NCBI GenBank assembly: GCA_963675235.2 | Contig: CAXXFU010000017.1 | Span: 308,888-372,887, forward strand | Direction of reading: 5' to 3' | Source of the DNA: Devosiaceae bacterium | GTDB lineage: Bacteria; Pseudomonadota; Alphaproteobacteria; Rhizobiales; Devosiaceae | DNA: 64,000 bases | In this document: positions 1 to 64,000 of the stretch, one piece after another | How the letters are laid out: each line of letters begins with the position of its first letter | Numbering within the stretch: position 1 is the stretch's first letter | Notes under the pieces: generated by a model | The model's database searches: none | The model's input: the letters and a program-made list of their open reading frames with translations, nothing else | What the model was told of the DNA's origin: nothing | Program-made: the position numbers and the translations under genes

Positions 1-671
1 TCGGTTTCCAGCCCGGAGAGCGACTGGCCGATCTTGCCGATCTCGCTGCGCGGTCCGGTGGCGGTGACTTCGGCCAGCCCGGTGCCGCGCACAACCAGCG
101 AACCGGAGAAAACGAACGGCAGGTTGTCGCCGCCCGGACGTGGCGTCCCGCTTGTGCTGTCCGCATTGGCCAATTTTCCTACCGGCACAGATTCACCGGT
201 CAGCAGCGATTCGTCGGTCAGCAGGTCCTGGGCACGGATGAGCCGGGCATCGGCGGGCACGCGGTCGCCTTCGGCAAGGACGATGAGGTCGCCGCGCGCC
301 ACCTCGCGACCGGCGATACGGGTCGGCTCGCCATCGCGGATGACCAGCGCCCGCGGCGAGGTCAGGTTCTTGAGCGCGTCGAGAACCTTTTCCGATCGCG
401 CTTCCTGAATGATTGTCATGCCGACCGACAGGCAGGCAAAGCCGAGCAGAAGGCTGGCATCGAAGGGCTCGCCGATGAGCAAATAGACAATGCCGCCGCC
501 GAGCAGCAGTGCCAGCATCGGTTCCTTGAGAACATCGAGCGCGATGGTGAAAAACGTGCGCTTTTCCTGGCGCGGGAGCTCGTTGTAGCCCTCCTCGCGA
601 AGGCGCGCCGCCGCTTCGGCGGCACTCAAGCCCTTTGCAGACGTGGAATTCAGATCCGTGGAATCAGCCAT
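1..671 (-). CDS. Cation-transporting P-type ATPase, N-terminal part (gene continues beyond the window edge)
   Basis: Absent from the ORF track because it is open at the window edge. My reverse-strand translation from the ATG at 669-671 reads MADSTDLNSTSAKGLSAAEAAARLREEGYNELPRQEKRTFFTIALDVLKEPMLALLLGGGIVYLLIGEP...IIQEARSEKVLDALKNL...DESLLTGESVPV. That is the typical Cation_ATPase_N region, first TM pair and TGES actuator motif. Confidence 0.85.
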   Translation of the reverse strand, partial: MADSTDLNSTSAKGLSAAEAAARLREEGYNELPRQEKRTFFTIALDVLKEPMLALLLGGGIVYLLIGEPFDASLLLGFACLSVGMTIIQEARSEKVLDALKNLTSPRALVIRDGEPTRIAGREVARGDLIVLAEGDRVPADARLIRAQDLLTDESLLTGESVPVGKLANADSTSGTPRPGGDNLPFVFSGSLVVRGTGLAEVTATGPRSEIGKIGQSLSGLET

Positions 672-791
672 TGTCCTGTCGATGCCCAGCCACTGCGAGA
701 CCGCAAGGATAACGTGCATGGATGTGGGAAGACTTGATTTTCCTCGCAAGACAGGGCGCGCGGCACAATTTGTCGCGCGCCCGGGAAAAGG

Positions 792-1823
792 TCAGCGGCC
801 GCCTTCGTACTTGCGGTGCCGCTGGGCGATGCCCTGCGAGCCATAGGGATAGTCGTCCATCTCCGGACGGCTGACCTTGTCGAGTGCGTTGAGGTCATCG
901 CTGGTCAGCACCAGGTCGGCGGCGCCGAGATTGTCCTTGAGCTGTTCGGGCGTGCGTGCGCCGAGGATGACCGAGGTCACCGCCGGCTGCGCCGCCAGCC
1001 AGGCCAGCGACACCTGCGCCATGCTGACGCCGTGGGCTTCGGCGAGCTTTTCGACTGTGGCAATCACTTCCCAGGTCCTTTCCTGGGCGTTGCGCGGCGC
1101 ATAGGCCTCCATGCCGCGATTGGGGTTCTCACCGAGGCGGGTGGCGCCCGTCGGCAGGGTGTCGCGCTTGTACTTGCCGGCAAGCCAGCCGCCGGCGAGC
1201 GGCGACCAGGGCAGCAGGCCGATATTGGCATCAAGGCAGGCCGGCACGATCTCGTGCTCGATGTCGCGGGCCAAAAGGTTGTATTGCGGCTGCAGGGTCG
1301 CAGGCATGGTGAAGTGGCGGGCACGGGCCTCGTAGACCGCCTTGGTGATCTGCCATCCGAGATAGTTGGAAAAACCGTAATAGGCGATCTTGCCGGCGCT
1401 GACGGCATCATCGAGGAACCTCAGGGTCTCCTCGATCGGGGTCAGGGCATCCCAGGCGTGCATCTGGTAGAGATCGATCCTGTCGACGCCGAGGCGCTTG
1501 AGCGAGGCATTGAGGGCATCGTCGAGATGCCGGCGTGACAGGCCGACATCATTGGGGCCGTTGCCCATCGGGAAGCGTCCCTTGGTGGCGATGACGACCT
1601 GGCTTGCCTCGGTCGGACGCGCCTTGAGCCAGCGGCCGATGATCTCCTCGGATGCGCCGGTGGTGTAGACGTCGGCAGTGTCGAAGAAATTGCCGCCGGC
1701 GGCCATGTAATCGTCCATGATCTGGAACGAGGCTTCTTCGGACGACTCGGTGCCGAAGGTCATGGTGCCGAGGCACAGATGGGTGACGACGGCGCCGGAA
1801 TTTCCGAGCTTGCGGTGGTGCAT
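792..1823 (-). CDS. Aldo/keto reductase family oxidoreductase
   Basis: ORF 792..1943, with the start re-chosen at the internal Met (MHHRKLGNSGAVVTHLCLGTMTFG). AKR-typical motifs are present: DTADVY, LGVDRIDLYQMH, GFSNY, LLPWSPLAGG. Confidence 0.85.
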   Translation of the reverse strand: MHHRKLGNSGAVVTHLCLGTMTFGTESSEEASFQIMDDYMAAGGNFFDTADVYTTGASEEIIGRWLKARPTEASQVVIATKGRFPMGNGPNDVGLSRRHLDDALNASLKRLGVDRIDLYQMHAWDALTPIEETLRFLDDAVSAGKIAYYGFSNYLGWQITKAVYEARARHFTMPATLQPQYNLLARDIEHEIVPACLDANIGLLPWSPLAGGWLAGKYKRDTLPTGATRLGENPNRGMEAYAPRNAQERTWEVIATVEKLAEAHGVSMAQVSLAWLAAQPAVTSVILGARTPEQLKDNLGAADLVLTSDDLNALDKVSRPEMDDYPYGSQGIAQRHRKYEGGR

Positions 1824-2014
1824 GTGGTTCCCTCCAAAGCGGATTGGCCGCACGGCGGCGGCGGCTGTAGCTGCGACAATTGCGGGCAAAAAACGCAAAA
1901 AAGTGTGTACCCACTGTTTAGCCCGGGCCGATGGGCAAAACAAGACAGCGCTAACATTTTACCTCTGCCGCGTGCATCGGGCGGCGCATCACAGGTTGGA
2001 TCTGGCTGGTTATC

Positions 2015-3979
2015 TCAGGCGACGCGGTCCGAGCTGAGCGCCGCCGCGCCGCTGGTTCCGGCGAGCTTGAACAGGTTCACCAGCGCGTCAATTTCATTGA
2101 CCCGGTCATCCATCCTGGCGATGGCGCTGTTGGTCTGTTCGGCCAGGGCGGCATTGTTCTGGGTCATCTTCTCGAGCTCGTTGACCGAGGTGTCGATCTC
2201 GCCGATGGCCCTGGCCTGTTCGTGGCTTTGTCGCGAAATGGCTTCCATCTCGGCGGTGTTCTCGGCCATCACCGCCAGCATCGACAACAGCCGCTCGGCA
2301 GCGTCACCGACAAGCCGCGTGCCGCCGGCGACTTCTTCACCGGACTGCTCGATAAGCGCCTTGACCTCGGCGCTCGCTTCGGCGGCGGATTGCGCCAGGC
2401 GCCGGACCTCGACGGCGACGACGGCAAAGCCCTTGCCGGCGTCGCCAGCACGAGCGGCCTCGACCGAGGCGTTGAGCGACAGCAGATTGGTCTGGAAGGC
2501 AATGTCGTCGATCATTCCGATGATGCTGGAGATCCGGGCGCTCGAGGCCGAGATGCGCTCCATGGCATCGGTCGCCTGTTCCATGACCTTGCCGCCTTCG
2601 CGGGCCGAGGCCGACATGGCGGCCGACTTGTCATGCACCTCGCCGGCCTTTTCGGCGCTGCCAGCGACGGTGGCGGCGATGTGTGTCATGGCACCGGACG
2701 TTTCCGAAACGATCACGGCCTGCTTGCCGGTGCGGGTGCCGAGGTCCTTGGCGCCTGCAAGAATGTCTGCGGTGGCCGATTTCAGCACCGACGAGGTCTC
2801 GCGCAGCCGACCGACGATTTCGGTCAGCCGGTCGGCCACGGCATTGGTGTCGTTCTTGAGATGGCTGAAGGCGCCGCGGAACTCGGAGGTGACGCGACGG
2901 GTCAGATCGTCGTGGGCGATGGCCTCGAGCGTTTTGCCGATCTCTATGACGCTATGCTCGACGCCCGACATCAGCGCATTCATGTTGCCGGCCAGGCGGT
3001 CGAGATCTTCGCGGTCGTAGCGGGTTTCGATGCGGGCGGAGAACTCGCCCTCGGCAGCAGCGGCGACAACGCGCGAGACCTCGGCCTGCAGCGCATCGCG
3101 GAGCTTTCGTTCGTCCGCCTCGCGCCGCTGATCGGCCTGCTTGTCCTGGTTCAGGTCCTGCATGGCCTTGCCGTTGTCGCGAAACACGCCGATCGATTTG
3201 AACAGGTGCGACATCTCCTGCCAGCGCGACTTGCCGAGGCTCGGCGCATCGTAATTGCCGTTGGCAATCTCGGTTGCAGTGGCCGCGACCGTGTTGAGCA
3301 GGTTGAACTGGTGGCGGGTGAACACGGCCATGCCGATGATGGCGAGGATGATGACGATATTGCCGCCGGTGGTGACGTTGCTGCGCAGCGATTCAAGCGC
3401 CAGCGCCTCCTGTTCGCGCGCATGCGCGGTCTGCAACTGCTCGGCGACCAGCACGTCGATCTCGGCGAGCACGGCATCGATGGTGGCGGAAATCTCTTCG
3501 GCGGCGGCATCGAAGCCCGCCATCATGACGTTGCCGCCGGCCGGCCCATCGGCGACATAGGCGGCGGCCATGATCCTGCCGGTCTCGTAGAACGGCCCGA
3601 AGGCGGCTTCGACGGCATCGAAGCTCTTGGCGATGTCGTCCCGCCCGAGTTCACGGGCAAGGCGTCGCCCGGTGTCTATATCCTCGGAAAGCCGGACGGC
3701 ATAGCCCGCGGCCCGATCGAGCCCGTCGTCCAGTCCGTCGCGCCCGCGCGTCGCCGAAATATCGGTCAGCCATTGCTGCACCTGCACCACGTCGAGACGC
3801 ACGTCCGTGGCCTTGAGAGCAAGCTTGCGGCTCGAATCGAGCGTTTCGATATTGGAGGACATCACCGCCCGCGAGGCGTCATCGGCGGACTGGCCAATCA
3901 TGAAGTTGGCAACGGCGAACAGGGTCGACAGGACGATCATCACCCCGGCCCCGACTGTGATGAACTGGGTCAAGCGCAT
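2015..3979 (-). CDS. Methyl-accepting chemotaxis protein
   Basis: 654-aa ORF with an N-terminal TM helix, a second TM helix followed by a HAMP-like segment, and the conserved MCP signalling core (IAFQTNLLSLNASVEAARAGDAGKGFAVVAVEVRRLA). Confidence 0.9.
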   Translation of the reverse strand: MRLTQFITVGAGVMIVLSTLFAVANFMIGQSADDASRAVMSSNIETLDSSRKLALKATDVRLDVVQVQQWLTDISATRGRDGLDDGLDRAAGYAVRLSEDIDTGRRLARELGRDDIAKSFDAVEAAFGPFYETGRIMAAAYVADGPAGGNVMMAGFDAAAEEISATIDAVLAEIDVLVAEQLQTAHAREQEALALESLRSNVTTGGNIVIILAIIGMAVFTRHQFNLLNTVAATATEIANGNYDAPSLGKSRWQEMSHLFKSIGVFRDNGKAMQDLNQDKQADQRREADERKLRDALQAEVSRVVAAAAEGEFSARIETRYDREDLDRLAGNMNALMSGVEHSVIEIGKTLEAIAHDDLTRRVTSEFRGAFSHLKNDTNAVADRLTEIVGRLRETSSVLKSATADILAGAKDLGTRTGKQAVIVSETSGAMTHIAATVAGSAEKAGEVHDKSAAMSASAREGGKVMEQATDAMERISASSARISSIIGMIDDIAFQTNLLSLNASVEAARAGDAGKGFAVVAVEVRRLAQSAAEASAEVKALIEQSGEEVAGGTRLVGDAAERLLSMLAVMAENTAEMEAISRQSHEQARAIGEIDTSVNELEKMTQNNAALAEQTNSAIARMDDRVNEIDALVNLFKLAGTSGAAALSSDRVA

Positions 3980-4299
3980 TGGCGAGAGCCTTCGACTTGT
4001 GCGTCCGGAAACCTTTATGACCTTTCAGGGTTAACAATAATTTCCCGCACTGAGTCAGCACGCCCGACATTGGTGCAAAGCCAGGTGTTCACGGAAAACT
4101 GCGCGGAAAGAGCAGGAAAGAGTCCGGTTTTGCCTGGAATTGCCCCTTGGCGCAGGTGTTCATCTGCGCGCGATCGATCCGGGCAGATCGGTGGGTGCGC
4201 AAAGGCATCCCATCAACTCGGCAGCATGGCGTTTGCGGGAAAGCACCGCGGGGAACACATCGCCAAAATCGCGCCGGTTCCGCATTTCCGCCGCCACAC

Positions 4300-4800
4300 T
4301 CAGACTGGCCAGAACAGCAGCGTGACCGAGTTGCGAAACAGCAGGATCTGCCGCACCAGAACGTCGGGCTCCATGAGGGTCCTGGCCAGAACGATGCCGC
4401 CTTCAACCATGCCGGAGAGCATGCGGCCGAAGCATAGAAATCGACCTGCTCGCGCGGCAGCGTCCTCGCGCCGGCAAAGGCCGAAGGCTTTGAAACGGGC
4501 AGCGCCTGCACGCAGCAGGCGGGCATGGGGCGCAAGTCACCCGGATGCCGGTAGTCGGCGATAAAGGGCGGCTGGCGCCCCATGCCTTCCGGGTCTCCTG
4601 CGGTCCGGCGGCGGGAGCCTTGCTCGCTTCGTCCAGAACGGCTTTTGACCGTCCCCCAAGGCCGCGGGCCTCGGCACCGTATCGCACCTCAAGAGCAAGA
4701 AGGCGCGCGACCACGCCCTGCCCCGGACCCTGAATGGAGCGTTCGTCGCACTCCGCCCTGTCACTCAGGTGAGGGGGAGTATGGGAGCGGGAAAAGCGAG
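4300..4800 (-). pseudogene. Decayed TetR-family regulator paralogue (frameshifted remnant)
   Basis: Nucleotides about 4303-4432 align by eye with the 3' end of the intact TetR gene at about 7086-7212. The reverse translation gives RMLSGMVEGGIVLARTLMEPDVLVRQILLFRNSVTLLFWPV*, compared with DMLSGIVEGGIVLAKALKEPEVLARQILLFRNYVKLLFQPS* in the intact gene. Upstream similarity (REQVDFY vs REPVDYD; RHPGDL vs GHPGCL) appears only in other frames, so there are several frameshifts. The 5' limit is uncertain. Confidence 0.45.
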
Positions 4801-4856
4801 GGGGATTAGTTTTTGACCGAGGTGAGGCCTTGGGTTCGGCCATCGGCTTGCTTCAC

Positions 4857-4884
4857 GCACAAAAAGCGGCGCCCGAGCGCCGCT
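4857..4884 (-). terminator. Rho-independent terminator downstream of the VPLPA-CTERM gene
   Basis: Stem AGCGGCGC / GCGCCGCT (4865-4872 and 4877-4884) with loop CCGA. The plus-strand A-run 4861-4865 gives a U-tract on the minus strand. Confidence 0.55.
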
Positions 4885-4914
4885 TCTGTTGTTTCGGATC
4901 TGTTGTGCCGGCGA

Positions 4915-5574
4915 TCAGCTCTTGCGGCGACGCCCGATGAAGCCAAGCAGTCCGAGACCGCCGAGCAGCAGCGGCGCGGCGGCCGGAAGCGGCACGACAG
5001 CGGCATCGCCGTAAACGTCGAGACTGGCGGAGTAGAGCTTGAAGTCATCCCTGCCCGACGTTTCTTCCGAGAACCAGAACGACAAGGCGCTCTGTGCCAT
5101 TGTCCGAGCCCAGACGCTCACACCACTTGCATCCATTGCCGTCGACAGGGTGATCGCAAGCGTGGAAATCCCACGGGACTGGGTCAACCTGACAAATTCA
5201 TCGTCATACTGGGCGCTGCCGTCCGTCCCCTGAAGACGTGCGAACCAAGCTTCACCAGTCCAGTACGCCCCGAAATCGCCGAAGTCCCAGTAGGTGCCGC
5301 GACCGACACCAGAATAGGAAAGCGACAGCACCATGCTGGAGATGGACGTCGCCGGCGCGAGCTGACCGGCATAATTCATGGTGTCATGGAAACGGTGAGA
5401 TGATTTGTCGCTGACGGTGACATAGCCGTTGCCGAGCACGTCATTGCCGCCCGGATCGTAGCCATTGATCCCGTAATCATGCGTAACCGTTCCGAGAAGC
5501 GTTGCCGCCTGTCCCGCTCCGGCCGTCAGGCCGAATGCAAGCGCGGCGATTGCGATGGACTTGAGCAGTTTCAA
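4915..5574 (-). CDS. Secreted protein with a VPLPA-CTERM (PEP-CTERM-like) C-terminal sorting signal
   Basis: N-terminal signal peptide MKLLKSIAIAALAFGLTAGAGQA. The C-terminus is VVPLPAAAPLLLGGLGLLGFIGRRRKS, i.e. VPLPA motif, hydrophobic helix and basic tail. Confidence 0.75.
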   Translation of the reverse strand: MKLLKSIAIAALAFGLTAGAGQAATLLGTVTHDYGINGYDPGGNDVLGNGYVTVSDKSSHRFHDTMNYAGQLAPATSISSMVLSLSYSGVGRGTYWDFGDFGAYWTGEAWFARLQGTDGSAQYDDEFVRLTQSRGISTLAITLSTAMDASGVSVWARTMAQSALSFWFSEETSGRDDFKLYSASLDVYGDAAVVPLPAAAPLLLGGLGLLGFIGRRRKS

Positions 5575-5984
5575 AGTAACCCCCTATGCAAAAACCGGTC
5601 CAAAATTATCAATAATTACCTATTTGGATCAGCAGGTTAGGGCATGTTTGAAAGCGCCTGCCGCGAGTGTCAATGCTTCGTTAACTCTCCGAAATCCGTC
5701 CACCTTTCGTGCTCGCAGGCGCGGATCTGTTGTTGCTGATGCAGATTCCTCATACCGCCGCGCTGTCCGCTATCCGTGCCCAATAATACCTGGCAAGCGC
5801 GAAGTCATTCTCGTCTTGCGGATAGGATTCCATTGCGCCTCTTGCAGGGCCGAACGCTTTCCATTCGCCATGCCGCGTGCTGATCACTGGGGGATTTGTC
5901 GGCTCAATTGTGAAGCGAAGATTGGCATATTTACCTAGTTGAGATTACTTGCACCTTCGCCGGCGCGACCTCTTTGACTGCGCC

Positions 5985-6167
5985 ACTCGGCCGCAGGGGC
6001 CGGCCAAGTTGTGGCGGCCGACGCCGGCAACATTTCCCCCTTGCCATCCGCATAGAACCGCCATCCAGCGCGAGAAGACCCTCACGCATTGGAAGCGCGC
6101 CGGGTAGATCGCGCTGGTCGAGGAAGGCAATCCCGATTGGCGGGATCTGGCCGAGGAGCTGAACCGG
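5985..6167 (+). pseudogene. GIY-YIG nuclease family gene remnant (internal stop, lost stop codon)
   Basis: The frame from 6060 reads AIQREKTLTHWKRAG*IALVEEGNPDWRDLAEELNR, with a TAG at 6105-6107 where family members have Trp (AWK). This matches the C-terminal consensus of the small GIY-YIG proteins common in Rhizobiales. Upstream codons are degenerate. Confidence 0.5.
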
Positions 6168-6197
6168 TTAGCGGGGCTGTGGCCGGCGGGAACGGGT

Positions 6198-6268
6198 CCC
6201 GGGGTCCATGGATGGGTGCGCCAAGGGCAACCGGGTCATGGATCCTCGGGTCAAGCCCGAGGATGACG
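6198..6268. repeat. ~70-nt hairpin-containing intergenic repeat (copy 1)
   Basis: GGGGTCCATGGATGG...CATGGATCCTCGGGTCAAGCCCGAGGATGACG, with hairpin TCCTCGGG/CCCGAGGA at 6243-6263. It is closely similar to 9115-9183. Confidence 0.6.
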
Positions 6269-6340
6269 GGGCGGAGAGTGGTGCGTTTGCCTAGTCGTCA
6301 CGGTAATCTGTCGGGACATATCAGGTGAAAGACATCCGGC

Positions 6341-7036
6341 TTGAAAGAAACTGACCTTTATCCGGCGATCAAGGCCTACCTCGAAGCGCAGGGCTATGAG
6401 GTCAAATCGGAGGTCTGCGGGTGCGATGTGATGGCGGTGCGCGACAACGAGCCGCCGGTCATCGTCGAGCTGAAGACCGGGTTCACCCTGCCCCTGTTGT
6501 TGCAGGGCGTCGACCGGCTGGCGGTGAGCGACCGGGTCTATCTGGCCTTCGCGGTTGGCGAGGTGGTGACGAAAAATGCGCTGTGGGGCAAAAGCAAAAA
6601 GCAGATCATCAAGCTCTGCCGCCGCCTCGGTCTCGGCCTGATCAGCGTCCGGATCAATGAGGGCCGGGACGATCTGGTCGAGGTGCATCTCGACCCCGTC
6701 CCTTACGTGCCGCGCAAGGACAAGACGCGGCAGGGGCGGCTGTTGCGCGAGTTCGCCTCACGCGTCGGCGACCCCAACGAGGGCGGCGTGACGCGCAAAA
6801 CCATCATGACCGCCTATCGCCAGGACGCGCTACGGTGCCTCAAACACCTCGACCGCAACGGCCCCACCAAACTGGCCGATCTGCGCAAGGCAACCGGCGT
6901 GCAGCGGGCCGCCGGCATCTTGCAGGATGACCATTACGGCTGGTTCGAGCGGGTTGAACGCGGGGTGTACCAGTTGACGCCGAAGGGCGTGGCGGCGGTG
7001 GGGGAGTTTGCCGAGGCGCTGGCGGAGCTGCGGTGA
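6341..7036 (+). CDS. DUF2161-like protein (putative PD-(D/E)xK nuclease-fold N-terminus with a winged-helix C-terminus)
   Basis: 231-aa ORF with a TTG start. The N-terminus is YPAIKAYLEAQGYEVKSEVCGCDVMAVRDNEPPVIVELKTGFTLPLLLQG (a D...ELK pattern). The C-terminal part resembles a wHTH. Family assignment is from memory of DUF2161. Confidence 0.65.
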   Translation: MKETDLYPAIKAYLEAQGYEVKSEVCGCDVMAVRDNEPPVIVELKTGFTLPLLLQGVDRLAVSDRVYLAFAVGEVVTKNALWGKSKKQIIKLCRRLGLGLISVRINEGRDDLVEVHLDPVPYVPRKDKTRQGRLLREFASRVGDPNEGGVTRKTIMTAYRQDALRCLKHLDRNGPTKLADLRKATGVQRAAGILQDDHYGWFERVERGVYQLTPKGVAAVGEFAEALAELR

Positions 7037-7085
7037 TGGCGGGAGCCGGTGCGGATGCGGCCTTATCCTGAGCCGTTCGCCGCAG

Positions 7086-7697
7086 TCAGGACGGCTGGAA
7101 CAGCAGCTTGACGTAATTGCGAAACAGCAAGATCTGCCGCGCCAGGACCTCGGGTTCCTTCAGAGCCTTGGCGAGAACGATGCCGCCTTCGACGATACCG
7201 GACAGCATGTCGGCCAGTGCATCGTAATCGACCGGTTCGCGCGTCGGATAGACAGCGCCAATATCCTCGAACAGAGCACGGAAGCGACGGCGCCACGCCA
7301 GCATCGCCTTCTGGTTCAGCGCCTGCACGTCCTTGTCGAACAGGCGTTCCTGATAGCACGCGGCGGCAATCAGACATCCCGGGTGACCGTTGGGCATGTC
7401 ACCCAGCAGTTCAGCAAGCAATTTCAGCCCGATGAGCACGCGTTGCAGCGGGTCCTCGGACAGTTCTCCGGCGCGGTCAAACACGCCGTCGAAAAGCACT
7501 TCCTCGGAGCTGATGTAGCGTTCGAGCATCGCCCGCGCCAAAGCGTTCTTGTCGGCGAAATGATAAAAGAAGCCGCCGCGCGTGATCTCGACCGCAGCGA
7601 CGATCTCGTCGATCGAGGTTGCTTCGAATCCCTTGGCAAGCACCGCCGCCTCGGCCGTTTCGAGAATGCGGGTGCGTGTGTCCGTGCCTCTGGCCAT
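7086..7697 (-). CDS. TetR/AcrR family transcriptional regulator
   Basis: ORF 7086..7718, with the start re-chosen at the ATG at 7697 (MARGTDTRTRILETA), which is preceded by GGAG with 7-nt spacing. HTH region: FEATSIDEIVAAVEITRGGFFYHFADKNAL. Confidence 0.9.
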   Translation of the reverse strand: MARGTDTRTRILETAEAAVLAKGFEATSIDEIVAAVEITRGGFFYHFADKNALARAMLERYISSEEVLFDGVFDRAGELSEDPLQRVLIGLKLLAELLGDMPNGHPGCLIAAACYQERLFDKDVQALNQKAMLAWRRRFRALFEDIGAVYPTREPVDYDALADMLSGIVEGGIVLAKALKEPEVLARQILLFRNYVKLLFQPS

Positions 7698-7716
7698 CGC
7701 AAAACTCCGGTTTGCC

Positions 7717-7735
7717 ACTGTACCTACAGTACAGT
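7717..7735. promoter_or_regulatory. Inverted repeat ACTGTAC-N5-GTACAGT, candidate TetR operator
   Basis: Perfect 7-bp arms lie in the divergent tetR / homocysteine-methyltransferase intergenic region, just upstream of the tetR start. Confidence 0.4.
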
Positions 7736-7893
7736 CATCGGGACTTGACTGCGCCGAACTAACCGGCCCTGTTCAAATAACCAATTGAATACACTGATTT
7801 TATTTTCTTTCACCGCACTATACCGCAACTCCACTGGCCGACCAAACACCGTGTGTCTAGGACTCCGGCACAACGAAACAACGGAGTTCAACA

Positions 7894-8838
7894 ATGTCTA
7901 TTCACAGTCTCATGCATGCGCACCGCCCTTTTCTCACCGATGGCGGACTTGAAACCTACATGGTCTTTGACGAAGGCCTCGACCTGCCCTCGTTCGCCTC
8001 GTTCACGCTGCTCGGACATCGGGAGGGCGAAGCCGCCATCTCGCGCTATTTCGAGCGCTTCTTCGAGCTTGCCCGCAAGGCCCAAACCGGCTTTGTCCTC
8101 GACACGCTCACCTGGCGCGCCAACCTGCCCTGGGGACAGTTGATGGGCATCGACCCCGACGAGATCGCGGCGATCAACACGCGCGCCGTCGCTTATGCCA
8201 AGGATCTGCGCGCCGCCTATGGTTCGGAAGACCTGCCGATCCTGATCAATGGCGTCGTCGGTCCGTCCGGAGACGGTTACGATCCGGCAAGCCAGCTATC
8301 GGGCGAGATCGCGCTCGCGGTGCATCTGCCGCAGATCAGGGCTTTGGCCGAGGCCGATGTCGATCTGATCACCGCCATGACCATAACCCATTCCGGCGAG
8401 GCGATCGGCGTGGCGCGGGCGGCGCAGATTGTCGGCAAGCCGGTGGTGATTTCCTTCACCCTCGAAACGGACGGCAAGCTGCCCTCCGGGGAAACGCTCG
8501 AGGACGCCATCACCAAGGTCGATGCGGCAAGCGAGGGCTACCCACTCTATTTCATGATCAATTGCGCCCATCCCGACCATTTCGCCCATCTTCTGTCGTC
8601 AGGCGCGGCTTTTGTTGAACGGCTCGGCGGCATGCGGGCCAATGCGTCGCGCATGAGCCATGCCGAACTCGACGTCGCCGAGGTTCTCGATTCGGGCGAT
8701 CCGGACGAGCTTGGCGGTCAGTATGGCGAACTGATCGACATGCTGCCGAACCTTCGCGTCGTCGGCGGCTGTTGCGGCACCGATCACCGCCATGTCGGTT
8801 GCATCGCCGGCCATACACATCAGGCGGAAGCGGACTGA
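7894..8838 (+). CDS. Homocysteine S-methyltransferase family protein
   Basis: 314 aa. N-terminal LTDGGLETYMVFDEG and the C-terminal zinc-site motif GGCCGTDHRHV are typical of Pfam S-methyl_trans (BHMT/MmuM-like). Confidence 0.85.
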   Translation: MSIHSLMHAHRPFLTDGGLETYMVFDEGLDLPSFASFTLLGHREGEAAISRYFERFFELARKAQTGFVLDTLTWRANLPWGQLMGIDPDEIAAINTRAVAYAKDLRAAYGSEDLPILINGVVGPSGDGYDPASQLSGEIALAVHLPQIRALAEADVDLITAMTITHSGEAIGVARAAQIVGKPVVISFTLETDGKLPSGETLEDAITKVDAASEGYPLYFMINCAHPDHFAHLLSSGAAFVERLGGMRANASRMSHAELDVAEVLDSGDPDELGGQYGELIDMLPNLRVVGGCCGTDHRHVGCIAGHTHQAEAD

Positions 8839-8844
8839 ACCGGC

Positions 8845-8958
8845 GATGGCGGCCAGCGCGAAAAGAGACTCCAGGCGTGGAAACGCGCCTGGAAGATTGC
8901 GCTGATCGAAAAGGACAATCCCGAGTGGCGGGAGTTGTACGGGGAGCTGAACCGGTGA
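8845..8958 (+). pseudogene. GIY-YIG nuclease family gene, C-terminal fragment only
   Basis: The frame from 8854 reads QREKRLQAWKRAWKIALIEKDNPEWRELYGELNR*, with the stop at 8956-8958. It begins directly after the stop of the preceding gene, so the GIY-YIG catalytic N-terminus is missing. Confidence 0.6.
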
Positions 8959-8985
8959 GCCGGCGGCTGTGGTGAGCGGGAATGG

Positions 8986-9183
8986 GTCCCGGGATCAAGT
9001 CCCGGGACGACAAAGGAGGGTGGTGATCATCCGGGGGTCTTCCGCAAACCCGGTGTCACCCCGGGACACACAGCACCCCGAGACTCACGCGTTGTCACCC
9101 CCGGGACTTGATCCCGGGGTCCATGGGTGGACAGGGCATGGGCAAATGCCTCATGGGTCCTCGGGTCAAGCCCGAGGATGACG
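8986..9183. repeat. Cluster of GC-rich palindromic hairpin repeats (REP-like), including copy 2 of the ~70-nt module
   Basis: GGTCCCGGGATCAAGTCCCGGGAC at 8986-9008, CCCCGGGACTTGATCCCGGGG at 9098-9118 and TCCTCGGGTCAAGCCCGAGGA at 9158-9178. Segment 9115-9183 parallels 6198-6268. Confidence 0.6.
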
Positions 9184-9252
9184 TAGGGAGGGGTAAGGTG
9201 TGTTTTGGCGGAATTTTGGGGATTTGGTAAACTGTCACCGAAATCCCGCAAT

Positions 9253-10149
9253 TTAGCCGTCTTGAAATAGGGCTTTGGTCTCTTGCGGGCTCGGCGGCAA
9301 TATACTCTGGACTTTGGAAATGTCGTACTCGCAGTCTGCTAAATCGCCGCTTTCAGTGTAGTCATATCGGTAACTCACTGTAGCCTGCATATATGACCCA
9401 GGAACAATTGGCTCTTGCCCCTTGTGAAACCTGTCCAGCCATTCAGCATCTTCTATGTTAGCTCTAATAGTCGTCTTCCCGTGTCGAAACTCCCATTGTG
9501 ATTTGCCTATAAGGTCGGCTTTCCGGATTAGCAGAATCATATCCATATCGCCGACACTGCCTGGCGCAAGCGCCTCGTCTTGTTCCGTCCCTACACGTGA
9601 AGACGCTTGGATATTTAGCTTCAGATCTGGCGCATAGTCAGATCGAATTGTTACAGACTCACCATTACCAAGGCGCGCCTTGGCTGCTTGCACTTTATTC
9701 ATCGGCGCTGTTAAGGCTATCACGTCCACGGTCGGCGGAATTAGCCCAATTTGTGGCGAGGCTTGCTGCACGAGTTCTTCCAAGTCGCTACGAAGTTGCG
9801 ATAGTCTCTGGGCCTTTTCTTTCTTCTCTTGGTCTTCGAGAAAATTGATGATTCGGTACTTCGCCTTCACGGCGAAGGCGCCAATTTGCTTTTTCCAGTC
9901 AAAATCTTTTAGGGCTTGGTCATCCACTTTCTGAAGGCGGGTTTTGATCCAAGTGGTAATTGATGCGGCTTCAACTCCCTCGATTACGGTGATCGATTTA
10001 TTTTCTGGTGCCACGATCCCGATCAGCTGCCGGTCAATCTCGACGAAAGCGGCCAGCAACTCGGTCATTGCCGCAAAGACCTGCACCGGGTCAGATTCGC
10101 CCCGCGCAAAATCGATAGTTACGCCAAATTCTGCGTCGTCCGGGCGCAT
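9253..10149 (-). CDS. Hypothetical protein, low-GC orphan (no recognisable domain)
   Basis: 298-aa ORF and the only long ORF in an AT-richer segment. Two 60-nt lines I counted (9301-9360 and 9841-9900) are 45-47% GC, against roughly 70% in a neighbouring serC line. No signal peptide or TM helix. There is a central charged/coiled stretch (FLEDQEKKEKAQRLSQLRSDLEELVQQ). Confidence 0.6.
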   Translation of the reverse strand: MRPDDAEFGVTIDFARGESDPVQVFAAMTELLAAFVEIDRQLIGIVAPENKSITVIEGVEAASITTWIKTRLQKVDDQALKDFDWKKQIGAFAVKAKYRIINFLEDQEKKEKAQRLSQLRSDLEELVQQASPQIGLIPPTVDVIALTAPMNKVQAAKARLGNGESVTIRSDYAPDLKLNIQASSRVGTEQDEALAPGSVGDMDMILLIRKADLIGKSQWEFRHGKTTIRANIEDAEWLDRFHKGQEPIVPGSYMQATVSYRYDYTESGDLADCEYDISKVQSILPPSPQETKALFQDG

Positions 10150-10403
10150 TAGTCGTTCGTCCGTTTACATAATCTCAATATTTAGGATCATTGCACGCGC
10201 GCAAGTAAACGAAAACCCTTTGTTACGCTTGGCACATTCGGGGCCGCGCGTTTTTTCGCTTCCGCAGCTCAGCGCGGGGCTTTTTGCATAAGCAAACCTC
10301 AGCTGCGATTCTCACCCCCTTGCCATCCGCCCCAAACCGGCGTATCAGCGTCGCCGGGCCATCCCACCCCAACGTGGGACGCCCATCTGTAAGGATGGAT
10401 GAC

Positions 10404-11582
10404 ATGACAGACACTCTCGCGGCCAATGCCGCCACTCCGGACGTGCGTCCGGCAAATCCCAATTTCTCTTCAGGTCCCTGCTCCAAGCGTCCCGGCTGGA
10501 CGCCTGACGTGCTTGCCACCGCGCTTGTCGGGCGGTCGCACCGCGCCAAGCCGGCCAAGGCCCGCATCGTCGAGGCGATCGAGCTGACGCGCGAGCTCTT
10601 GGCCCTGCCCGAAGGCTACCGCGTCGGCATCGTGCCGGCTTCGGATACCGGCGCCGTCGAGATGGCGCTGTGGTCGATGCTCGGCGCCCGTGGCGTCGAC
10701 ATGCTAGCCTGGGAAAGTTTTGGCGCCGGCTGGGTGACCGATGTCGTCAAGCAGCTGAAACTCGAAGACGTCCGCACCCTCAAGGCCGATTACGGCACCC
10801 TGCCCGACCTCAATGAGGTCGACTGGACCCGCGACGTCGTCTTCACCTGGAACGGCACCACCTCCGGTGTGCGCGTGCCCAATGCCGACTGGATCCCCGC
10901 CGACCGCGAGGGGCTGGCCATCTGCGACGCCACTTCCGCCGTATTCGCCCAGGACGTGGATTTTACCAAGCTCGATGTCGTCACCTTCTCCTGGCAGAAG
11001 GTGCTCGGCGGCGAAGCGGCCCACGGCATCCTGATCCTTTCCCCGCGTGCTGTGCAGCGGCTCGAAACCTACACGCCGCCGCGGCCGCTGCCGAAAATCT
11101 TCCGCATGACCAAGGCTGGCAAGTTCATGGAAGACATCTTCCAGGGCGCCACCATCAACACCGTCTCGATGATCTGCATCGAGGACGCGGTCGACGCAAT
11201 GAAATGGGCCAAGGACATCGGCGGCCTCAAGGCCATGCAGGCCCGCGCCGACGCCAATGCCAAGGCGATCAACGACTGGGCCGACGCGACCCCGTGGATC
11301 GCCAATCTCGCCAAGGACCCGGCCATCCGCTCGAACACTTCGGTCTGCCTTTACATCACCGACCCGGAGATCAACGCGCTTGAGCCCGAGGGACAGGCGG
11401 CGTTTGCCAAAAAGATCGTGGCACGGCTCGACAAGGAAGGCGTCGCCTATGACATCGGCGCCTATCGCGACGCGCCGACCGGCTTCCGCGTCTGGTGCGG
11501 CTCGACTGTCGAAACGGCCGATGTCGAGGCCCTGACCAAGTGGCTCGACTGGGCCTTCGCGGTCGAAAAGGCCGCGCTCTAG
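10404..11582 (+). CDS. serC: Phosphoserine aminotransferase
   Basis: ORF 10284..11582, with the start re-chosen at the ATG at 10404 (an AAGGA lies 8 nt upstream). [18 protein letters not shown] and the downstream aminotransferase class V pattern are present, and the gene is adjacent to serA. Confidence 0.88.
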
Positions 11583-11721
11583 ATCAGTTGACCCCCCCGG
11601 CCCGGCCGGCGTCCAGGACACTCGCGCAAGCGGCCCCCGTCCCGGACACCGGCCCACGCTGGGGCCAGATTCCCGATATTTCGTCCCTGCGAGGGACATC
11701 CCAAATCCTCAGGAGGCTCTC

Positions 11722-13317
11722 ATGCCCAAGGTTCTCGTTTCCGACAAACTCAGCCCCACCGCTGTCCAGATCTTCAAGGACAATGGCGTCGAGGTCGACT
11801 ACCTGCCCGATCTCGGCAAGGACAAGGACAAGCTGCTCGAGGTCATCGGCCAGTATGATGGCCTGGCGATCCGTTCCGCCACCAAGGTGACCGAAAAGAT
11901 CATCGCCGCCGCCGCCAATCTCAAGGTGATCGGCCGCGCCGGCATCGGTGTGGACAATGTCGATATCCCGGCGGCCACCGCCAAGGGCATCATCGTCATG
12001 AACACGCCCTTCGGCAATTCCATCACCACCGCCGAGCATGCCATCTCCCTGATGATGGCGCTGGCCCGCCAGATCCCGGAAGCCGACACCTCCACCCGCG
12101 CCGGCAAGTGGGAGAAGTCCCGCTTCATGGGTGTCGAGGTAACCAACAAGACCCTGGGCGTCATCGGCTGCGGCAATATCGGCTCGCTGGCCGCCGAACG
12201 CGGCATTGGCCTCAAGATGAAGGTCATCGCCTTCGACCCCTTCCTGACGCCCGAGCGCGCCATGGATATCGGCGTGGAAAAGGTCGAGCTCGACGAGCTG
12301 CTGGCCCGGGCTGACTTCGTCACGCTGCACACGCCGCTGCTCGATTCGACGCGCAACATCCTCAACAGGGAAAACCTCGCCAAGACCAAGAAGGGCGTCC
12401 GCATCGTCAATTGCGCCCGTGGCGGCCTGATCGACGAGGCAGCGCTGATCGAGGCGCTCGAGAGCGGCCAGGTTGCCGGCGCGGCCATCGACGTCTTCGC
12501 CGAGGAGCCGGCCAAGGAGAACGCCCTGTTCAACGTGCCGAACGTCATCTGCACCCCGCACCTTGGCGCCTCCACGACGGAAGCCCAGGAGAACGTGGCG
12601 TTGCAGGTTGCCGAGCAGATTTCGGCCTATCTGATGACTGGCGAGATCACCAATGCGCTCAATTTCCCGTCCATTTCCGCCGAGGAAGCGCCGCGCCTGA
12701 CTCCCTTCGTCAAGCTCGCCGAAGTGCTTGGCAGCTTTGCCGGCCAGTTGACCGAAACCTCCATCAACGGCGTCAGGATCGAGTATGAAGGCGATGTCGC
12801 CGCGCTCAACACCCGACCGATGACGGCGGCGGCGCTCAACGGCATCCTGACCCCGTTGCTCGGCGACGGCGTCAACATGGTCTCAGCGCCGGCCCTGGCC
12901 AAGGAGCGCGGCATGAATGTCGAGGTGGTGACCCGCGAACAGCAGGGCGCCTATGACAATTTCATGCGCGTCACCGTGGTCACCGAGCGCCAGGAACGCG
13001 GCGTGGCCGGTACGCTGTTCGCCGGCGGCAAGCCGCGGATCATCGAGGTCAAGGACATCCAGCTCGATGCCGAGATCACCCCGGCGATGCTCTACATCAC
13101 CAATGAGGACAAGCCCGGCTTCATCGGCCGGCTCGGGACGCTGCTCGGCGACCTCAAGGTCAATATCGCCAATTTCAACCTCGGCCGTGCCGAGCGTGGC
13201 GGCGACGCCATTGCCCTTGTCTCCCTCGATACGCCGCTGACCGAAGGCGAACTCGTCAAGATCAGGGCGCTGACCGGCGTCAAGCAGGCCAAGGGGCTGA
13301 AATTCCCCGTCGCCTGA
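11722..13317 (+). CDS. serA: D-3-phosphoglycerate dehydrogenase
   Basis: 531 aa. It has the Rossmann motif GVIGCGNIGS, the 2-hydroxyacid dehydrogenase signature (NCARGGLIDE, TPHLGAST) and a C-terminal ACT domain. Confidence 0.95.
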   Translation: MPKVLVSDKLSPTAVQIFKDNGVEVDYLPDLGKDKDKLLEVIGQYDGLAIRSATKVTEKIIAAAANLKVIGRAGIGVDNVDIPAATAKGIIVMNTPFGNSITTAEHAISLMMALARQIPEADTSTRAGKWEKSRFMGVEVTNKTLGVIGCGNIGSLAAERGIGLKMKVIAFDPFLTPERAMDIGVEKVELDELLARADFVTLHTPLLDSTRNILNRENLAKTKKGVRIVNCARGGLIDEAALIEALESGQVAGAAIDVFAEEPAKENALFNVPNVICTPHLGASTTEAQENVALQVAEQISAYLMTGEITNALNFPSISAEEAPRLTPFVKLAEVLGSFAGQLTETSINGVRIEYEGDVAALNTRPMTAAALNGILTPLLGDGVNMVSAPALAKERGMNVEVVTREQQGAYDNFMRVTVVTERQERGVAGTLFAGGKPRIIEVKDIQLDAEITPAMLYITNEDKPGFIGRLGTLLGDLKVNIANFNLGRAERGGDAIALVSLDTPLTEGELVKIRALTGVKQAKGLKFPVA

Positions 13318-13624
13318 CCGCCGAATCCGGACCTGTTCGACGCGGCAGCGCTCGCCACCCGCGCCGGACAGGCTCCAACGCGTTGCATCGTTTGGGCACC
13401 GTCCGGCAGGGACAGGTGTCGCGCGGTGCCGCATGCCCGGGGACGGGGCAGGCGTCGATGCCGGTTTCTTCCCTTCCTGGCCGACTGAAGCCACGCCTCG
13501 CCGCCCGGGCCTTTGTTTTCACTCGATTAATATGTGGTGCGCATAGGGCTTGCGCTTCAGGGTCAAGAGGCCGTATTCGGGGCGCTCGAGAGCGCCCCTT
13601 TTGCTCCGAAGCAGGATCCTTGCC

Positions 13625-15019
13625 ATGCATTATGCCGGTGACGAAGACAAGCTCGACGCCGAGAGCCCTTGGACGGCGCTCAAGGGCGTGTCGCTGCTGC
13701 ATGTGATGCCGGCCAAGGGCCCGGTGACGGCGACACTGACCGTTCCCGGCTCCAAAAGCCTTTCCAACCGCGCCCTGATCCTTGCCGGATTTGCCGAAGG
13801 CCGCTCCGATCTGACCGGCCTGCTCAAGTCCGATGACACCTGGTGGTGCGCCGATGTGTTGAAGCGCCTGGGCGCCAAGGTGGATTTTCAGGGCGAGACC
13901 TGCACCGTCGATGGAATCGGGCGCAGACGTCCCAATTCTCCGGTCCGCCTGCATGTCGGGTCCGCCGGCACAATCGCCCGCTTTCTGCCCGGCATGCTCG
14001 CCGCTGGCGAACCGGGCAGCTGGAAGCTGACCTCGTCGAAGCAGATGGCCCGCCGCCCGGTCGGACCGCTGTTCGATGCGCTCAGCGCCGGCGGCGCCGA
14101 GATCGATACGCTCGGAAACGAAAAATGCTACCCGGCAGTTATCACCGGCGGCAGCTTCCGCGGCGGCCAGCTGAAAATGGCCGGCGACGTTTCGAGCCAG
14201 TTCATTTCCGGCCTGCTCATGGCCGGGCCGCTGGCCGTCGACGGGCTCGAACTCCAGATCACCTCGGCAATCGTCCAGTCCGATTATGTGCGCATCACCC
14301 TCGACGCGATGAACCACTTCGGGGTTGGCGTTCGGACCAATCGCGACTTCAACCTGTTTTCGATTGATCCATCCGGTTATCGCGGCCGCGACATGGTGGT
14401 CGAGGCCGATGCCTCGACGGCGACCTATTTCGCAGCGCTTGCCGCTGTCACGCGCGGCGCGGTCACGCTCGCCAATATCGGCGCCGGCACGCGCCAGCCA
14501 GACTACGGCTTCTTCGACATTCTCGCCCGGCTCGGCTGTCGGATCGAAAAGGGGCTGGAATCGACCCGCATCGCCTGTTCGGAACGGCTCAAAGGCGGGT
14601 TCACCATCGACATGAAGCCCCTCAGCGATGCAACGCTGACGCTTGCCGCCATCGCCCCGTTCGCCGACGCGCCGATCACCATCACCAATGTCGGGCACAT
14701 CCGCCATCACGAAAGCGACCGCATCTCAGCCATCTGCGCCGAACTGACGCGCGCCGGCATCCGTGTCGAGGAACGGCGGGACGGATTGACGGTCTATCCG
14801 GGCACGCCGAAGCTGGCCCGGCACGAAACCTACGAGGATCACCGCGTTGCCATGTCGCTGGCCGTCATGGGTGCTGGTGGCAGCGGTGTCGAGCTCAAGG
14901 ATCCGGGCTGCGTTTCCAAGACCTGCCCGAGCTTTTTCGATGACATCGGCAAGCTCGGAATCGGCGTCACGCATCTGAGGAAATCAAGTCCGGCCAGCCG
15001 CGCCATTCACGGCAGCTGA
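13625..15019 (+). CDS. 3-phosphoshikimate 1-carboxyvinyltransferase (EPSP synthase) family protein, divergent
   Basis: ORF 13550..15019. EPSPS motifs are present: PGSKSLSNRALILA, GSAGTIARFL, DVSSQFISGLLMA, HHESDRI, DHRVAMS. The start is uncertain: ATG at 13625, or the later MPAKG Met. Confidence 0.8.
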   Translation: MHYAGDEDKLDAESPWTALKGVSLLHVMPAKGPVTATLTVPGSKSLSNRALILAGFAEGRSDLTGLLKSDDTWWCADVLKRLGAKVDFQGETCTVDGIGRRRPNSPVRLHVGSAGTIARFLPGMLAAGEPGSWKLTSSKQMARRPVGPLFDALSAGGAEIDTLGNEKCYPAVITGGSFRGGQLKMAGDVSSQFISGLLMAGPLAVDGLELQITSAIVQSDYVRITLDAMNHFGVGVRTNRDFNLFSIDPSGYRGRDMVVEADASTATYFAALAAVTRGAVTLANIGAGTRQPDYGFFDILARLGCRIEKGLESTRIACSERLKGGFTIDMKPLSDATLTLAAIAPFADAPITITNVGHIRHHESDRISAICAELTRAGIRVEERRDGLTVYPGTPKLARHETYEDHRVAMSLAVMGAGGSGVELKDPGCVSKTCPSFFDDIGKLGIGVTHLRKSSPASRAIHGS

Positions 15020-15245
15020 CGCCGCCAGGTGCGGTTGTTTTGTCACGGTTGCGCTTGATTCGGTCGCGGATCTTCCAGCCCCGGCCGCGAAGGCGTTGTC
15101 CCGTCGCCCGCATCGTGCGAAAAAGCCGTCGCTCTCCGCCGCAGGGCCGGTCTCTGTGCGGGGAACAAGACGAATCCGCTGCACCTTCGAACTGCCGGTC
15201 GACTGGGTTCCCGTGGTTTTGTCCGGTTGGCTCCGGGAGGATACT

Positions 15246-15995
15246 ATGCTCGCTGCCTCCATGTTCGTACTCGCCTGGCTGGGCTGGCTGGCGATCTGGT
15301 ATGTTGCGGACCGGCGGCAGCTGACCGGCGGCGCCGCACCCCAGTCGCTGGCGCTGCGCGAGCGCTACAGGCTGCTGCAGATTCTCGGCGCGGCGCTGAT
15401 TGCGTTTTCCTTCCTGCACCTTCTGCCCGACCTGCAGCTTTGGCTGAGCGAGGGCTTTGCCTGGCTGATGCTGATCGTTCTGGTCATTGGGCTGGTGTTC
15501 GCCGCCTGGGCGCGGCTGCACCGGGTCGAGATCATGGCCCAGCGCCTGACCATGCCGGCAGACGAGATCATCCGGACCGGCCCGTACGGCATAGTGCGAA
15601 ATCCGGTGCTCTCCGGACTGATTCTGGCGCTGTTGGCGACGGTCATTGCCGCCGGCCGCTTCGATGCCATGATCGGCGCGGCAATTCTGGTGCGCGGGCT
15701 GGTGCTTCAGATCGAACGCGATGAAGAACTGGTGGCGCGCCAGTACCGGCCGGGCGCCTATGCCATCTACAAGCGTGACGTCCCCATGCTGGTACCCGAG
15801 TGGCTGCAGCCGCCCGAGTGGCTGACCGCGCGACTGTGGTCTCTGTGGGACGCTGCCAGGAAACGCCTCAGGGCAGTTGTCGGAGCCGAACGGATGGCGC
15901 GCCTGCAGGGGCTGACCGACCGGCACATCGTCCAGCGCGCGCGGCGCCTGGCCGATCGGGCAGCTCCGGGAAAGCGCTCGGACGATCTGTCGTGA
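15246..15995 (+). CDS. Isoprenylcysteine carboxyl methyltransferase (ICMT/PEMT-like) family membrane protein
   Basis: ORF 15096..15995, with the start re-chosen at the ATG at 15246 after GGGAGGA. It has multiple TM helices and GPYGIVRNPVLSGLILALL, the family motif GPY..vR.P.Y-like. Confidence 0.7.
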   Translation: MLAASMFVLAWLGWLAIWYVADRRQLTGGAAPQSLALRERYRLLQILGAALIAFSFLHLLPDLQLWLSEGFAWLMLIVLVIGLVFAAWARLHRVEIMAQRLTMPADEIIRTGPYGIVRNPVLSGLILALLATVIAAGRFDAMIGAAILVRGLVLQIERDEELVARQYRPGAYAIYKRDVPMLVPEWLQPPEWLTARLWSLWDAARKRLRAVVGAERMARLQGLTDRHIVQRARRLADRAAPGKRSDDLS

Positions 15996-16028
15996 GGCAC
16001 TGCGCCGTACCTGCGGTGCAACGGCATT

Positions 16029-16083
16029 TGTAAAGGTCGATTGACACCAACGCTTGACCGACCTATGTAAAGGTCACTTTACA
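16029..16083. promoter_or_regulatory. Direct and inverted repeats upstream of the membrane-protein/XRE operon (candidate operator)
   Basis: TGTAAAGGTC is repeated at 16029-16038 and 16066-16075. There is a perfect palindrome TGTAAAG-GTCA-CTTTACA at 16066-16083, and a nested GTCACT...AGTGAC extends to 16096. Confidence 0.4.
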
Positions 16084-16091
16084 AAATGTGA

Positions 16092-16505
16092 GTGACCGAC
16101 ATGACCAATCTCGAGGCCAAGAAACGCTATTTCCGCGTCTTCACTCCGGCCATGGCAATCTATCTCATCACCTTCCTGCTCATCGCCTGGTTCGCCGACA
16201 ATGTCGGAAGTAACCCGGTGCTGATTTCCATCATGGCCCTGGTACCGATCATCGCCCTGCTCGCCATGTTCTGGGCCCATATGCGCATGATCGGGGAGAT
16301 CGACGAATTCCTGCGTTCGATCCAGATACGCGCGGTGTTCGCCGGGCTTTCCGCCGTGCTCGTCGTCGCCACCGGCTGGGGCATACTCGAACTGCTGGCC
16401 AACATGCCGGTTCTGGCCATCTTCTGGATCAATCCGATCTACTGGATCGCCTACGGGCTGGCCGCCGCCTATTTCACGCGTCGGGAGACGGGGCAGTTCG
16501 AATGA
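16092..16505 (+). CDS. Small integral membrane protein (4 predicted TM helices), unknown function
   Basis: 137-aa ORF (GTG at 16092 or ATG at 16101) with hydrophobic helices throughout. Its stop overlaps the XRE start in ATGA at 16502-16505. Confidence 0.65.
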   Translation: MTDMTNLEAKKRYFRVFTPAMAIYLITFLLIAWFADNVGSNPVLISIMALVPIIALLAMFWAHMRMIGEIDEFLRSIQIRAVFAGLSAVLVVATGWGILELLANMPVLAIFWINPIYWIAYGLAAAYFTRRETGQFE

Positions 16506-16708
16506 ACAACATCATCAAGCAGCTGCGCGCGGAGCGCGGCTGGTCTCAGGCGGTGCTGGGGGAGAAACTCAACGTCTCGCGGCAATCGGTGATTGCCATC
16601 GAGACCGGCCGCTACGATCCTTCCCTGCCTCTGGCCTTCCGCATCGCCCGCCTGCTCGGCCGCCCGATCGAGGAAATCTTCCTCGACGATCAAGACGAGG
16701 AGGCCTGA
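16502..16708 (+). CDS. XRE-family helix-turn-helix transcriptional regulator (short, 68 aa)
   Basis: LRAERGWSQAVLGEKLNVSRQSVIAIETGRYDPSLPLAFRIARLL is a textbook Cro/C1-type HTH. Confidence 0.9.
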   Translation: MNNIIKQLRAERGWSQAVLGEKLNVSRQSVIAIETGRYDPSLPLAFRIARLLGRPIEEIFLDDQDEEA

Positions 16709-16770
16709 CAACCGGCTGCGGGGCGCCGGTTCACCCGGCCGAAAGCGCGCCGGCTTGACGGATGGCTTTT

Positions 16771-16791
16771 ATACCTAGATAATCTAGGTAT
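16771..16791. promoter_or_regulatory. Perfect 10-1-10 palindrome ATACCTAGAT-A-ATCTAGGTAT, candidate PadR autoregulatory operator
   Basis: Seen directly in the sequence. The right arm overlaps the padR ATG at 16790. Confidence 0.55.
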
Positions 16792-17143
16792 GAAGACACC
16801 CCTGCCCCGCGGCCATCTCGACCTGCTGCTGCTCTCGGTCCTGAGGAACGGACCGGCCCATGGCTACGGCGTGGTCTCGGCGCTGGCCGAACGCAGCGGC
16901 GGTGTGTGCGCCTATCCCGAAGGTACCGTCTACCCGGCGCTGCAAAAGCTTGAGCGCGAAGGACTGATCGGCTCCGAATGGGACGACGCCGGCGCCCGGC
17001 GGCGGCGGCTCTATGCGCTGACGGAAGACGGACGCAAGGCTTATGCCGCACGCAGCGCCGACTGGCGCGATTTCCGCCGCGCCGTCGATGCGCTTGTCGA
17101 GTGGACCGAGCCCGCCCGCTCACCTCAAGGAAAACCGACATGA
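16790..17143 (+). CDS. PadR family transcriptional regulator
   Basis: LDLLLLSVLRNGPAHGYGVVSALAERSGGVCAYPEGTVYPALQKLEREGLI is the PadR winged-helix signature. Confidence 0.9.
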   Translation: MKTPLPRGHLDLLLLSVLRNGPAHGYGVVSALAERSGGVCAYPEGTVYPALQKLEREGLIGSEWDDAGARRRRLYALTEDGRKAYAARSADWRDFRRAVDALVEWTEPARSPQGKPT

Positions 17144-17916
17144 TCCGGACAATCGATGCATATCTCGATCGGCTTTTCGACCTCGTTGCCGGCACCGGCG
17201 CATCGGGGCGGCGGCTTCTCAACGAGACCGAGGGACATCTCAACGCTGCCAGGACAGCGGAAATGGCAGCCGGACATCAAGGTGACGAGGCCGAGGCCCG
17301 CGCCATCGCCCGGTTCGGAACGCCGGAACAGGTGGCCGACGCTCATCTTGCCGCGGGACGCTTGCCGCTGCCGGTGGCGCTTGCGCGCCTGTTTGCGGCG
17401 GCATTCTTCTTTTTCGGCTGCACCGGGGTGATGTTCGGGCTCAGCGGCGCCCTGATTGCCGGCTTCACCGCCCTGTTCGGTCCCGAGTTCGTTGCGCCCG
17501 ACAGCGTTCACGCCCTTCTGACGCCCGAGCGTTGTGCCGAACTGTCACTGCTTCGTCCCGATGCCGTGTCGTGCGCCGCAGCCTCCAATGCCCAGCATGT
17601 TGCCGACACGGGGTTCGGCCTGATGCGGCTCGGCGTGATCGGCACAGTGATGCTTGCCGGTTTCGGACTGGCGCGGCGCATCGGCGCTGTGCGTCGCTTC
17701 ACCATCCTGCCCAATGCGACCATGGTCGCTTCGGTCGGTGCTGTCGGATTTGGCCTTGTCGCCTTTTCCGGACTGGGTGTGGCCGTGCTGCTGGCGCTCG
17801 ATGGCGCCCGGCCCGGCATCGGCGCCAATCTGGCATTCGGCCTGAGCGGGCTGATTGCTTTTGCGCTGTTCCTGCCGGCCGCCTGGAACCAGCTCGTGCG
17901 CGACCGGCACGCCTGA
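17140..17916 (+). CDS. Membrane protein co-transcribed with PadR
   Basis: ORF 16978..17916, with the start re-chosen at the ATG at 17140, which overlaps the padR stop (ATGA). It has a soluble N-terminal helical segment (MIRTIDAYLDRLFDL...) followed by about 4 TM helices. Confidence 0.7.
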   Translation: MIRTIDAYLDRLFDLVAGTGASGRRLLNETEGHLNAARTAEMAAGHQGDEAEARAIARFGTPEQVADAHLAAGRLPLPVALARLFAAAFFFFGCTGVMFGLSGALIAGFTALFGPEFVAPDSVHALLTPERCAELSLLRPDAVSCAAASNAQHVADTGFGLMRLGVIGTVMLAGFGLARRIGAVRRFTILPNATMVASVGAVGFGLVAFSGLGVAVLLALDGARPGIGANLAFGLSGLIAFALFLPAAWNQLVRDRHA

Positions 17917-17979
17917 CGCGCAGCGAAGCGGCGCCCCGCGAAGGAAGCGCCGCTCCGAAATCACCCGAACTCAGTCGTG

Positions 17980-18681
17980 CTAGTTGAAACGATAGCGGAC
18001 TGTCGCGCGCAATTCGTTGATGAAGTTGTTGTTGATGAGATAGGCGTTGGCGATGTTCGGCGGCTGGCTCATGACCTTGTTCATGTAGATGCCGCGCCAT
18101 CCGAGATCGGCCACTGCAGCGCCCATGTCGTAGGTCACGCCGGCCATGAGAGCGCCCGCCGCCTCGACGGACGTACCCCACGGCGGATCGGCGGTGCCGT
18201 CATCGACTTCCGAGTAGTTGTAGGCAGCGCCAACGCCGGCACCGACATAGGCACCGAACCCGCCGGCAGCAGGAGCGCCGCCGCTGAGGTTGAAATCGTA
18301 ATACAGGTTGGCGAGCGCCAGACCGGACCTCAGATTGACCGTTTCGCCGCTGGTCGAGGTCAGATTGGAATTGTGGATGTAGTCGAGCGTTGCGTCGGCG
18401 CGCAGACCCGTGCCCGTTTCATAACCGGCGCCAACCCCGAGCGAATAGCCATAGCCCGGCGCGTTGAAATCGGCGACGCAGTTACAATACTGCCCGTCCT
18501 GTGCGTGCCACAGATTGCCGGCGACCGAACCACGCAGATAGAAGCCGCCGCTCAGGCCGTAGTCGACCGGGGGAAGCGGGGGAACCTCCGGGGGAAAGTA
18601 TTCCGGATAGTCGGCAGCCAGTGCCGGGACAGCCATGAGACCGGCAACGGTCACAATGCCTACTGCTAACAAATTGCGCAT
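17980..18681 (-). CDS. Outer-membrane beta-barrel protein (Omp25/Omp31/RopB-like porin family)
   Basis: ORF 17980..18753, with the start re-chosen at MRNLLAVGIVTVAGLMAVPALA (signal peptide). It shows an alternating beta-strand pattern with Gly/Tyr richness, ends in RYRFN, and has an AT-rich upstream region. Confidence 0.8.
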   Translation of the reverse strand: MRNLLAVGIVTVAGLMAVPALAADYPEYFPPEVPPLPPVDYGLSGGFYLRGSVAGNLWHAQDGQYCNCVADFNAPGYGYSLGVGAGYETGTGLRADATLDYIHNSNLTSTSGETVNLRSGLALANLYYDFNLSGGAPAAGGFGAYVGAGVGAAYNYSEVDDGTADPPWGTSVEAAGALMAGVTYDMGAAVADLGWRGIYMNKVMSQPPNIANAYLINNNFINELRATVRYRFN

Positions 18682-18933
18682 TGTTACTTCCTTTGCATTG
18701 CCACGTTCGGGTGTGGATGCGCGGAAGATTGTCAGAATATTCTTAATGTGCACTTAACCAAAAAACTTAACCCTAACAAAGTCTTACCAAGATTTCTGTT
18801 AGGAGTTTCTTCACCAATTCGGCACGCAAAGATACTGTCTACCAGAGACATGCAAAAAGCGCCGGCGGCGGGAAGCCGCGGCGCTCAATGGCTTATAGTG
18901 AACGTTCTTTCGACCGCCCGGATGCGTTTTGCG

Positions 18934-20277
18934 TCAGGCCGCGTCGCCGATGGCACTGGTGACATCACGGACGACGGCGGCAACCAGAGCTTCGTCGTCG
19001 CCTTCGGCCATGACGCGGATCACCGGCTCGGTGCCGGATTCGCGGATGACCAGGCGTCCCGATTCGCCGAGCCGTGTCTTGCCCTCCGAAATCGCCTGCT
19101 TGACCTGCTTGTTCTCCAGCGGCTTGCCGTTCTTGAACTTCACGCTCTCGAGCAGCTGCGGCACCTTGACGAAGCAGTTCGTCACCTCGGAAACCGGTCG
19201 ATCCTGCTCGCGCACCACCGACAGGATCTGCAGCGCCGCCACAAGGCCGTCGCCGGTTGTGGTGAAGTCGCTGAGGATGATGTGGCCGGACTGCTCGCCG
19301 CCGACATTGAAGCCCTTGGCGCGCATCGCTTCGAGCACGTAGCGATCGCCGACGGCCGTGCGCTCCAGTCCGAGACCGAGGCCGTTGAGATGGCGCTCGA
19401 GTCCGAGATTGCTCATCACCGTCGCCACCAGACCGCCGCCATTGAGACTGCCGCGGGCGTGCCACGACTGGGCGATGACCGCCATCAACTGGTCGCCGTC
19501 GACCACCTCGCCGCGCTCGTCGACGATGATGACGCGGTCGGCGTCGCCATCGAGCGCAATACCGATATCGGCCCTGACCTCACGCACCTTGGCGCGCAGC
19601 GCATCCGGCGCGGTCGAGCCGACCTTGTCATTGATGTTGAAACCGTCCGGGGTGACGCCGATGGTGAAAACCTCGGCACCGAGCTCCCACAGCGCCACTG
19701 GCGCCACCTTGTAGGCCGCGCCGTTGCCGCAGTCGATGACGACGCGAAGCCCGGTGAGATCGACACCCTTGGGCAAGGTGCGCTTGGCGAATTCGATGTA
19801 GCGGGTCTGGGCCGCCTCGTCGCGATGGGCCCGGCCAATGCCGCGTCCGCGCGCCAGAAGGCTCGACATGTCCTTTTCCATCAGGTCTTCGATATCTGCC
19901 TCGACCGCGTCGGAGAGCTTGTAGCCATCTGGACGGAACAGCTTGATGCCATTGTCCTCGAACGGATTGTGCGAGGCCGAAATCATCACGCCGAGATCGG
20001 CGCGCAGTGACCGCGTCAGCATGGCGACGGCTGGTGTCGGCATCGGGCCGAGGAAATAGACGTCCATGCCGACGGCAGTGAACCCGGCCGCCAGCGCGTT
20101 CTCGATCATGTAGCCCGAACGCCGCGTGTCCTTGCCGATGACGACGCGGTTGCGGTGTTCGCCGCGCACGAACTTGAGGCCCGCCGCCATACCGACCTTG
20201 AGCGCCAGTTCCGGCGTCAGCTTGTCGCCGTTCGCAAGGCCTCGAATGCCGTCGGTTCCGAAATATCTGCGCGCCAT
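18934..20277 (-). CDS. glmM: Phosphoglucosamine mutase
   Basis: [13 protein letters not shown] at the N-terminus, active-site [14 protein letters not shown], and GDGDADR. Confidence 0.95.
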
Positions 20278-20458
20278 GATGCCTCCCCGGAGATGGCTTG
20301 CTTTGTAGGCGAAATCGCGTGCGTTCGCGACCGTGGCCGTCAGGCTTCGTTAATAACGCTCTATGGCGTTTTTGCGTGCAATTCCACCCCCAACGGCCCA
20401 CCGTGTCGCAAGGGGTGAACTCGCCATGCAACAGCCCGACGACGGGCTCATGCCGCAG

Positions 20459-20944
20459 TCAGCGCGCGTCTTTGGCCATATCCGACGCCGCCTTGCGCCG
20501 GGCCAGGGACTCGGCCGGCCACAGGGTGTTGGTGTCGTAATAGGCCTCGAACCGCGGCACGCCTTCCGGCAGGGCCACCCAGGGCTGTTTCGAGCGCGTA
20601 TAGATATGTACGTCCGGAGTGATTGCCGTCGGGTCGTCGAGCGTGCCGACGCGCACGAACATGGCGTATCCGCGTCGTCCGTAGTCGCTCCACACAGCCG
20701 TCTTGCAGGTCGGGCAGCGATAGATGTCGTGTGGATAGCCGCTGTCGGTGGGCACCGTGATCGCCTCGGGCTGACCCGTCAGGATCTCGATGCGATCGGT
20801 TTCGATGATTGCGTTGAGGGCAAAGGCGGACCCGGTCTGGCGCTGGCAATCGAGGCAGTGGCAGCAATGGGTGAACATCGGCTCCGAGGTCAGGCGAAAT
20901 CTGACCTCGCCGCAGGCGCAACGGCCGGTATGGGTCTGAGACAT
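20459..20944 (-). CDS. GFA (glutathione-dependent formaldehyde-activating/CENP-V) family protein
   Basis: ORF 20459..21034, with the start re-chosen at MSQTHTGRCACGEVRF. Cys motifs: CACG...CCHCLDCQRQTGSAF...CPTC. Confidence 0.85.
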   Translation of the reverse strand: MSQTHTGRCACGEVRFRLTSEPMFTHCCHCLDCQRQTGSAFALNAIIETDRIEILTGQPEAITVPTDSGYPHDIYRCPTCKTAVWSDYGRRGYAMFVRVGTLDDPTAITPDVHIYTRSKQPWVALPEGVPRFEAYYDTNTLWPAESLARRKAASDMAKDAR

Positions 20945-21082
20945 CACAAGTATCCCGAGCGAGTGGCAGAACGAAACGGTGACATGAAAAAGGCCACCCG
21001 AAGGTGGCCTTTCACGTATTGGTTTGTCCAGCAAGTTTGCCCACTTTTGCGAGGGTGCGACTATTGCACTTGCTCAGTGGCC

Positions 21083-21127
21083 GGGTTTCCGAACCGCGAA
21101 ACCGGTTTCCACTTTCGCTGGAAACCC
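21083..21127 (+). repeat. Dispersed ~45-nt intergenic element, copy A
   Basis: GGGTTTCC-GAACCGCGAAACCGGTTTCCACTTTCGCT-GGAAACCC. The core is shared with copies at 45770, 55558 (reverse orientation) and 62944. The outer arms are complementary within each copy. Confidence 0.55.
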
Positions 21128-21132
21128 TCCGG

Positions 21133-23067
<1,935 letters not shown>

Positions 23068-23265
23068 CTATTTTCCCTGAGGATCCGGCTCCTGGTGCCG
23101 GAGGAATTGCGAATGTAGGTCCGCATGTCCACTGTTACAAGACCGCGGCCGGCCCATCGCCCGTGCTGGTTTCCCGTATTCTGCCCGGAATGACGCTGAT
23201 TTGTGTTAAAAGTCAGGCCGAGCGCGAGATATCGGCTCGCCGGACGGCTTTTGTGCCTTTTTGCT

Positions 23266-24276
23266 TCACATCTGGATGACCGAGCCCGGCGCAGCGCCTT
23301 GCATCGCCGGCTGGCTGGCAGTGCGATCTCCGGTCCGGGAGGCGACGGCGTAGCAGAACCAGGCAAGCAGCGCCCCCACCGGCAGGTCGATGAGATAGTG
23401 CCAGCGGCTCGCCACCGAGGTCACGACGATGAAGGCAAAGGCGAACAGGAAGACCGGCACCAGCACCCTGGCCTCGCGCCAGGCGAACAGCAGGAACAGG
23501 AAGGCACCCGCGACATGCAGCGAGGGCATGGCGGCGAGGCCGGCGGTGAACCATTGCGGCCCGTTCTGGACCAGGAACGCCGGTCCCTCGGCGACGCTGG
23601 CTCGGTAGAACTCCAGCATGCCCGCCTGCCCTTCGGTAATGATGGGATTGACGCCGTCCTGATAGATGAACGGCCCGATGGCCGGCGCGACGAGATAGGC
23701 GAGCGAGCCGAGCACCTGCAACAGGATGACGGCGAGGGTCAGCCTGCCGAAGCTTCCGGGCGAATTCACCGCGAACCATGCGAAACTGACATAGAACAGC
23801 AGCATGAAGCCGAGCATGTAGAAATTGGCCTCGAAGGGAATGAAGCCGAAGACCTGCACACGGGTGAAGTCGCAGAAATCGACCAGCACCTGCAAATGGC
23901 GGTCGATCGACATGTAGACGGAATCGAACAGCTGGGGATTAAGATGGGGAATCCACAGCTTGAAATTGAAATGGGCAAACAGCACCAGCGCGTAGCTCGG
24001 CATGGCGACAAGGAAGCGTATGGCGACGCGCGTGTTGCCGACAAACAGCGTCAGTATGCCCAGAAGTCCGACACCGATCAGCGGATAGATGAAATGCACG
24101 CCGACAAAAGCGGCGCGGTCGCTGTTGGGCAGGATGATCGGCAGCCGGAAAACGAACGCAACCGCCAGCATCAGCAGGAGGTAGGCAACGGCGATATGGA
24201 CTTCCGGCGGCATGCGTAGCCGCGCAATGGTCACCAGGTTCTCCACTGTTGCTTCCGACAGGTGCGAGACGGGCAT
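23266..24276 (-). CDS. PAP2-superfamily integral membrane protein (PAP2_3 / inositol-phosphorylceramide-synthase-like)
   Basis: 336 aa and polytopic. MPSLHVAGAF and SRWHYLIDL match the PSxH and SR..H...D phosphatase motifs of this PAP2 branch. Family assignment is from memory. Confidence 0.65.
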   Translation of the reverse strand: MPVSHLSEATVENLVTIARLRMPPEVHIAVAYLLLMLAVAFVFRLPIILPNSDRAAFVGVHFIYPLIGVGLLGILTLFVGNTRVAIRFLVAMPSYALVLFAHFNFKLWIPHLNPQLFDSVYMSIDRHLQVLVDFCDFTRVQVFGFIPFEANFYMLGFMLLFYVSFAWFAVNSPGSFGRLTLAVILLQVLGSLAYLVAPAIGPFIYQDGVNPIITEGQAGMLEFYRASVAEGPAFLVQNGPQWFTAGLAAMPSLHVAGAFLFLLFAWREARVLVPVFLFAFAFIVVTSVASRWHYLIDLPVGALLAWFCYAVASRTGDRTASQPAMQGAAPGSVIQM

Positions 24277-24421
24277 TGCCGCAGCGGGACGATGTTCCCA
24301 TGGACGAAATTAAGGAAACCTGTATGGCGGCGCCTGCCGGCGGGTTGCCGGCACCCGAATTGGCCCGATGGTAAACAGGGACGGAACACTGCCGCTCAGA
24401 AGGGTATTGTCCCTTGCGGGA

Positions 24422-25702
24422 TCAGTCGATTTGCGTCTGGCGCGGATGCGTGGTGGCGATCTCGACACCGGGACTGTTGGCGATCGTGCCAACAGCGACC
24501 AGGGCGCCCGCGTCATCGCGAACGACGGGCGTGGCGGCGAGCACGGCCATCGTTGCGGCAACCGGCTGGCCACAGAACGCCTCGGTCATTTCGCGGGTCA
24601 GCCCGGCGCCGTCGGAAACGGTGAACGGGCCGGCGCCCGGCGCGGCAGAGATCTCGAAGCGATTGTCCCACACCATGCGCTTGCCCGGCGCCAGCCGGCT
24701 TTCGCCAACACTCAGCCGTCCGGCTTCGCGGTGAATGCCGACGCGGCCGCGCGCACGAGTGATGACGGCACCGCACAGCGTTGTGGCAAACCCGTCCATG
24801 GCCTTGCCGAGCTCGGCGTGAACCGTCTCGATCTGGCCGAGCCGCCCATGCGGCAGCCCGCCGCCGGCCCAATCGATCATCCGGCTGAGAACGCGGATGC
24901 CGATTTCCTCGGACAGGGCGAACAAGCGTCCGGCATCGATCTGCAGCAGGCCGAAGGGATCGACATCGACATGGCTGGCATAGGCGGCAACACTCGCCGC
25001 CTCGAGCGCTTCATCGGCCCGCGCCATGCGCGTGGCGAAGCGGCCAAGCTCGGCAGCGTCCAGCCCTTCGCGCGCCAGTGTCGGCAGCAAGTGCCGCCAG
25101 CGCACGCGTTCGTAGTGGGTGTCGTCATTGCTCGGATCGGTGGCCGGGGTCAGGCCGGTGGTTTCGAGCACTGCGCGCAGATCTTCCGGGTCGGTGTCGC
25201 GCAACGGCCGGCACACGGGCACGCCTTCGGCCACGCCGAACAGAGCCATGCCGGCAAGTCCGGAAATGCCGCTACCGTGGGCGAGCCGCATCAGCACCGT
25301 CTCGGCCTGGTCGTCGCGGTGGTGGGCAGTAACGAGGATTTCGGCGCCATCGGCCCGCATGGCCTCGCCGATGAGGCGATAGCGCGCCTTGCGCGCCGCC
25401 GCCTGCACGCCGGTCTTCGGCTTGTCGCCGGTCCAGCGCAGGACGCGGCAATCGAGCCCGCGTCGGGCGGCCTCCCGCGCGACCATGTCGGCCTCTGCCG
25501 GCGCTTCGGGCCGGAGGCCATGATCAACGCTATAAGCGATCAGCCTTTTGTTGCCGGCCTTTGCCCAGTCGGTCAGCAGCACCATCAGCGCCAGGCTGTC
25601 GGGACCGCCTGAGACGGCAATGCCGATGCGGGAATAAGCAAGGAGCGGCGCGAAGAGCGCCGCCCCATCAAGCGCACGCCGTGCTGGCGAGCGGGTCAGC
25701 AC
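24422..25702 (-). CDS. tilS: tRNA(Ile)-lysidine synthetase
   Basis: PP-loop motif IAVSGGPDSLAL, 426 aa, in the conserved position between cpoB and ftsH. Confidence 0.9.
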   Translation of the reverse strand: MLTRSPARRALDGAALFAPLLAYSRIGIAVSGGPDSLALMVLLTDWAKAGNKRLIAYSVDHGLRPEAPAEADMVAREAARRGLDCRVLRWTGDKPKTGVQAAARKARYRLIGEAMRADGAEILVTAHHRDDQAETVLMRLAHGSGISGLAGMALFGVAEGVPVCRPLRDTDPEDLRAVLETTGLTPATDPSNDDTHYERVRWRHLLPTLAREGLDAAELGRFATRMARADEALEAASVAAYASHVDVDPFGLLQIDAGRLFALSEEIGIRVLSRMIDWAGGGLPHGRLGQIETVHAELGKAMDGFATTLCGAVITRARGRVGIHREAGRLSVGESRLAPGKRMVWDNRFEISAAPGAGPFTVSDGAGLTREMTEAFCGQPVAATMAVLAATPVVRDDAGALVAVGTIANSPGVEIATTHPRQTQID

Positions 25703-26748
25703 CCGGCGTTTCTCTGTTCCTGGCTCAGGCGCTGCCTGAAGGCCGGCGAGACGTCGGGATAGCGCGCCAGCACCTCGTTGAAGGTGCGACAGGCGGTGTC
25801 GTTCTCGCCGGTGCCGTTGAGGGCGATGCCGAGCTTCATCAGCATGTCCGGCGCCCGCGCCGCGTTGGGATAGGTCTGGAAGCCGGTCAGAAGGATATTG
25901 GCCGCTTCCTCGTAGTCGCCGCGCTGGATCAGCGCCTCACCGAGCCAGTTGGTGGCATCCGGCGCCTGCGGATGATCGGGGAACAGGGCGATGAACTGGC
26001 GGAACTGGTCCTCGGCAAAACCGTAATCGCCCTTGATCACCGCTTCGTAGCCGGCCCCGTACTGGGCGTCGGCATCGGCATCTGTCAGCCGGGTCGCATC
26101 CGAACCAAGACTGATTTCCGGACCGGAATCGGCGGGCAGGTTGTCAAGACTGAGCGTGCCGAGCGGCCGCTCCGGCGCACCGAGCTCGATCGGCGCACCG
26201 AGATCGATCGGCTGATCATTGGGATCGGTTCCGAAAGTGTCGGTGCCGGCGGGAGCACTCAGATCCAGCGACTGCGGCGCCTCCAGGGTAGGCGTCACGC
26301 CCCCGGATTGAGACGCCGCACTAGTTTTTCCCGGCGAAACCCCGCCCTCCACGGCGGAGAAACGGGCATCGGTATCCTGCTGCATGCGTTCGAGCAGGGT
26401 CTGCAGCTGTGTCAACTGGAACTGCAAGCCTTCGACCTGGCCATTGAGCGTGCGCATCTGCTCTTCGAGCTGGTCGAGCCTGACGGCGAGCGCTGCCGGA
26501 TCACGCGAGGACTGCGCCACAAGCATAGGCGCGCTGTCGAGCACCAGACCTTCGTTGACCGGAACGGCCTTGGGCGGCAGGAAGGCGGACAGCTGCGACG
26601 ACAGGCCGTGGAGCTCATCGCCCAGCACGTCTGCCCCGGTTTCGAGCTGGGTCAGCCGGTCGATGGCGGTACCGGCCTCGCTGGCGGAAGCGGCGATAGG
26701 CGCGACAAGCATGGCGCCAAGCGCAAGCGCCCCGATGAGCGTCCGCAT
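25696..26748 (-). CDS. cpoB: Tol-Pal system protein CpoB/YbgF
   Basis: ORF 25696..26790, with the start re-chosen at the ATG at 26748 (signal peptide MRTLIGALALGAMLVAPIAASA). It has an N-terminal coiled coil and C-terminal TPR repeats, and lies downstream of pal. Confidence 0.85.
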   Translation of the reverse strand: MRTLIGALALGAMLVAPIAASASEAGTAIDRLTQLETGADVLGDELHGLSSQLSAFLPPKAVPVNEGLVLDSAPMLVAQSSRDPAALAVRLDQLEEQMRTLNGQVEGLQFQLTQLQTLLERMQQDTDARFSAVEGGVSPGKTSAASQSGGVTPTLEAPQSLDLSAPAGTDTFGTDPNDQPIDLGAPIELGAPERPLGTLSLDNLPADSGPEISLGSDATRLTDADADAQYGAGYEAVIKGDYGFAEDQFRQFIALFPDHPQAPDATNWLGEALIQRGDYEEAANILLTGFQTYPNAARAPDMLMKLGIALNGTGENDTACRTFNEVLARYPDVSPAFRQRLSQEQRNAGC

Positions 26749-27028
26749 GCGGACGCGAGCCTTGTCCGTGGTCTCAAGATAGTCGTGCACACCGAGCCTC
26801 CTTGTTGCCGAGCCGGTCCGATTGATTTTCGTCGAGGCTCTTATAACGGAATTTTGGCCAAATAAATGCGGTTGCGCCCGGACCTACCGGCCCGGACGCG
26901 TCTTTTGCAGGAATGAGCGGATGTGGCGACGTCAGCCGCACAAAAAACTGCGCCGGGTGCGGTACGCAGCACCCGGCGCGGCCTCCAGTCTCGAAAACTA
27001 ACGCAATACTGGAGAAATCGTTCTGGCG

Positions 27029-27508
27029 TTACTGAACGACAGTGACGGCCCTGCGGTTCTGCGACCAGCAGGAAATGTCGTTGCACACGGCAACCGGCCG
27101 TTCCTTGCCGTAGCTCTTGGAGGTGATGCGCGCCGCGCTCACACCCCGCGATTGCAGGTAGTTGACGACGGCGGCGGCGCGGCGGGCGCCGAGCGCGATG
27201 TTGTATTCGCGCGTGCCGCGTTCGTCGGCGTGCCCCTCGATGAGGACGCGATATTGCGGATAGCGGTTGAGCCAGACGGCCTGCTTGTCGAGCGTGGCCT
27301 GGCCTTCGGCGGTGATCACCGAGGAATCCGTGTTGAAGAAGACGCGGTCGCCGACGGTGACCAGGAATTCCTGCTGGCTGCCGGGCGTGGCCGCACCATT
27401 GGCGTCGACGCCGGTGCCGGGCGTACGGGCGCAGGCCGCGACGGCAACGACGAATGCCACGAGCGCGAAGGCGCGCAAACCGGTGAGAAGCGGCGTCATG
27501 AAACGCAT
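27029..27508 (-). CDS. pal: Peptidoglycan-associated lipoprotein Pal
   Basis: Start re-chosen at the ATG at 27508 after GGAG. Lipobox VAVAAC. OmpA-like C-terminus: YPQYRVLIEGHADERGTREYNIALGARRA. Confidence 0.9.
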   Translation of the reverse strand: MRFMTPLLTGLRAFALVAFVVAVAACARTPGTGVDANGAATPGSQQEFLVTVGDRVFFNTDSSVITAEGQATLDKQAVWLNRYPQYRVLIEGHADERGTREYNIALGARRAAAVVNYLQSRGVSAARITSKSYGKERPVAVCNDISCWSQNRRAVTVVQ

Positions 27509-27780
27509 GTAAGGCTCCAATTGAAGAGAGTTAGCTCTGCCCTGTTTACCGCTCGTTATCTTAAAGCGGCGTTCCCGAACACGCTTAATCGCGGGTTAAT
27601 CCGGCGGAAATGGGGCGGCTTGTGTGATCGTGTGCGCGCCTTGAACGTTAGAGCACGCCCGGGAACCGGTGCTGACGACGTCCGGGCGCATCGCACGCCG
27701 CCGCTGATCTCCTGGACCATTGCCTGGACCGATCTCCGGAACAGGCACATGCGCCGGGCAAGGGTTCCAGATGCCAGCCC

Positions 27781-29091
27781 TCAGCCCAGCAGCGGCGACC
27801 AGGTCGGATCGGAGGCATAGGTCTCGGTCGGGATGACCTGATCGTTGCGCCCGAAGACATCGACCGAATAGAGGCGCGCGCCGTCATTGCCGCCCGGATC
27901 GGAGAAATACATCAGCACCAGCCCGTTCGGCGACCAGGTCGGACCCTCGGCATGATATTTGGACACAAGGATGCGCTCGCCCGAGCCGTCCGGCTTCATG
28001 ATGCCGACATGGAACTGGCCTTCGGACTTCTTGGTGAAGGCAATGTAATTGCCCTTGGGTGACCAGACCGGGGTGGCATAGGTGCCCTTGCCGTAGGAGA
28101 TGCGCTGCGCACCGCCGCCATTGGCGCCCATGATGTAGATCTGCTGGGAACCGCCACGATCGGATTCGAAAACGATCTGGCTGCCATCGGGCGAGTAGGA
28201 CGGGCCGGTGTCGATGGCCGCGCCACTGGTCAGCTGCGCCGGCGTGCCGCCCGAAACCGGCAGGGCATAGATATTGGTGTCGCCGGACTGCTCGACCGAG
28301 AAGGCCAGGGTCTGTCCATCGGGGGAGAAGCGCGGGGCAAAGGTCATCTGCCCGAACGAGCCGATGGTCTGCTGCCGGCCCGAGGCCATGTCGAGCAGAT
28401 AGACCTGCGGATTGCCGCTTTCGTAGTTCATGTAGGCGAGCAATTGCCGGTTGGGCGAAAAGCGCGGCGTCAGTGCCAGCGCCCTTCCGTTGGTAATGTA
28501 CTGGGTGTTGGCCCCGTCCTGGTCCATCACCGCCAGCCGCTTGGTGCGGTTGGCCTTGGGACCGGATTCGGCGACATAGACGACACGGGTGTCGAAATAG
28601 CCGCCCTCGCCCGTCAGCGCCTTGTAGATCGCGTCAGAGACGATATGGGCGATGCGCCGCCACGAGGCCGGATCGGTGGCATAGGCCTCTCCGACGACCT
28701 GGGCGGCGGCCTGGGTGTCCCAGACGCGCACCGAGGACTGGATCTGGCCACCGCGCTCGACCTGGCCCATGACCAGGGCATCGGCGCCGGTCGCCCGCCA
28801 CGAGGGGAAATCTGGACTGGCGGCAACATTGCCGGTCTGCTGCGGCAGGCTCGTCGGCTCGATCACCTGGAACAGGCCCGAGCGCCTGAGATTGGCGCGA
28901 ACGATATCGGCGACCTGGCGGCCGAAGGTGGGATCGGACGAACCGAAATCGGGAATGGCGATCGGCAGCGGGATGAAATCGCCCGCCGTCACCGTAATCT
29001 TGACCAGCGCCGCCGCCGGCGAGGCCATCAGCGGCAGTGCCACGCCGGCAAGGCCGGTCTTCAATATTTGTCTGCGCGTGAAAAGGGTCAT
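27781..29091 (-). CDS. tolB: Tol-Pal system beta-propeller protein TolB
   Basis: Start re-chosen at the ATG at 29091 after GAGGGA. Repeated PxFSPDG propeller motifs (RFSPNRQ, RFSPDGQ, SYSPDGS, VWSPKGN, TWSPNG). Confidence 0.95.
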
Positions 29092-29189
29092 CGTCTGGTC
29101 CCTCAAATCTTTCCTAGAGCACTACACTCAGTTGTGGCTGGCGGCCAAGCCGTGTGACCTTGGTAGCGGGTTTCACCTGATGCCGCCCC

Positions 29190-30137
29190 CTAGTTCGCCT
29201 GGCTGGCATCGAGCGTCACGTCGATCTGCTGCCAGTGGTTGTATTTGTCGTCGGGCAGGTCGAACGGCCCGCACTGCTGGACCTTGCGCGCCGCCGTGCG
29301 GGCAGCAAGGCCGAGCAGCGGCGAGGCCGAAACGTCGGTCAGGATCTCGGGCATGCCGCTGACGGTGCCGTCCGGGTTCATCGCCACCATCAGGCGGATG
29401 ATGACGCCGTCATTGCGCTCGGACAGCGTCGGGTTCCAGCAGCGCTGCATCTGGGCGATCAGCGCGCCAAGCTCGGACTGGGTCAGGCGCTGCGCCTGCC
29501 CGGTCGGCCGACCTGCCGCGGCCTGACCGCCCGCCCCGGTGGTCGAACCGCGCGATTCCTCGGTGTTGATGATATTGGCCACCTGGTCGGCGGGCTTGGT
29601 TTCCGTTGGCTGCTCCACCTTGGGCGGGGTCGGTTTCGCCTGGGCCTGCTGACGCTGCACCGAAGCGGTGCGCATGGCCGGCACCGGAGCCGGCGCTTCT
29701 TCAGGCGGCTCAGCCTCGGGTTCAGGTGTGGCGGCTAGTTCGGGAGCCTGCTCGGCGGGCGGTTCCGGCTCGGGTTCCGGTTCTGGCTCCGGCTCGGGTT
29801 CAGGCACCGGTACCGGCTCGGGCGCAGTCTGTACGGTTGGCGCCGGGCTCGGTGTCGCCGTTTCCTCGGGCGTCGGTTGGTCCGTTTCCGTGGCGCCTGG
29901 ACGTTCGGCGGGATCGTCGGGCGTCGGCGAGTCGACGGCGGCAGGCTTCGGGGTCTCGATCACGCTCGAATTCTCGGAGCCGAGCCGGATCGAGGCCACC
30001 TCCTCGATCGGCACGAGTTCGACCGAAATCGCCTCGACCGGGGTCGGCTGCAATTCCTGGGCATTGTGCAGGCCGACGACGCCGAGCGTGATCAGCACAG
30101 CGTGGGCAACAAAGGACGTGGCCAGGCCAACCCGCAT
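29190..30137 (-). CDS. tolA: TolA-like cell-envelope integrity protein
   Basis: N-terminal TM helix, a long Pro/Glu/Ala-rich linker that includes (PE)n, and a C-terminal TonB/TolA-like domain. It sits between tolR and tolB. Confidence 0.8.
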   Translation of the reverse strand: MRVGLATSFVAHAVLITLGVVGLHNAQELQPTPVEAISVELVPIEEVASIRLGSENSSVIETPKPAAVDSPTPDDPAERPGATETDQPTPEETATPSPAPTVQTAPEPVPVPEPEPEPEPEPEPEPPAEQAPELAATPEPEAEPPEEAPAPVPAMRTASVQRQQAQAKPTPPKVEQPTETKPADQVANIINTEESRGSTTGAGGQAAAGRPTGQAQRLTQSELGALIAQMQRCWNPTLSERNDGVIIRLMVAMNPDGTVSGMPEILTDVSASPLLGLAARTAARKVQQCGPFDLPDDKYNHWQQIDVTLDASQAN

Positions 30138-30141
30138 CGCC

Positions 30142-30588
30142 TCATTGTCCCTGCACCGGCTCGGTGATCAGGCCGATATGGGAATAGCCGGCACCCGACA
30201 AAACGCCCATGACCTGCATAACCGTGCCGTAGTCGGCGCTCTGATCGCCGCGCACATAGATGCGTTGCTCGGTGTTGCCGGTGGTCTCAGCCGCGACGGC
30301 ATCGATCAGGGACTCGAGCGGGATTCTCTGGTCGCCGAGAAACACCTCGCCCGCCGGGCTCACCGAGACGGTGACCGGTTTCTGCTCGGTGTTGAGCGAC
30401 TTGGCCTGGGTCTGAGGAAGATCGATCGGCACGCCGACCGTCAGCAGCGGCGCCGCGACCATGAAAACGATCAGCAGCACCAGCATGACGTCGACAAGCG
30501 GGGTGACGTTGATCTCGGCCATGGGCTGGGCGCGTCCGCGCCGCCCGCGCCGTCCCTTGCGCTGCGGTTTGGCGATCGAGGCGGCCAT
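30142..30588 (-). CDS. tolR: Tol-Pal system protein TolR (ExbD/TolR family)
   Basis: MAEINVTPLVDVMLVLLIVFMV motif. The start overlaps the tolQ stop (TAATG). Confidence 0.9.
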   Translation of the reverse strand: MAASIAKPQRKGRRGRRGRAQPMAEINVTPLVDVMLVLLIVFMVAAPLLTVGVPIDLPQTQAKSLNTEQKPVTVSVSPAGEVFLGDQRIPLESLIDAVAAETTGNTEQRIYVRGDQSADYGTVMQVMGVLSGAGYSHIGLITEPVQGQ

Positions 30589-31298
30589 TACTTCTGGCCC
30601 CGCGCTTCGAGCTGACGGGAAAGGATGGTCGAGAATTCATCGGCAAAGGTCTCGAGCCGTCCACTGAGCTTGCCGGCGTCGGAACTGAGCTTGTTATAGG
30701 CGATTGTCGCAGGAATGGCGGCCAGAAGCCCGAGCGCGGTGGCGAACAGCGCCTCGGCGATGCCCGGCGCCACCACCGCGAGATTGGTCGACTTGGATGC
30801 CGCGATCGACTGGAACGAGTTCATGATGCCCCATACCGTGCCAAAAAGGCCGATGAAGGGCGACGCCGAGGCGACCGTGGCCAAAAAGCCGAGGTTCTTG
30901 TCGAGCGCATCGGTCTCGCGCGAGATGGCGACATCGAGCACGCGGTCGAGACGCGACTGCACACCGATGGCCGAAGAGGCGCGCTGTTCGTGGCTGCGCT
31001 TCCATTCCTTCATGGCGGCGACAAAGACCGCCGCCAGCCCGCGCGGGTTTTCCTCGGAGAGGTTGCGGTACAGGTCTTCGAGCGACTGGCCCGACCAGAA
31101 GGTCTTTTCGAAGGCGTTCATGCGCCGGTTGGTGCGCGAATAGAGCAGCGCCTTGTCGACGATGATGGCCCAGCACCAGATCGAGGCGCCGAGCAGGCCC
31201 ATCATGACGAGTTTCACCACCCAGTCGGCGCGCAGAAACAGCGCGAGAAGCGAAAAGTCTATCTCCGAGGCGGCGGTGGCAGCAGTGGCAGCGTCCAT
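30588..31298 (-). CDS. tolQ: Tol-Pal system protein TolQ (MotA/TolQ/ExbB proton channel)
   Basis: 236 aa, with GLFGTVWGIMNSF and IAEALFATALGLLAAIPA motifs. Confidence 0.92.
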   Translation of the reverse strand: MDAATAATAASEIDFSLLALFLRADWVVKLVMMGLLGASIWCWAIIVDKALLYSRTNRRMNAFEKTFWSGQSLEDLYRNLSEENPRGLAAVFVAAMKEWKRSHEQRASSAIGVQSRLDRVLDVAISRETDALDKNLGFLATVASASPFIGLFGTVWGIMNSFQSIAASKSTNLAVVAPGIAEALFATALGLLAAIPATIAYNKLSSDAGKLSGRLETFADEFSTILSRQLEARGQK

Positions 31299-31506
31299 GA
31301 CGGCAGGTCCAGTTTGGCAGTGGTGGCGAGATTCAGGCGAATGCCGGCGGATTAGGGCAATTTTAAGTGAATTGTCAGCAGGGCGGGCCGCCCCGCCGGG
31401 CGCAGGGTGACAAATCCCGATTATGGTTCACGACGAGTTAACAAGCCCTTCCCGCCAATTCCATGGCGAATGCGGCTTTTGTTGGGTCGGCAGTCCCGAA
31501 TTCGCG

Positions 31507-31890
31507 TCAGTCGAACATGACATCGGGCAGGCGCACGGGCCGGCCTGCCTGGTTGACCATGACGATCTCGATGCTGGCCGTTACCAGCACCTGATCGCCG
31601 CGCCGCATTTCCTGTGCAAGGGTGACGCGCGCACCGGTGCGTTTGGCGATCGAGGTCTCTATCTCGACGAGATCGTCGATATGGGCCGGCCTTTCCCAGG
31701 AGATCTCCATGCGCCGCGCAGCGAAGAACAGCCCCTCAGCCATCAGGTCGGAATGATGGACGCCTTTTTCCCTCAGCCATTCGGTGCGGGCGCGCTCGAA
31801 GAATTTCAGATAGGCGGCGTGATAGACATTTCCGGAGAAATCGGTGTCCTCGAAATAGACGCGGATGCTCAAACGGGACGTGCTGCTCAT
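31507..31890 (-). CDS. ybgC: Tol-Pal-associated acyl-CoA thioesterase YbgC (hotdog fold)
   Basis: VYFEDTDFSGNVYHAAYLKFFERARTEWL is the 4HBT signature. The gene is upstream of tolQ. Confidence 0.85.
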   Translation of the reverse strand: MSSTSRLSIRVYFEDTDFSGNVYHAAYLKFFERARTEWLREKGVHHSDLMAEGLFFAARRMEISWERPAHIDDLVEIETSIAKRTGARVTLAQEMRRGDQVLVTASIEIVMVNQAGRPVRLPDVMFD

Positions 31891-32399
31891 CTCTCGTCGA
31901 CCACCAGGTGTTGCGGACTGTCCGGCAAGTCATCGAGCCGCGTGCGCAGCCAGTGTGGCAGCAGGTTGAAGCGGACGAAATCCTCGCCTGCGATCGCCGC
32001 CCAGAAAAAGCTCAAAACGTGCCCCTCGTCCTCGGTGACGAGCGCCGGCTCGCCGGTGACGAACGGGACCGCGGCCGGCGGGGTGATCTCGTAGTAGACG
32101 CCGAGTTCGTGGAACTGGCGTCCGTCGCGCTCGAAGAAATTCTCGGCGGTGAACAGCAGGCGCCCGACCTCGCCCGGCGCCTTCATCTCCTCCTCGATCT
32201 CACGGGTGATAGAGGTACGGCTGTCCTCGCCGAATTCGATGCGTCCACCGGGCAGAAGCGTGTAGGGATCGTCGTCCTCGCGGCAGATGAGGACATGGCC
32301 GTCGCGCAGTGCGATGCCGGCGGCGCGGTGATTGAACACCCGGGCGCCCACCGGGAAATGGATCATCTGGCGAGCATCGGCTGCGGTCATCATCGGCAT
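31887..32399 (-). CDS. NUDIX hydrolase
   Basis: Nudix box LPGGRIEFGEDSRTSITREIEEE. The stop overlaps the ybgC start. Confidence 0.8.
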   Translation of the reverse strand: MPMMTAADARQMIHFPVGARVFNHRAAGIALRDGHVLICREDDDPYTLLPGGRIEFGEDSRTSITREIEEEMKAPGEVGRLLFTAENFFERDGRQFHELGVYYEITPPAAVPFVTGEPALVTEDEGHVLSFFWAAIAGEDFVRFNLLPHWLRTRLDDLPDSPQHLVVDER

Positions 32400-32490
32400 A
32401 AGCTTGTGGGCGGAAACGGTTGCGGCAAGTCATGGACATGCGACTGTCTGGCTATAGGGTTTCGCCCAAGCATTCAAGAAAGGGCTCCGG

Positions 32491-32688
32491 ATGAGCAGTG
32501 ACGGCAGCAAATTGACGCCCTGGGCCGAACTCGATGAGGAAACACGGCTGCAGTTGCGTGAGGACTACCAGGCCGAACTCGACGCCAATCCGCGCACCTG
32601 CTCGCTCGACGAGAAGATGGCGCGCTTCACTGAATGGCTGGCCGGACGCGGCGTCAGTTTTACCATGGAGGACCTGCGGCGGCGCTAG
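32491..32688 (+). CDS. Small hypothetical protein (65 aa)
   Basis: This ORF has protein-like composition (MSSDGSKLTPWAELDEETRLQLREDYQAELD...) and fills an otherwise empty interval. I recognise no domain. Confidence 0.4.
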   Translation: MSSDGSKLTPWAELDEETRLQLREDYQAELDANPRTCSLDEKMARFTEWLAGRGVSFTMEDLRRR

Positions 32689-33599
32689 GCGCGGGCCGTA
32701 CCGCCAAGTTCGACCATGACGATCTCGGGCGGCACGCCGAAGCGGACGGGGATGCCGGAACAGCCCAGACCGCCGGAAACGATGAGATCGCGGTCCGTTT
32801 CGCGGATGTGACCATAGACATAGCGCGAGCCATATTTCGACGGCACCACCGGGGTCTGTCCGAACAGCTTGATCTGGCCGCCATGGGTGTGCCCGCTCAA
32901 GGTCAGCGCCACGCGCTCGGGCACTTCGGGGAAGATATCCGGTTCATGGGCCAGAAGGATCACGGGCGCGTCGTCGGTGATCCCTGACAGCGTCCCGGCG
33001 AGATCGTCGACGCCGCGATAATGGCCGTCCTCCGGACGCTGAGGCCGCAATGCGCGCTGGTCGCCGAGGCCGGCAAGCCAGAATCTGGCGCCGTCTTTTT
33101 CGAGCGCGACAACCTGATTGTCATAGACCGGGATGCCGGCGTCGACGAGCGCTTCGCCGGCAGCGACCGGACCGTGACCGCGCATTTGCGCCTGGTGGTC
33201 GTCGTGCCAGTCGTGATTGCCGAGAACGGCGTGGACGCCAAGCGGCGCCTTGAGCCGGGCAAGCTCGCCGGCCCAGACGGCATCGGGCACTTTCCTGGCC
33301 GAGCGGATGGCAGACACATAGTCGCCGAGCAGGACGACGACATCCGGTTCGAGCGCATTGGCGCGGCCGACGATGTCGGCGATGCGCTTCGGCGTCATCC
33401 ATGGCGAGCAGGCATGGATATCGGCCAGGGCGACAATGCGCAGCGGCAGCTCATCGGGCCAGCGCGGCAGAACGGGACGATAGGAGGTGACGCGCAGATC
33501 GATCATCGGCTCATATCCCAGTGCGTAGGAGCTGAACCCGAGACCGGCGGCGGCAGCGGTGCCGAATAGCGTCAGGAAAGCTCGGCGCGTCATACTCAT
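32685..33599 (-). CDS. Metallophosphoesterase with Tat-type signal
   Basis: Twin-arginine leader MSMTRRAFLTLFGTAAAAGLG. Calcineurin-like motifs: DIH, GDY, GNHD, GHTHGG. Confidence 0.85.
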   Translation of the reverse strand: MSMTRRAFLTLFGTAAAAGLGFSSYALGYEPMIDLRVTSYRPVLPRWPDELPLRIVALADIHACSPWMTPKRIADIVGRANALEPDVVVLLGDYVSAIRSARKVPDAVWAGELARLKAPLGVHAVLGNHDWHDDHQAQMRGHGPVAAGEALVDAGIPVYDNQVVALEKDGARFWLAGLGDQRALRPQRPEDGHYRGVDDLAGTLSGITDDAPVILLAHEPDIFPEVPERVALTLSGHTHGGQIKLFGQTPVVPSKYGSRYVYGHIRETDRDLIVSGGLGCSGIPVRFGVPPEIVMVELGGTARA

Positions 33600-33683
33600 T
33601 ATCGGCCCACAGCTTGGTTTTGCCTCGCATAGGAAGCAATTGAGACCGCATCAGGGCGCTGCCGCGACTGTGGGAACGGGCGC

Positions 33684-34727
33684 TCAGCTGTCGTCGCCGT
33701 CGTCGAACAGCGCACCCTGGCCGCCGGCGAGCGATTTCGGCATGTCACGGCCGAGATGGGTGAAGGCGGTCAGAGTCAGCATGCGGCCGCGCGGCGTGCG
33801 CTGGATGAAGCCCTGCTGCAAAAGGAACGGCTCGACGATTTCCTCGATGGCGTCGCGCGGCTCGCTGAGCGCGGCGGCAATGGTCTCGATGCCGACCGGG
33901 CCGCCGTCGTAATGCTCGGCGATGAGGTTGAGATAGCGCCGGTCGAGCATGTCGAGGCCGCGCTTGTCGACATCGAGGCGCAACAGCGCCTTGTCGGCCA
34001 GTTCGGCGGTGATCTTACCGTCGCCGGCGACAAGGGCGAAATCGACGACGCGCCTGAGCAGCCGCCCGGCGATACGCGGCGTCCCACGCGATCGGCGGGC
34101 GACTTCCATCGCCCCCTCGTCGGACATGGAAACGCCCATCAGCCGCGCTCCGCGCGTGACGATCTGCACCAGTTCTTCCGGCGCATAGAAATTGAGGCGC
34201 ATCGGGATGCCGAAACGGTCGCGCAGCGGCGTCGTCAGCAGGCCGGCGCGGGTGGTCGCGCCGATCAGGGTGAATTTGGAAAGATCGATGCGGACCGAAC
34301 GGGCAGCAGGGCCTTCGCCGATGATCAGGTCGAGCTGGAAATCCTCCATTGCCGGGTAAAGGATTTCCTCAACCGCCGGGTTGAGCCGATGGATCTCGTC
34401 GATGAACAGCACGTCGCGTTCTTCGAGATTGGTCAGAAGCGCGGCGAGATCGCCGGCCTTGGCGATGACCGGACCGGAGGTGGCGCGGAAGCCGACGCCG
34501 AGCTCGCGGGCGACGATTTGGGCCAGCGTCGTCTTGCCGAGACCCGGCGGGCCGACGAAGAGCACATGGTCGAGCGCCGAGGCGCGGTGCTTGGCGGCCT
34601 TGATGAAGACCTCGAGATTTGCGCGCAGGTCGGCCTGACCGATGAAGTCGGCAAATCCGGACGGCCTCAGCGACACATCCGTGTCGCCATCGCGTTCGGC
34701 AGAGGCTGAGGTGAGCGCGTCAGGCAT
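33684..34727 (-). CDS. ruvB: Holliday junction branch-migration helicase RuvB
   Basis: Walker [21 protein letters not shown] and the RuvB C-terminal winged helix. 347 aa. Confidence 0.97.
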
Positions 34728-34974
34728 AATAGGGATTGAGCATCATGAGCGTGATGACGATGACGGCGAAGGAGCCGTAGACGATGAGGGAGCGCTGGCG
34801 ATGCGCCCGCCGCACGACGGGGTCGTCGGTTTCGAGCCGTTCCCAGCTATAAAAGATGATCCTGCGCTTGAAATCGCGGCCCTTGGTTTTGTTGCGAAAC
34901 CGGGTTTCGGCCCAGGCGCCGAGGGCCACCCAGGCCACAACACCGCCGATCAGCCATATCGTGGTCAGGCTCAT
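34720..34974 (-). CDS. Small membrane protein (84 aa) between GNAT and ruvB
   Basis: Internal Met of ORF 34720..35124 ([21 protein letters not shown]...). It has two hydrophobic helices and overlaps the ruvB start by 8 nt. Confidence 0.45.
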
Positions 34975-35014
34975 GCTTTGCTCGTTTCGCGTTGCAGGGT
35001 TGTCAGGAGCGTTG

Positions 35015-35494
35015 TCACGCCAGCACCCTTTCCAGTTCGAGTTCGTCGCGGATCGGGATGCCGTGATCGCCGACAGGCGGGATCTCGGGCTTGACCCGGC
35101 GGTTTTCCTCCATGGCGTTGACATGAAGGGCGCACAGCCGCATGCCGCGCTTCTGGTAGAATTTCAGCGCCTCGATATTGTCGTTGGTCGTCATCAGCCA
35201 GGCGCGGCGCATGCCGAGCGCCCTGCCGTGGTCGAAGGCATGCTGCAACAGCGCCGTGCCGATGCCTGCGCCGGTGTCGAGGCTGTTGAGGGTGACGATT
35301 TCCATGTCGGTGTCGTCGACGCGCCAGGTGATCATGCCGACAATCTCGCCTTTGCGTGCGGCCGCTGCAGCGGAAAGCGAGATGGCGTCGATGCGCGCGC
35401 CACGGCTGGCGAGGTAATCGGCATGCCAGTTGTCGGTGACAAAGCGCGCGATGATCGCCGGATCGGCTATGGCGACAATGTCGAAACCGCTCAT
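35015..35494 (-). CDS. GNAT family N-acetyltransferase
   Basis: Acetyl-CoA binding pattern [20 protein letters not shown], then [15 protein letters not shown]. The ATG overlaps the ruvA stop (ATGA at 35491-35494). Confidence 0.8.
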
Positions 35495-36108
35495 ATGCTC
35501 AGTTCCCGGAGGCCCAGCCGGATCAGCTTTTCGGTCGGCAGGTCTTCGCCTTCGCGGGCGGTGATGCGGGCGAGCGCGGCGCTGGCCTGCTGGCTCGAAT
35601 AGCCGAGATTGGTCAGGGCGGAGACGGCATCGGTGATGGCCGAGTTTGCCGCGCCGGCGCCCAGCGCCTGCTGCAACCCGAGCGTACCGGCATCGACGCC
35701 GGCGATGTCGGGCACCTTGCCTTTCAGTTCGGAAACGATGCGCTGGGCCAGCTTGGGGCCGACGCCGCTGGCCCGCCCGACCGAGGCCTTGTCCTGCAAG
35801 GCAATGGCGCTCGACAGTTCTGACGGGGTCAGCACGGAAAGAATGGCCAGCGCCACACGGGCGCCGACGCCCTGCACTTCGGTCAAAAGCGCGAACCAGG
35901 CCTTTTCGCCCTGATCGGCAAAGCCATAGAGCCGCATCAGATCCTCGCGCACCACCATTTCGGTCAGGACTTCAGTCGCCTCGCCCTTGCGCGGCAGACG
36001 CGCCAGCGTCTTGGCCGAACAATAAACGATGTAGCACACGCCTTGCACGTCGATCAGGACATGATCGTCGCCCAAGTCCTCGATCAGGCCCTTGAGCTTG
36101 CCGATCAT
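35491..36108 (-). CDS. ruvA: Holliday junction DNA-binding protein RuvA
   Basis: Internal Met of ORF 35491..36672. [26 protein letters not shown]... followed by the HhH motifs [11 protein letters not shown] and [11 protein letters not shown]. 205 aa. Confidence 0.95.
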
Positions 36109-36611
36109 GCGCTTGCCGCCTTGAGGTTGGTCATGGTGCGGTGATGGGCATGGCAGATGGCGATGGCCAGCGCATCGGCGGCGTCCGCCCCCTTGAAATC
36201 GGCCTGCGGCAGAAGCGTCTTGACCATGAGCTGCACCTGGTTCTTGTCGGCGTGACCGGTGCCGACGACCGATTTCTTGATGAGATTGGCGGCGTATTCG
36301 GTGACGGCGATGCCGGAAAGAGCTGGCGTCATCAGCACCACCCCGCGCGCCTGTCCGAGGATAAGCGCAGAGCGCGCGCCCTGGTTGACGAAGGTCTCCT
36401 CGACCGCCGCCTCGTCGGGCGAATACCGGGTGAGAACCTCGGCAAGCTCTTTGTGCAGCGCCACCAACCGCTCGGCCAACGGCCCGGAAACCGGCGGAGT
36501 CAGCGTGCCGGCGGCAATGAAGGCCAGCCTGTTGCCGGTGCTCTCGATAATGCCCCAGCCGCAGCGCCTGAGGCCCGGATCGATGCCGATGATTCGCGTT
36601 GTCGGTGTCAT
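36105..36611 (-). CDS. ruvC: Holliday junction resolvase RuvC
   Basis: [14 protein letters not shown] at the N-terminus, [13 protein letters not shown] at the C-terminus. The stop overlaps the ruvA start. Confidence 0.95.
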
Positions 36612-36797
36612 GGCCGGAGGTTACGTGCCCGCTGCCCTGCGGCCAAGCACGGTTTTGCTGCGTCCCGCGCAAAAGCCGGGTTTTGACGTCCGGTACAGAT
36701 CATCCGGTCAATCTGAGTCAAATCCGACAAGCCGGCAACAGGCAATCTTCATCCCGATCCGCTACCAATTATACTGCCAGACGCAGAGAACTGAATT

Positions 36798-37562
36798 GTG
36801 AACGCGATCCCCGAACTAACTTTCGAAGCCTGGCGACGAGTCCTGTCCCATACCGCTGTAACCACACTCATCGTGGCAGTGCTGGCAGTTCTCGGCACCT
36901 TGACCGGCAACTGGCTTCACGGCCAGGAGACGGCCAGGGTCGACTACTTCAACGCCGTCGTGCTGGCCGTCGTGTTCACAGTACCGATCTACGGCAGTCT
37001 GGCTTTCAAGCTGCAGCAGGTGCGCCTGCTCAATCTCAAGCTGCATGATCTCGCCTCGACCGATTTCCTCACCGGCGCCCTCAATCGCGGTGCCTTCGTC
37101 ACAAATGTCGAGAACCGGCTTACCGATGGTGTGACCTGCAGCAAGACACTGACCTCGGCGCTGCTGGTGATCGATGTCGACCATTTCAAATCGATCAACG
37201 ATCAGTTCGGTCACCAGTCGGGCGATATCGCCCTGGTCAGGATCGCCGACGCCTTGCGCGATGCCTTGAGGACCAATGACCTGATCGGCCGCCTCGGTGG
37301 CGAGGAATTCGGCATCTTCCTGCCCGACATCGCCCCGGACGAGGCCATCCTCATGGCCGAAGCCTGCCGCATCGCCGTCGAACACTGCCTGTTCGCACCG
37401 CTCGGGGACGAGGAGACGCTGTCGGTCAGCATCGGCGTTGCCCTTGCAAGGCCGCAGGACAATTTCACTTCGCTGTTCAAGCAGGCCGACTCCCGCCTGT
37501 ACCTGGCCAAGTCCCATGGCCGGAACCGCGTCGAAGTCGAGACCTCGGCACTGGCCGCCTGA
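36798..37562 (+). CDS. GGDEF-domain diguanylate cyclase with N-terminal membrane segment
   Basis: GTG start. Two TM helices, then DFLTGALNRGAF, DHFKSINDQFGHQSGD and the active site GGEEFG. Confidence 0.85.
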   Translation: MNAIPELTFEAWRRVLSHTAVTTLIVAVLAVLGTLTGNWLHGQETARVDYFNAVVLAVVFTVPIYGSLAFKLQQVRLLNLKLHDLASTDFLTGALNRGAFVTNVENRLTDGVTCSKTLTSALLVIDVDHFKSINDQFGHQSGDIALVRIADALRDALRTNDLIGRLGGEEFGIFLPDIAPDEAILMAEACRIAVEHCLFAPLGDEETLSVSIGVALARPQDNFTSLFKQADSRLYLAKSHGRNRVEVETSALAA

Positions 37563-37640
37563 GCACAGGCTGCATCGATTTGACCGGCTTGCCTTGCCCG
37601 CCGGACAAGGATACCCAACCGTTTTGCCCCACGGTTCCCC

Positions 37641-38399
37641 GTGCCCGACCTGCCCGATACCCTCTCCCTAGCGGTTCTTTTCGCCACGCTGTTCCTTGCC
37701 GGGTTCGTGCGCGGCTTCACCGGTTTCGGCGGCGGCCTGATTGCCATTCCGGTCGCCAGCGCCATTGTCGGACCGACGCTGGCCATACCCATGATCGGCG
37801 TTGTCGACGCCATCATCACCGTGCCGCTTCTGCCGCCCGCCTTCCGCCGTGCCGACTGGAAGACTGTGCTCCCCGCAGCGATCGCCGCAGTGGTCACGGT
37901 GCCGGTCGGGGTCGTCATCCTCACCCATTCCGATCCGATCGCGCTGCGCTGGACTCTCAGCGTCATCGTCGCGCTGATGCTGCTGCTGCTGGTGTCCGGC
38001 TGGCGCTATCACGGAACGCCGAAACGCATCGTCTCGGCCGGCGTCGGCGCCGTCGCCGGGATATTCGGCGGCACCGCCGGTATCGCAGGTCCGCCCGTCA
38101 TCACCTACTGGATGTCCGGGCCGGCCGACAAGTCGACCCTGCGCGCCAATCTGATCATGTTCTTCATGTTCAGCCAGGCGACAGCCATCGTCTCCTTCGC
38201 CACCGCGGGCCTGCTCACCGCGAAACTGGCCATGGCCGTGATGCTTGCCGCGCCGGTTTTCGGTGGCGCCATCTGGCTCGGCACGCATCTTCATGCCGGG
38301 GCCAGCGAGACCCATTTCCGGGGCCTTGCCTATCTACTGATCGTCTTCTCGGCCATCATCGGCCTGCCGTTGCTCGATCCGATCCTCAGAGGCGGCTAG
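37641..38399 (+). CDS. TauE/SafE family sulfite/anion exporter
   Basis: 252 aa and polytopic, with GFTGFGGGLIAIP and GIFGGTAGIAGPP repeats typical of the family. Confidence 0.85.
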   Translation: MPDLPDTLSLAVLFATLFLAGFVRGFTGFGGGLIAIPVASAIVGPTLAIPMIGVVDAIITVPLLPPAFRRADWKTVLPAAIAAVVTVPVGVVILTHSDPIALRWTLSVIVALMLLLLVSGWRYHGTPKRIVSAGVGAVAGIFGGTAGIAGPPVITYWMSGPADKSTLRANLIMFFMFSQATAIVSFATAGLLTAKLAMAVMLAAPVFGGAIWLGTHLHAGASETHFRGLAYLLIVFSAIIGLPLLDPILRGG

Positions 38400-38405
38400 A
38401 GAATA

Positions 38406-38436
38406 CAAAAAGGGCGGCGCCCAACCGGCACCGCCC
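38406..38436 (-). terminator. Rho-independent terminator downstream of yebC
   Basis: Stem GGGCGG...CCGCCC (38412-38436). The plus-strand A-run 38407-38411 gives a U-tract on the minus strand. Confidence 0.5.
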
Positions 38437-38466
38437 TCAAAACTGTCGCTTGCTGCGAACAGCAGG

Positions 38467-39213
38467 TTAGCCTTCGATCTTGGCCAGGACCTCGTCGCTC
38501 ATGTCGAAATTGGCGTAGGTGTTCTGGACGTCGTCATCGTCCTCGAGCGCGTCGATCAGCTTCATCAGTGTCGCGCCCTTGTCGGCGTCGACCTCGACAT
38601 AGTTCTGCGGCTTGAACACCGGCTTGACCGCCTCGGCTTCGCCGAGCGTGGCGGCAAGAGCGGCCGACACATCGCCGATCGCCTCGAAGGCGCAATAGAT
38701 GGTGTGTCCGTCTTCCTCGTCGCTTTCGACATCGTCGGCGCCGGCCTCGATCGCGGCTTCCATGACGGCATCGGCCGAACCGGCCGAGGCCGGATAGTCG
38801 ATCTCGCCGACCCGGTCGAACATGAAGGCAACCGAATTGGATTCGCCCATCGCCCCGCCGTTCTTGGAGAAGATCGCCTTGAGATTGGCATTCGTGCGGT
38901 TGCGGTTGTCGGTCAGCGCCTCGACGATGATTGCCACCCCGCCCGGACCATAGCCCTCGTAGCGGATCTCTTCGTAGTTCTCAGTATCGGTCGAGGCCTT
39001 GTTGACGGCGCGGGCGATGTTGTCCTTGGGCATCGACTGCGCCTTGGCGTTCTGGATCGCCAGACGAAGACGCGGATTGAAGTCGGGATCGGGCATGCCC
39101 ATCTTGGCCGCCACGGTGATTTCCTTGGAAAGCTTGGAAAACATCTTCGAGCGGATCGCGTCGGACTTGCCCTTGCGGTGCATGATGTTCTTGGCGTGTG
39201 AATGGCCGGCCAT
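38467..39213 (-). CDS. yebC: YebC/PmpR family DNA-binding transcriptional regulator
   Basis: [28 protein letters not shown] is the invariant family N-terminus. 248 aa. Confidence 0.95.
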
Positions 39214-39294
39214 GTTGCCTCTACGTCATCCAGTTGTGAGGAGATTGGACGTGCTTATAAGAGAAGCCCGAGCGCCGGTCAAAAGGGTCCTGCA

Positions 39295-40185
39295 ATGAAT
39301 GCGAAAATCGATCTGCCGGATTTCCCGATTGACGGCGGCTGCCAATGCGGTGCTGTGCGTTACACGCTCAAGGCGCCGCCGGTGGTTTTCTACATCTGCC
39401 ACTGCACCGAGTGCCAGACACAGGCCTCGTCCGGGTTCGGGGAATCGATGCGGGTGCGCAAGGCGGACCTCGAAATCTCGGGCGTGCTTCACCAGTACGA
39501 GCGCCCGTCCCCGAGCGGTGGGGTCATCGGCGATTTTTGCCCGAAGTGCGGCACGCGCCTGTTTCATGGACGGCGGGCCTACAAGGACACACACAATATC
39601 AAGGCAGGCACGCTCGATGACACGAGCTGGCTTCGCCCCGCCGGCCATATCTGGACGCAAAGCAAGCAGCCCTGGGTGCGGATCGGCCCGGAGGAGCTGG
39701 CATACGCGCAGCAGCCGGACGACGGCTATGCCGCCCTGATCGCGCGCTGGAACGAGATGATCGCGGCGGCAGAACCACACAAAGCGCCGGACAAGGTACC
39801 GGGATTGCGCCGGCAATATCACTTCCGCCCCAGCACCAACGGCTATTACGCCTGGGATGTGCACCGTCTGATCGCCCTCAGCCGCGACCTGCCGCGCCTT
39901 TCACTCGATCCCGAAACCATTGCCGAGCTCGGCGAGAGCTACTGGTTCGGCGGCGACAACGCCAGCCCGACGGGTCGCGACCTGCTGGTTCACATGCGCC
40001 TGATGAACGAGGTCGATTTCGATCACCCGATCATCCTTTGTGCCGAGGGCCGGGTGATGGACGGCATGCACCGGGTGATGAAGGCCGTTCTCGACGGCCG
40101 CAAGACCATCCCGGCGGTGCGCTTCGAGACGACGCCGGCGCCCGACCATGTCGATGTGCAGCCTGATGATCTCAGCTACGACTGA
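39295..40185 (+). CDS. Fusion protein: N-terminal GFA domain plus C-terminal ParB/sulfiredoxin-like domain
   Basis: ORF 39202..40185, with the start re-chosen at the ATG at 39295. The N-terminus carries GGCQCGAVRY...CHCTECQTQASSGFG...CPKCG (GFA). The C-terminus carries HPIILCAEGRVMDGMHRVMKAVLDGRKTIPAVRF, resembling the ParB/Srx ..DG.HR....G...IP motif. The C-terminal assignment is an inference. Confidence 0.7.
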   Translation: MNAKIDLPDFPIDGGCQCGAVRYTLKAPPVVFYICHCTECQTQASSGFGESMRVRKADLEISGVLHQYERPSPSGGVIGDFCPKCGTRLFHGRRAYKDTHNIKAGTLDDTSWLRPAGHIWTQSKQPWVRIGPEELAYAQQPDDGYAALIARWNEMIAAAEPHKAPDKVPGLRRQYHFRPSTNGYYAWDVHRLIALSRDLPRLSLDPETIAELGESYWFGGDNASPTGRDLLVHMRLMNEVDFDHPIILCAEGRVMDGMHRVMKAVLDGRKTIPAVRFETTPAPDHVDVQPDDLSYD

Positions 40186-40280
40186 GTGTCGGCAAGGCTG
40201 AAACGCCCGCATATCGGGGCTTTTGCCGGGGCGGAAACCGTGTCAGCGGCTTCACGAATTATTATTGTTAAAAAATCCTT

Positions 40281-40306
40281 GAACCTGTTCGGGCCTGTCG
40301 GCGTCT
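40281..40306 (+). promoter_or_regulatory. ECF-sigma-type promoter candidate (GAACC-N16-CGTCT), unit 1
   Basis: TTGAACC at 40279-40285 and CGTCT at 40302-40306, separated by exactly 16 nt. The same motifs and spacing recur at 41075-41100. Confidence 0.45.
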
Positions 40307-40313
40307 CCCTGAA

Positions 40314-40329
40314 GCCAATGCGAATTGGC
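40314..40329 (+). promoter_or_regulatory. Leader hairpin GCCAAT-GCGA-ATTGGC (GNRA loop), unit 1
   Basis: Perfect 6-bp stem. The paralogous unit keeps the stem and changes the loop to GAAA. Confidence 0.45.
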
Positions 40330-40405
40330 CGCTCATTTGATGACGAAAACCATCCATCCGAACCACGGCGCCATGCGGCGCCCGACCGAACCAACAGGAT
40401 TTCCA

Positions 40406-40804
40406 ATGATCAAGCAGCTTTCCGCCGCCTTCGCCCTCAGCCTCGTTCTCCTGCCGCTGGCGAGCCGCGCCTACGCCCAGTGCGTTGCCGGACGCCCCTG
40501 CCGCACCCCCACGACGACGGCGACAGCGACCGCGCCCGCCGACCCGACCCCGACGGTGTGTTTCTTCACCTCGACCAATTTCAAGGGCCCGCGCTTTTGT
40601 GAATCGGGCCAGCGTTCGGTGTTCACGGTTCCGGCCGAGTGGCGCGACTCGATCAAGTCGATCACCGTCGGCGACCGTACCGAGGTCCGCATCTGCCCCG
40701 AGTTCACCCTCAAGGGCGATTGCGGGCTGATCGGCCGCGATACCGACGAACTGCAGCGCGGTCTGTTCGACCAGGTCTATTCCTACGCGATCGACAAGAC
40801 CTGA
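40406..40804 (+). CDS. Small secreted Cys-rich protein, beta/gamma-crystallin-like (peptidase-inhibitor-I36-like) fold suspected
   Basis: ORF 40325..40804, with the start re-chosen at MIKQLSAAFALSLVLLPLASRAYA (signal peptide). It has six Cys and a Greek-key-like motif FTSTNFKG...SIKSITV. It is a paralogue of 41203..41589. Confidence 0.75.
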   Translation: MIKQLSAAFALSLVLLPLASRAYAQCVAGRPCRTPTTTATATAPADPTPTVCFFTSTNFKGPRFCESGQRSVFTVPAEWRDSIKSITVGDRTEVRICPEFTLKGDCGLIGRDTDELQRGLFDQVYSYAIDKT

Positions 40805-40838
40805 GGTCTTTCCGGAACGTCACCCGACACGGCAGTCT

Positions 40839-40874
40839 GGCGGACCCTCATCGCAGCGGCGATGGCGGTCCGCC
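40839..40874 (+). terminator. GC-rich hairpin after unit 1 (possible terminator; no U-tract)
   Basis: GGCGGACC..CATCGC-AGCG-GCGATG..GGTCCGCC, a 14-bp interrupted stem. Confidence 0.3.
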
Positions 40875-41074
40875 ATGCCCGCTTACAGGGGCGCGCCGCC
40901 CGCCGCTATTCGTGGGTAGCCACTGTCAGCAAATGCTTGCGAAGCTCTTGTTCCGGTGCCTAGAATCCAAGCCACGGCCCTGTTCAATATTCGCCAAGAA
41001 AAGGAGCATTCCTGGAAGTTGGCGCGCCGAAGAACCGGCTCCGTACTTCCAGAACCGCATGATTAAGAAACATT

Positions 41075-41100
41075 GAACCTTGGCGGGCGCCGCAACGTCT
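41075..41100 (+). promoter_or_regulatory. ECF-sigma-type promoter candidate (GAACC-N16-CGTCT), unit 2
   Basis: TTGAACC at 41073-41079 and CGTCT at 41096-41100, with a 16-nt spacer. Confidence 0.45.
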
Positions 41101-41107
41101 ACTGAAA

Positions 41108-41123
41108 GCCAATGAAAATTGGC
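41108..41123 (+). promoter_or_regulatory. Leader hairpin GCCAAT-GAAA-ATTGGC (GNRA loop), unit 2
   Basis: Same stem as 40314-40329 and the same distance from the CGTCT box. Confidence 0.45.
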
Positions 41124-41202
41124 CGGACTTGAGACGAACGGATGAACCGGTCCGGTAACTCGCGAAAGGCGCGATACCGGCAAGACCGAACAGGAGGTTC
41201 AG

Positions 41203-41589
41203 ATGAACACGCGCATCCTTACAGCATTCGTCCTGTCGCTGGCACTCACCCCGATCGCCAGCGCCGCCTATGCCCAGGCAGCCTGCCCCAACCAGCGCTG
41301 CCCGAGCGACCCCGCCCCGACCCTGCCGACCGCCCAGATCTGCTTCTACTCGGGTGAAGCGCAGACGGGCACCTTCTTCTGCGAATCCGGCCAGCGCAGC
41401 GTCGCTGCCGTCCCGGCGCAGTGGCGCTCGCGCATCAAGTCGCTCGGCATCGGCGACCACAGCTCCGTCAGGGTCTGCTCCAAGCAGACGCTCGGCGGCA
41501 CCTGCGAGCAATATGACAAGAACATCGACACGCTGCCCAAGGGCCTTCTCAACCACGTCTATTCCTACGACATCCGCCAGGCCTACTGA
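41203..41589 (+). CDS. Small secreted Cys-rich protein, paralogue of 40406..40804
   Basis: Signal peptide MNTRILTAFVLSLALTPIASAAYA. The same six-Cys spacing is kept, along with the shared blocks FCESGQRSV..VPA.WR..IKS and L.N.VYSY.I. Confidence 0.75.
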   Translation: MNTRILTAFVLSLALTPIASAAYAQAACPNQRCPSDPAPTLPTAQICFYSGEAQTGTFFCESGQRSVAAVPAQWRSRIKSLGIGDHSSVRVCSKQTLGGTCEQYDKNIDTLPKGLLNHVYSYDIRQAY

Positions 41590-41909
41590 TGGCCTGTCGA
41601 TACGTGCTCTCCCGGCAGCCGCTGCCGTGAAAACGATGGCGGCTGCTGAATTGGCATCCGCAGGCGCCCGGCTCCGGTGTTTCCCGATGCGTGTGACGCG
41701 GACATGACCTCTCAGCAAGAAACCGAAGTGATTGCTTAACCGGATGTTTTCGGGTTCGGCACGATAGTACTCGCGCTTCATTTTGGTTTGATTGTTGCGA
41801 TTGTTGATCCGATGCTTTGCCGCAAGTGCGTGCGCATATCTGCTTCGTTCTTGAACCTGCAGGAACAGTTACCCATCGGCCTGTTGGCGCCATCGGGCGG
41901 GAGGCATGA

Positions 41910-42644
41910 TTGAACCTGCGGGCATTCATTATAGCTGTTGGCTTCGTGTTGGTCGGAGGCGGTTTGTGGGTCTTTTCGACCTTCGCCGGCTTGTTTGGTG
42001 ACTGGGGCTCCTACAATTGGAACCAGCAACTGACGGTTGTGGTGGAGACGCCCGAAGGCGAGCGGACTGGCTCCGCCGTCACCCATGTCGCCCTCAGACT
42101 GCTCCAACCCGGGTCGCGATCGATCAGCGCCGCCAGCTCCGGGGAACGTTCGAACGGCGAAGCCGTCGTGGTGCCGCTTCCTGAAGGCCGATATCTGTTC
42201 GTCTTGCGGGCCAAGAACGCAAGCATCCTGCCTCAGGCTGCCTTTGCCGGCACTCTAATGACCGAGGCCGACCACAAGCGACTCGATTATGTCCAGAGGT
42301 TCTACGGACGGCTGGTGGGGCAGCGCGGGCTCTCAGGTCCCCTGCCACGCGGCGCCTATCCCCGCTTCGTCACCTTCGACGACCTCTCCGAGCCCGCTAC
42401 GGTCAAGCTCGTCGATCCCGACGACCTCGCCGCCACATTCGGCCCCGGCTACGCGCTCAAATCGGTGACGCTGGAGATCACCAGTGAGGCAATTGACTTC
42501 GGCAGAGTGGAGGTGCTGCTGCCGTGGATCAATGACTACTACAACAAACGCCTAGACGGTCAGCGATTTGGCAATGGAGACGCACCGAACCAGATCGCCA
42601 ACTCACTTTCCGCCGGCGTCTTCAAAGCAGGTGATCGCCGATGA
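41910..42644 (+). CDS. Membrane-anchored protein of unknown family, tandem paralogue 1
   Basis: 244 aa. TTG start 7 nt after GGGAGG. It has a single N-terminal TM helix and no domain I recognise. Confidence 0.75.
   Translation: MNLRAFIIAVGFVLVGGGLWVFSTFAGLFGDWGSYNWNQQLTVVVETPEGERTGSAVTHVALRLLQPGSRSISAASSGERSNGEAVVVPLPEGRYLFVLRAKNASILPQAAFAGTLMTEADHKRLDYVQRFYGRLVGQRGLSGPLPRGAYPRFVTFDDLSEPATVKLVDPDDLAATFGPGYALKSVTLEITSEAIDFGRVEVLLPWINDYYNKRLDGQRFGNGDAPNQIANSLSAGVFKAGDRR
41946..42435 (+). repeat. 490-nt near-identical tract, copy a (within paralogue 1)
   Basis: Identical to 43399-43888 apart from 42257 A versus 43710 C, compared by eye. The identical antisense shadow ORFs 42011..42226 and 43464..43679 in the ORF track corroborate this. 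Confidence 0.85.
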
Positions 42645-43369
42645 CCCGGAATGTGCTGATCATTCTCGGTATAGTGTTGGTCGCAGGCGGCGTGTGGGTC
42701 TATTCGGCCTATGTCGGCCTTTTTGGCGATTGGGAGTCGTTCAGCTGGAACCAGAAGCTGACCGTGACCGTCGAAACGCCCGAAGGCGAGCGGTCGGGAT
42801 CCGCCGTCAGTCATATTGAGGCACGCTTTCTCAAGCCTGGCTCGAAGTCCATCAGCGCCGCCAGCAGCGGTGGACGTTCCTATGGCGAGGCGGTGGTGGT
42901 GGCGCTCCCGGATGACAGATACCTCTTCGTGCTCCGCGCAAAAAACGCCGACACGCTCACGCAAGGGGCATTCTACAAGCAGGTTCTTGGCGCGGATGCC
43001 GAGCGCATCGGCAATGTCGCGGACTACTATCGACGGATGCTGCGGCGATCCGGCCTGTCCGGCCCAATTCAACGCGACACCTATCCGCGCTTCGTCACCT
43101 TCGACGACATCTCGGACCCCACTTCGGTCAAGCTCGTCGATCCCGATGACCTCGCCGCCACGTTCGGCCCCGGCTACGCCCTCAAATCAGTAGTTCTGGA
43201 GTTGACCGGCGAGTCGCCGAGATACGGGAAAGTGGAGGAGGCGCTGCCGTGGATCGATGAGTATTACGGCACCAAACTAGACGGCAGGCAGCTTGAGACC
43301 ATTGATGCTCCAAACCGTCTCGCAAACTCCCTTTCAGCAGGTGCATTCAAAGCAGGTGATCGCCGATGA
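42641..43369 (+). CDS. Membrane-anchored protein of unknown family, tandem paralogue 2
   Basis: 242 aa. The ATG overlaps the stop of paralogue 1 (ATGA). It is roughly two-thirds identical to paralogues 1 and 3 by eye. Confidence 0.8.
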   Translation: MTRNVLIILGIVLVAGGVWVYSAYVGLFGDWESFSWNQKLTVTVETPEGERSGSAVSHIEARFLKPGSKSISAASSGGRSYGEAVVVALPDDRYLFVLRAKNADTLTQGAFYKQVLGADAERIGNVADYYRRMLRRSGLSGPIQRDTYPRFVTFDDISDPTSVKLVDPDDLAATFGPGYALKSVVLELTGESPRYGKVEEALPWIDEYYGTKLDGRQLETIDAPNRLANSLSAGAFKAGDRR

Positions 43370-44103
43370 CCCGGAATGTGCTGATCATTCTCGGCATTGT
43401 GTTGGTCGGAGGCGGTTTGTGGGTCTTTTCGACCTTCGCCGGCTTGTTTGGTGACTGGGGCTCCTACAATTGGAACCAGCAACTGACGGTTGTGGTGGAG
43501 ACGCCCGAAGGCGAGCGGACTGGCTCCGCCGTCACCCATGTCGCCCTCAGACTGCTCCAACCCGGGTCGCGATCGATCAGCGCCGCCAGCTCCGGGGAAC
43601 GTTCGAACGGCGAAGCCGTCGTGGTGCCGCTTCCTGAAGGCCGATATCTGTTCGTCTTGCGGGCCAAGAACGCAAGCATCCTGCCTCAGGCTGCCTTTGC
43701 CGGCACTCTCATGACCGAGGCCGACCACAAGCGACTCGATTATGTCCAGAGGTTCTACGGACGGCTGGTGGGGCAGCGCGGGCTCTCAGGTCCCCTGCCA
43801 CGCGGCGCCTATCCCCGCTTCGTCACCTTCGACGACCTCTCCGAGCCCGCTACGGTCAAGCTCGTCGATCCCGACGACCTCGCCGCCAGCTTCGGCCCCG
43901 GCTACGCACTCAGATCGGTGGTGCTGGAGCTGACGGGGGAGCCGCCGAGATACGGGAAGGTGGAGGCAGTTCTGCCGTGGTTTTCCGAGTACCGAGAGAA
44001 GCATTTCAGGCTGAACGGGGAGCGCTGCATAGCGTGTCCGGTTGCCAGCGAAAACATCGCCGACATGATTGGTACGGGCGTGTTCTCATATCGAGGAAGG
44101 TAG
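43366..44103 (+). CDS. Membrane-anchored protein of unknown family, tandem paralogue 3 (mosaic)
   Basis: 245 aa. The ATG overlaps the stop of paralogue 2 (ATGA). The first 14 residues match paralogue 2 apart from G for A at residue 15. Residues about 12-174 are encoded by a tract almost identical to paralogue 1. The C-terminal tail is unique. Confidence 0.8.
   Translation: MTRNVLIILGIVLVGGGLWVFSTFAGLFGDWGSYNWNQQLTVVVETPEGERTGSAVTHVALRLLQPGSRSISAASSGERSNGEAVVVPLPEGRYLFVLRAKNASILPQAAFAGTLMTEADHKRLDYVQRFYGRLVGQRGLSGPLPRGAYPRFVTFDDLSEPATVKLVDPDDLAASFGPGYALRSVVLELTGEPPRYGKVEAVLPWFSEYREKHFRLNGERCIACPVASENIADMIGTGVFSYRGR
43399..43888 (+). repeat. 490-nt near-identical tract, copy b (within paralogue 3)
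   Basis: See 41946-42435. The offset is exactly 1453 nt. Confidence 0.85.
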
Positions 44104-44154
44104 AAAGCCAAACGCGCATGTGACGGCGCAGCTCGGCGCACTTTAACGAGTGTC

Positions 44155-44973
44155 CTAGCCAAACACCGGCAAAGCCTGCGGCATGCTGCCACCAACCCGC
44201 AGCGGCTGGATCGATGTGCACAATCCCGTTTTCGCATCCGTCTCGATTACCACGCCGGAAAGCGTCGCCTCGCCTTCGGCGGGGATGAAGCGGCCGCGGG
44301 CGATACCGGTGAGGAAGCGCTCGACCGGCTCGTCGGCTTCCATGCCGATGACGCTGTCGTAGTCCCCGCACATGCCGGCATCCGACATCAGGCCGGTGCC
44401 GCCCTTGAGGACACGCTGGTCAGCGGTCGGGATGTGGGTGTGGGTGCCCACCACCAGCGAAGCCCGCCCGTCGAGGAAATGCCCCATGGCCTGGATTTCC
44501 GAGGTCGCCTCGGTATGGAAATCGAGGACGATGGCGTCGGCGACCTCGCCGAGCGGACAGTCGGCGACGGCCTTTTCGACGGCGTGGAAGGGATTTTCGA
44601 CCGGATGCATGAACACCTGGCCCTGCGCCTGGATCACCAGAACGCGATGGCCGGCCCGGCTTTCGATCAGCATGGCGCCACGTCCCGGCGCGCCGGCGAG
44701 AAAATTGATCGGGCGGATCAGCGCCGTCTCGCGCGCGATATAGCTCAGCGTGTCCTTCTGGTCCCAGGCGTGATCGCCAAGGGTGACGGCATCGACGCCG
44801 GCGGCGCGCATCGCCTTGAAGTGTCCCTCGGTCAGCCCGCGTCCGTGGCTGGCGTTCTCGCCATTGACGATGACGAAATCCAGACCGTGTTCGGCGATCA
44901 GGCCCGGCAGGCGATCGGTGACGGCATTGCGCCCCGCCTTGCCCATGACATCGCCGAGAAAAAGTATGCGCAT
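44155..44973 (-). CDS. YmdB-like metallophosphoesterase (TIGR00282 family)
   Basis: ORF 44155..45099, with the start re-chosen at MRILFLGDVMGKAGRNAV. It also has VIVNGENASHGRG and GDHAWD motifs. Confidence 0.85.
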   Translation of the reverse strand: MRILFLGDVMGKAGRNAVTDRLPGLIAEHGLDFVIVNGENASHGRGLTEGHFKAMRAAGVDAVTLGDHAWDQKDTLSYIARETALIRPINFLAGAPGRGAMLIESRAGHRVLVIQAQGQVFMHPVENPFHAVEKAVADCPLGEVADAIVLDFHTEATSEIQAMGHFLDGRASLVVGTHTHIPTADQRVLKGGTGLMSDAGMCGDYDSVIGMEADEPVERFLTGIARGRFIPAEGEATLSGVVIETDAKTGLCTSIQPLRVGGSMPQALPVFG

Positions 44974-45113
44974 GAAAACTTGCCCTGAAATCTCAGTGTT
45001 CGCGCCGCCGCGGCAATCCGGCAGCACCAGGTCCTGTCGTGTCGGATTTTCTGAGCGCCACGGCGTCGAAGTGTCCCGAAATGGCGGCACTCGCCACAAA
45101 AAGCAAGGAAAAC

Positions 45114-45695
45114 CTAGTTGTCGAAGCGCCGGACGCCGGTTTCGGTGACGACCATGTCGAGCGGCGCATCGTGGTCGTCGCGCGGAATATCGCTCAACTC
45201 CTGGACCGAAAAGCCGTAGCCGACCCGCATGGGGCGATTGGCCAGCATGGCGATGGTGCGATCGTAATAGCCGCCGCCATAGCCGAGCCGCGTGCCGGAG
45301 CGATCGAAGCCGAGCAAGGGCATGACAATGATGTCGGGCACCGCCTCGGGGACGTTGTCACCGGGCGCCAGCGTGCCGAAACCGGACGGGTATAGCGGCG
45401 CCCCCTCCTGCCAGATGCGGAAGACCAGTGGATCGTTGTCGGCGCGAACGACCGGCAGGCACACAGTCAGTCCGGCGTCCATCAATGCCAGCAGGAGCGG
45501 GCGCGTGTCGAGCTCGTCGCGGATCGCCCAATAGAGCGCCACGACGTCGTTTTCGCCCGGCTGAACGTGCTGACGGAAGTGAACGGCTGCCTGTTGCGCC
45601 GCGTCCTGGCGCTCGGCGCCCGGCAGGCGGGCGCGCCGGTCCCTGGCCTGGCGTCGCAATTCGGTCTTGAGCTGTTCGGTCGAGGATTCGGTCAA
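45114..45695 (-). CDS. 5-formyltetrahydrofolate cyclo-ligase
   Basis: TTG start. C-terminal signature LGFDRSGTRLGYGGGYYDR. Confidence 0.85.
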   Translation of the reverse strand: MTESSTEQLKTELRRQARDRRARLPGAERQDAAQQAAVHFRQHVQPGENDVVALYWAIRDELDTRPLLLALMDAGLTVCLPVVRADNDPLVFRIWQEGAPLYPSGFGTLAPGDNVPEAVPDIIVMPLLGFDRSGTRLGYGGGYYDRTIAMLANRPMRVGYGFSVQELSDIPRDDHDAPLDMVVTETGVRRFDN

Positions 45696-45715
45696 GAACC
45701 ACCATCTGAACTGTC

Positions 45716-45814
45716 GATCATTTCACTGTTTCCAGGAAACACTGAAATGATCCAACCTCTTGTCTTGTCGCGTTTTCGAACCGGAGAACCGGTAGCCACT
45801 TTTCCTGAAAACGC
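45716..45814 (+). repeat. Composite intergenic mosaic element: 18-bp-arm hairpin plus ~45-nt core (copy B)
   Basis: Hairpin GATCATTTCACTGTTTCC-A-GGAAACACTGAAATGATC at 45716-45752. Core GCGTTTTC-GAACCGGAGAACCGGTAGCCACTTTTCCT-GAAAACGC at 45770-45814. Confidence 0.6.
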
Positions 45815-45837
45815 TCCAAAGGCCTGCAAAGCCGAAA

Positions 45838-45990
45838 CAGGTGCCGCCCGGCCGTGGGAAAGACGATCCCGGGAACCTACCTAAGTAGGTGGGCGCCGTA
45901 TATCCGAACCCACGGGTCCGGTCAGGGACAGCTCCCTAAGAGATCGATAAGGCCCCGGGGATTCTGTTTCCTACACGCACCGGGCAGCAC
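45838..45990 (-). ncRNA. ssrS: 6S RNA (SsrS) candidate
   Basis: It lies between zapA and the 5-formyl-THF cyclo-ligase gene on the same strand, which is the classical zapA-ssrS-ygfA synteny. The putative 5' end GUGCUGCCCGGUGCGUG can pair with the 3' end CCACGGCCGGGCGGCAC to form a long closing stem. There is an internal hairpin AGGGA-GCUG-UCCCU. End positions are approximate. Confidence 0.6.
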
Positions 45991-45995
45991 GCCGA

Positions 45996-46024
45996 GATAT
46001 AGGGCTGCGCAAGGCAATCTCCAA
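45996..46024 (-). promoter_or_regulatory. Sigma-70-like promoter candidate for the 6S RNA (TTGGAG-N17-TATATC)
   Basis: On the minus strand, the -35 is at 46019-46024 and the -10 at 45996-46001, directly downstream of the zapA stop. Confidence 0.4.
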
Positions 46025-46049
46025 GCGGCAATCAACAGGAGGTGACGGA

Positions 46050-46415
46050 TCAGTCCTCGACGGTATCCATGCCGGCCGCGGCCGCCTCGATGCGGCGGGC
46101 GACATCGTCCATCTTGCGCACGAACTTGTGCTCCATCTCCTCGAACTCGCGGCTGACCTCCTCGCCGGCGCGGGTCAATTCCTCGACCTGGGCGTTGAGT
46201 GCGGCGATGCGGCGCTCGGATTCGACGAGGTTGTCGAGCACGGCGATGCCGGCCATCACGGTCAGGCGGGTATCGCCGATTTCGCCGAAATCGCCCCGGA
46301 ACTCCTCGACCATGCGATCAAAGCGCGCAGCCAGGGCCTGCAGATGGCTTTCCTGGCCTTCTTCGCAGGCCATGCGGTACTTGCGTCCGGCAACTTCCAC
46401 GAATACTTCCGGCAT
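46050..46415 (-). CDS. zapA: Cell division protein ZapA
   Basis: Internal Met of ORF 46050..46805. MPEVFVEVAGRKYRMACEEGQESHLQALAARFD is typical of alphaproteobacterial ZapA. 121 aa. Confidence 0.85.
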   Translation of the reverse strand: MPEVFVEVAGRKYRMACEEGQESHLQALAARFDRMVEEFRGDFGEIGDTRLTVMAGIAVLDNLVESERRIAALNAQVEELTRAGEEVSREFEEMEHKFVRKMDDVARRIEAAAAGMDTVED

Positions 46416-46741
46416 CACCCCGTACTCCCGCTGAGGACGGTCTTGACGCCTTCCATGGCCTCGACCAGGCGCCGGCTGACTTCGGCAGCCTTGTCGTCGA
46501 GCCTGCGGGCATTGGCATTGGCGCGGTCGAGTTCGACGGCCAGGCGCGTGCGCTCGCTCGACAGCCGCCGGGCCTCCGCCTCGGCGCCATCGAGCGCTGC
46601 AAGCCTGCCACGTGCCGCCCTGACGCTTTGTTCGAGATGCATCACTGCCTGATCGATCCGCCGCGCCGCGTCGGCAAAGGCGTCCGTGCGTTCCGTCGAA
46701 ACGGGCTCGCTCATTTCTCGTCCATCCGCCGCCGAATCCAT
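46415..46741 (-). CDS. DUF4164-like coiled-coil protein upstream of zapA
   Basis: 108-aa ORF that is coiled-coil rich. The stop overlaps the zapA start by 1 nt. The start may instead be the Met at 46714. Confidence 0.65.
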   Translation of the reverse strand: MDSAADGREMSEPVSTERTDAFADAARRIDQAVMHLEQSVRAARGRLAALDGAEAEARRLSSERTRLAVELDRANANARRLDDKAAEVSRRLVEAMEGVKTVLSGSTG

Positions 46742-46980
46742 TTGTCCTTATATAGCTAAGCCCAAGCGCGGCCCGGTGCGCAACCGACTTTGTTCGGCGC
46801 ACCACAGCAAAGCACGAGTGTTGCGCCTATGCCGCACTTGTCGGGCGGACCTGCGGCATTCGCCAAGATTGACACCCGGAACGGACCTGTTATGTGTCTC
46901 GGCGCACGCAAAACTCGCTGCCGTCGCCGGCGCGGCGCGCACGTCAGACCCTTACGTCAGACCTTGGGACACCCAGTTTC

Positions 46981-48963
46981 ATGACAGATCAAAAAAAACA
47001 TGATGCGATGGCCAACGCCATCCGCGCCCTTTCCATGGATGCCGTCGAAAAGGCGAATTCCGGGCATCCAGGCCTGCCCATGGGCGCCGCCGACATCGCC
47101 ACAGTGCTGTTTTCCAAAGTCATGAAGTTCGATCCAAAGGATCCGAACTGGCCGGACCGCGACCGCTTCGTGCTCAGCGCCGGCCATGGCTCGATGCTGC
47201 TGTACTCCTCGCTGTTCCTGCTCGGCTATGAGGACATGACCATCGAAGAGCTGAAAAATTTCCGCCAGTGGGGCTCCAGGACCGCCGGTCATCCCGAATA
47301 CGGCCACGCCACGGGCATCGAGACCACCACCGGCCCGCTGGGCCAGGGCGTTGCCAACGGCGTCGGCATGGCCATTGCCGAGCAGAAGCTCGCCGCCGAA
47401 TTCGGCTCCGACATCGTCGACCACCGCACCTATATCCTGGCCGGTGACGGCTGCCTGATGGAAGGCATCTCCCAGGAAGCAATCGCGCTTGCCGGACATC
47501 TCAAGCTCAACAAGATCACCCTGATCTGGGACAACAACGGCATCACCATCGACGGCGCCGTTTCCAACGCCGACTCGACCGACCAGATCAAGCGGTTCGA
47601 GGCTTCGGGCTGGAACACCATCGAGATCGATGGCCACGACATCGAGGCCATCGAAAAGGCGCTGATTGCCGCCAAGAGCTCGGACAAACCGACCATGATC
47701 GCCGCCAAGACGACAATCGGTTTCGGCGCGCCCAAGAAGGCCGGCACCAACAAGGCGCACGGTTCTCCGCTCGGCGCCGAGGAAATCGCCGGCGCACGCG
47801 AAGCGCTCGGCTGGCCCTACGAGCCGTTCGTCATCCCCACCGAGATCATGGACGACTGGCGCCTGGCCGGTAACCGCTCGACCAAGGACCGCACCGCCTG
47901 GATCGAACGCCACGACGCCATGGACGCCGAGCTCAAGGCCGAGTTCGACCGCCGTATCGCCGGCACGCTGCCGCTCGAGTTCACCAAGACCGTCAACGAG
48001 TTCAAGAAGAAGCTGTGCGAAGACAAGCCCAAGCTGGCGTCTCGCAAATCCTCTCAGAACGCGCTTGAGGTCATCAACGGCGTTCTGCCCGAGACCATCG
48101 GCGGGTCAGCCGACCTGACCGCCTCAAACAACACCGACACCTCGCAGACCAAGCCCTTCACCGTCGAGGACCGTTCGGGCCGCTACATGATGTACGGCGT
48201 GCGCGAGCACGGCATGGCGGCCGAGATGAACGGCATTGCCCTGCATGGCGGACTGATCCCCTACGGCGGCACATTCATGGTGTTTACCGACTATGCCCGC
48301 CCGGCCATCCGCCTGTCGGCGCTGATGGGCCAGCGCGTCATCTACGTGATGACCCATGATTCCATCGGGCTTGGCGAAGACGGCCCGACCCACCAGCCGG
48401 TCGAGCATCTTTCGGCGCTCCGGGCCATTCCCAATCTGCTCGTCTTCCGTCCGGCCGATGCGGTCGAAACGCTCGAATGCTGGCAGGCCGCCATCGAGAG
48501 CAGCGATGCCCCCTCGATCCTGGCGCTGTCACGTCAGGGCCTGACCCCGGTCCGCACCGAATTCGGCGAAGAGAACCTGTGCGCCCGCGGCGCCTATGTT
48601 CTGGCCGGTTCGGAGGCTGACGACGCCGTCATCTTCGCCACCGGCTCCGAAGTCGGCCTGGCGATGGAGGCGCGCAGCAAACTCGAACTCGACGGCGTCA
48701 AGACCCGCGTGGTCTCGGTGCCCTCCATGGAACTTTTCAACCGGCAGTCCGAAGCCTATCGCCGCGAGGTGATCGGCTCTCCGAAAGCCCGCGTCGCGGT
48801 CGAAGCCGGTATTGAAATGAGCTGGAACCGTCTGCTCGGCGACAGTGGTCGTTTCGTCGGAATGAAGTCATTCGGCGCTTCTGCCCCTGCTGACGAACTA
48901 TATACCCAATTCGGCATCACTACAGACGCAGTGGTTGAAGCCGTCACGGCCCAGCTGTATTGA
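46981..48963 (+). CDS. tkt: Transketolase
   Basis: Start re-chosen at the ATG at 46981 ([31 protein letters not shown]). ThDP motif GDGCLMEG. Confidence 0.95.
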
Positions 48964-49003
48964 CTATGCGTCTCTCCCCCCCGTCGCATAAAGGAGCATA
49001 GAA

Positions 49004-50011
<1,008 letters not shown>

Positions 50012-50030
50012 TCAGTCCCTTCCACATTCA

Positions 50031-50060
50031 GGCAGCCCGGCACGGCCGGGCTGCCTTTTG
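50031..50060 (+). terminator. Rho-independent terminator/attenuator between gap and pgk
   Basis: Stem GGCAGCCCGG / CCGGGCTGCC followed by TTTTG. Confidence 0.6.
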
Positions 50061-50077
50061 CAAAAAGGATCCGGAAA

Positions 50078-51277
50078 ATGCCCGGTTTCAAGTCGCTTGA
50101 CGATTTCGATCTCGCAGGCAAGCGCGTTCTGGTGCGCGTCGACCTCAATGTCCCCGTCTCCGACGGCGTGGTAACCGACGCCACGCGCATCGAGCGCATC
50201 GTCCCCACCCTCAGAGCCATTACCAAGACCGGGGCGAAAGCGATCCTGATGTCGCATTTCGGCCGCCCGAAGGGCAAGGTCAATCCGGAATATTCGCTCG
50301 AGGTCACCCTGCCCGCCATCACCAAGGCCTTCGGCCACGAGGTTACCTTCGTGCCGACCGACTGGGTCGATGTCGCCGCGGCCAAGGAAGCGATCGACGC
50401 GGCGCCGGAAGGTTCGGTTCTCGTTCTCGAGAACACCCGCTTCCATCCCGGCGAGGAGAAGAACGACCCCGATCTCTCCGCCCGCATGGCCTCGCTCGGC
50501 GACATCTACATCAATGACGCCTTTTCCTCGGCGCACCGCGCCCATGCCTCGACCGAAGGTGTTGCCCACCTGCTTCCCTCCGGCGCCGGCACCGCCATGG
50601 CGGCCGAGCTGACCGCCCTCGAGGCCGGTCTGGGCAATCCGCACCGTCCCGTCGTCGCCATTGTCGGCGGCGCCAAGGTCTCGACCAAGATCGACTTGCT
50701 GGAAAACCTCATCACCAAGGTTGAAGCGCTGGTCATCGGCGGCGGCATGGCCAACACCTTCCTGTTCGCGCAGGGCATCGGCGTCGGCAATTCGCTGTGC
50801 GAGAAGGATCTCGGCGATACCGCCCGCAGGATTCTCGAGAAGGCCGAAAAGATCGGCTGCGCCATCATCCTGCCGGTCGACGCCAAGGTCGCCTGGCATT
50901 TTGAGGCCAATGCCCCGCATCGCCTTTACGGCATCGACGCCATCGACGGTGACGGCATGATCCTCGATGTCGGTCCGCAGTCGATGGAACGCATTATCGG
51001 CGCCATCGACGACGCTCACACGGTGGTGTGGAACGGCCCGCTCGGCGCGTTCGAGCTGACGCCGTTCGACGAGGCCACCACGGAGCTGGCCAAGCATGTC
51101 GCCAAGCGCACCAAGGACGGCAAGCTTGTCTCGGTCGCCGGTGGCGGCGACACCGTCGGGGCGCTTGCCCATGCCGGCGTCAAGGGCGATCTGACCTATG
51201 TCTCGACTGCCGGTGGCGCCTTCCTGGAATGGATGGAAGGCAAGACCCTGCCCGGCGTGGCCGCGCTCGAGGCCTAG
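50078..51277 (+). CDS. pgk: Phosphoglycerate kinase
   Basis: [12 protein letters not shown] at the N-terminus, SHFGRPKG, and GGGDT near the C-terminus. Confidence 0.97.
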
Positions 51278-51322
51278 CTGGCAGGACGTCATCGAGGCGT
51301 TTTGCCGGACGAACAAGATCTC

Positions 51323-51360
51323 GGCCCGTTTCGCGACAACCGGAACGGGCCGTTTTCCGT
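51323..51360 (+). terminator. Rho-independent terminator after pgk
   Basis: Stem GGCCCGTT / AACGGGCC followed by GTTTTCCGT. Confidence 0.55.
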
Positions 51361-51557
51361 CGCAGAATGCGCGGTCCGCCGCACGTCCATCTTGTTGACA
51401 TTTTTGCTGGCCAAATCGGCAGCATGGCTCACGCGGCGCATGGACAAACTCCACCCGGCTCTTGCCGGACGCGTCGCGATCACCGAATAAGGGCAGAACG
51501 GCGCCTGCCAACCTCTTGCCATGCGCCCGAAACCAGGGGAACCGGACCAGAACCGTC

Positions 51558-52112
51558 ATGAGTGCCGAGCTGTTTCTCGTCGCGCCCGCCGATGCCGATG
51601 CCGAGGGCTTTTGCCAAGCGCTCGTGCACCTGCTCGATGCCGAGCCCGCCGCCGCCCTGTTTCTGCCGCGCGGAAACCGCGACGATGCCGCATACCGCGC
51701 CTTTGTCGCCGCCGTGCTGGAACCGGCACAATCCCGCGATTGTGCCGTGCTCGTCGACAACGATGCCGATCTCGCCAAGGCACTCGGCGCCGACGGCGTC
51801 CATGTCAGCGGCGGCATAAAGGCTGTCAAGGAGGCGATTGCCCGCCTCAAGCCCGACATGATCGTCGGCGCCGGCGATCTTCATTCCCGCCACGACGCCA
51901 TGATGAAGGCCGAAGCGGGTGTCGACTACGTCTTTTTCGGCGATCTCGACGCCGGCGCGGCACTGCCCGAGGACATCGACAACGCCAATTGGTGGTCCGA
52001 CACTTTCGAGATCGCCTGCGTGCTCTACGAGGCCGGCCGGGATGCCGGCGGCACCAATGCCGAATTCGCCGCGCTCGGCCCCAGCGTGTTCGGGGCGGAG
52101 AGCAATCCGTGA
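51558..52112 (+). CDS. Thiamine-phosphate synthase (ThiE/TenI) family protein
   Basis: ORF 51462..52112, with the start re-chosen at MSAELFLVAP. The pattern VLVDNDADLAKALGADGVHV...VGAG...GVDYVFFG fits the TMP-TENI fold. Confidence 0.6.
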   Translation: MSAELFLVAPADADAEGFCQALVHLLDAEPAAALFLPRGNRDDAAYRAFVAAVLEPAQSRDCAVLVDNDADLAKALGADGVHVSGGIKAVKEAIARLKPDMIVGAGDLHSRHDAMMKAEAGVDYVFFGDLDAGAALPEDIDNANWWSDTFEIACVLYEAGRDAGGTNAEFAALGPSVFGAESNP

Positions 52113-53230
52113 GACCTGTCCTCTTCGTCGTCGCAGGTGTGACCGCGCTGGTGTTCGCCACGGCCGCCCGCGCCGAGGAAGTCGTGACCGATGCGCCGGT
52201 TCCGGCAGCCATGCCGGCACCGATCGATCTGGCAACACCGATCGATCTGCCCGCGGACACGGATCCACCCGAAGCGGCAGACACCCAGGCGCAGACCAGT
52301 TCGCCGGTCGAGGCGACAAGCCCGGTGACGCCGGGCTCCGTCGGCCCAGTACGGCCGGTCGATGACGCCTATGGCGCCTTTCAGCGCGGCCTTTACCTGA
52401 CGGCGCTGTCGCTGGCACTGCAGCGCGCCAGCGACGACGATGCCGCCGCCCAGACGCTTGTCGGCGAGATCTTTGCCAACGGGCTCGGCGTGCCGGTGAG
52501 CGCCGCCAAGGCAGCCGGCTGGTATGCGCTGGCCGACAAGAATGGCGATCCCAATGCCAGTTTCGCGCTTGCCATGATGTACCAGCGCGGCGAAGGCGTG
52601 CCGGTCAACCGCGCCAAGGCGGCCGAACTGATGGAGAAGGCCGCCAATGCCGGCCTGCCGGCGGCCCAGTACAACATGGCGCTGCTCCATATCGAAGGCA
52701 TCCACGTCGCACCCAACCAGCGCAAGGCCGCCGAACTGATGGAAAAGGCCGCCGAGGCCGGGCTGGCCGAGGCGGAAATGGATTTCGGCACCATGCTGCT
52801 CAATGGCGCCGGTGTCGCGCCCGACCTTGCCCGTGGCGCCAGCTACATGCGCCTGGCCGCCGAGGCCGGCCTCAGCGACGCCATGGTCGAATATGCAACG
52901 CTCAGATATCTCGGCAAGGGCGCCGCCAGGGACATCGAGAGCGCCGCCCGCTGGTACGAACGCGCCGCCCGGCTCGGCAACCCGGTGGCCCAGAACCGCT
53001 TCGCCATCCTTCTCGCCGCCGGCGAAGGCGTCGACAAGGATCTGCAGACCGCCGCGATGTGGCGGGCACTGGCGCGCCGTGCCGGCCTGGTCGATGCCCA
53101 GACCGACGAGCTTCTGGCCGACATCTCGCCCGAGGACCTGTCCATAGCCGAAGAACGCGCCCGCGTCTGGCCCGACCAGCCTGCGGATCTCGCCAACGCC
53201 GATGACGCGCCCGCCGAAACCGGCAATTGA
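52109..53230 (+). CDS. Sel1-repeat (SLR/TPR-like) secreted protein
   Basis: GTG start overlapping the upstream stop (GTGA). It has a signal peptide VRPVLFVVAGVTALVFATAARA and repeated A..WY..AA..G...A........G.GV motifs. Confidence 0.8.
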   Translation: MRPVLFVVAGVTALVFATAARAEEVVTDAPVPAAMPAPIDLATPIDLPADTDPPEAADTQAQTSSPVEATSPVTPGSVGPVRPVDDAYGAFQRGLYLTALSLALQRASDDDAAAQTLVGEIFANGLGVPVSAAKAAGWYALADKNGDPNASFALAMMYQRGEGVPVNRAKAAELMEKAANAGLPAAQYNMALLHIEGIHVAPNQRKAAELMEKAAEAGLAEAEMDFGTMLLNGAGVAPDLARGASYMRLAAEAGLSDAMVEYATLRYLGKGAARDIESAARWYERAARLGNPVAQNRFAILLAAGEGVDKDLQTAAMWRALARRAGLVDAQTDELLADISPEDLSIAEERARVWPDQPADLANADDAPAETGN

Positions 53231-53335
53231 GGCCGTCGGACCGGCGTCAAACGCGTCCGACCTCTTGAGCAAAAGCCCAATCTGGGGCACAAGCGCGCCA
53301 ACATCTCCCTCACCTTGTTCCGAACGGAAACCCAA

Positions 53336-54127
53336 ATGGCCGAATCGGCATTGCTCAACATCATGGTCGGGGCGGCGCGCAAGGCAGCGCGGTCGCTAAC
53401 ACGCGATTTCGGCGAGGTCGAGAACCTCCAGGTCTCGCGCAAGGGACCGGCGGATTTCGTCTCCAATGCCGACCGGCGCGCCGAGCAGATCATCCATGAC
53501 GAACTCATCAAGGCCCGCCCGACCTACGGCTTCCTGATGGAAGAGGCCGGCGAAGAAGCCGGCACCGATGGCCAGCACCGCTGGCTGATCGATCCGCTCG
53601 ACGGCACCACCAATTTCCTGCACTCGATCCCGCTGTTCGCCACCGCCATCGCGCTCGAGCGCGCCGGCGAGATCGTCGCCTCGGTGATCTACTCGCCGAT
53701 CATGGACGAGCTGTTCACCGCCGAGCGGGGCCAGGGCGCCTTCGTCAACAACCGGCGCATCCGCGTCGCCGGCCGCAAGCATATTGCCGACGCCGTCATC
53801 GTTACCGGCATCAAGGTCACCGGCACCGACGACGACGCCCGCACCCTTTCCCAGCTGTCGCAGGTCTCGCCGGCCTCGGCCGGTATCCGCCGCACCGGCT
53901 CGGCTTCAACCGACCTGGCCTGGCTGTCTGCCGGGCGGTTCGACGGCTACTGGGAGGGGCGCCTGGCCCCCTGGGACGTGGCGCCGGGCCTGTTGATGGT
54001 CAAGGAAGCGGGCGGATTCATCTCCGATTATGCCGGCAAGAACGGCAGCGTCTACAATGGCGAGGTCGTGGCCGGCAACGAGGCCATCCAGGCCCAGCTT
54101 CTCAAGACCATCCAGAAGGTGCGCTAG
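53336..54127 (+). CDS. suhB: Inositol monophosphatase family protein (SuhB-like)
   Basis: Start re-chosen at MAESALLNIM. Motifs: WLIDPLDGTTNF and WDVAPGLLMVKEAGG. Confidence 0.85.
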   Translation: MAESALLNIMVGAARKAARSLTRDFGEVENLQVSRKGPADFVSNADRRAEQIIHDELIKARPTYGFLMEEAGEEAGTDGQHRWLIDPLDGTTNFLHSIPLFATAIALERAGEIVASVIYSPIMDELFTAERGQGAFVNNRRIRVAGRKHIADAVIVTGIKVTGTDDDARTLSQLSQVSPASAGIRRTGSASTDLAWLSAGRFDGYWEGRLAPWDVAPGLLMVKEAGGFISDYAGKNGSVYNGEVVAGNEAIQAQLLKTIQKVR

Positions 54128-54551
54128 GCAATTTCCGTTCCGCCACCGATCTGGAGGCTTTCGCTTCACATCCTCTTGTGGGGAGGATTGCCGAACAGGA
54201 CTTGGCCCTTCGCCAAATCCGTCGCGAGGCTGGGTGAGGACCCGCGCCAGAGCCTCTGGCTCGACCCCGCCCGACCGGCTCAGCCGGGCCCCCCTCCCCA
54301 TCAAGAGGAGGGAAGCATGCGACGTCCCCCGCCATGACGTGGTCACAGTTTTGCGCCACATGCGCACTGCGGTTTGTCACAAGCGGTGTGCGAAGGTCGA
54401 TCATGCGTTTTATCCGGAGTGTTTTTTGCTCTAATCTTTGATTCGCATGCGTTGTCCGTGCGCCGTCAAGACGCGCGGACGTCCCGCAAGGGATATTGAC
54501 TTTCGGGCAGCGGGGGGAAACCCCGGCGCCGGACCGGAGAACCGAACGGCT

Positions 54552-55556
54552 ATGAGCGACCGCTACGATCCCTATCATCTCGCCAGTCCCACGGTATACC
54601 TGGTCAAGATGATCATCTTTCTGATCCTGGCCGTGCTTGTCGGCATTATCATCTCCCCGACCCTGCTCGACGCTTTCCAGGCCAACATGTTCATCAACGG
54701 CATGATCGTTCTGGTGCTGGCGGTCGGCATCCTTTTGAGCTTCCGTCAGGTGATGCGGCTGTTCCCGGAAGTGAGCTGGGTCAATTCGCTGCAGGACGGC
54801 TTCCAGGCCCAGGGCGTCAAGCCGCCGGTGCTACTCGCCCCGGTCGCCGGCATCATGCGCGACCGGCTCGGCGAGGCGATGATCACCCCGGCCAGCATGC
54901 GCACCATCCTCGATTCGGTCGGCTACCGGCTCGAGGAGGCCAAGGATACCTCGCGCTATCTGACCGGTCTTCTGGTTTTCCTCGGCCTGCTCGGAACGTT
55001 CTTCGGCCTGTTGCAGACCGTCGGCTCGGTCTCCGACGTCATCCAGGGGCTCGACGTCACCGCCGGCGATGCCGGCGACCTGTTCGGGACGCTGCAGAAC
55101 GGGCTGCAGGCGCCATTGTCCGGCATGGGCACGGCGTTCTCGTCCTCGCTGTTCGGTCTGACCGGCTCGCTGATCCTGGGGTTCCTCGATCTGCAGACAG
55201 GTCAGGCGCAGAACGCCTTCTACACCGATCTCGAGGACTGGATGGCCTCGATGACCGAGCTCGACCACCCGATGACGGCAATGCAGGCCTCCAATCTCGG
55301 TGTCTCCTCCAACGAGATCCAGTCGATGATCGAACAGCTCGGCTCGACCATGCAGAGCTCGAATTCGAACCAGAACGCCATCCGCGCTATGGCCGAGCTG
55401 GCCCGTGGCATCGACGGACTGGTCAAGCATATCCGCGCCGAACAGGACGATGTCCGACGGCACATTTCCGACCAAGCCGAAACCAACAAGAAGCTGAGGG
55501 ATCTAATCGAGGCGCTGATCCGCGAGGACAGCAACCAGAACGGCAACAACCACTAG
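54552..55556 (+). CDS. MotA/TolQ/ExbB-like proton-channel family membrane protein with helical C-terminal tail
   Basis: ORF 54438..55556, with the start re-chosen at the ATG at 54552. It has two N-terminal TM helices and then the MotA_ExbB-like pair YLTGLLVFLGLLGTFFGLL and AFSSSLFGLTGSLILGFL. The tail is about 110 aa, helical and Asn/Gln-rich. Confidence 0.75.
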   Translation: MSDRYDPYHLASPTVYLVKMIIFLILAVLVGIIISPTLLDAFQANMFINGMIVLVLAVGILLSFRQVMRLFPEVSWVNSLQDGFQAQGVKPPVLLAPVAGIMRDRLGEAMITPASMRTILDSVGYRLEEAKDTSRYLTGLLVFLGLLGTFFGLLQTVGSVSDVIQGLDVTAGDAGDLFGTLQNGLQAPLSGMGTAFSSSLFGLTGSLILGFLDLQTGQAQNAFYTDLEDWMASMTELDHPMTAMQASNLGVSSNEIQSMIEQLGSTMQSSNSNQNAIRAMAELARGIDGLVKHIRAEQDDVRRHISDQAETNKKLRDLIEALIREDSNQNGNNH

Positions 55557-55557
55557 A

Positions 55558-55653
55558 GCGTTTTGAGCAAAAGTGGGAACCGGTTTTGCGGTTCGAAAAC
55601 GCGACACTGTGAGAGACAGGCCATTTCGGTGTTTCCGTGAAACAATGAAATGA
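55558..55653 (-). repeat. Composite intergenic mosaic element (copy C, inverted relative to copy B)
   Basis: The core at 55558-55602 is the reverse complement of GCGTTTTCGAACCGCAAAACCGGTTCCCACTTTTGCTCAAAACGC. Hairpin CCATTTCGGTGTTTCC...GTGAAACAATGAAATGA lies at 55621-55653. Confidence 0.6.
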
Positions 55654-55685
55654 CCTAGGACCCAACGGGCAAGGGAGAGGTCGGT

Positions 55686-56711
55686 TTGGCCTACGGCAGC
55701 CGCCTGCGCAGAGAGAGTGCCAATTACTGGCCGGGCTTCGTCGATGCCCTGTCGAGCCTTCTGCTCGTCATCATGTTCCTGCTCTCGACCTTCGTCATCG
55801 CCCAGTTCTTCCTTGGGCGAGAAATCCTCGGCAAGGACACGGTTCTTTCCCGTCTGAATTCCCAGATCGCCGAGCTGACCGACCTTTTGCAGCTCGAAAG
55901 GGCCAATTCCTCCGATCTCGAAGCGACCATCGCCAGCCTGAGCGCGACGCTGGCCAGCGCCGAATCCGAGCGCGACAGCCTGCAGTCGCAGCTGGCCGGC
56001 CTCGGTGGCGGCCTCGGGGAAAAGGACCAGACCATCGCCGATCTCAATTCCCGCCTGCTCGACGCGCAGGAACTCTCGGACGAGGCAACGGCGCAGATCA
56101 CCCTGCTCAACCAGCAGCTCTCGGCGCTGAGGACCCAGATCGCCGCGCTCGAACAGGCACTCGAAGCCTCCGAGGCGCGTGACACAGAGTCACGCACCAA
56201 GATCGCCGATCTCGGCCGCCGGCTGAACCTGGCGCTGGCCCAGCGCGTGCAGGATTTGTCCCGCTATCGCTCCGATTTCTTCGGACAATTGCGCCAGGTG
56301 CTGGAAGGGCGTGCCGACGTGCGCGTCGTCGGCGACCGGTTCGTGTTCCAGTCCGAAGTTCTGTTCCCGGCCGGCCAGGCGACGGTGTCGGACGATGGCG
56401 CCAAGGAAATCCAGGCGCTCGGCCAGGCCATTCTCGAGCTCGAAACGCAGATTCCGCCCGAGATCAACTGGGTGCTCCGCATCGACGGCCACACCGACAA
56501 GCGGCCGATCTCGACGCCGCAATTCCCCTCGAACTGGGAGCTGTCGGCGGCCCGCGCCATCGCCGTCGCCAAGATCCTGGTCGACGAGGGCGTGTCACCC
56601 AACCGTCTGGTCGCCGCCGGATTCGGCGAGTTCCAGCCGCTCGATACCGGCGACACCGAGGAAGCCTATCGCCGCAACCGCCGCATCGAGTTCAAGCTGA
56701 CCGAGGGTTAA
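55686..56711 (+). CDS. MotB/OmpA-like peptidoglycan-binding protein with long coiled-coil linker
   Basis: TTG start after GGGAGAGG. The N-terminus is YWPGFVDALSSLLLVIMFLL (MotB-like TM). About 150 aa of heptad-rich coiled coil follow. C-terminal OmpA_C motifs: RIDGHTD, NWELSAARA, RRNRRIEF. Confidence 0.8.
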   Translation: MAYGSRLRRESANYWPGFVDALSSLLLVIMFLLSTFVIAQFFLGREILGKDTVLSRLNSQIAELTDLLQLERANSSDLEATIASLSATLASAESERDSLQSQLAGLGGGLGEKDQTIADLNSRLLDAQELSDEATAQITLLNQQLSALRTQIAALEQALEASEARDTESRTKIADLGRRLNLALAQRVQDLSRYRSDFFGQLRQVLEGRADVRVVGDRFVFQSEVLFPAGQATVSDDGAKEIQALGQAILELETQIPPEINWVLRIDGHTDKRPISTPQFPSNWELSAARAIAVAKILVDEGVSPNRLVAAGFGEFQPLDTGDTEEAYRRNRRIEFKLTEG

Positions 56712-56720
56712 TACTCGGAA

Positions 56721-57206
56721 CTAGAGCTGCATCTCCCAGATTTCCTGATCGATGTCCTGCCCGAATCTGCTCACGCCCGCCTCCAGCTTGACGATGACGA
56801 ACCCCATCTTGGCATAAAGCTTTCGAGCGCTTTTGAGCACGCTATAGGTTTCGAGCCGCGCGAATTTGCGCCCCTCGCGGCGGGCATGATCGAGAGCATC
56901 CGCAAGCAAGGCTTCGGCAATTCCCTTGCGGCGACGTTCGGGTGCAACAAGCACGAAATTGAGGAACGCTCCGCCCTCGGGCAACGCGGAAATGGCAATG
57001 GAGCCCGCCCGCTCTCGGTCGGACTCTGCGATCACGATGCGGGTGAACGCTTCATTGCGATCCAGCAAGGCCTGCATCTTGCCCGCAATGCCGCGTCCAT
57101 AGCTGTCGTCGAATGAGAATTCGCTAGCGTAGAGCGCGCCATGGCGATCGACGATCCAGTCGCAATCGCTCCGGTCAGCGAGTCTGATGACAAGCTGGGG
57201 TGTCAC
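56721..57206 (-). CDS. GNAT family N-acetyltransferase
   Basis: VAPERRRKGIAEALLADALDHARREG and ARKLYAKMGF motifs. Confidence 0.8.
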   Translation of the reverse strand: MTPQLVIRLADRSDCDWIVDRHGALYASEFSFDDSYGRGIAGKMQALLDRNEAFTRIVIAESDRERAGSIAISALPEGGAFLNFVLVAPERRRKGIAEALLADALDHARREGRKFARLETYSVLKSARKLYAKMGFVIVKLEAGVSRFGQDIDQEIWEMQL

Positions 57207-57248
57207 GTCATTTCCTCAAAACGGGTGGGGCATTCCCAGCCGCACCCA

Positions 57249-58286
57249 TTAGGTGTTCGCCTTCGCCCAGGCCACCGCATCTGTCAGGATATCCGGAATG
57301 TCCCGTAGCTTGATCCCGAGACTGTCGCGGCGGGTGAAATCGAACTGGGTCGGCGTCACCTCCTCGCCCTCGAACAGCGGCGGGATGGCGAGCGACGGCT
57401 CGATCTTTTTCAGCATCCTGTAGACATCGTTCCAGTGCCAGCTCTCGCGCACGGCATAATAGCGCCCCTCTGCCGTCGGGCTCTCGTAGGCGGCCATGAA
57501 CAGGGCGGCGATATCGTCGATATGGGTCATGGACACTGAATCGTTCGGCGCCACGTCGTGCAGGTCCTTCTCGCCCCTGAGCATGCGCTTGAGCGCCGCC
57601 AGCACCCCCGACGTGGCGTGTTCGAGCAAGAGCGGCGGGCCGAGCATGATGGTCGGCAGGAGGATGCGCAGTCTGACGCCGGCGACGGCGGCAAGCGCCA
57701 TCGCCTCGTGCTCCATCACCGTCTTGGCGGCGGAGGTGTATTTCTTGTCGGCGCATTGCTGCTCGACGTCCGACCAATGGTCGACCTCGTTCTTGACCGG
57801 CACCGGCGGTGTCGGGTTGGTGCTCGAGGTCGAGGAGCAGATGACAATGTCCTTGATGCCGGCCGCGATGGCCGAATGCATGATGTTGAGGCAGCCATCG
57901 ACGGTCGGCTGGATGATCTCGGCCCAGCCGCGCTTGTCGTCGAGCTCGCGGGCCGCGACGCCATCCACGGTGAGATAGGTCGGGATGAGGCTGGCGATGA
58001 TCACGCCGTCGACGTCTTTGACGACATCGTCAAACGCGCCTTTGACCGCCATGTCGGCGGCATGAAGGCTGAGGCGCTCGCCGCCCGGCAATGCCGTCAG
58101 CGCCGCCCGCGGCCCGTCGACATTGCGCATGGCGCCTTCGACCTCATAGCCGCGCGCCAGCGCCAGTTTGGCGATATTGGCGCCGACCAGCCCGCTCGCT
58201 CCTGCAATCGCGATTCTTCCAGCTATGTTCCGGATTCCTCTTGTCGGTTGGCGGGCAAAGACGCAGAAGCGCCTCACTCGCGGCAC
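57249..58286 (-). CDS. NAD-dependent epimerase/dehydratase (extended SDR) family protein
   Basis: Rossmann motif IAIAGASGLVGANI. The 5' end is uncertain: GTG at 58286, and no good start follows the AAGAGGA nearer the Rossmann motif. Confidence 0.7.
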   Translation of the reverse strand: MPRVRRFCVFARQPTRGIRNIAGRIAIAGASGLVGANIAKLALARGYEVEGAMRNVDGPRAALTALPGGERLSLHAADMAVKGAFDDVVKDVDGVIIASLIPTYLTVDGVAARELDDKRGWAEIIQPTVDGCLNIMHSAIAAGIKDIVICSSTSSTNPTPPVPVKNEVDHWSDVEQQCADKKYTSAAKTVMEHEAMALAAVAGVRLRILLPTIMLGPPLLLEHATSGVLAALKRMLRGEKDLHDVAPNDSVSMTHIDDIAALFMAAYESPTAEGRYYAVRESWHWNDVYRMLKKIEPSLAIPPLFEGEEVTPTQFDFTRRDSLGIKLRDIPDILTDAVAWAKANT

Positions 58287-58347
58287 GAGTGTTGGCCGAG
58301 CCTAGTGCAGGTGACATGGCAATGGAAATCCGCTGCCGCGAAAAGAC

Positions 58348-60165
58348 TCAGCCGTCGCGGAACTGAAGCTTGGCCAGTTCGGCGTAGCGCCCGCCCTTGG
58401 CGATCAGCTCGTCATGGGTGCCCTGGTCTATGATCTTACCGGCATCGAGCACCAGGATGCGGTTGGCGTGGCGGATGGTGGCAAGACGATGGGCAATGAC
58501 CAGGGTGGTGCGCCCCTGCATCAGGCGTTCGAGCGCCTGCTGCACTAGATGCTCGGACTGGGCGTCGAGCGCACTCGTCGCTTCGTCGAGCAGAAGGATC
58601 GGCGCATCCTTGAGAAGCGCCCGGGCAATGGCGATGCGCTGTTTCTGGCCGCCTGACAGCATGACGCCGCGCTCGCCGACGATGGTGTCGTAGCCGCCCG
58701 GCAGTTGCGAGACGAAATCGTCGACCAATGCCGCTTTGGCTGCGTCCATCACTTCGGCCTCGGTCGCCTCGCGTTTGCCGAAGCGGATGTTGTCGGCGAT
58801 TGTGCCGCCGAAGATCGCCGATTCCTGCTCGACATAGGCGAACCGGTCCCTGAGCGCGCCGAGCTCGACGTCGCGCACATCGATGCCATCGACCCGTACG
58901 GAGCCGTTCTTGACGTCGTAGAAGCGCTGAAGCAGCGCAAACAGCGTCGATTTGCCGGCGCCGGACGGTCCGACAAGCGCGACCATTTCGCCCTTTTCCA
59001 CCTCGAACGACACCTTGGAGAGAACGATCTCGTTCTCGCGCGTGTCATAGGAGAATTCGACATTGTCGAACCCGACGGTGGCCAGCGGCGGCTCGGGCAG
59101 TACGACAGGAGAGTCCGGTGCAGTGATCACCGGCGCGGTGTCGAGCACCTCGAACAGACGCTCGGTTGCTCCCGCGACGACCTGCAGCGACCCCCAGACT
59201 TCGGAGATGGAACTGAGCGCCCCGGCGGCGAGCATGGCGTAAACCAGGAACTGGGTGAGCTGGCCGGCGGTGACCGAGCCGGCAAAGACCATCTGCGCCC
59301 CCCACCAGACCAGCCCGACCAGGGCAGCCGTCGACACGAAAATGACGATGGCGACGAGGATCGAGCGGGTAAGCAGGCGCGCGGCTTCGGCGCGGTAGGA
59401 CTGGTTGGAGTATTCGGCGAACAGGCCCTGCTGGCTGATCTCCTGCACGAAAGCCTTGACCGTACGGATAGCGCCAAGGGTTTCGGTGGCGACCGAGGTG
59501 ATATCGCCAAGAACGTCCTGGGTCTTGCGCGACTGGGTGCGCAGACGCGCGCCGAACCAGAACACCGGCAGGACGATTGCCGGCACAAGTATGATCACGG
59601 CCAGCGTCAGCCAGGCGCTGGTCAGCAGCATCATCACCACCGCACCGATGATGGTCATGGCCGACCTCAGCATCAGTGTCATGCTCGACCCGACGGCGGT
59701 GCGGATTGTCGAAACATCGCCGGAAAGCCGCGACGTCAGGTCGCCCACCCTGTTGGTATCGAAAAAGAACACGTCGAGCTTCATCAGGTGGTCGAAGACA
59801 GCCTGTCTGAGGTCGACGACCAGCAATTCACCGATGACCGAGATGAAATAGAAGCGCGAGCCGCTGGCGACGCCCAGCAGACCGGCGATGACAAGGATGA
59901 TGATGGCGTATTCGCCAACCTTGTCCAGGTTCTGGGCGATAAACCCCTGGTCGATGACGCTGCCGATGGTCGCCGGGATGGCAAGCTGGGCAATCGTGGC
60001 AACGACGAGGAAGATGAAGGTCAGCGTCAGCCTGAGCGGATAGCGCATCAGGAAGGGTATCAGGCGCCTCAGCGGCTGGAGATCGCGCCGCGTGGCGGCC
60101 TCCGCACCTGGCGCCGACGCGCCGTCCTCTGCCGTGGCGTTGTCCGCCGCCGTCGTTTCCGTCAT
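58348..60165 (-). CDS. ABC transporter, fused permease/ATP-binding protein (ABCB/MsbA-like exporter)
   Basis: ORF 58348..60321, with the start re-chosen at the ATG at 60165 (MTETTAADN...). It has six TM helices, Walker A GPSGAGKST, signature LSGGQKQR and Walker B ILLLDEATSALD. Confidence 0.9.
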   Translation of the reverse strand: MTETTAADNATAEDGASAPGAEAATRRDLQPLRRLIPFLMRYPLRLTLTFIFLVVATIAQLAIPATIGSVIDQGFIAQNLDKVGEYAIIILVIAGLLGVASGSRFYFISVIGELLVVDLRQAVFDHLMKLDVFFFDTNRVGDLTSRLSGDVSTIRTAVGSSMTLMLRSAMTIIGAVVMMLLTSAWLTLAVIILVPAIVLPVFWFGARLRTQSRKTQDVLGDITSVATETLGAIRTVKAFVQEISQQGLFAEYSNQSYRAEAARLLTRSILVAIVIFVSTAALVGLVWWGAQMVFAGSVTAGQLTQFLVYAMLAAGALSSISEVWGSLQVVAGATERLFEVLDTAPVITAPDSPVVLPEPPLATVGFDNVEFSYDTRENEIVLSKVSFEVEKGEMVALVGPSGAGKSTLFALLQRFYDVKNGSVRVDGIDVRDVELGALRDRFAYVEQESAIFGGTIADNIRFGKREATEAEVMDAAKAALVDDFVSQLPGGYDTIVGERGVMLSGGQKQRIAIARALLKDAPILLLDEATSALDAQSEHLVQQALERLMQGRTTLVIAHRLATIRHANRILVLDAGKIIDQGTHDELIAKGGRYAELAKLQFRDG

Positions 60166-60450
60166 CGCATGATGGCTTTCCGATTGTTGCGCCCGATATA
60201 AGCATTCCCCTCGGAGCGGGCAAGTCGCGGCCGGCGGCCGATTGCCTGTCATGCCATCAAGCGCGATCACGCCGGATTGGCGCAGATCCCGGCACGGTCG
60301 GGAGCAAACATGGCGATGCAATGGTCACTTTGCCGGGGCACGCTCGGCAAAAGCCTTGATAAAGGCGTCGCAAGTGGTTTAGAACGCCGCCCAACACCAT
60401 CTGAGGCTCATCGGGCGCTCCGGCGCCCGTTTGATTTGAGAGTTGAGACG

Positions 60451-60672
60451 ATGAAGAAAGAGATTCATCCCGATTATCACACCATCAAGGTTGTGATGAC
60501 CGACGGCACCGAATACCAGACCAAGTCGACCTGGGGCAAAGAGGGCGACACGATGCAGCTCGACATCGACCCTAACACCCATCCGGCCTGGACCGGCGGC
60601 TCGGGGCAGCTGGTCGACCGCGGCGGTCGCGTGTCCCGCTTCAAGGAAAAATTCAAGGGTATCCTGGGCTGA
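60451..60672 (+). CDS. rpmE: 50S ribosomal protein L31
   Basis: Internal Met of ORF 60277..60672. [22 protein letters not shown]...HPAWTGG...RFKEKF. 73 aa. Confidence 0.95.
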
Positions 60673-60756
60673 TCCGTAGCGTTGTCAGGAGAAGTGCGAA
60701 GCGTTTCTCCGTTTCGACAGCGCGACCACCAAAAGCTTCCAGATCTTTGAATGAAG

Positions 60757-60781
60757 AAGCCCGGCTTGACCGGGCTTTTTA
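60757..60781. terminator. Hairpin terminator between convergent rpmE and rcdA
   Basis: Stem AGCCCGG / CCGGGCT with TTTTTA downstream on the plus strand and a TTCTTCATT run on the minus strand. Confidence 0.6.
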
Positions 60782-61312
60782 TCATTTGCCGCCGGTGCCG
60801 CCGAAAGCGGCCTTCAGCCGCGACATCTGCCCGGTGATCGAGCGGGTTTCGTCCTCGACGGCAGGCGTCGGCATTTCGCCGCGTTCCATGCGATCGAAAT
60901 GCTGTACCCGCGCGAACAGACGCTCACCCTCGGCAATGTAGTCCACAAGGGCCTGCGGCAGGTCTTCCCAGCCGGCGCCACCGCGGGCGGCCGGGCTTGG
61001 CGAGAATTTGACCTTGGCCTTTTCGGCCCGTGCTGTTTCCGGCGTGATCTCGCCCTCGTTGACAGCGCGCTGCAGCAGGAGCCACGAGGCAAGCTGCATC
61101 AGGCGCGTCGTCAGGCGCATCGACTCGGTGGCATAAATGAAAGAGGCCTCGCGCGTCAGCGACCGGCTTGCAGCGCGACCGTCGCCGTCAAGATAGGAGG
61201 CGACCTCCTCGATCAGGGCCATGCCTTCGCGGTAAAGGGTATTGAACCCCCCACCCGAAACCAGCCGTTCCTTGAGCTCGACCGTCTCTCCGGTTTTGCT
61301 ATCTTCGGCCAA
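60782..61312 (-). CDS. rcdA: DUF1465 family protein (RcdA-like regulator of CtrA degradation)
   Basis: 176 aa. FIYATESMRLTTRLMQLASWLLLQRAV is the conserved DUF1465 core. Equating DUF1465 with RcdA is established knowledge recalled from Caulobacter. Confidence 0.7.
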   Translation of the reverse strand: MAEDSKTGETVELKERLVSGGGFNTLYREGMALIEEVASYLDGDGRAASRSLTREASFIYATESMRLTTRLMQLASWLLLQRAVNEGEITPETARAEKAKVKFSPSPAARGGAGWEDLPQALVDYIAEGERLFARVQHFDRMERGEMPTPAVEDETRSITGQMSRLKAAFGGTGGK

Positions 61313-61453
61313 TTGCTGCTGTCCGTTTGTTCATGGGTGCGGCAAGTCTAGCCCCAAAGCGCGACGCCGTCACTCGGGTTGACTGTGGCTCGCAAGTGCT
61401 TAGGAAAGCTTAAACCTGACCCCGCGGGACAACCGCAAAATGATGGCGCGGAC

Positions 61454-61481
61454 AAAAAAAGAGCCGCGATGAAACGGCTCT
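61454..61481 (-). terminator. Rho-independent terminator (minus strand)
   Basis: Stem AGAGCCG / CGGCTCT (61460-61481). The plus-strand A7 run at 61454-61460 gives U7 on the minus strand. Confidence 0.6.
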
Positions 61482-61565
61482 CGAAAGTCAACAGGAAGCT
61501 TGAACAGGATTGATAACCATCCTGCAGAACCCAGCAAGACTGGATGGAAATGGCTTACCGCAATC
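61454..61565 (-). ncRNA. Candidate small RNA (or structured 3' UTR of the DUF1192 gene)
   Basis: A non-coding, AT-richer interval ends in the clean terminator above. It has an internal hairpin CCATCC...GGATGG with a nested CCAG/CTGG, and a TTAA-N7-TTAA box lies just upstream. The 5' end is unknown. Confidence 0.3.
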
Positions 61566-61568
61566 CCC

Positions 61569-61583
61569 TTAATTGCCGGTTAA
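61569..61583. promoter_or_regulatory. TTAA-N7-TTAA motif (CtrA-box-like)
   Basis: TTAATTGCCGGTTAA is seen directly. It matches the core of the CtrA consensus TTAA-N7-TTAAC but lacks the final C. Confidence 0.3.
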
Positions 61584-61666
61584 TTGCTCACACTTGCTTA
61601 ACCCTGAATCCTGACGCCGCAACACTGGAATAGGCGCAATATCCGGCGTGCACAGGCGGCTACCAC

Positions 61667-61855
61667 TCAGATCTTGAAGACGGAATCGGCGGCGTTGCGC
61701 GACGCTTTCTTGTGGGTGATCGCGGTCTTGAGGCGCTCGATTTCCTCGCTGAGAAGCGCAATCCGTTCCTCGAGTTCGTCGACCGACAGCGTGTCGAGCA
61801 CCATGCCGACTTCATGGACGGGTTTCCTGATCGGTTTGTCGTCTTCCACATCCAT
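61667..61855 (-). CDS. DUF1192 domain-containing protein
   Basis: ORF 61667..61879, with the start re-chosen at the ATG at 61855, 8 nt after AAGGAG. LSVDELEERIALLSEEIERLKTAI is the family core. Confidence 0.8.
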   Translation of the reverse strand: MDVEDDKPIRKPVHEVGMVLDTLSVDELEERIALLSEEIERLKTAITHKKASRNAADSVFKI

Positions 61856-61933
61856 GATTGCCACTCCTTGGCCCGGCATGTTCTGTTCGAGCGGACTGTG
61901 CCACGAGGGCGACGGCGAAGAAAGGGGCAGGCC

Positions 61934-62938
61934 ATGGCCGAGATGACTTGTGTGACAATTTCGGCCTTCGGCGGACCGGAAATGCTGAAGCCGGTCAACC
62001 TAGACCGGCCAGAGCCCGGTGAAGGCGAGGTGCTGATCCGCGTTGCGGCCGCCGGGCTCAACCGTCCGGACCTGTTGCAGCGGCGCGGACTCTACGTGCC
62101 CAACAAGGACAATGCGCTCCGACCCGGACTCGAGGTCTCCGGCACCATCGAGGTCCTTGGTCCTGGCGCGACCCGCTTCGCGCCCGGTGACCGCGTCGTG
62201 GCGCTCGCAAATGGCGGCGGCTACGCCGAATATGTCGTAGTGCCGGAGGGTCAGGTACTGCCCTGCCCGACCGGCTGGCGCCTGGTTGACGCTGCCGCGT
62301 TGCCCGAGGTCTTCTTCACCATCGAACAGACGCTCGTGCTGCGTGCCGGCATCGAACCGGGAATGCGTGTTCTCGTCCATGGCGCCTCGGGTGGGCTCGG
62401 CACCGCCGCCATCCAGGTGGCCCGTCATTTCGGCGCCACGACTATCGCGACGATCTCGTCGGAGGAAAAGGCGAAATACGTGCTGGGACGCGGCGCCAAT
62501 CACCTGATCGCCTATCCACACGAGGATTTCGCCACGAGGGTGAAAGAGCTGACCGGCGGGCACGGCGCCGACCGTATCATCGACATCGTCGGTGGCGAGT
62601 ATTTGAGGCGGAACATGGAGGCGGCTGCACAGAATGCCACCATCATCCAGCTCGCCTTCCTCGACGGCGCCAAATCCGAGATCGTTCTGCCGCAGCTGCT
62701 CGGCAAGGGGCTGACGCTGTTCGGTTCGCTGCTCGGGCCGCAGTCCGGACGGGTCAAGGCCGAGATCGCCGCGGCAGTGGAGCGGGACCTGTGGCCGGCG
62801 CTGGCTTCCGGAGAGATCGGACCGCCGCGCATCAGCTACTTCGCCCTCAACGAGGCCGCCGCCGCCCACGCGGCAATGGAAGCCGAGGACCATTACGGCA
62901 AGATCGTCCTGGTGACGCCCTACGGTCTGGACTTCTGA
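61934..62938 (+). CDS. qor: NAD(P)H:quinone oxidoreductase (zinc-independent MDR family)
   Basis: ORF 61712..62938, with the start re-chosen at the ATG at 61934. FGGPEMLKPV...GEVLIRVAAAGLNRPD and the Rossmann motif VHGASGGLGTAAIQ. Confidence 0.85.
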   Translation: MAEMTCVTISAFGGPEMLKPVNLDRPEPGEGEVLIRVAAAGLNRPDLLQRRGLYVPNKDNALRPGLEVSGTIEVLGPGATRFAPGDRVVALANGGGYAEYVVVPEGQVLPCPTGWRLVDAAALPEVFFTIEQTLVLRAGIEPGMRVLVHGASGGLGTAAIQVARHFGATTIATISSEEKAKYVLGRGANHLIAYPHEDFATRVKELTGGHGADRIIDIVGGEYLRRNMEAAAQNATIIQLAFLDGAKSEIVLPQLLGKGLTLFGSLLGPQSGRVKAEIAAAVERDLWPALASGEIGPPRISYFALNEAAAAHAAMEAEDHYGKIVLVTPYGLDF

Positions 62939-62943
62939 CGGTC

Positions 62944-62988
62944 GCGCGCTCGAATCGCGAAACCGGTTCCCACTTTCGCTGGGCGCGC
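62944..62988 (+). repeat. Dispersed ~45-nt intergenic element, copy D
   Basis: GCGCGCTC-GAATCGCGAAACCGGTTCCCACTTTCGCT-GGGCGCGC. Confidence 0.55.
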
Positions 62989-63186
62989 TCCGAACGGAAT
63001 AGCGTTGACGATCGCATGCTGTTTGTTGCGCTCGGTCGCGGATCGGACTATATGAGCAACTGAATTCCCCCTCAGCGTCAGCCAAGAGGCGGGGCGGACC
63101 GGAAGCTCCCGGGCCGCACCACGAGGGTCCGCGTATCGCGGTTCCGACCTGGCCAGCGTCAAGGGGAACAGTTCGAGGAGACTGAA

Positions 63187-63930
63187 ATGGCCACCACCCT
63201 ACTGATGCCCAAGGCGACCGCTGTCTGGCTTGTCGACAACACCGCCCTGAGTTTCGAGCAGATCGCCGCCTTCTGCGCCCTTCACCCGCTCGAGGTCCAG
63301 GGCATTGCCGATGGCGATGTTGCCACTGGCATCATGGGCGTCAACCCGATCAACAACGGGCAGCTGACCCGCGAGGAAATCGAAAAGGCCGAGGCCGATC
63401 CCAGCTACCGCCTGAAGCTCTCCGAGCCCAAGGTCCGGGTGGCCCAGGCCAAGCGCAAGGGTCCGCGCTACACGCCGATCTCGCGGCGCAACGAACGTCC
63501 GGGCGCCATCAAGTGGCTGGTTCGCAACCATCCCGAGTTGAAGGATACCCAGATCATGCGCCTGGTCGGCACCACAAAGTCGACCATCGAATCGGTGCGC
63601 GAAGGCACCCACTGGAACACGGCCAACCTGACCTCGATCGACCCGGTGACGCTGGGCCTTTGTTCCCAGATCGATCTCGACATGGAAGTGCGCAAGGCCT
63701 CCGGTGGCCGCGGCGCCGAGGAGATCGAACAGGGCACGCGGCTCCTGTCCGCCGAAGAAGCGCTGGCGACGATCCAGGGCACCTCGCTGCACCAGCCTGA
63801 GGTTGAAGAGAATCCGCTGGGAGACACCTCGGCGCCCGTGCCGGAGGAAGAAGAACAGTTCGACGCCGATTCCGTCTTTGCCAAGCTGAAGACGCTGAAA
63901 TCGGACAACGACGAGGACGACGGCCTCTAG
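63187..63930 (+). CDS. DUF1013 domain-containing protein (alphaproteobacterial cell-cycle-linked regulator family)
   Basis: 247 aa. The N-terminus LLMPKATAVWLVDNTALSFEQIAAFCALHPLEVQGIADG is the highly conserved DUF1013 start, and the tail is acidic. Confidence 0.8.
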   Translation: MATTLLMPKATAVWLVDNTALSFEQIAAFCALHPLEVQGIADGDVATGIMGVNPINNGQLTREEIEKAEADPSYRLKLSEPKVRVAQAKRKGPRYTPISRRNERPGAIKWLVRNHPELKDTQIMRLVGTTKSTIESVREGTHWNTANLTSIDPVTLGLCSQIDLDMEVRKASGGRGAEEIEQGTRLLSAEEALATIQGTSLHQPEVEENPLGDTSAPVPEEEEQFDADSVFAKLKTLKSDNDEDDGL

Positions 63931-63958
63931 CCGCTCTCCGGCAACAAAGTCTTTCAGA

Positions 63959-63988
63959 CCCCGGCGCCTGCGTCGGGGTTTTCGTTTC
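63959..63988 (+). terminator. Rho-independent terminator after the DUF1013 gene
   Basis: Stem CCCCGGCG / CGTCGGGG (one G-U pair) with loop CCTG, followed by TTTTCGTTT. Confidence 0.6.
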
Positions 63989-64000
63989 AGGGTCCGGGGG

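Follow-up and report, generated by a model that had tools for sequence, protein, structure and literature searches.

A recombining tandem array of putative orphan immunity-like periplasmic proteins from an undescribed family whose relatives precede RTX lipase genes

Diverged immunity paralogues kept without a functional toxin are a feature of orphan cdiI/rhsI modules and of the Bacteroidales acquired interbacterial defence islands, and Tli genes, too, can be orphaned or present in several copies. The vestiges in orphan cdiI/rhsI modules are C-terminal toxin tips located upstream of the immunity gene. Lif foldases, by comparison, are all-alpha proteins encoded downstream of their lipase. A type I-secreted class of toxin-immunity pairs is so far mostly hypothetical, the proposal made for FrpC and FrpD being its main example. 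The gene for the lipoprotein FrpD lies directly 5' of that for the RTX protein FrpC, whose N-terminal domain FrpD binds with a Kd of ~0.2 nM (PMC5233953). An immunity role has been proposed for FrpD on the ground that it has the same topology as the X-T4SS immunity protein Smlt3025 (PMC6759196). Tli3, an outer-membrane lipoprotein, is the immunity protein to the Tle3 lipase (PMC9860674).

The array described here was found in a window of 64 kb (the whole stretch of DNA that was analysed). As a sequence-only reading had reported, it consists of three same-strand ORFs (244, 242 and 245 aa) with two ATGA stop/start overlaps, and its features are as follows:

41898-41903, + strand: Shine-Dalgarno-like GGGAGG, 6 nt 5' of the TTG of copy 1, read from the sequence
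41910-42644, + strand: copy 1 (F1), ORF call with a TTG start; predicted N-terminal hydrophobic anchor without a lipobox Cys, then a putative extracytoplasmic domain of the new family
41946-42435, + strand: 490-nt tract, copy 1 side (donor or recipient), 489/490 identical to 43399-43888
42621-42669, + strand: junction 1, identical 49 nt, running from the final codons of copy 1 through the ATGA overlap to codon 10 of copy 2
42641-43369, + strand: copy 2 (F2), ORF call
43346-43394, + strand: junction 2, identical 49 nt, end of copy 2 and start of copy 3
43366-44103, + strand: copy 3 (F3), mosaic with a CxxC-containing tail
43399-43888, + strand: 490-nt tract, copy 3 side; sole mismatch 42257 A / 43710 C
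43921-43962 (approximate), + strand: copy-2-like block ELTGE.PRYGKVE in copy 3, approximately matching 43193-43234

The identical 49-nt junction noticed in the earlier reading does exist, with an exact match that extends 19 nt leftward and 30 nt rightward of position 42640/43365; the coordinates first assigned to it (42630-42678 and 43355-43403) are off by 9 nt and take in two mismatches near the 3' end. At junction 1, a Shine-Dalgarno-like AGGTGA falls within the last codons of copy 1, and the three copies are probably translationally coupled. The region 5' of the array shows no sigma-70-like promoter, and a promoter and terminator scan gave no signal above shuffled expectation. The base composition of the array is not atypical (GC 0.58-0.65). 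Copy 3 abuts ymdB, which lies on the opposite strand. Flanks and relatives suggest a marine, Rhizobiales-like alphaproteobacterium as the source.

The 490-nt tract and its single differing position are exactly as first described. Outside the tract, nucleotide identity is ~69% (69.4% between copies 1 and 2, 68.3% between copies 2 and 3) and amino acid identity between copies is 63-64%; because of this background, the chance of a 489/490 match is ~0.7^489 and negligible. The repeat search (family D1) gave 99% for the tract versus 70% for copy 2. Alignment agrees with the mosaic structure proposed for copy 3, which matches copy 2 over alignment nucleotides 1-30 (27/27), copy 1 over nucleotides ~37-526, and copy 2 again in the window 571-600 (26/30, versus 15/30 to copy 1), before a 3' end that is unlike both. 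The tract ends, on its 3' side, inside VDPDDLAA.FGPGYAL, the block most conserved among all copies, where 27-28/30 nt are common to copy 2. The Cys-containing tail of copy 3 had been taken for unique, a claim that does not hold: the same tail, 'RLNGxxC[IV]ACPV[AS]SE', is present in the relatives P0113 (58% identity over 59 aa) and P0040, and is a variant within the family.

Recombination between copies is the only simple reading of so sharply bounded a tract of near identity, as had been suggested before the present analysis, and body-identical, tail-divergent mosaics also occur in independent assemblies (L004, L015, L040, and L048). A simple tandem duplication with a period of 1,453 nt was rejected because identity ends sharply at 490 nt and the tail of copy 3 differs. 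A chimeric join or collapse of paralogues during assembly could give the same picture, with a true copy 3 that differs from copy 1 as much as copy 2 does; short-read assemblers can go wrong at repeats of ~500 nt, and each of the window proteins is recorded on a single contig only. However, the boundaries of the tract are clean, in frame, and placed in conserved blocks, there is one mismatch inside it, the resulting ORF is intact, and the mosaics with shared bodies and different tails come from unrelated assemblies, all of which make an artefact improbable.

The proteins of the array are a previously undescribed fold and family with a ~210-aa extracytoplasmic domain. The first impression that no family could be recognised was borne out by all of the searches performed: the best Pfam scores for the three proteins are 12-15 bits compared with cutoffs of 26-28, scans of the three copies against NCBIfam and PADLOC gave no matches, PHROGs gave no usable match (only E>0.1, on the transmembrane segment), and a profile search against the PDB returned 0 matches at E<=10. 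No housekeeping family was matched, and no paper describing the family was found in literature searches. The AlphaFold model of copy 2 (pLDDT 92.4, pTM 0.86) is beta-rich with a few helices, and a Foldseek search of this pLDDT-92 model against PDB and BFVD gave only noise, the 50 matches listed all having TM <= 0.23 and E >= 8e-3. Neither FrpD (5EDF) nor Smlt3025 (6PDK) is among these 50 matches. Foldseek rows for the lipoprotein carriers LolA, LolB, and RseB (TM ~0.12) were not taken as evidence of that fold.

The conserved blocks listed in the sequence-only reading are real, and several are near-invariant across the family, whose near-invariant columns include VDPDDLAA-FGPG and GEA; the family HMM matches copy 1 with E = 7.5e-78. 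The N-terminal hydrophobic segment is likewise present and is modelled as a helix at residues 2-28. A lipobox was identified in 143/257 family members, and the others, including all three window copies, have a hydrophobic N-terminal helix; the window copies and their nearest relatives carry 'LVAGG' or 'LVGGG' without Cys and a longer hydrophobic helix. Judged from these N-terminal sequences, members of the family are predicted to face the periplasm after export, and the three copies are probably membrane-anchored.

The gene neighbourhoods of relatives demonstrate a recurrent association. In 53/79 loci (70/117 near-complete genes), the family gene lies directly 5' of an ORF that begins with a lipase-like alpha/beta-hydrolase domain; these ORFs are on the same strand, abut or overlap the family gene, and match the lipase-head HMM. 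The lipase ORF is long or giant in 12 loci, with lengths that start at 336 aa and reach >2,400 aa in L002, L037, L043, L052, and L053, and RTX repeats were detected in all four of the long lipase ORFs scanned (139 bits in L002). In the five loci just named, as well as in L040, L059, and L077, the family gene immediately precedes a same-strand gene for an RTX protein, whose first ~330 residues make up the lipase head. The heads share an invariant GHSLGG nucleophile elbow and an invariant His, match Mbeg1-like above the cutoff (32 bits) and Lipase_3 just below the Pfam cutoff, and have weak PDB matches to class-3 lipases and to the T6SS lipase effector 7ubz_B. The domain is a lipase-like alpha/beta hydrolase with presumed lipase activity. 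In a subset of loci (L037, L043, L052, L004, L083, and others), the pair is directly preceded by an HlyC gene (PF02794, 46-74 bits). By eye, from N-terminal sequences, the full modules adjoin integrase, transposase, ParB-like or TraG-like ORFs. No T1SS ABC transporter was found consistently within 8 kb of the full modules, and inspection by eye of the long upstream ORFs in seven loci brought up no VgrG, PAAR or Hcp genes. Decay of the toxin genes is widespread: 56/70 lipase ORFs are truncated, with HMM coverage ending at ~30, ~80, ~100 or ~150, alongside family genes that are intact.

This arrangement is similar to that of FrpD/FrpC (Neisseria meningitidis), ApxIVA ORF1, and Smlt3025/Smlt3024, in which the gene for a ~250-aa envelope lipoprotein also stands immediately 5' of a large RTX gene. 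Unlike FrpD/FrpC, however, the RTX N-terminal domain in the relatives is a lipase-like alpha/beta hydrolase, HlyC often accompanies the pair, arrays are frequently tandem and orphan, and there is no sequence similarity to a PDB entry by the profile search given above. The window copies further differ from FrpD in having a predicted transmembrane anchor in place of the lipobox, and whereas the family genes of relatives conform to the FrpD-type gene order, the window array does not, as ymdB is on the opposite strand. Tli/Tle pairs offer a second likeness, namely a small periplasm-facing, often lipidated protein encoded beside a GxSxG lipase toxin, and the lipase head of the relatives has its weak match to a T6SS lipase effector. 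This gene pairing is found in relatives (70/117), whereas the window has no lipase head; delivery here would be type I (RTX repeats, HlyC) and not T6SS, and there is no homology to Tli structures in the PDB. Library, PDB and Foldseek searches revealed no likeness in sequence or fold to a known immunity family.

The earlier guess of an immunity-protein array has strong comparative support, as relatives carry a lipase-like ORF, which at some loci encodes a giant RTX protein, and HlyC is often present as well. Since the family elsewhere directly precedes a giant lipase toxin gene, the copies are most likely leftover immunity genes, and the array as a whole probably represents orphan immunity-like periplasmic proteins directed against RTX lipase toxins and reshuffled by recombination. 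Each array protein has one predicted N-terminal membrane anchor, in place of which most family members have a lipobox, and the ~210-aa extracytoplasmic domain. In other bacteria the full module runs in the order HlyC-type acyltransferase, family gene, and large or giant RTX protein with an N-terminal lipase-like head, presumably exported by a T1SS. In the proposed mechanism, the family protein would act on the periplasmic side of the envelope, where it may bind the lipase domain and neutralise it, by analogy with Tli lipoproteins acting on T6SS Tle lipases; this would protect the producing cell as well as others in which the family gene is retained. The toxin would then be antibacterial in its action; the target of the RTX protein could also be eukaryotic.

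The gene order would also be expected if the family protein were a partner of the cell's own RTX protein, a receptor or retention factor anchored in the envelope that engages its N-terminal domain. Such a protein might tether the RTX protein to the cell surface, a role proposed for FrpD-FrpC, or might hold or regulate an N-terminal domain left in the periplasm during stalled type I secretion, as for LapA-type adhesins; the window array would then be left over from such a system, or would serve an RTX protein whose gene lies elsewhere. A lipoprotein gene directly upstream of an RTX gene is the frpDC order (PMC5233953), most family members are predicted lipoproteins, and some giants (L002) contain the Ig and cadherin repeats typical of RTX adhesins. 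Nevertheless, even where the RTX gene has been truncated or is missing, the family genes are intact and show purifying selection; a tether hardly accounts for diverged multi-copy arrays that have no RTX genes; neither 5EDF nor 6PDK is among the 50 Foldseek matches listed; and the PDB profile search gave no match at E<=10. The window subfamily, moreover, lacks the lipobox Cys and looks inner-membrane anchored, and would therefore not be surface exposed. A partnership of this kind is accordingly considered unlikely.

A role in maturation, in which the family protein would fold, activate or hand over the lipase domain in the manner of Lif, or of a Tli of Enterobacter cloacae that reportedly activates its Tle as well, and arrays would reflect several client lipases, is rather improbable. 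The tight overlap with the lipase ORF, which resembles translational coupling, and the predicted anchoring on the periplasmic side, as in Lif, are compatible with it. However, the family gene lies upstream of the lipase ORF, the model is beta-rich and not all-alpha, Pfam gives no match to a lipase chaperone family, orphan copies are retained where no client is present, and T1SS substrates do not fold in the periplasm.

The sequence-only reading had seen no toxin gene, and this holds across the 64 kb, which contain neither a lipase head nor an HlyC gene nor an RTX-motif ORF. Orphan status was judged within these 64 kb; an intact toxin may be encoded elsewhere in the genome, in which case the array would not be orphan. 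At the same chromosomal site, locus L081 contains GFA, two I36-like genes, one family gene (48-50% aa identity), a 113-aa lipase vestige, and YmdB (90% aa), and L079 has a single family gene (54% aa) next to YmdB (89% aa). Although only one copy is found at this site in each relative, its identity of 48-54%, compared with ~90% for the flanks, means that the array is not a single conserved gene, and the locus is hypervariable between close relatives. Two to four family copies, mostly 45-65% identical in amino acids, occur in 25/79 loci. Orphan copies are under purifying selection, with dN/dS of 0.22-0.31 (0.31 for copy 1 versus copy 2). The window array thus combines diverged intact paralogues, no toxin within 64 kb, and purifying selection, with a toxin remnant at the syntenic site in L081. 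Orphan immunity-gene clusters (cdiI/rhsI modules, Bacteroidales islands) are similar in having toxin gene fragments alongside, recombination between cassettes, and hypervariability between close relatives; they differ in that the vestiges of the present family lie 3' of the immunity gene and derive from the 5' (N-terminal) head of the toxin, and that the window array lacks even vestiges and has genes that overlap by ATGA.

The history of the site may be reconstructed along these lines. A module would have landed between the GFA gene and ymdB, and its toxin would then have decayed, leaving a vestige in the close relative and none here. Purifying selection would have maintained the immunity genes, whose number would have risen to three diverged copies, and homologous recombination at conserved blocks may keep reshuffling these, the 490-nt tract presumably being the latest event. 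The window array would then be a compact case of how immunity genes, once the toxin is lost, survive in the core chromosome, increase in number and recombine.

More tentatively, and with less confidence than is placed in the reading of the array itself, the family may constitute a new periplasmic immunity fold that marks a widespread, unrecognised class of weapon: HlyC-associated giant RTX proteins with a competitor-killing lipase head, presumably type I-secreted, whose immunity and toxin-head cassettes are exchanged by recombination, with many marine Alphaproteobacteria (and Nitrospirales) keeping orphan arrays as defence. The module of HlyC, family gene, and lipase-RTX gene is in this respect a candidate type I-secreted toxin-immunity system. 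If correct, this would lend direct genomic support to the so far untested proposal that RTX systems of the FrpC/FrpD type pair an antibacterial toxin with its immunity protein. A family of about 5,500 50%-identity clusters that are without a name, a Pfam model or a structural neighbour is here provided with a testable function and a candidate partner. Cognate pairs for such testing are available in Hoeflea sp. AS16 (L043; family gene 7971-8591, lipase head 8597-9650), a Nitrospirales MAG (L037; family gene 8025-8684, lipase head 8693-9740), and Erythrobacter sp. EC-HK427 (L002).

Distances between family bodies and lipase heads are correlated (Mantel r = 0.45), a value that is confounded by linkage and phylogeny, and the corresponding value for family tails is r = 0.27. 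The variable C-terminal tail is not claimed as a module of toxin specificity, because the lipase head correlates better with the body than with the tail. Divergence of the tail is also seen in copy 2, whose closest relatives are found in other organisms and not within the array (P0002 at 79% and P0003 at 78% identity), and whose body is 91% identical to that of P0003 while the tail has diverged.

The three tandem paralogues in the window are consecutive same-strand ORFs in which the stop and start codons of neighbours overlap as ATGA, an arrangement recognized by the sequence-only reading and seen again here:

41910-42644, + strand: copy 1, TTG start, 244 aa
42641-43369, + strand: copy 2, 242 aa
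43366-44103, + strand: copy 3, 245 aa
42621-42669, identical to 43346-43394: 49-nt junction with an AGGTGA Shine-Dalgarno-like motif, the ATGA overlap and the first ten codons

The identical junction reported earlier thus exists, but lies 9 nt to the left of where it had been placed. GC content over the array is unremarkable. Long antisense ORFs run across the three genes on the - strand (41778-42107, 42560-43072, 43264-43728, and similar ones), and the same cluster lies opposite family genes in 66 loci; these were rejected as genes and read as high-GC shadow ORFs.

The family (F) is large and without a name. The proteins had been assigned to no known family, and copies 1-3 indeed lack a match in Pfam, NCBIfam, PADLOC or PHROGs. 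All 168 relatives recovered by a word-indexed search are annotated as 'hypothetical', none with a Pfam domain, and the named ones are marine Alphaproteobacteria (e.g., Hoeflea, Nitratireductor, Salaquimonas, Pseudemcibacter, Shinella, Albidovulum). When 1.84 billion cluster representatives were searched exhaustively by profile, E<=1e-3 gave 5,465 members and the stricter E<=1e-10 gave 4,322. The AlphaFold model of copy 2 (input alignment of 63 sequences) is confident (pLDDT 92.4, pTM 0.86); it comprises a helix at the N terminus (residues 2-28), a long beta hairpin, additional strands, and a few helices. For this model, Foldseek returned no significant neighbour in the PDB (TM <= 0.23 for all 50 matches listed) and none in BFVD, and PDB sequences searched by profile yielded 0 matches even at E<=10. 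The family is new, and so, probably, is its fold. A lipobox precedes the domain in 143 of 257 members (25 of these with Asp at +2). In the window copies, as in their closest relatives, there is no Cys, and the hydrophobic helix is longer. With either type of N terminus, the domain is predicted to be extracytoplasmic.

Relatives were scanned using one genome per species, giving 217 matching stretches and 78 loci, and HMMs for F, a downstream lipase-like head (L), and an upstream ORF (H) were mapped onto every reading frame. A same-strand L ORF follows F, abutting or overlapping it, for 70 of the 117 near-complete F genes (53 loci), which lends strong support to the earlier guess at an immunity array. 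The L ORF begins 'ISKDLFLAILSMDSYNRGY...AAGFYAVAY...VISYRGTD...GHSLGGGLAG', in which GHSLGG is invariant, as is a downstream His. The invariant residues, the match to Mbeg1-like (32 bits, above threshold; Lipase_3 just under threshold), and weak profile matches in the PDB to class-3 lipases and the T6SS lipase effector 7ubz_B support the assignment of L to the lipase-like alpha/beta hydrolases. H, a HlyC-type RTX acyltransferase (PF02794, 46 and 74 bits; cutoff 25), matches near F/L in 15 loci, and the order H-F-L occurs in L004, L037, L043, L052, L060, L062, L067, and L083. Long L ORFs are present in 12 loci, starting at 336 aa and reaching >2,400 aa in L002, L037, L043, L052, and L053. The four that were scanned contain RTX nonapeptide repeats; L002 has a HemolysinCabind match of 139 bits as well as Ig and cadherin domains. 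Full modules adjoin integrase, transposase, ParB-like or TraG-like ORFs (judged by eye from N-terminal sequences), and no T1SS ABC transporter was consistently found within 8 kb of them.

Of the 70 L ORFs that follow F, 56 are cut short, at ~30, ~80, ~100 or ~150 residues, next to an intact F. The array in L039 reads F-L(30)-F-L(30)-F-L(30)-F-L(80). There (458-3779), and also in L005 and L024, the repeated unit is one F plus only the first ~30 lipase codons; the conserved 'LAILSMDSYNRGY' head motif thus seems to be where the unit of duplication or recombination ends.

The absence of an adjacent toxin gene, already remarked upon, extends to the whole 64-kb window, which contains no L, H or RTX-motif ORF. 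Two metagenomic contigs of relatives are syntenic with the window:

L081: GFA - I36-like - I36-like - one F - 113-aa L vestige - ymdB
L079: YebC - GFA - one F - ymdB - 5-FTHF cyclo-ligase - zapA

The F protein of L081 is 48-50% identical (aa) to copies 1 and 2 and 44% to copy 3, with flanks at 86-89% nt in the GFA-side and ymdB blocks and YmdB at 90% aa; in L079 the values are 54% aa for F and 89% aa for YmdB. This synteny and the L081 vestige indicate that an ancestor carried the module at this site, where the toxin head has decayed and F content is hypervariable amid conserved surroundings. Proteins from other samples (P0002, 79%; P0003, 78%, the latter followed by a truncated lipase head of 177 aa) resemble copy 2 more than its own neighbours do (63-64%), and the array is therefore not a young in-place triplication. 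Further genes upstream of the array are as follows:

39202-40185, + strand: GFA-domain protein, 327 aa (177 aa in L081)
40325-40804 and 41203-41589, + strand: two paralogous small secreted proteins with signal peptides, directly upstream of the array

Both small proteins match Pfam Inhibitor_I36 (26 and 24 bits, cutoff 21), and the first also has a subthreshold score for the beta/gamma-crystallin model Crystall_3. The two share ~42-44% identity; each is conserved in L081 (69-71% aa), and both are missing as separate genes in L079. Relative to L081, the GFA gene has ~500 extra nt, especially 39766-40272, encoding a C-terminal extension ('...RVMDGMHRVMKAVLDGRKTIPAVRF...') without a Pfam match, possibly a fusion or insertion adjoining the variable locus.

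The 490-nt tract from which recombination among the copies was proposed earlier was reproduced by scripted comparison: 41946-42435 equals 43399-43888 with a sole mismatch (42257 A / 43710 C). In codon-level alignments, nucleotide identity is 69.4% for copies 1 and 2, 68.3% for copies 2 and 3, and 85.7% for copies 1 and 3, the last entirely because of the tract; with a background of ~70%, chance is excluded for the 489/490 match. Copy 3 is a mosaic: it is identical to copy 2 over nt 1-30 and to copy 1 over nt ~37-526, resembles copy 2 again in a short block near nt 571-600 (26/30), and has a 3' end unlike both. Its Cys-containing tail, supposed earlier to be unique, recurs in P0113 (58% identity, 59 aa), encoded in an H-F-L operon, and in P0040, with the common pattern 'RLNGxxC[IV]ACPV[AS]SE'. 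The 5' end of the tract adjoins the conserved junction, and its 3' end lies inside VDPDDLAA.FGPGYAL, the block most conserved among all copies (27-28/30 nt as in copy 2); such boundaries fit homologous recombination (gene conversion) seeded at conserved blocks. A shared body with a different tail recurs in independent assemblies (L015 copies 2/4, L004 copies 1/2, L048 copies 1/3, and L040 copies 2/4, the last with an internal divergent patch), and dS between copy 2 and P0003 rises from 0.27 in the body to 1.76 in the tail, so that mosaicism is a property of the family. An assembly artefact, which would concern the tract only, is thereby made unlikely.

The reading we favor, with some reserve, is that F is a periplasm-facing immunity-like protein directed at the lipase head of an RTX toxin associated with HlyC, and that the window holds an orphan immunity array. 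It draws on the tight F-L linkage, the asymmetric decay (toxin lost, F kept), the diverged multi-copy arrays, locus hypervariability, extracytoplasmic placement, and purifying selection on the orphan copies, as indicated by dN/dS of 0.22-0.31 for all pairs. F would neutralize L at the periplasmic side, with binding and inhibition both presumed, as are the lipase activity of L, its type I export, and the nature of its target. Tli lipoproteins, which are immunity proteins against T6SS lipases (PMC9860674), provide a precedent. The lipoprotein FrpD, encoded upstream of the RTX protein FrpC, binds the FrpC N-terminal domain (PMC5233953), and an immunity role was proposed for it because the T4SS immunity protein Smlt3025 has the same topology (PMC6759196). 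F could by analogy be an FrpD-like tether or retention partner; this is unlikely, because orphan arrays exist, the window copies are not lipoproteins, and F shows no FrpD-like fold. Comparisons of F with the FrpD, Smlt3025, and Tli structures in the PDB were negative by sequence and, among the 50 Foldseek matches listed, by fold. A role for F as a maturation factor is less probable still.

As an immunity-like protein, F belongs to no described immunity family, and literature searches turned up no account of the family or of the H-F-L module. In its workings the system resembles a toxin-immunity pair plus an orphan immunity island. The partner of F is an RTX lipase, presumably type I-secreted, unlike toxins delivered by T6SS, T4SS or CDI, and what the cassettes contain are toxin heads, not toxin tips. 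None of this is biology of a categorically new kind. The three-gene finding is real, and the cautious interpretation first given to it was on target. The analysis adds a toxin partner, shows how large the family is and where it occurs, and gives evidence that the window array, at a hypervariable site of the core genome, is an orphan remnant that recombines. A large dark family gains a clear, testable candidate function, and an RTX-based antagonism system, possibly widespread, is indicated.

In an Oricola sp. MAG (L063 7038-10889, NZ_OZ246003.1), several F matches are fragmented or frameshifted, with partial HMM coverage split over adjacent ORFs, and may represent an immunity array in decay or long-read indel errors. 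A Nitrospirales MAG chromosome (OZ244992.1) has two separate multi-cassette loci in one genome: L040, in which three lipase-RTX ORFs of ~1,000-1,200 aa (the last truncated by the locus boundary) and one vestige alternate with four F genes, and L059, in which a lipase ORF comes after each of three F matches, one of them incomplete at the locus edge. The module has therefore spread beyond Alphaproteobacteria and can be highly amplified.
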